Assembly: GCA_963693365.1 (NCBI GenBank)
Contig: CAVNZM010000004.1
Coordinates: 3,462,047-3,526,046 of the forward strand
From: Amoebidium appalachense
Lineage: Eukaryota; Protista; Ichthyosporea
DNA: 64,000 nucleotides
Reading direction: 5' to 3'
Shown here piece by piece: positions 1 to 64,000 of the stretch. Position 1 is the stretch's first letter. Each line of letters begins with the position of its first letter. Below the pieces are notes generated by a model that saw only the letters and a program-made list of their open reading frames with translations, made no database searches and was not told the origin of the DNA. The translations under genes were made by a program, and so were the position numbers.

Positions 1-957
1 TCTTCACACTCAATCTCTACACGAACACGCGCACAACATTGCATGCCACCACGCGGTAGGGTGGGCCCCACGTGCAAAGCCCGCACAAACGCAAGTGCAC
101 ACAGGCTGACGCAGGCACACACGCACACACACAAACACACACACACATAGACGCAGGCACACACGCACACACACAAACACACACACACATACACCAGTAT
201 TGTACATGTACCTCGTAAAATCGGACAGTGTACGGCTACCATGCCCATGACACACCGGTACCCGCAATGACCTGTATTGCACTTGAACACGACCAACACA
301 TCCCCTCACACCTCGCACTCAAAACACAGGAACACACGTGTACACGCACAAACACGTGAACACACAAACACTTACATGCCTGCTGGCGCAAACACGCTGC
401 AGACACAAGCACAGGTACACGTTGGCGTGCCGCGCACACATAGAGACTTCTTACCTGAAGCACACGTCTACTGCACAATTTGCACTGATCCCAACTGTGA
501 GCACAACCTCACCGTCACTCATGGCCATGTACAAATGCGCATGCACACGGTGCTCTTATCATGATTGAAGGCTCTCTCCTCGGCATAGCTACTACAATAA
601 CACGTGTGTAAGTCAGCTCAACCAGCCGCGAAGACGTAGCCCAAAGTTACACTTAAACTTTAACAAATCAAACATGCAAACTGAATCAGATTTCCCATGC
701 CATGCCATTGGAGTGCCGATCTCAATTGGGCATCTGCTCCTGCCCCGTTGCGGAATCTGAAAACAGACCGTCGGACACTGGGGGAGGGGGGGGAGGGCTT
801 TGTGCATTGACTCTACCGCGGTGTGACACCAAAAAACTCTGCTAAGTGGGTTTATCAAGATGCCGTCTGTTGTGGCATTTTCTATTACCAGGTCCGAGAA
901 AGTTTTTACTTTATATTTATAATTAGTACTATTTTACAATTGATATTTTTCTTTTTT

Positions 958-1002
<45 letters not shown>

Positions 1003-1623
1003 CTGTGTGTTGCCGGGGTTGCCAGGTGTGCTTGCACGTGCCACACAAATACGTGTACAAGTACATCATACGGTACACGCAAACATTTGGAAGATTGCAT
1101 GAGCACACCTCAGACTAGCTAGTATCACCACAGTGCACCCATGCATATGTGCATGTGTACATATGTGAGCAGCACCGTTGAACCGGGAGGCCAAATGATT
1201 GCGAGCACATGTGCATGCCGTATATGCGGAAAATGGACAAGCTTTTCTGCTTGAAAATTTGAACCCGACCAGCAGCTGCACGTGCACGTGACCTATCATA
1301 TGTGTGGGTGGCAACGGCATATTTACTGTTGCGAAGTTTTTTTTTTTTCGAGCTGAAGCGTGTTTCAGAACCATTGACTTATGCACAGGTTTTTTGACCA
1401 TTTCGGCCTGTGTGACTAACAATGTTGAAACTAGCGAAAGCATTGTATGTAACTCGAAGTGTGTGCACATAATCACGAGCGAAATAAGCAAATCATATTG
1501 ATTCACTTCATATAATCACAAGATATTCTTTAGATCTTTTTAAGCATAGCATAGGCCACAACCACAACTCGTGTGAAACCCTTTACTATAATCACACACA
1601 CACACAAATACATTGGTTGACGT

Positions 1624-3490
1624 TTACAGAAAAGGATTTGAGTTAGAACCAACCTTTGCCCCACCAGCGTCTCCCACAGACCCACCCACCCCTGCCGTAT
1701 TCGATACCGGGCCAAATGGGTTGTAGCTGTTCCCCACTCCATTTGGCATAGTACTAGTGGTGGTTTTTGCAGCCTCAGTCGCAAATGGGTTGGTGGGGTC
1801 GAAGCTAGTTGTGGTTTTGCTCGTATATGATTGGAAAACGTCCGTTGGCGCTGCCGTTGTTGTTGTGGTGGTGGTGGGTTGCATGGTGAAGGCGGGGAGT
1901 GGTGCTGCTTGGGGTGCGCCAAAGATGGATGTTTCTTGCACCTCGGCTGCAAACAATGCTGCATACTTGTCACTTGCATTACTCGTAGGGCCTGGCGCAG
2001 GTGTCGAAAATGGTTGTGAAAAAGAAAGCGTCGTGCCGTTTGCCTGTGTGTTTGCTGACGTTGCCACACGCCCGGGGGTAGTAGAAGAACGAACGAAGGG
2101 TGGGCCAAATAGTGACGTTGCAGGGAGTGGCTGTATCGGGGTTGCAGAAAGAGGTGAAGGTGTGATGATGGGGAACGTGGTAGTGACGGGGGTAAGAGCA
2201 GCTCCTTGGCCCAGTCGCTGCTGCTGTGCCGGTGCAAAGAACGGGCCGGTGGTGTTGGCACCCGCCATGGCTGCAGGGGTGGTGGGGGCACTTGCAGTCA
2301 TGCCTGGGTTTGTGTTGAACATCAGTGCATCAAGAGATGCACTGCCGGGAATGGGGGTAAGGCCGGCGGCCACAACACTTGCTCTCTTCTGTTGAGATGT
2401 GCGGCGAATGGATGTGCGTCGGGCAACCTCCACAAATGGATCACCCCCATCACCCTTCTGCGCCGAAGGTGTCGACATGCCTGGAAGAGACTGTGCCCCC
2501 GGGGGAAGAGAAGACTTGCGGGTAATGTTTGCTTGGTTCGTTTGGGCCGCGGATGGGATGGGGGGCATGCTATTGTAGAGGAAACCTGGCAGGTTGGGGT
2601 TGGGGCCGGGGGATGGGAATGGCTGGGTGTTAGCCCCTGCCGGTGTGCTCATCTGCCGGAGTGGGCCGGCAAAGGGGGTGCGGAGGTCGGGGGTGCTGCC
2701 ATGTGTGGACAACCGCCTTGGTGCGTTTGAAGGCCCCGTGCATGATGCCGCATGCTGCTGGATGGTGCTGGAAGCAAACTTCTGGAAGCACATGGGACAT
2801 TCCGCCTGGCTCGAAACGGCAGACTCGGGCTTGGGTGGGTTGGTTAAGCTCATAGACTGTATGCCGCCTGCAAGTGTAGTAGCATCGGTGGTAGCAGGTG
2901 CCGAGAATGGTGCTGCCGAAAAGCCCCCACCGGGGGCATACCACTTCTTTTTCTCGTATTTGTCTCGGATCATGGCTGCTAGCTGGACTGCGGTCCTTGG
3001 GGGTGGGTCTACTTTAGGGTCGTAGGTGGCTAGCCAGACTCTGGCTGCTGCAGCATTACCCCCTTGTTCAAGCTCCTGTGGTACGATATATATCGTGAGC
3101 ATGAAGGGTTGAATGCCACAATGGTATGAGCTAGTAGTATGGCATAATAAAACAGATTAAAGGCAGCGAGGGAATGATTGGCAGAGGGAAAATGAAAAGG
3201 AGGGAAGGGTGGGTGGGTGGGGGGGGGGGGGGGGGGGGGAGAAGAGAGTAGTGAATGTAGGGGCAGAAGGGGGGGGGGGGGGGGGGGGTTGAATGCATCA
3301 TAAAGTACGAAGTGCACAAGAACAACGGATAACACGATGCAGAATGCAACCATACATAAAGAGTATGCATAATAAGGGGATTATTGTGCAAACCAGACTA
3401 ACTATTTCACGGGCTACAAAGAATACGAGGATGTGTGTGCATGTGGTCATGTGCTCGATCATACATACGTCAAGTGTGTGTGAGAGAGAG

Positions 3491-3521
<31 letters not shown>

Positions 3522-3545
3522 AAGAGAGAGAGAGGAAAGCAAGAT

Positions 3546-3603
<58 letters not shown>

Positions 3604-3869
3604 GGTTGGGTGTGTGTGCGGGTACAGACGCGCACACATTTTAGTATGTTTGGTGTTTCATACGGGCATGCCTGGGGATGTGTGTTTGTGTGGATGTGCA
3701 GCATGAGTATGCCCATGCCCGGGTAGCAGGGGAAGTGGAGGAGGTGTTGGGTGGGGTGGGGGAAGGGAGAGGGGGGGGGGGGGGGGGGGGGGGGGGGGAA
3801 GAATGTGCTGTAGAGTGTGAAGTGCACATTCATGACAGACAACACGATGCCGATGTCAACGAAGAGCCA

Positions 3870-3914
<45 letters not shown>

Positions 3915-4194
3915 CGTACGAGGAAAATGAGAAAACAGGAGAAAGAGAAAGGGACAAGGAAAACGATTCGAAGAGAGAGGAAGCAGGGGGGGGGGGGGGG
4001 GGGGGGGGGGTTGAATGCGGAACACGGTACGAAGTACGCATACACGAAGGACACATGCAAAGGCAGTAAAGAATACGAGGATGTGTGTGCATGTGGTCAT
4101 GTGCTCGATCATACATACGTCAAGTGTGTGTGAGAGAGAGGGAGGGGGGGGTGGGGGTGGGGGGGGTGGGAAGAGAGAGAGAGGAAAGCAAGAT

Positions 4195-4242
<48 letters not shown>

Positions 4243-6818
4243 GGTTGGGTGTGTGTGCGGGCACAGACGCGCACACATTTTAGTATGTTTGGTGTTTCAT
4301 ACGGGCATGCCTGGGGATGTAGATGTGCAGCATGAGTATGCCCATGCCCGGGTAGCAGGGGAAGTGGAGGAGGTGTTGGGTGGGGTGGGGGAAGGGAGAG
4401 GGGGGGGAGGGGGGGGGGGGGGGGGGGGGGGGGGGAAGAATGTGCTGTAGAGTGTGAAGTGCACATTCATGACAGACAACACGATGCCGATGTCAACGAA
4501 GAGCCAGGGGGGGGGGGGGGGGCGGGGGCGTACGAGGAAAATGAGAAAACAGGAGAAAGAGAAAGGGACAAGGAAAAAGATTCGAAGAGAGAGGAAGCAG
4601 GGGGGGAAGGGGGGGGGGGGGGGGGGGGGGGGGGGGTTGAATGCGGAACACGGTACGAAGTACGCATACACGAAGGACACATGCAAAGGCAAACATTCAA
4701 GTATGCAACATCAGCCATGTGCACAGTATGCGTCATAAGCAGAGCCCATCCTCAGGGAGGGCCCAAGTCATCAATTGCGTCTGAGTTTCGACCCCTTAGC
4801 CCGCGTATATACGACTCTCCAACTCAGACAGCAGCATCAACTGAACTTGGGAGGGTCAACCCGTCTTGATCAAAGACGAGCAGGGTTGCTTATGCAAGCA
4901 AGGTGAGCAAAACGGTGAATATGTGTGTGCAAATTAATGCAGTGCAGCGGAAAATGCGTATGTGCTTACAGATGCACGACACAGAGCAACCATGCCCGGT
5001 TGCATGGAAGTAAAGCGGTCTCCACACAGTGGTCTGTCCTGAAAGGACACCTCTGAAAGAAGACTGGGGGGTTTTGAATGCGGAACACGGTACAAAGTAC
5101 GCATACACGAAGAACACATGCAAAGGCAAACATTCAAGTATGCAACATCAGCCATGCGCACAGTATGCGTCATAAGCAGAGCCCATCCTCAGGGAGGGCC
5201 CAAGTCATCAATTGCGTCTGAGTTTCAACCCCTTAGCCCGCGTATATACGACTCTCCAACTCAGACAGCAGCATCAACTGAATGGGAGGGTAAACCCGTC
5301 TTGATCAAAGGCGAGCAGGGTTGCTTATGCAGCAAGGTGAGCAAAACGGTGAATATGTGTGTGCAAATTAATGCAGTGCAGCGGAAAATACAGAGAGGCC
5401 ACAGAAGCGAAAAAGAAATGCTGAAGATACCCTTGTATACATACGACCATGCACACAAGAATATGATACATAGGTCCCTTCGGGTAAAGAGCTCGAGGGA
5501 GAGAGGGGCACAGACAGCAGGGAGCCGAGGTGAAGGTAGGGGGGGGAGGGGGGAGGGGGGGGGGGGGGGGGGGGGGGGAGGCCAAAGTGGCTGGCTACCA
5601 GTACTAAAGCCAGTTCAGGTATTGTGCAGCATTTACGTGCCCTAGGTGGATATACAAGGGCAAAGGGTGATCGTTTCCGTGCAGGCATGCCACCCGAACA
5701 CATGTGCGTTCCCAAACGTCAGCACCTTTTCAGAGCAAACAAATGGGATAGCAAGTTTATGTGCGTGCTGGAGGCCTAGGGTAGGTGGGCGGGTGTCTGG
5801 TGGGCGGCCGTGCCGCGGGGGAAGGGGGGGGTGGGGGGTGGGAATGCACAACGGAGTACAAAGCATACGCTTATGACAAGCAAAACCATGCAGAATTCAA
5901 AGCACACATAAGGAGGATGCATCGGGGGGGGGGGGGGGGGGGGTAAAGGCAACGTATTAACAGTGTGCAGCACTAAAAGGTGCCCTGTAAGCCTCAGCAG
6001 GAGGCAAACCGGGGGGGGGGGGGGGGGGGGGGGGTTGAATGTGGAACACGAAGTAGGCATGCATGGTGCAGGACACATGCAAAGGCACACATTCAAGTAT
6101 GCAACATCAGCCATGCGCACAGTATACGCCATAAGCAGAGCCCATCCTCAGGGAGGGCCCAAGTCATCAATTGCGTCCGAGTTTCGACCCCTTAGAGCGC
6201 GTATATACGAGGGGGGGGAGAGGGGGGGGGGGGGGGGGGGGGGGGGGCACGTGTGTGTGGTGTGTAGGAGTAGAGTAAAGAACTCGGCAAAAGCATTCAC
6301 TTGAGCACTGCATAACGTGAAGCATAAAAACCCAGCTCTAGCAAAGAAAACAATGATCAAGGAAATATCCGGAGTGTTGGTAATTGACACACAAAATATG
6401 AAAACACCAGGGCCACGGCAAAAGGGACATCAAGTGAAATCAGCAAGATTCAAAGTCAAGTTCTCTATTGCAAAGCTACAGGGACGAGGGGAAGGGCATG
6501 GGCTAAGAAGCCGCAATAGGAAAAGTTGCTGTCAAAAAAAGCTGAAAACAGCTTCGTATCACAGAGACAAGGAATTACGTATGCGGCAAGAAAGACAAAA
6601 TCCAGGCCTGGTTGATTTGGTTCTTTCCTTTCCTTTCTTTTTTTGGGAGGAGAGACCCGGGGGGGTGGGGTGGGGTGGGGGGGGGGGGGGGGGGGGGGGG
6701 AGAAGGGTGGGGGGAGAAGAAGGGGGGAGAAGGGTGGGGAAGGGGGGACGAGGGGACGGAAAGGTGTGTGTGTGCGTGGGGGGGGGGGGGGGGGGGAGGG
6801 GGTGATGGTGGTGTGGAA

Positions 6819-6858
<40 letters not shown>

Positions 6859-7748
6859 TTCGTGGAGCCAAGAGTAAACCCTGATAAAACAACTACCGAA
6901 AAAAAGACGTCGTAGAAACTGAGTAGGAGAGGGGGGAGGGGGGGGAGGGGGGGAGGGGGGGGGGATTGAGTGGTGACGGGTTTTAAGGGTGGAAGGCAAA
7001 GAGTGGGGGGGGGGGGGGGGGGGGGGGGGGGCGGGGGAGGGGGGGGGAAGTTTGACTAGGAGGACAAAACTGCATCAGGTTCTCTTGTGGTGTGCTAAAA
7101 GTGCAACGTAAATGTGCTCCAAAAAGCTCAACCAGCATAACAACAAGCACATGTGGTGAGGCCGTTTTCTGCTTCAATGTTTCCAAGGCAACTCCCACAG
7201 TGCATCCTTAGACACGACAGCAATAATCACACAACCTTGTCACGCACACAGAGTCGAGAGGTGCAGAGAACAAGAAGGAAAAAGGGGGCACAAGCAAAAA
7301 GGCAGCGGGACTATTAAAGGAAATACAGTGCGATCACCATGCTTACAATAACGGGCCACCCCCTTTGTTGTTCTACACAACAACCACCCAAGCACACTTT
7401 CGATCCTGGACCATGTCCCATGAAACCGCTAAGAAAGACACAAGCAAGCACAGAGCACTCAAACACATGTGTACATCAGATGTTCAAGAACGAAGTGTTG
7501 GATTTAAAGGAGAAAACACAGTGGAATCTCACCTTCACTTCATCGTCCGTAAACTTGGCCATCGAGATAGATTTGACACGGTGGCCAACGTGCATCAGCA
7601 GGCCGGAGCAGCGTGTGCAGACAAAGGTTTTGTTGAACATGTTAATAAACCCCGTTCCTCTTTGCCGGCACTCAAAACACTCCCTGTTTGCTGGCTGCTG
7701 GGCAAGAGCCCGCACCTTTTCCTCCCGTTTCTTGTCCTTGGCCGACAT
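1624..7748 (-). CDS. AGFG/HRB-like ArfGAP with FG and NPF motifs (2 exons, ~555 aa)
   Basis: Exons 7748-7533 and 3075-1624 join in phase 0 across a 4.46-kb GT..AG intron (GTGAGA / CACAG). The protein has the ArfGAP zinc finger CFEC-x16-CTRC, then HRVKSISMAKFTDDEVK|ELEQGGN..W..IRDKYEKKKW, typical of AGFG1. The tail is low-complexity with FG, DPF and three NPF motifs, ending NPFL*. Confidence 0.9.
3418..4690. repeat. ~650-bp tandem duplication inside the ArfGAP intron
   Basis: AAAGAATACGAGGATGTGTGTGCATGTGG starts at 3418 and again at 4068. Unique blocks are near-identical between copies, while the G-run and (GT)n lengths differ. Confidence 0.9.
4637..6209 (-). repeat. Three copies of a structured dispersed repeat (4637-4955, 5074-5390, 6035-6209)
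   Basis: The shared core CATTCAAGTATGCAACATCAGCC..GCCCATCCTCAGGGAGGGCCCAAGTCATCAATTGCG is seen three times. A diverged inverted copy lies at ~12791-12930. Confidence 0.85.
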
Positions 7749-8230
7749 CTTCCCGTGGATCTTGGCTGGAAAAACTGGAGATCCCACAACCAACTTTCCC
7801 ACTTATGTATTAGCGCATAGCCATTAACAAAACAGGTGCCGAATTTTTACCGAAAAACACTCTTCTTAAGTGTTTGTAAAGGCATCCAAAATACAAAACA
7901 CACATAGTCTTCCCTCTTTTAAACACACATAGTCTTCCCTCTTTTGCAGAGTTCGCCCCCCTCAAAGTTCACGTGGGTTACCAAGATCTAGAGGCCAGAG
8001 GTTGATCTTACATCTTGTTCCAGGTAATAATTTAGTCTGCCCTAAATTTACGTCACTAATCTCTGGGGGGCTTGACATTCTTTCAGACTGTGTGCTACAG
8101 ACGCAGACAATAAAGTTAACAGTTTTAGACTAATTCGCACCAGCCTGAGGGGAGTCTTTGTGCTGGGCAGCTCAGAGACACGCGGGGGGCACACTGGTGA
8201 AAGGAGGGCGCTGACCCTACGTCTTCGAAG
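7749..8230. promoter_or_regulatory. Putative bidirectional promoter between the ArfGAP gene and COMMD9
   Basis: The divergent ATGs are only 482 bp apart and the interval has no long homopolymers or microsatellites. It contains a 25-bp tandem duplication (7896-7945) and a CRE-like TTACGTCA at 8048. Confidence 0.55.
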
Positions 8231-8766
8231 ATGCAAGCCGAAAGGCCCTCACCTGAGAGCCTGTTGCCGCTTATTTTTTTTGGCCAGGCACCAAACAAGG
8301 ACTTTGTAAGTGCGCTGGGGCGGTTCAGCTTGCTTTGCACTCTAATGCTTCTACTTGCCTCTTACTTGAGCCCCTTCTCCCCGTTTTTCTCCCCTTATCC
8401 CTGATCTCTCCAATCCACTTCTATTCTTGTGGATACGCACGCAAGCACGTGGTCTCGTAGTTGTATATGTGCCTCATACTTTACATAGAACGTCAGCCTC
8501 TCCCACTCTGCTTCCTTTCTTCTCTTCAATGGCCTTAGCCGGCCCCAACCCCCTCCCTCGCCCTGCCTCACCTCCCCCGCACCCTTACCTACCCACCCCA
8601 ACACACAATCTCTCTCTCCTCGGTTTCCACACGACACATACACACACACTCTCTCTCCGAGGCCCTTCCCTCCCTCCCTCCCTCCCTCCCTCCCTCCCCT
8701 CCCTCCCTCCCTCCCTCATCTCCCCCCACCCCCCCCACCCCCCTCTCCCCTCTCTCTCCCTCCCCC

Positions 8767-8825
<59 letters not shown>

Positions 8826-9932
8826 TCCCTCTCTCCCTCTCTCCCTCTCCCTCTCTCTCCCGTCTCCTTCTCCCTCCCTCTCCTCCTCTCTCTCTCTCTC
8901 TCTCTCTTTCATTCGTCCTCACTCCTCTCTCCCTCCGTCCCCTCTCCTCCCTCCCCCAATCCCCTCTTTCCCCAATGTTCCACTGCCTCCTCAGCCCGTA
9001 TGTGTTGGATTCCTTAAGCACACATGCCCTTTGCTCGTTTACTAGTTTGCTCTGTTTTCTCGTTTTCTTAATCTTATGTGCCCATTTCCAGTCTCTGCTC
9101 TTGCGCCATCGCTGGCTCTGTTTCCTCTGCCATTTTGCTTCCTGGCTCCACCCTTCACCTGCCTGACCCACAGTTTGTACGATCACTGCTTGAGCACTGC
9201 ACTGGTGACTGGGGGCAACTCTGAGAATGAAGAAGCAAACTGGGTTAGCATGAAGTACTAATAATAGCATAACAGATTCTCTGGTGCTGACGATTACATA
9301 ACAAATTCTCTGGTGCTAATGCTAACATGTACATAACAAATTCTCTGGTGTTAACGATTACATAACAAATTCTCTGGTGCTAACGCATACATCACAGATC
9401 CGCAGCACGTTTTTTTACTTTGCATCAGGACACACCCAGTGCTCGCCGCCACTGTACCTTACTGGCGCAGTAGCTGGCGCCCTGGAAATCGAACCAGACC
9501 AAGCAGCCAAGGTGTGTGGTCATTAAACTACACGTGTGCAATGGTGGAAACAGGCGCCCCGGGGGGGGGGGGGGGGGGGGGGGGGATATATGTGTGTGCG
9601 TTTGTGGGCTGTTGTGAGAATTGTTTTATGGAGGTATCATTTTTGGACGGGGCAGTGGGGTGGTGTGGGGGATGGGAGGGGTTATTAGATGTACTTGTGC
9701 ATGTATGTATGTGCGTCTGTAGACTGGTTTGAGAATTGTTTTTATGGAGTTATTGTTGTTAGACGGGGCATAGGGTGGTGTGTGTGTGTTTGGGGGAGGG
9801 GGGGGGGGGGGAATATATCCGTACGGTGTTTCCTTTACTGACAGCCCAATTCTGCAGTTGATAGAGGCCACCCATTTGCTCATCAGGCACGTCATCTACG
9901 AAAACTTGCAGCCAGATAAGGTTCAACCCCCC

Positions 9933-9982
<50 letters not shown>

Positions 9983-10699
9983 AAAAGAAAAAGAATAATA
10001 AGAAAGAAAGAAAGAAATAACGAAAAAGAAGAAACACACACACACACACACAAGCGTACACCGACTTGCACAAACCCCTAAAGTGCTCGTGTTATCTTCA
10101 ACTTTGCATGTCTGCACGAGTTAAAACGATGCCAACTCGTTTTTTTGTCCAAGGTTTTGTGTTCAAGGGTTGTTGATTCCAGTTTTGCCTACTGAAACAG
10201 CTGTTGGTGTGCAAATCACCACCGCAACTGCTATATTTGGGCACACAGCCAACCTGCCCCTTAATCTCTCTGCGGCCCTACCTTGGCTTGATGGAGTTAG
10301 GCCTGGGGCAGAAATGACATGGATATGGTACAAAGATATGATAGACTCACCGTTTGTGTCTGAGGATTTCACTTGCTTGTGCAACCCTGATTATTTCTGT
10401 GTTGCTATCGCTATGCATTTGCCTTGTGGTTCTTGCTTCTGCCCTTCTGATACAGCTGTGTGTGTCTGTTCGTGGCTACAGCTGACTGTTTTTGGGCACA
10501 CAGCCAACCTGCCCCTTAATCTCTCTGCGGCCCTACCATGGCTTGACGGAGTTAGGCCTGGGGCAAATAATTTTCTTGCATATTTTCCGTTGTCTTTTCG
10601 CTGTTTGTTCCATCCCTGGCTATATGTTTTCGAATGCTTTTGACGGGAAGGTGGTAGGTGTCGCGTGATACTGACGCTAACTGATTGCTTAGGTCTGAT

Positions 10700-10732
<33 letters not shown>

Positions 10733-12928
10733 CGTGGGTCCTTTTTTCTTTCCTTGGTATCACTGTGGCCCTATTGGACAACGAACCTCGGTTGGGAGGG
10801 GGGGGGGGGGGGGGAGAGTGGAAGGGTGCTTGAGCTATTTGTTGCACACATAGGCACGATCTCGTTTGTCGTGTTGATACACAGAAGAAAAAAAAATCCT
10901 CCTCTGCCCTTCTGATACAGCTGTGTGTGTGTCTGTTCGTAGCCGCAGCTGACTGTTTTTGGGCACACAGCCAACCTGCCCCTTAATCCCTCTGCGGCCC
11001 TACCATGGCTTGATGGAGTTAGGCCTGGGGCAGACAGATTTTTCTTCGTATTTGCCGGATCATTTCTCTGCTTTTCCATCCCATTCTATATGTCCTCAAA
11101 TACTTACGAGTGGAATGCGGTCGGGGCCGAGTGATGCTAATGCTCACTGGTGGCTTGATGCCTGATTGTGTGTGTGTGCGTGGGTGGGTGGGTGGGTGTG
11201 TTTCGTGGGTCTTCTTACTTGCCTTCGAAAAGATTCGAGTCTGTTGAAGAACGAAAACGCAGGGGGGGGGGGGGGGGGGGAGAAAGAGAGAGAGAAGAGG
11301 GGGGGGGGGGGGTTAAGGATTGGCACGAGCTCGTGTATGCCAGTTTGTCGTACAGCTTTTTCCCCTTCTTCTGCCCCTCTGATACAGTTGTGTGTGTATG
11401 TTCGTAGACACAGCTGACTGTTTTTGGGCACACAGCCAACCTGCCCCTTAATCTCTCTGTGGCCCTACCATGGCTTGACGGAGTTAGGCCTGGGGCAGAA
11501 ATCACATGGTACATAGTTATCGTTTGTGCAGTGGGTGATTGTGTGCGCTTAAGCGACAATACCCATAACTATAAAGCACGTGTTTTCTTTAATATATTAG
11601 CATTTATGCAATCGTTATCTTTGTATGATGGATATTCCTATTGCCTTGTTGTCAGTCAATAAGCATGCAACCTTTACCTTCTTATGATAAAAAGTGCTAT
11701 TTCTTTTCACGGGCCGGCAATCGTGCAATTTGCTATCTTTCGGATGAATATTGTTGCTATCCCTGTTGCACTTGACATTTGCCCTTCTGATACAGCTGTG
11801 TGTGTCTGTTCATAGCCACAGCTGACTGTTTTTGGGCACACAGCCAACCTGCCCCTTAATCTCTCTGCAGCCCTACCATGGCTTGATGGAGTTAGGCCTG
11901 GCGCAGACAATTATCACAACTGCTGAACTAAGATGTAAAGACACTAGATTGATTGTAATATTCAGGTTAATAACGTAATGAGTGATTAAGCACCCCTGCC
12001 TCTTGCATCGCAATCACACACACGCTAACTAAAAGCAAGTAAATACACAATGGGGAAGGACTTTTCCAAGAATTTTTGTCACACATGACATTTGCCCTTC
12101 TGATACAGCTGTGTGTGTCTGTTCATAGCCACAGCTGACTGTTTTTGGGCACACAGCCAACCTGCCCCTTAATCTCTCTGCGGCCCTACCATGGCTTGGT
12201 GGAGTTAGGCCTGGTGCAGATATTTTCTAAAGTAGAAAAACATGATGTGTGGACGCTGGTTTCTTCCTGTTGTCGTCCTTTCCTTCTCTCTCTTCTTTCT
12301 TCTTCTTTTTTTTTTTTTTTTTTTTTTTCCGCACGCCCGTGTGTGTGTGTTGGGGGGGGGGGGGGGGGGGGGGGGGGATTGATCCACAAAAGGTGCCCTT
12401 TTTTTTTTTTTGGTACGACAAAACAAGAAGTTGTTTGTGTTCTATACTGGGTTCGCAACTGCATTCGGATGTATGGCGAAGGCAAACACCATACTTGACT
12501 TTCAAGCCGATTATGGTTTGGCTCTGTTATGGTCACTCCATGATTGGGTGTGTTTTTTTGTCTACAACTCCACTGGTGGATCTCTATCTGACTCCCAGTT
12601 GCTCCATACAGATTATGGAACTATTCCCCAAGGGCTTTCCACCGCAGCTGAGCCAGCTCTTGACAAACATAATTTCCAGTGAACTACCTGCTTGGAGAAA
12701 TGATGGTGTGTTCTTTTTTTTTCCCCCTCGGGCTTGTGCATCTCGCCCTTTAACATGTTTGCATTCCCCCCCCCCCCCCCCCGTCCGCGCGAGTTGGGCC
12801 CTCCCTGAGGATGTGCTCTACTTATGACACATACTGTGTTATTTTGCATACTTGAGTGTTTGCCTTTGCTTGTGTCCTGTACCAAGCTCCTCGTCCTGTA
12901 TGTGTACTTCGCACTGTGTTCCGCATTC

Positions 12929-12959
<31 letters not shown>

Positions 12960-13005
12960 GAGGGCCCTCACCACCACCACCACTCCTCCTCCGACCTCTT
13001 TACCA

Positions 13006-13039
<34 letters not shown>

Positions 13040-13173
13040 GGAGGCTTCGTCGTAAACGTGTGCTTACGTACTCTGTAGCACCTCCTTCCCTCCCTCCATC
13101 TCTAACATTTTCCTTGGATGTCATCCCCATGGCTTGTCCTTCCTTGTACATGTCCACTCTATCCTCACTCTGC

Positions 13174-13257
<84 letters not shown>

Positions 13258-13680
13258 CCCCCCCGGGGGCGCTCCCCCTGCACTCTGCTGCGCCCTGCCC
13301 CGTACGGTATTGCATGTGATTTTTTGTTTGTGTCCTTGCGTGCCACTTCGTGTGTGGCTTTCTGTGCCCTGACCTTCATGCTTTCTCCTGTGTGCCAAAT
13401 CCCTGCCTTGCGTTCAACCACCACCACCAGCCAACACACACACGCACTCGTAACATACACACACACACACACACGCACGCACACACGCACACACACACAC
13501 ACAAACGTCCCCACCGCCTTTGACTGACACGTGTGGGTGGTACAGCTGCCCGTGGGCGCATCAGCCTACCCCGTCTTGTGGATTTCAGCTGCCGGGTGGA
13601 CCTCAAGACCGTATCAAATGCATCGATACGGATGGCTGTGCCTGCTGTGGTCTGTACAATGATGGTATTGTCCTCCTCCC

Positions 13681-13722
<42 letters not shown>

Positions 13723-14153
13723 CGCCTTCTCCTCCTCTTCCTCCCCCCTCCCCCCTCTCCCTGCCCCTTGCCCCTTCTCCCCTTCTTCCTCATCCCCCTT
13801 TACTTTCCATTTCATTTTGTGCGTGAGAGTGCATATGCACCACCTGATGATACACACACACACGTGCACACACTGGCATTTTTAAGAAAGACTGAATCAA
13901 GCTTAAGTAGGAGTGGGTTAGTGTGTGTGGTAAGTCATCACACACATCAAGGAACCCAGTTGATGTCTTCTTTTGAACAGTCGAGTTGCAAGCAGCCTTC
14001 GATTGGGAGTGTCATAATTAGGACTACCCGTTTTCCCATTTTCATGATGTCGGTGTGTGCACATGTGCGCGTGTGGGTGGACGGGTGGACGGGTGGCCGT
14101 GTGTCTGCGCGTGAAAGTGTGTGTGTGTGCACGTGTGTGTGTGCCCGCGTGCG

Positions 14154-14188
<35 letters not shown>

Positions 14189-14390
14189 CTCTTTCGAAGT
14201 TGGTAGCACTTGGGCTAAATACATGCGGCAAACCCAGGTTGCAGAGGAAGGCGGCAGTCCAGATGCACATGTGGATGGGGAGGGTAGGCGGGCCGTGACG
14301 TTTGAGCTGCCGCCAGCCACACTGGATGCCGTGCTGGAAAGTCTGGGCAGAATAAGAGACCAATTGCAGGCCACAAGTCCACCGCAATAG
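8231..14390 (+). CDS. COMMD9: COMM domain-containing protein 9 (6 exons)
   Basis: Exons 8231-8305, 9398-9511, 9858-9920, 12612-12705, 13546-13664 and 14238-14390 are all GT-AG and phase-compatible. The peptides LFPKGFPPQLSQLLTNII..W, ISLPRLVDFSCRVDLKTVSNASIRMAVP and VTFELPPATLDAVLESLGRIRDQL match COMMD9 as I recall it (ISLPRLVDLDWRVDIKT..RMAVP; LDGLGRIRDQL). Confidence 0.93.
9268..9385 (+). repeat. Four-copy ~30-bp tandem repeat just upstream of the COMMD9 exon 2 acceptor
   Basis: The unit CATAACARATTCTCTGGTGYTRAY occurs four times. Confidence 0.85.
10186..12225 (+). ncRNA. Intronic array of six H/ACA-box snoRNA-like units (10186-10317, 10440-10572, 10905-11039, 11372-11504, 11780-11912, 12093-12225)
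   Basis: Each ~133-nt unit folds as hairpin (TGCCC..CAGCTG..CAGCTG..GGGCA), hinge ACACAGCCAAC, hairpin (CTGCCCC..CTCTG..YGGAG..GGGGCAG), then an ACA/ATA/AAA box. All are sense to COMMD9 intron 3 and the spacers are largely unrelated. The hinge is not a perfect ANANNA. Confidence 0.7.
12791..12930 (+). repeat. Diverged copy of the ArfGAP-intron repeat in COMMD9 intron 4
   Basis: TTGGGCCCTCCCTGAGGAT..TGCATACTTGA..TGTGTTCCGCATTCAA followed by poly-C is the reverse complement of 4637-4770, with substitutions and indels. Confidence 0.85.
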
Positions 14391-14483
14391 CGGGTAGGGT
14401 GATTGTGTGGGTGGGTGGATGGGTGGGTGTGGTGGTGCTTGGTTTTTTTTTTTTTTTTTTGGTTTTTTTTTTGGTTTTTTTGT

Positions 14484-14520
<37 letters not shown>

Positions 14521-15554
14521 TTTTATATGTGGGTGGATGTATGGGTATGGGATGGTATGAATGCATGACATGTTGGTATGAATGGAATTGTGCTAGAAGA
14601 AACTCTCTGTGGTGTTTCCCTGTAGGTTATGTTCCCTAACGAATGAATTGAAATATATGTAAGAGGATACATCGATGACTTGTCAATACAACACACGTCC
14701 CGAACACCGCCACACCGCGAATACACGACTCCTTCGAATAGACGGCTGCAGTTTTGCATAGATGAGAATGTGGCAGTGTATGTCAGACAGATTCGAGCCG
14801 AAATGAACGTACAGCCAGACAAGACGCTATCATGTAAATATGGATATAACCAGCAGGCCAAAAACAATAGCCGATATCGAAGAAATTTGAGTCTATTTAT
14901 GAGATGATTAGTTTTATCTACGTATACGTAGAGCTGGCAATGTAGCGGTGTAATCATGCTATATCTACCCCATACACAAATAAATAATCCCTGTGTGGGC
15001 CCTTGTTCGAAATCAACGATGTTTTTTAAAATTGTGCTCTGTCTACCTGCATCCATATCCCCCCCCCCCCCCCCCCCCCCCCCTACAGCTTCTCATGATC
15101 AGCGGCAATGGAGTCAATAGCCAATTGCAACCCCCAAATCCACCGATATACCGGGTCTATATTACACCTGCATATTACACCTGCGCACATGCATGGAAAA
15201 GAATGTGTACCTGAGTCCATAGTAAGGCTTTCCTTAGAGCTGCAAATCTAATTGAATGACGTTCTCGCAACTAAATTATGTAGTGAAGCATACAGTGTAC
15301 AACATGTTTTAGGCCATGGCTGTGCCCCGGACCCAGTTTTGCGTTCACTGTTATCTACCAATAAATATGACCATAACGAACCTTTTTTGTTCAATTAAAT
15401 GCGTATCCAATCCAGTTTGTTATTTTGTAGCCATATTTGAAATTCTCTGTGAACTCTTGCCGGCACTAGCTGGAAAAAACCGTTGGGGCAACGGAGCACT
15501 ACATAACTGCAAGAGCACTTTCAGAAGTCAGAGTCCACCATACTTCAAAAGTGA

Positions 15555-19304
<3,750 letters not shown>

Positions 19305-20432
19305 GCAATATAACCTTCTATGGGCACTTAGATCTGCTTATGGTTGGCTGTGTGCATGTGTACTAGTATACTATGCTGAATACCTAGCCTGGGGCGGGTG
19401 CAAGCATCGGTTTCTTCAAATGTGCTTCAAATTCTTGTATGTATGGTAACTAAAAGCACACCCAAGCAGTTATTTTAAATGCATGTGGGCTAGGTGGGAA
19501 ATAAAATTAACCTGCTACATGCCAACAGAAACACACCATACATGGTTGTTGTGGAAGCTGGTCTCTTGCGAACGTCGCCATGGCCATCAATACTATATCA
19601 ACTGTATCGATGACGAAGCAACTCAAGAATATTGTTATCACTCCAGTATAGTAATTACCCTGAACCCCCTTGCAAGCCCAGAGTCGGCTCAGAAAATGCT
19701 GTTCAAATTTGATGTTTGGTGTCGATAGATAACCTGGACCAAGAACCCTGATCATGTTAAAAAAAATCGTTGCCTTTATTATTCCTTAGGTCCGTACCCT
19801 AGCTACAACCAAGTATGTGCAGATCCACATGCCACATTTTCTCATCACGAGCACCTAGAGCCGGCCTATCATGAATGATCATGATATCAACACCGGTACC
19901 CCATAGCCATGTGTCCCGTGACTGCCCCCCCCCCCCCCCCCCCCATGCACACAGACACATGCGCGCGCACACACACACACACACACACAAAAGAAGAATT
20001 TTTTTTAAAAAAAAATATTAGATACACATCACACCCGCATTCCACCCCACTCCCGTCCCAGGCGCACCGGTCAATACGTCACTCCATGGCCAATCTGAGT
20101 CCTGCATGCGGAAACCTAAACCCCTGTCATACATCTCATGCGTCACAGAATCTCTCAGTTGCGTAACGAATTGGGAGCTCGGACTTAGTTATAGTGAGGG
20201 CCTACGTACTAGGAGGAGGATGAAAGACATAAAACACGTGCACAGGTGTACGTGTCCCGTGTGTTTGTGGACGGGAGGATGGGTGAGGTGGGTGTGGGGG
20301 AGAGGGGGGGAGGGGAGGCAAATCTTTTTCACATGACCAGACAATATCGTCATTTGAAACTTGGGTCGGTGGGTGGGTGGGTGGGTGGTGGTGTGGTGGT
20401 GGTGGTGGTGGTGGTGGTGGTGTGTGTGTGTG

Positions 20433-20468
<36 letters not shown>

Positions 20469-20765
20469 GGGGGGGGGGGGGGGTTGGTGCTCAGTATGTC
20501 ACAACCTTTGATTTGGCAGCAGCAGCGGCACCACAGGCGCATTGCTTCAATAATCCCAACCATCACAGCCACTGGCTGAGCACATTCAAAAAGGACTGTT
20601 TATTTGTATATATGCTGGCATGTTATCACAAGCTTCAACAGCAGAGATACACATACACACACACATCAATCAACTTTCTTTCATTCTTTCATCATCGCCT
20701 CTAAAAAAAAGAAAAATGTGTATATACATGCATCCCTTACATACAGTATGGATACACACCTCTCA

Positions 20766-24586
<3,821 letters not shown>

Positions 24587-24619
24587 GGTGTTGGTTGCCA
24601 AGAAGATTAGATATGAGAA

Positions 24620-24770
24620 AGGGGGTTTGTAATGACTTGAGAAGAATTGAGGAGGGGAAGGAATGAGGAACTTCGAGGGGTTTGTAAATGACTTAAAGAG
24701 AAATGAGGAAGGGAATTTGTAATTAACTTGAGGAGAAATGAGCAGAGGGTTTTGTAAAAGACCTAAAGGG
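24620..24770. repeat. Degenerate ~35-bp tandem repeat upstream of the NAT start
   Basis: A unit like GGGTTTGTAAATGACTTGAGAAGAAATGAG occurs about four times. Confidence 0.6.
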
Positions 24771-26280
24771 TGTGTATTACCCTAACAAACTAAACCATGA
24801 TGGTGTAAGCCTGACGCGGTACGTACGGGGTGTTTTTGCGGACGTTCCGAACACAAGCGCCCAGCCCCTGTTGACGTCAGGATAGCTCGTCAGGCTACGT
24901 CCAATAGGAATGCCTAAGCAATGTCCTTTTGCATACCTTAATAGTCCACTCAAACTCCAAAAGGGGGCGTGTTCTCAATTTCAGAACTTCTTACACACTT
25001 TTTTTAAATTTCGGTTTCAAATCAATATTTGAGTTTACGTCTAAAGTTCGTGACTTTCTTCCTTCATTCTTCTCATCTAGGTAGTGAGTGTCTGTGCTCA
25101 AGGCTATTTTTTAATATCATTAAATATCGAAATAAAATAGACTCTTTTAAAAGAGTCTAGTCCGTCAAAAGTTTAAAACATAAAAGTGCATTAAAGACAC
25201 CCCTAGCCGAGCCTCTGAGGTGTGGCGGATGCAGCTTGTAGCCAATAGAAAGGGATTGCCATGTAAACAAACATGCATCTGACAACGGTTTGCACAGAGG
25301 GCCTCTCAGCACGCCGTATCACGTCTGTTTTATGGCCAACACGCGCCAAGTAAAGCAGTAGAGTAGTGTGCGTGTCTAAGTGTGTGTATGACAAAATTAC
25401 ATGGGCTCGAATGTTGTGCAAAAGAAAGAAGGCTTCGATCAACTGCACCCGCTCGCACAGTAGTCCTAGCTAGCTAGCATAAATAGGCCAGATGGGCCTG
25501 CATGCGCTGACTCTCGATCTGTTGCGTGCATTATTATATGTTTGTGTGTGCGTGTCTGTGGTGTGTGTGCTTGTGTGTGTTTCAGTGTGCGTGTACACAT
25601 GTATGTATTATCATACGCACATGATGTGCCTGTGAGTCTTTGTGTGCGTGCGTGCACTGCGTGCGTGTGCCACGGTTTGTACGGTGTGTGTGTGTGTTTG
25701 TACGTGTTTGCGTGCATGTGTATGTGTCCTTGCGTGTGTGCATGTATGTGTGCATACACGTGTGAGTGCGCGCGCGCGTGTACACATGTGTCTTGCATGT
25801 GTGTGCGGGCGTGCATGGGTGTGTGTGAACATTAATGCAATGTGTGCGTGCGTGTGTGTGCATGTAACACGGTGTGTGCTCTAAAACTGTTGCGCCTGTG
25901 TAAGTAAGCCCTCTGTGTGTAGGCGTGTGCACGGGGTGGTTATTAGGTGTGTGTGTGTGTGTGAACTCCCGGCTCCCGGCCGCGCCACCGCGGGCATGTG
26001 TGTGCGGGTGCGCACTGTTAACGTTCTAGTAGGTATATATGTGCAGATCTCACTCTCTCAGAGTCTGTGTGTGTTCACGTGCAGTAACACATTTGCCTGG
26101 CCTCACAAAAACACACAACCTTTGATACACATAGCCCCATGGAATGGGTTTATTGGTATCATTACCTACTTTACCAGAATTGTCATGGGATGTGGCCATG
26201 GCCGGAGGTTGGTACTGTATGAAATGCCGACATACTTGCAATAAAATTGCAGTGAACGTGACGGAACGCGTTGTGCGTGC

Positions 26281-26325
<45 letters not shown>

Positions 26326-27586
26326 GGGGGGGGGAGGGGGGGGAGGGGGGGGGGGAGGGGGGGGGAGGGGGGGTTGTGCGTGCATGTGTGTGTGTATGTG
26401 TGTGTGCGTGTTTGTACGTGTGTGTGTGTGCGCGTGTGTTCGTGTACACGTGCGAGTGTGCGCGTGTGCATGTGTGCGTGTGTGCGTGTGTGCGTGTGTG
26501 CGTGTGTGCGTGTGTGCGTGTGTGCGTGTGTGCGTGTGTGTGTGTGTGTGCGTGTGCGTGAGCGTGTGTGTGTGTGCGTGTGTGTGCGTGTGTGTGTGGT
26601 GTTTTTGTGCGGCAGCGGCACGTGGGGCGCCGGGGGCCGGACGGGACTTCCTGCAGCCCGGCAGCAGATTGAGGTGTGACGTCACAAGCCGGCTAAAGCA
26701 TTCATGACCTAAAATGCATAGCACTCTTTGATTCGAGAAATCTTGCCGCGTTAATCAAATGAGCCATAAACTATTGGTTGAGAGATCTCAGCAGATGATG
26801 ATTAGAGAAAAATCAGCCTAACGTATGTTGCGTTACCAAATAAGACTGATGCCATGCGATAAGCACTGAGCCTGTGTTGTGTTGAAGCGCGGGTGGAAAC
26901 TTGAAACAGAGGGAGACTGCGCTGCTGTGTGTGGGGCTGTGTGTGGACGGGGTGTCCGAGCAAAACTGGAGAGTTTTTAATTGGTAGGTGTAAAGCCTTG
27001 AAACAGTGTGGTCTGGAGAGTGGTCTGGAGACTTCCTGCCTTTTTCCCGCGTTTACTTCTGTCACTGAAAGGGGTGGGGTAGGTGGGCATCGATTCTCGA
27101 CAGGGACAGCAAAGGTGGATTACACACGCACACCTATGAAGGACCTTTTGATAGTGGTTTATCACTTATTTTTCGCCTTTACTCAACCGTATCAAGTTCT
27201 CCTCTCTATGACATTTGCTGCTTCTTACAGAGGTACATCCACATTGTTTAAAGATCTCACAACACTCGAGCTTGAAACTAGTTTTCTAGCACGCTTCTTC
27301 CACGTTAACTGGATCTCCTTCCAGACTGCTGCGAACTTCTTGTTTTGCACGCTGGCTAACAGTCAGTTACACGCCAAGCTACAGTGGGTTGCACATTTCT
27401 CTCTCGCCCGATGACACTCTATAAGACACATAGCAGGTACATCTAAGTAGCCTCCTTTCGTAAACCCATCTCTTAGAATGGTCAGGTTGTAAGTTTCTTA
27501 AACTCTACACTACCTACTCTTGGTCTCTTTTAACCCATTGCTACACTGGATGGGCGGCAGGTGTTTGGAATAGCTATAAGGGCACG

Positions 27587-39674
<12,088 letters not shown>

Positions 39675-40807
39675 CCCCCCCCCTCCCCCCCCCTCCAAAA
39701 CCACCACCACCACCACCACCACCACAACCAACACCACTACCAGACACACACAGACACACACCCACACCCACATACACGCACGCACGCACGCATGCACGCA
39801 CGCATGCACATGCAGGCACACACGTGCGCACATAAACACACGCACACACGCACATCCCCCCCCTTTCCCCCCCCCCCCCCCCCCTTCCCCCCCTCCCCCG
39901 TTCTCAAAAAACCTATCTCCCTCCAGCCCTTCATACTTTCACATATGACATTCCCGAAGATGAGGAGCAGCATATATGTATTAAGAAGCCAAATATGAAG
40001 CAAAAAGACGCTGAAGAAAACGCCAAACATATGCGTCTTCTAAGGCTTTCTAACCAAAACCTCTCTCCCTCTCTTTTTATCTCTCTCGTTCCATGCCTCC
40101 CCCCCCCCCCCCCCCCTCCCCCCCCTCCACGGCATGCACAAAACCACGAGCGTGCACACTCACACTCACAACACACCTGCACAACACAGACACGCACACA
40201 CGCACGCACACACACACACGCGCGCGCGCGCGCACACACACACACGCACACGCACACGCACACGCACACGCACACAGTGAGTGTGGCCCCATAGTATCCG
40301 GTGTTCCAGCCGAGCGTAAGCGCCGTGCCAAGACCCTCTCCGGAACCTTTTCCATTGACATAACTGCTCTGGTCAGGCCCACACAAAATATGAACATACT
40401 CTAAAGATCCCCCCACCCCCTTGTTTTTATCAGCACCACCACCACCACCAAGCTGTGTACCGTGTGCGCCATATAGCCACCAGCAATCTACCCTACCAGC
40501 CACATACACTCGCTGCCTTCCCCTAGTTCCTTTTTTTTTTCCCCTTTTTTTTTTGTTAACGCTTTTAGGCGTTACCTTTGTATGGTCCGATCAAAGGGTA
40601 TGTTCAGTAACAGCAAGCAGTCTGTTCGTGCCTACACGTGACCGTGTTTGTCGTATGTATTTTCACTGCAAATTGGTTCTTGTAAGCTTCTGCTGAGGCA
40701 ATGTGTCTAATGATTTTGGTTTGACTGATGTAATTCCACAAGAGAGCGATGTTGCAAGGAAGAAAGTGTTTAGTGAACGAGAGGCAGTCGAATGGTGATG
40801 AGAGGCA

Positions 40808-40843
<36 letters not shown>

Positions 40844-43113
40844 AGTTTTATTTCGATCGGGGCATCAGACAGGGCTAAGAATGGATCTCTGATGTGCTGA
40901 GTGATACTAGTCGTGTGTCATCTCTATTTCTTTTCGCTTGTTATAGTTTATGGTCGCATAAGAAATATTTGGTGGTTTATTTTCTCTTTTATTCCTGGTT
41001 ATTTTCGTGTTTCATATCTCTTTTTCCTCTCGTTATAGTTTGTTCTCCGACAAGAGCGAACTTGCGCCCCTTTTTTTTATTTAGTGGTTCAGTCAGCATG
41101 ATTTATTTTTGCGTGTTGATGATTGTAGAGGGTCAAAGCTGTGTTGGCGAGATAATAGGAAATAGTGAAGTTAAATAGGGTGTCCCAGAAAGACCCTCTA
41201 TAGTTGGCTATTGATGAAGGGGGAAAAAAGAAAAAAGAAAACAAACAAGAAAAAAAATCGACCAATTGAAAGCTCACCATCCCACAATAATAGCCTAATA
41301 TGGTAATATGGCATTTTTGCGGGAAGTTTTTGAAAGCAAAAGTGAGTTTCTGAAAGACATGATGTCTTGGCTTGGTAGAGATACCCGGTTGTGTTTTGCT
41401 GCCATAGGTGTCTCGGTACGTACGCGGGTTTGCAATGTTGACTGTGTGCGTGCGTGTTTTATGTTGTGATGAATCGAGCCACTGATTTAAAACTTTAAAA
41501 ATAAAAATAAAAAATTAATTTTTTCTGGCGCTCCACGTGATTGAAGGCTGCTGTTCGTCCCCCCCCCCCCCCCCCCCCCCCCCCCTCCCCCCCCTCCCCC
41601 CCCAGGCTTCAACCCTTGTCCCTTTAGTATTGCTAATTATGGGCAAAGAAAGGAAAACGAAGGTTGGAAGGGAAAGGTGGGTGGGTGGGTGGGTGGGTGG
41701 GGGGGGGGGGGGGGAGGGGGGGAGGGGGGTGATGCAGAAAACACACACACATAGACACATGCCCCGGTGCACGCGCACATGCATGCAGGCACACACACAC
41801 ATTCACAGGCCACTCTCTCTCCTTTCTTCTCTCCCTCCGTCCCCCGTGCCTCCCACCCTCCCTCTAGACCTGTCTCTGCCCCCTCCCCCTCCCCCTCCCC
41901 CCCCCCCCCCCCCCCCCTTTTTCCTGCCCCCCCCCCCCCCTCCCCCCCCCCCCCCCCCCCCCGGCCCCCCCCAGTCATGCCTCCCGTTTCTCAACAGCCC
42001 CTTGATTTCTCTTCCCCTGATCTGAGCTCTCCCTCTGCATCTGCAACCGGTTGCAAAAGATTAAGTCCTGCTTCTTCGGTGCACAATCGTTCCGATGTGT
42101 TCACATACATTCACGTACAATCACTCCTCCCTCCCCTTCCCCCCCCTTCCTCCCCCCCCCCCCCCCCCCCCTCCCCCTCCTTGCCCAGCCAGCCCTCGCG
42201 ATGGCGCTGCCTGAAGTTGAACACACCATGGCACAGACACGTACTAGCAGGTGCATAGTGTCACGAACAAGTATACGAGGCACGCGCACTCGAACACACA
42301 CGTGTATATCTGCGTGCGATATATCATTTCTAAAGGTCCTATGGCTCGGCTCGCGAGCACCGCCGTACCAAAATGAACGACGCCACATGCACTCATATCC
42401 ACCCCAGTTCTTGCTCACACACACACATACAAACACACACACAAAGGCACCTGAGGGCTCTGGTCTAAGAGGTAGAGAAAGGGAGGGGAGAGGAACAAGC
42501 GGAGAGAAAGGGAGCCCGGAGGAGAAGACAGTGATAGGGAGATAGAGAGACATCCCCAACTTCTCTCCCTCCCTCCCCTCCTCCCCCTCCCCACTTCCCC
42601 AAACACACACGCACACACCGTTACATAAATGCAGCATGAAAATAGGCAATGCACTTGACACACACACACACAAAAGAAATGCCCCACATATACACAGCAG
42701 ACCATGCACAAATTCAATGTAGCCACGAGGCGCCAACATATGTGCATGCTATACTGTAGCTTTGCCTACTGTAACACACACACACCCACGGACGCACACA
42801 AACACACTAAGACACACTAAAACACAACTCAAAAAAACAAAAGACACATGCACCTAGTCTAAAACATCTAATCAATTGATCCACACACATTCAATTTGCC
42901 GACAGTTGCATGCATATGCATTCTGCTTGAGAGGCATGAAGCACAACTGATAATGAACTCCATTCGAGGTGTGAGGAGGTCGGTGGGGGGACAGGGGGGA
43001 AGAGGTGTTGGATCTGTGAGGAAGTCGGTGGGGGGACAGGGGGGGGAGAGGGGTTGCATCTGCCTAAATACGGGGGCTTGATGTAGTTCAGAGGTCTTAC
43101 GGTAACAACCACC

Positions 43114-43151
<38 letters not shown>

Positions 43152-43578
43152 TTCTTCTTTTCCCGTTTTTGTGGTGGGGAGGGATGGTGATGATGGGGGG
43201 GATGGTGATGGTGGTTGGGTGGTGGTGGTGGTGCTGTGTGTATGTACGTTGAACTTGTGAACCCCCCCCCCCCCTTTTTCTTTTTATTGGGGGGGGGGGA
43301 GGGGGGGGGAGGAGGTTTCAGTATTGCATTCAATGAAGTGGGCCCATCACTGGGGAAGGCACATTTCACAACTCAGTTGAGACAGCACTAATATCACTTG
43401 GGTCCGACGGCGGGTGGGTGAGTGAGTAGTGGGACCTGGAGTGTGTGTGTGTGCGTGCGCACATGTGCGTGTGCGTGTGCGCTTGAGCGTATATATGTGC
43501 GTGTGCGTGCCCGGGTGCGCATGCCTGTGTGCATGTGTATGTATGTGTGTGTGTGTGTCCGTGTGCATGTGCGTATGC

Positions 43579-43637
<59 letters not shown>

Positions 43638-43908
43638 ACAGTGTGTGTGTGGGGGGGTGTGTGGGTGGGTGGGTGGGTGCGTGCGTGTGTGTGTGTATGC
43701 GTATGCGCACACGTACACACACCTGTGTACGCACACGTACACACACCTGCGTACGTGTGTGTGTGCTTGTGCGGGCCAGTGTGTGTGTGCGCGTGTGCGT
43801 GTCACACAGTGTACATGTGTGTATGTTTTTGTGTAAAGATTTGTGTATTGGGCAGTATTTAGCGGTAAGAGAGTGTGTGTGCGTGTGCATGTTTTTTTTT
43901 TTTTTTTT

Positions 43909-43957
<49 letters not shown>

Positions 43958-44647
43958 GGAGGAGGGGAGAAGCCGGATAGCATTGTGGTGGCCATCAGCC
44001 CAGCAGAGGGTTTCCGGAATTGAAATTGCCCATTTAGCGTTAAGTTTTATTGATGTTTGGCATCAGACTTGATTGTCTTATAGGCTGTTCAAGCAATTAT
44101 CAATGTCATCATGAGAGAACTCTAGGGGGGAAGAAGGGGGGAAGCCGTGTTTGGGTATGTACAGAAAACTTGAATAGAAGGTGTTCTGACATAGCGCTTA
44201 TCGATTGATTTTTGTTAACCCAATCTGTATGCAGCTATTGTAGTAAAACATTGACATTTTTGTGGGTTTGGGAGGCAGAAATGAAAGTATTTTGATATAT
44301 TACAAGTAGAGATTTGGTTTTCTGAGAGTCTGTTATGTAGACCCGTGGGCTGTTTGTAAGAAACTCGTCGGAACCTTTCAACTGCACAAGTAATTTACAT
44401 TTTTGCTTGTGTATATATAAGTTGATAGACCCACTACAGTACTGGCAAATAAGGTAAACCCTACATATGCACCGCAATAAGGACCAGCACAATATCATAT
44501 GCATGTACTTATATTTATCACGTGGTCACTTTTTCCTTTTTTCCACATTCATGTATTCCTCAGGCCCATAAATGCGGGCAAGTCTGCTAAGGGAATCGCC
44601 TGCGCTCATTCCTCCTCGCACGAAATCGGTCCCCCCTCGAAATCCGA

Positions 44648-45331
44648 TCAAAAGGCACCCTTTTGCATAACCTCTCCACAATGACCTCGTATTCTCTCCC
44701 ATGCATCACCCTCTTTACACGTGTGGACTATATATAGGGCAACATATGTTCTTTTGCAATCCATTTCAAGCGCCTGGCAGATGAAACATGAACCAACCGG
44801 CCGTGGGAGATGGCCCGAGACACCACCGCCAAACCTACAGAGGGGTCTCTTATTATGTGTGGTTGTAAATCGGCACATATGGCACGAAAAACCCCCTCGT
44901 GCTCTGGGTTTGCAAATATAAAAACCCCCCTGCGCATACATCGATATCACCGCGTTCTGGAAGCATAGTGGCCTGTTCACCGATACGTCATAGTTGTCTC
45001 TCGATGCCAGCCCGGCCAGCACATCTTTAATCTCCCTCCCAATGTTCAACTCTGGGTGCTTCTGTCCGGGAAGTGGTTGTGCAAATCCGTGTTTTCCGAA
45101 TTTCCGTGTGGGGTTTTGGAGAAGTAACTACTGTACGTCCAAGATGCAGAGCTGTGGAATGCTTGCAAGCGCTGGGAGGACATTGGAAGTGCATGTGTCA
45201 ACATGTTTCGATTTGAAGACGCCCTGGAAAGGAAACAATGCATCCTCGCTCGAAGCCCTTACCCGGATAACTCCATGAGAAGGCACCGTGTGTGGCGCAG
45301 GTGTAAGTATAGCTAACTCACATGTCAGCAC
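44648..45331 (-). pseudogene. Possible decayed coding fragment of unknown origin
   Basis: Two track ORFs (45128-45331 and 44648-45049) share one frame, with a single TAG at 45128-45130. The sequence is high-complexity and free of microsatellites. I recognise no family. Confidence 0.3.
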
Positions 45332-45332
45332 T

Positions 45333-46580
45333 TACCCTGTCAACCTTTAACTCTGCCTAAGCCGTGACCATATCATAGTAGCACTCGAATCACCACAAAC
45401 CTCTAGCATGTGAGGCCCCCACCCTCACCCTCTCTGCCTCACTTTCCCCAAGCCCTATTACTTGCTCATGGAAAAGCATACTGCTTTACGAGCCCCTGTG
45501 ACAAATATTGATCGGCAGGTGAATCTAGGTGCGAGTGCACCGTTAAGTCTTGAGAGTAGTTCTAACTGGGAAAGGGGGAGGGGGTGGGGGTGGGGGGGGG
45601 GGGGGGGGGGGGGGGGGACAGGGAGGTGGGGGGGGGGGGGAGGGGGGGGGGGAAGGTGGAGGGAGAAGGGGGAGGAGGGGGGAATGGGGTAGGGACAGGT
45701 AGTTAGTGGTGCCCCCCCCTCCCCCCACCCCCTCCCCCGCCCCTTCTGTTTAAGGGGTGGGCCACGTTCCGACGGGCTCAGAGATACTTTCCAGGGGAGG
45801 GAAAGGTTGGAGTCAAGATCGTACAGTGGGAAAAAATAAACATGTCATATGACTTACACGCTGAATTATTGTTCCTGCAACACACTACCAGCATGCAACA
45901 AGAACCTTATGACGTTCCCTCAAAATTCCCGCGTACAGGATTTTTAGTCGAGTTGTTTTTGTGGAACCACAGAGTCCCTCCCCCCCCCCCTCCCCCCCCC
46001 AAAAAAAAATAATAAAAATAAAATAAAAAATAAAGAATAAAATGCATCCACTTAACCGGTACCCCCCCGCCTCTACATTGAAAGGAACGGCAGTCTTGAG
46101 GCCACACACACCTACCTACACACACACACACATGCAAGTGAAAGGATTGAGAACTCGCGCGTGGGCACTTTTATTTTTTATTTTTCTTTCTTTTATTTTT
46201 ATTTTATCCCGTCTTGTTCCCCGAGACACCCCCCAGGGGCTCTTAAAGAAAGTACCGTCTTCCACACATCACCGGCTGTATCCTTGTTTGAGTCGCCGTG
46301 CTAAATTGAAAGGTGCACATGTAGGAGCCCACCCTGTCCATTTTTCGCTCTGTCTATGCACCATATCATTGTTAGCAATAGATTCACCACAAAATCTTCA
46401 GCATACAAGCATATGAGCCCTCCATCCCCACCCTCCCTACCTCACTCTGCCCAAGCACAAATACTTGCACACGTAAAAACATATCGTTTTACGAGTTCCT
46501 GCGGCAGATATTATTAGGCAGGTGAATCTATGTGTGATAGCTCCGGCAAGTCTTAAATGTGTTCTAGCTTTCTTTAGGGG
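45333..46580. repeat. Old ~250-bp direct repeat pair (~45333-45575 and ~46330-46575)
   Basis: Collinear shared blocks: ACCCTGTC, CCATATCAT, TCACCACAAA, CCTCACT..CCCAAGC, TTTACGAG, GGCAGGTGAATCTA, AAGTCTT..GTTCTA. Confidence 0.75.
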
Positions 46581-46817
46581 GTGAGGGAGAGGGGGGGGGG
46601 GGAGGGGAATGAGGAGGGGGATGGGGGTGGCCGTCGGTGGGTGGGGGGGGGGAGGGGGGCACGGTGTGTCATTAAATTGTTCAGGTCTTGCATAATGACC
46701 TTTGGTGATATGCGCAGATGACATGAAAACCGCGATGTCTTAGAGAGGGTACAGCGATCATGTCGCACAGCAAACAATACAGGTGGGCATGGGGTAACCG
46801 TTGCTGTTTGCTTACCC

Positions 46818-46848
<31 letters not shown>

Positions 46849-48065
46849 TTTCCTGCAGTCATTCGCTAGGAAAGGTGCACGGAAAATTTTGAAAAGGGGA
46901 AGGGACGGTGGTGGGGGGGACGACGGGAGGAGGTATGGAAAAGGTCTACATTGCTTCCGGAGACTCTTTCCCCTCTCCACCCTTCAACCCCGACAGCTCA
47001 GTTCAAGAGTCCCCTATGCAGCAAGACACACGTGTGTTGTGTATGAACATACGTATGTGACAACCAACATGTGTGTGTGGTTGTGGGTGTGTCGTGTGTG
47101 CATGTCTGTGGGTGTGGCTGCACATGTTCATGGTATGTACGGTTGTGCCTGTGTGTGCGTGTGCGCGTGCAAGCACATGCCTGGCTCAGTTTGGTATGCA
47201 TATTTCATGATGATGATGCAGTACGCAGTGGCACACAAGCCTCTTAGGATAACCGCTGTAGGTAGCCGTGATAGTACTAGTATCTCAATACTATCTCGTC
47301 CCCCCCCCCCCCCCCCCACCCTATTAATGCATGCTGCCCTCTTCCTCCCGAAACACACCGAGTCACACACACATACATACACTCACTACACACACACATC
47401 GGCGCACACACATGGTGCGTACACACACACACATGTGTACACCCACACCCACACCTGCACCAAAGCACAAATACAGGCAAGCACACACAGCCACAAACAC
47501 ACAAAACACAAAAACTCAAGCAAAGCACACACACAGCCCCACGGATGCACGCCTGCACAGTATGCACAGACACACGGCTTGTGCACGTTTGCACAGCGAC
47601 ACACATGTATACACATTCCTACATTGCACAGGGACATGTACACGCACACACAGAGAGCGGAGCTAGAGAGAAAGAGTGTACAAAATGGAGAAAGAGAGAG
47701 GGAGGGACCACGAGGGGAGAGAGGGGAGGGGGGATGGACCCTGCCTGGAGGGATGGAGAGAGATAGGGAGACTAGCTAGAGAGAAAGAAAGAGAGAGGGA
47801 GAGTTTCACAGAGAGATGGGGCCGGTAACCACCAAAAGGCAGCGGTGCTGAATATGAACTTAATACGAAGGTTCAAAACGGAAAGTCTCACAGAGAGAAA
47901 TAGAGCGGACTCCGAGGGGGAGGGGGAGGGGGCGGGGGGAGGGGGAGGGGATGGGGGGGAGGGGGGAGGGGGGCAGAGAGAGAGAGAGAGGGGGAGAGAG
48001 AGAGAGGGAGAGAGAGAGAGACAGAGAGGGGGGGGGGGGGGGGGGAGAGAGAGAGAGAGAGAGAG

Positions 48066-48112
<47 letters not shown>

Positions 48113-48684
48113 GAGAGAGCGAGAGAGAGAGAGAGAGAGAGAGAGACGAGAGAGAGAGAGAGAGAGTGTGTGTGTGAGAGAGAGAGATAGGGGGGGGGGT
48201 TTCGAGAGATAGATTGAAAGAGAGAGAGGGAGAGAGTGTGTGAAAGGGAGAGAGGGTTGGCGGCGAGGGGGGGGGGGGGGGAGGGGGGGGGGGAGGGGAG
48301 GGGAGAGAGATCTAGAAAGAGAGAGAGAGAGAGATCTAGAGAAAGAGAGAGAGATAGAGATAGAGAGAGAGGGGGGGGGGGGGAAGAGGGAGGGAGGGAG
48401 AGAGAGGGAGAGAGAGAGAGAGGGAGGGGGGGGAGAGAGAGAGAGATGTGGGCTGGCTCCGTGTCTACGTCACACACACACGTGTACGCAAATACACACA
48501 CACGTACCATGCGCACACACAAAAACATTAAAGCAAAAATTGTCCTCCCCCCCCCCCCCCCCCCCCGGTCCGCCCCCCCCCCCCCCCCCCCTCCCCCCCC
48601 CCCCCGCCCCGCCTCGAGACACCCTCCCCCTCTCCCTCGAGCTCTCCGCCTTCCGAGCATGGCATTGCCCTCTGACCTCCTAGT

Positions 48685-48764
<80 letters not shown>

Positions 48765-49060
48765 TCCCTCCCCCCACCCCCTTCCCCGCGCTCTCGCCCT
48801 CTAACACACCCCCTTTAGCATCTCCTCCCCACTCCGCGCTGTCTCCTCCCCGATGGATCACTCAGGTGCAGCATGCCCTTATCCACGGCCATGGCATATA
48901 TCGACGCACACACGGCCCCTGCACACGTACATAAACCATCTGGCCCTATGGCAGCGGCAAAGTTGCAATTGCACCAAACGAACTATCACAACCACCATGT
49001 AATGTACCACGGCAGCAGCGCCGTCTTCCCCTCCCTCCCCCCCCCCCCCCCCTCCCCCCC

Positions 49061-49094
<34 letters not shown>

Positions 49095-49168
49095 CGGGCC
49101 TCCTCCTCGGGAACCTTTGCAATCCCGGCCCTCCAACCCCCCCCCCCCCCCCCCCCCCCCCAATCCCC

Positions 49169-49201
<33 letters not shown>

Positions 49202-50003
49202 CCCCCAGCTCCCCCTTTTACCATCCCCCCCCCCCTCCCCCCCCCTCCCCCTCCAGAGCCCAATTTTTCGAATATTGGACCAAACAGCCAAAAAGGAATC
49301 ATTGATGCGTCGAATTCGGGGTACCCCCCAATATTGTAGCACTCTCAAATTTGTAGCGGACGGTCCGGGCCATCATCATATCGCCAGATTCGCCACCGTG
49401 ACGGCGTGACCGCATGAGCATACGTTTCTTATACTTTTTTATCTTTATTATTCCGAGTGAGTGCTTGAAAAGAAGTTGTTCCGGCCACAGCCTATATATG
49501 TGCAAAAGTGGGATTCGATACGTGGAAGTGTTGGCAGCCGCCTGATTCTTACACGCTCACACGGGGCCGCAGGGGTATGTAGCAAGTTCATGGGTTTGGT
49601 GTGTAAAAAATGTACAGGGAAAAGGCTTACGCGCACTTTATTGAGGCATCCAACCACAAAAGTGTGAACAGCCAATCATAGAAGCGGTGGCTTTAGGTTT
49701 TCCATATATAGTGTTGACAAGTATCAACGAACGAATCAAATTGGGTTGTTCGTGCTAAGACGAATACCGCAGAAGATGGCGACAAGATCTCGAGGGAATA
49801 CGTTTTTTCCCAACCACTTGAAACACGACATGATAAAATGCCAAACACTTATAACTGAAATAAATTTATAAACATGTGAAAACGCAGCAAATTCTGCAAA
49901 AACAAAAACCCCTTTTTTAAAGTAACGCTCTCGATTCCATGGTAGCTTCGAGCCTCTTTAGAGCTATGAAGGGGCAACATTCCTCTGCAGATTGCGCTTT
50001 ACG

Positions 50004-50043
50004 ATTGGCGAAGACGTCACAGGGCGCGCACCTGTGTATAAAA
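50004..50043 (+). promoter_or_regulatory. Core promoter of the Cys-rich gene (reverse CCAAT, CRE-like site, TATA)
   Basis: ATTGG at 50004, GACGTCA at 50013 and TATAAAA at 50037-50043, about 110 bp upstream of the ATG. Confidence 0.55.
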
Positions 50044-50146
50044 CCATCATACACACAGCATATAATCATCAGTTCGTTTCTCAAATTGTTTTTACAGCAT
50101 CGTACTACCTCCGTACAAAACCGAAAACATTGCTTAACGTCTCAGA

Positions 50147-51001
50147 ATGCTCAAGCTCTCCATGCTCATCGGCGCCAGCGCCGTTGGTGCCGCTCTCGCA
50201 GACACCATTTCCTGCGCTAGCTGGGTCGAAAATTCCGGCACGATCTGTTTCCGTGGTGTTGCCGTCGGCAACTGGTGCAACCCCGCAACTTTCACCAACT
50301 CTGACTCGTGCGGCGAGCAGTATTGCTGTCTCCCCGTTAACCCGCCCCCGCCTCCCCCACCGCCCGCTGCCAAGTCCTGCATGAAGTGGGTGAACGATAA
50401 CGGTGTTCAGTGCAACAATGGCGTTCAGGATCGTAACTGTGATGGGTACGGTGAGGCATGTTCGAAGGATTACTGCTGCAAGCCCTTCGTCCGTGTTATG
50501 TCCGACTGTTGGCAGTGGACCTCCGGCGCTGCCAAGTGTCCGTCCGGCCCCAAGAAGCCTAACTACGAGAACATTCTCAAGGACTACCAATGCTTCGAGA
50601 AGGTGAATCTCGACAAGCAGCCCATGGCCTCTCAGAACGGCATCGGTCCCTGCAGTATGGACCAGTGCTGTGCGATGATTCAGGGCGCTGTTCCTGATAA
50701 CAACTGCAAGAACTACCCCCCGTACGTTCCTGCCCCCGAGAAGAACTACGACTGGAACTGTGAGTGCTGGGCCGCCGCAAACAACTACAAATGCAGCTCG
50801 GGTAAGATCCTTCAGGTTGGCAAGCTCTGCACACGCTGGAGCAAGAAGTACCCCGGTGTGCCCAAGTGCACCAAGGGCAACTGCTGCAAGTCTACTCCCT
50901 GGGTTTACTCTGGGGAGCCCAAGCCCCAGCCCCCTTCGGCTAACACCTACACTGGTAGCGCTCCGGCTCCCGGCGGCTCTGTGGCTGGTGGTTCTTCTTA
51001 A
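50147..51001 (+). CDS. Intronless secreted cysteine-rich repeat protein (284 aa), unknown family
   Basis: Signal peptide MLKLSMLIGASAVGAALA-D, strong C/G-ending codon bias, four 6-Cys modules each ending in CC, a Pro-rich linker written with mixed codons, and an upstream TATA box. Confidence 0.9.
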   Translation: MLKLSMLIGASAVGAALADTISCASWVENSGTICFRGVAVGNWCNPATFTNSDSCGEQYCCLPVNPPPPPPPPAAKSCMKWVNDNGVQCNNGVQDRNCDGYGEACSKDYCCKPFVRVMSDCWQWTSGAAKCPSGPKKPNYENILKDYQCFEKVNLDKQPMASQNGIGPCSMDQCCAMIQGAVPDNNCKNYPPYVPAPEKNYDWNCECWAAANNYKCSSGKILQVGKLCTRWSKKYPGVPKCTKGNCCKSTPWVYSGEPKPQPPSANTYTGSAPAPGGSVAGGSS

Positions 51002-51337
51002 AGATGCACTCGCGTTGCTTGCTTTAAGATACACTAGCATTGGGTGGTGGGGTGTTTTATATTCAAGATTCATATGTTTATGGCCTGGTAGCCAGTGACT
51101 TTTGGCTTACAGTGAACTGTGAATTGAAACGGGATAGAAGGAACATATAAATTTGCAATTTTTCCTCTTGGAATAACCTACGCTGATCTTGTGTACTACA
51201 TCTTTTTTGAAATGATATATGAAATATAAGACACACGGTGTGTGTATGCACCTTGTGTGAGTCTGCCTGGTGACTGTTTTGGAAGCAATAGTGAAATTAC
51301 CGTACGCGTCGTGAATGACAAGCAAAACATAATAAAA

Positions 51338-51561
51338 TATACTGAAAACTCGAAGACGTGAAGTTCCTGTTCTGCGTGAAACTTAGAAGGGTACACATAT
51401 ATTGCTATGCTACTTCTCTCCCACGTGATCATTAGCTTCCACAAGTTGTTATACTGAAAACTCGAAGACGTGAAGTTCCTGTTCTGCGTGAAACTTAGAA
51501 GGGTACACATATATTGCTATGCTACTTCTCTCCCATGTGATCAATAGCTTCCACAAGTTGT
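51338..51561. repeat. 112-bp tandem duplication
   Basis: TATACTGAAAACTCGAAGACG...CCACAAGTTGT occurs twice with about 2 substitutions. Confidence 0.95.
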
Positions 51562-51953
51562 AAGTAAAGCTTCTGTCTGTGTGTGTGTGTACGTGCGTGT
51601 GTGTGTGCGCGTACACGGGCGTGTGTACATGTGTACTGAGTGTGTGCACACACATTCCTGAATTTGAGTGCATGCCGTGTACCCTTTTGTCTTTTAACTG
51701 TTTTCATGGAAGTCTGTCCAGCACCAACGACTCGATTGGTTTGCCCAACCGCCCCGCAGGAGAGAAGGACTCACATGGGCCGCGCCTGCTGTAAATGTTC
51801 ACAGAGGGGTGTGAGTTTGGGTGCTAATTAGTTGACGTGAAAATGTATGCACGGGGTGTTGTATTGTAATTGTGTCAATTTGAGCAGCTTTAATTAGGTA
51901 CATACCCGGAAAGGTTGGGGAAGCTAGTAGGGGGTCGTTGACGGTGTGTGTGA

Positions 51954-52000
<47 letters not shown>

Positions 52001-52783
52001 GGGGGAGAGGGGGGGGGGGGGGGGGGGGGTTGTTTGCCAGCTGAAGTTCCGGCAAAACGGCTGAATGACGAGGGCTAAAAGGCTTTTTGGGTCTTACATA
52101 ACACTTCTTCGATAAAGGCCACTATGTGTGTTTGTGTGTGTGTGTTTTTGTGTGTGGTGTGTGCGTGTGAGCACGCACCCGCACGTGTGCGCGTGCTACG
52201 GAGCTCAAGTAAATGGTACTATCGAGCCCCTCCCACCGCGCGAGGGGGGGTTGCTTTTAATGATTTATTGATCCGAAGCATAATATGCCCCGGACTACGG
52301 TCGAATTTTTTGAAAGAAACCCGGCACGGAAAGGCCAGCCCGATGCTACACACAGCTTCTTCAATCCGTAGACAGTGATATCGTCTCCAATAAAAAATTG
52401 TTTTCATGCTATATTGGCCACAGGCATGCAGACCTTGGATCTCTTTACATATACATGCTATCCATGGGATAGAAAGGAACTTTATGTCCATTTTAAAGAG
52501 GAAGCAAGAGGCACAAGTCAGCCTAGATCAATTCTGCACCTGCATTGAAAATAACTGTTCATGGTGTCAGCGTTGTCTACTAAACTTTCATTCATTCATA
52601 CAAAGGCCAAAGTATACGTCATCTCCCCACCATTACATATTCACACATACCATCTTTCAAGAGTCTAAATTATGCAAATGTGTCAACAACTTCCCCGGGA
52701 GCGAAGTACCCCCTTCCCCCCCCCCCCCCTTCAGACACCACCTCCACACCTTGCTTGAATTCTAACATTCATTCTCTTGCAGA

Positions 52784-63636
<10,853 letters not shown>

Positions 63637-64000
63637 GTGTGCGTGTGTGTGTTGTGTGTGTGTGTGTGTGCGTGCGTGCGTGTGTGTGTGTGTGCATGAG
63701 TGCGCGTGCGCGCGCGTGTAGCGAATGAGTGAGTGATTGGGTGGGTGAGTGACTGAGTGAGTGAGTGAGTGAGTGCGTGAGTGAGTGAGTAAGTGAGTGA
63801 GTGAGTGAGTGAGTGAGTGAGCGCGCGCACGTGTGTGTATGTCTGTGTGCGTGCGTGTTTGTGACACGTGCATTAGGGAAGTGCCATTGCAGCAAGGGGA
63901 AAATCAGATTGAACGGAAATGGAGAAAATGAGAAGGATTGGAGTCATACATCAGAAAAGGGACAAGAAGAAGGAGCGGAGCTGGGTGGGGTTTAGGAGGT

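Follow-up and report, generated by a model that had tools for sequence, protein, structure and literature searches.

A putative intronic cluster of H/ACA-type guide RNAs in a COMMD9-like gene of Amoebidium appalachense

Six repeated units in the third intron of the host gene

We analyzed a 64,000-nucleotide stretch of Amoebidium appalachense DNA, referred to here as the window. It carries a COMMD9-like gene on the plus strand, and one intron of this gene holds an array of six related units. The features are listed below in window coordinates.

8231..14390 (+): COMMD9-like host gene, from the open frame, Pfam, and RNA-run contigs
8231-8305, 9398-9511, 9858-9920, 12612-12705, 13546-13664, 14238-14390 (+): coding exons of the COMMD9-like gene, with GT-AG borders
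9921..12611 (+): intron 3, with the whole array inside; donor from an RNA-run contig, acceptor from frame and AG
10186..10314 (+): copy 1; hairpin 1 divergent, hinge and hairpin 2 conserved, 3' box AAA
10440..10569 (+): copy 2; 3' box ATA at 10567-10569
10445-10452, 10485-10493 (+): pocket strands of hairpin 1 in copy 2, with the hinge box at 10500
10516-10522, 10552-10559 (+): pocket strands of hairpin 2 in copy 2
10570-10904, 11037-11371 (+): two 335-nt spacers, co-duplicated with units, 66-71% alike
10905..11036 (+): copy 3; 3' box ACA
11372..11501 (+): copy 4; 3' box AAA, one pocket change in hairpin 1
11780..11909 (+): copy 5; 3' box ACA, one broken pair in the lower stem of hairpin 2
12093..12222 (+): copy 6; 3' box ATA, one broken pair in the lower stem of hairpin 2

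The six exons of the host gene form one frame with a single terminal stop, with exon 2 starting at 9398 or 9440. A 613-nt contig from run X9 links 8175-8305, 9398-9509, and 9856-9919 and then departs from the window. Exons 1, 2, and 3 are spliced in this contig, which sets the acceptor of exon 2 at 9398, and a contig from run X14 (same sample as X9) joins exons 2 and 3. We treated X9 and X14 as RNA runs, and the exon-joining contigs support an RNA origin. The junctions of exons 4 to 6 were placed by GT-AG and frame only. When single exons were searched against Pfam, exon 5 matched COMM (E=0.001) and exon 3 matched COMMD9_HN (E=0.096), both under the curated cut-offs as single exons. The donor of intron 3 (9921-9926) reads GTTCAA followed by a long C-tract; it is unlike the other donors of the gene, yet it is used. 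A minisatellite of five copies of 29-35 nt (9239-9421) lies directly before exon 2.

An ArfGAP gene identified by Pfam (7476-7757, −) lies head-to-head with COMMD9. Judging from their translations, we take 16169-18760 (+) to resemble pterin-carbinolamine dehydratase, 20766-24640 (−) arylamine N-acetyltransferase, and 28929-29480 (+) an F-box protein. A tRNA-Ser(GCT) gene occupies 29775-29857 (−), and 700 nt away there is a partial copy (30490-30563, 85% alike) that received no ARAGORN call.

The units measure 129-132 nt from the first stem to the last base of the 3' box, and all are in the sense of the host. A repeat search returned six plus-strand copies at a spacing of 255-467 nt. A 22-mer allowed up to 3 mismatches gave 6 matches in the window and 0 in 100 shuffles, while a covariance model built from the six returned those six at 131-169 bits, the next best hit scoring 16.8 bits. 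We rejected this last hit (61415-61559) as a seventh copy because it is a poly-C/poly-G homopolymer artefact, so that neither the 22-mer nor the covariance model found a credible further copy elsewhere in the window. A 28-base stretch of the unit had no exact match in metagenome contigs. The initial annotation, made from the DNA letters, had described six sense units in one COMMD9-like intron, and the 22-mer, the covariance model, and the X9 contig bear this out. The array matches the intronic polycistronic layout, in which several guide genes sit in one spliced intron in the sense of the host.

Copies 2 to 6 are 92-97% identical to one another, with copies 5 and 6 at 97% and copies 2 and 3 at 93%; copy 1 is 83-85% identical to the others. 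The spacers between the units are, in order, 125, 335, 335, 278, and 183 nt long. They had been called mostly unrelated, which held for 14 of 15 pairs of downstream flanks (0.43-0.57 identity, background for a shuffled mean of 0.52) but not for the exceptional pair after copies 2 and 3. These two spacers are 66-71% alike, and we therefore conclude that unit and spacer were duplicated together. Since that duplication, the spacer has changed far more than the unit, which still stands at 93%. In run X10, from a strain, all 13 listed substitutions in intron 3 fall in spacers and 0 in units; 10 more differences, outside that list, are near contig ends, where units also lie.

Fold and boxes compared with the box H/ACA class

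The consensus fold of the units has two hairpins with a shared lower-stem motif, an internal loop in each, and an 11-nt hinge between them. This is the hairpin-hinge-hairpin-tail order of box H/ACA RNAs, with one pocket per hairpin. Under the two-hairpin model, 95.4% of 173 cells are paired, as opposed to 26-45% when the partners are slid. The lower stems of hairpin 1 reach pairing probabilities of 0.7-1.0 in all six copies and those of hairpin 2 reach 0.85-1.0 in four of six. The double hairpin proposed earlier thus fits the family as a whole, but hairpin 2 is weakened in copies 5 and 6, each of which breaks one pair of its lower stem, and for copies 4 and 6 the fold of lowest energy deviates from the model.

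An ACA-type box ends every unit, reading AAA, ATA, ACA, AAA, ACA, and ATA in copies 1 to 6. Both A's are invariant and the middle base occurs in three states; ACA, AUA, and AAA are all accepted as 3' boxes in H/ACA RNAs. In H/ACA RNAs, the target position lies about 14-16 nt from the box. In hairpin 2 of all copies, 15 nt separate the top of the 3' pocket strand from the 3' box, a distance within that range, and so the terminal box and its spacing are as the initial annotation had described them. The ACA of the hinge also lies 15 nt below the top of the 3' strand of hairpin 1 in copies 2 to 6.

The hinge departs from the class. The H box is defined as ANANNA (PMC6984369, accessible text), and all six copies carry ACAGCCA, with A1 and A3 present and the sixth A absent. 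The H box had already been noted as noncanonical, and because the strict form fails, we filed the units as an H/ACA-type variant rather than a strict member. The initial annotation had also pointed to Rfam, which named no family: at gathering score, the window gave only a tRNA and nothing for the unit, and when the array and copies 1 and 2 were scanned by E-value, all matches were at chance level. Among these, ACA64 (RF01225) has a similar length and layout, and its hinge consensus also lacks the sixth A of ANANNA. It scores 11-11.5 bits where the gathering score is 35 (E=2.4-3.3), which is at chance level and no evidence of homology, and its pockets differ from those of the unit.

Conservation within the units is uneven. 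Among copies 2 to 6, variation affects 2 of the 43 columns in pockets and hinge, compared to 13 of 63 columns in the upper stems and loops (Fisher p=0.024). Unpaired strands that are better kept than stems are the pattern of an antisense guide. The geometry, the pocket conservation, the better preservation of units than of co-duplicated spacers, and the absence of marks of mobility all agree with the earlier proposal of an amplified, selected H/ACA-like family. We consider it likely that the six units are a tandem-duplicated intronic cluster of H/ACA-type guide RNAs.

A predicted target in LSU helix 38 and the divergence of copy 1

We searched for targets in rDNA of other eukaryotes taken from public contigs. 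An unbiased set of 52 rDNA loci was fetched with an unrelated 18S motif, and a biased set of 109 loci was fetched with a pattern that contains the candidate site. About 520 stretches in a prokaryote genome collection carried the eukaryotic 18S motif and represent contaminant rDNA contigs (L002-L052).

The pocket of hairpin 1 in copies 2 to 6 pairs with a site in LSU rRNA by 7+9 pairs, in the 15-nt register and with two bases left unpaired. The site was the best match for this hairpin in 7 of 8 operons, the eighth being without the site; six of the seven had been fetched with the site-holding pattern, and only L007 is unbiased. Among the unbiased loci, the site was in the top three matches in 15 of 52. 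The duplex energy of −13.6 kcal/mol was equaled by 0 of 40 shuffles in the pooled, biased set. On the unbiased rRNAs, the match was not significant alone: with L007, 23 of 200 shuffled pockets matched as well, and the best Watson-Crick match common to at least 2 of the 52 loci had 10 pairs, which 21 of 300 shuffles reached. Full pairing of the 3' strand needs five purines before the site, which only 12 of the 109 site-bearing loci have; the guide therefore predicts five purines at this place in the host's own LSU rRNA. The pocket change in copy 4 is the sole one in hairpin 1 of copies 2 to 6, and it falls at the pocket base that the predicted target leaves unpaired.

The plant-type locus L040 has a U at about position 1010, and the predicted U lies 9 nt to its 5' side. 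We take the U of L040 to be the equivalent of three helix-38 positions, Arabidopsis Psi1013, yeast Psi1004, and human Psi1731. This helix is rich in pseudouridines, and the table in the accessible part of PMC2794176 carries these positions. Yeast Psi990 corresponds to Arabidopsis Psi999 (PMC2685112, accessible part), and its equivalent lies 5 nt upstream of the predicted U, which thus sits between known helix-38 pseudouridines. The exact base is unlisted in the accessible portions of the modified-site tables (PMC2794176, PMC2685112, PMC2653536, PMC2780460). Our literature search found neither the unit family nor a pseudouridine there; supplements and most subscription papers, which lay outside its scope, may list the site. 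Human Psi1847/1860 (ACA32) was considered as the target of hairpin 1 and rejected, because its neighbors in the available text of PMC11724314 and the offsets in L040 place it elsewhere.

As we envision it, the hairpin 1 pocket of copies 2 to 6 would clamp the rRNA on both sides of the second U in the CAGUUUUAUCAG site by 7 plus up to 9 pairs and would convert this uridine to pseudouridine in helix 38, the A-site finger of the large subunit. The nearly invariant pocket of hairpin 2 likely guides a second site. For that pocket, we found no rRNA target beyond chance (164 of 300 shuffles did as well; at best, 4 of 40); the candidate sites, which lay at the 5' end of the LSU, in LSU domain II, and in 18S rRNA, did not beat shuffles.

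Alternatively, the units could be of H/ACA type and match helix 38 by chance, guiding other sites (in snRNA or lineage-specific rRNA) or none. The unbiased shuffle rates of 7-12%, two of three pocket types being without an rRNA target, and the silence of the accessible modified-site tables on this base speak for such a coincidence. On the other hand, a chance match would have to recur as the same best site in 7 of 8 operons, at the canonical spacing of 15 nt, leaving two bases unpaired and falling between known helix-38 pseudouridines, and the only pocket change in hairpin 1 among copies 2 to 6 would have to coincide with the one unpaired position. As for snRNA targets, a CAB box in the hairpin loop is a feature of H/ACA scaRNAs, and a search of all copies for four CAB-like tetramers found none. 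We find a coincidence of this kind unlikely. Support for helix 38 as the target of hairpin 1 in copies 2 to 6 is moderate, judged from pairing with other species' rRNA, and if the units do form a guide RNA cluster, we favor this target over its absence. The plausible target in helix 38 for hairpin 1 of copies 2 to 6 weakens the earlier label of an orphan or novel class.

Known guides to helix 38 include yeast snR5 (Psi1004), snR8 (Psi986), and snR49 (Psi990), human ACA52, and Arabidopsis snoR81 and snoR80 (accessible portions of PMC2794176, PMC2685112, PMC2653536, and PMC2780460). Like these, the unit is predicted to modify the A-site finger, within 5-9 nt of their sites. Unlike them, it would act on another uridine, 9 nt before Psi1004 and 5 nt after Psi990, and it has no Rfam match.

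Measured against the consensus of the others, copy 1 is changed at 18 of the 60 columns of hairpin 1 but at only 1 of the 67 columns of the hinge and hairpin 2 (p=5e-6). Its first hairpin had been described as rewritten yet still folding, with different pocket strands. The divergence and the fold were confirmed; the pockets differ by 4 substitutions and 1 deletion, of which the 5' strand has 2 substitutions and the 3' strand the rest. Judged by eye from the alignment, this pocket does not fit the helix-38 site. Since copy 1 keeps hairpin 2 and has lost the helix-38 match, its hairpin 1 would be either retargeted or retained for its fold. Target switching of snoRNAs by point mutations is a described process (PMC6984369, accessible text). 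No rRNA target for hairpin 1 of copy 1 beat controls convincingly (86 of 300 and 20 of 40 shuffles were as good), and candidate sites in 18S rRNA were no better than shuffles. A match at the 3' end of 5.8S rRNA was equaled by 1 of 40 shuffles; we treat it as a lead only, because its alternative fold was chosen after the hit had been seen.

Retargeting of one paralogue, as proposed in the initial annotation, agrees with divergence confined to hairpin 1 and with loss of the helix-38 pairing, but it is unproven because this hairpin has no convincing target. What we see is compatible with retargeting, with a fold kept just to support hairpin 2, and with gene conversion of the 3' half. That copy 1 is active on a new target seems to us possible, with the balance leaning against it.

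Alternative origins, release from the intron, and related systems

A second alternative is that the array is a local tandem duplication homogenized by gene conversion, with incidental hairpins and no RNA product. Several results are in line with this. The initial annotation had proposed a covariation check, which showed no excess over shuffles (444 of 500 reached the observed count); of the model pairs, five show changes in a single partner and one in both partners. The folding energy of whole units is unexceptional (z −0.04 to −1.91), no Rfam family matches, and many further repeats, local as well as dispersed, occur in introns of this genome. Homogenization without an RNA product would leave three things to be accounted for: unpaired pockets and hinge that are more conserved than stems, conservation that stops at the A-N-A box in all copies and gives way just outside it to 66-71% identity or background, and a box at 15 nt in both hairpins. 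We therefore judge it quite improbable, and an array of guide RNAs is the reading that we carry forward.

For such an array, each hairpin would, after splicing, bind dyskerin/Cbf5, Nop10, Nhp2, and Gar1. An endonuclease would open the spacers, and exonucleases would trim to the protein-protected ends. Exonucleases alone would halt at the outermost units of a cluster, and release of the inner copies calls for an endonuclease; in yeast, polycistrons need Rnt1 for this (PMC10557570, accessible text). The spacers share no common local hairpin that would mark cleavage. In a fold of the whole intron, helices of 13-26 bp join the 5' C-tract and CA repeats to G-tracts and GT repeats that lie in two of the spacers and close to the 3' end; the 26-bp helix (9927-9952 with 12352-12377) could, in this prediction, loop intron 3 out. 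We regard the long-range pairing as a lead rather than a mechanism, because the other three spacers are without such tracts. In X9, introns 1 and 2 are uncovered outside simple repeats and parts of intron 3 are covered, in contigs that cannot rank levels. Two of the intron 3 contigs (11000-11157 and 11431-11809) cross unit-spacer junctions; they therefore represent precursor or DNA and not a trimmed RNA.

These observations also bear on whether the main product is instead an intron remnant of about 2 kb that is H/ACA-capped by copies 1 and 6, like SLERT, or a partly processed ladder. The need of polycistrons for an endonuclease, spacers that share no hairpin, and contigs that span the junctions would suit such a long RNA, and an intron with more than one snoRNA can yield a long RNA with snoRNA ends (PMC10730139, accessible text). 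Those contigs come from a single sample and may derive from pre-mRNA or DNA. Inner and outer copies are conserved to the same degree and the spacers are not conserved, which fits six separate guides. Compared to SLERT and other sno-lncRNAs, the array has six copies and unconserved spacers. A long main product is thus very improbable. Less probable still is that the unit belongs to the small mobile elements (SINEs, MITEs, or snoRNA-derived retroposons), as all six copies in the 64 kb lie next to one another, point the same way, and have no poly-A tails, and as the target-site duplications and terminal inverted repeats that the initial annotation named as marks of a mobile repeat were found at none of the six (longest flank repeats 3-7 nt, at chance level; terminal inversions 4-6 nt).

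Several snoRNAs in one intron had been described as unusual. This is true against the one-per-intron rule of vertebrates but not in Drosophila, where H/ACA genes generally lie in intronic clusters (PMC3089462, accessible text). The guide RNA cluster proposed here shares this arrangement of several H/ACA-type genes in one intron with the Drosophila clusters and with those of rice, where one intron reportedly holds several H/ACA guides. It differs from both in its sequence family, in a host (COMMD9) that is not ribosome-related, in lacking a strict H box, and in having one copy diverged in one hairpin. In chicken, tandem duplication within a host gene keeps the guide regions while the rest drifts (PMC2653536, accessible text). 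Like vertebrate cis-duplicated snoRNA paralogues, the array was duplicated inside one host gene; those paralogues occupy different introns, whereas the units here share one. Particular to this array are the uncatalogued family, the ACA-type box in the hinge, the untabulated helix-38 site, and the divergence of one copy in one hairpin.

If our reading is correct, a guide family is missing from Rfam and a further pseudouridine is predicted in the A-site finger. In yeast, losing several pseudouridines of this finger affects the reading of stop codons (PMC2794176, accessible text). The layout itself is already known, and the effect of one extra rRNA pseudouridine would likely be small. The array would also offer a compact natural system for testing how a single intron releases several H/ACA RNAs and how a duplicate can acquire a new target in one of its hairpins with the other unchanged. 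A fuller model would combine an uncatalogued family with an ACA-type box after both hairpins and an unrecorded A-site-finger pseudouridine, a copy 1 whose hairpin 1 has moved to a new substrate (the 5.8S 3' end being the best lead) with hairpin 2 kept, release by pairing of C-tracts/CA with G-tracts/GT in place of local hairpins, and some transcripts that stay long as H/ACA-capped RNA; the chance that all of this holds jointly is slim.

Other repeats occur in the window. Within 8306-18712, the introns of COMMD9 and of the next gene tend to carry C-tracts or CA repeats at the 5' end and G-tracts or GT repeats at the 3' end, clearly so in 4 of 7. Two pairs of 210-240 nt are 73-75% alike (35344-35551 with 62557-62766 and 45334-45567 with 46331-46569). 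A dispersed repeat, 75-97% alike, lies in introns of three genes (4637-4955, 5074-5389, 6035-6210, and 12791-12930, also 3289-3368 and 18249-18330); it ends beside a C-tract, and the copies seen share the orientation of their host genes.
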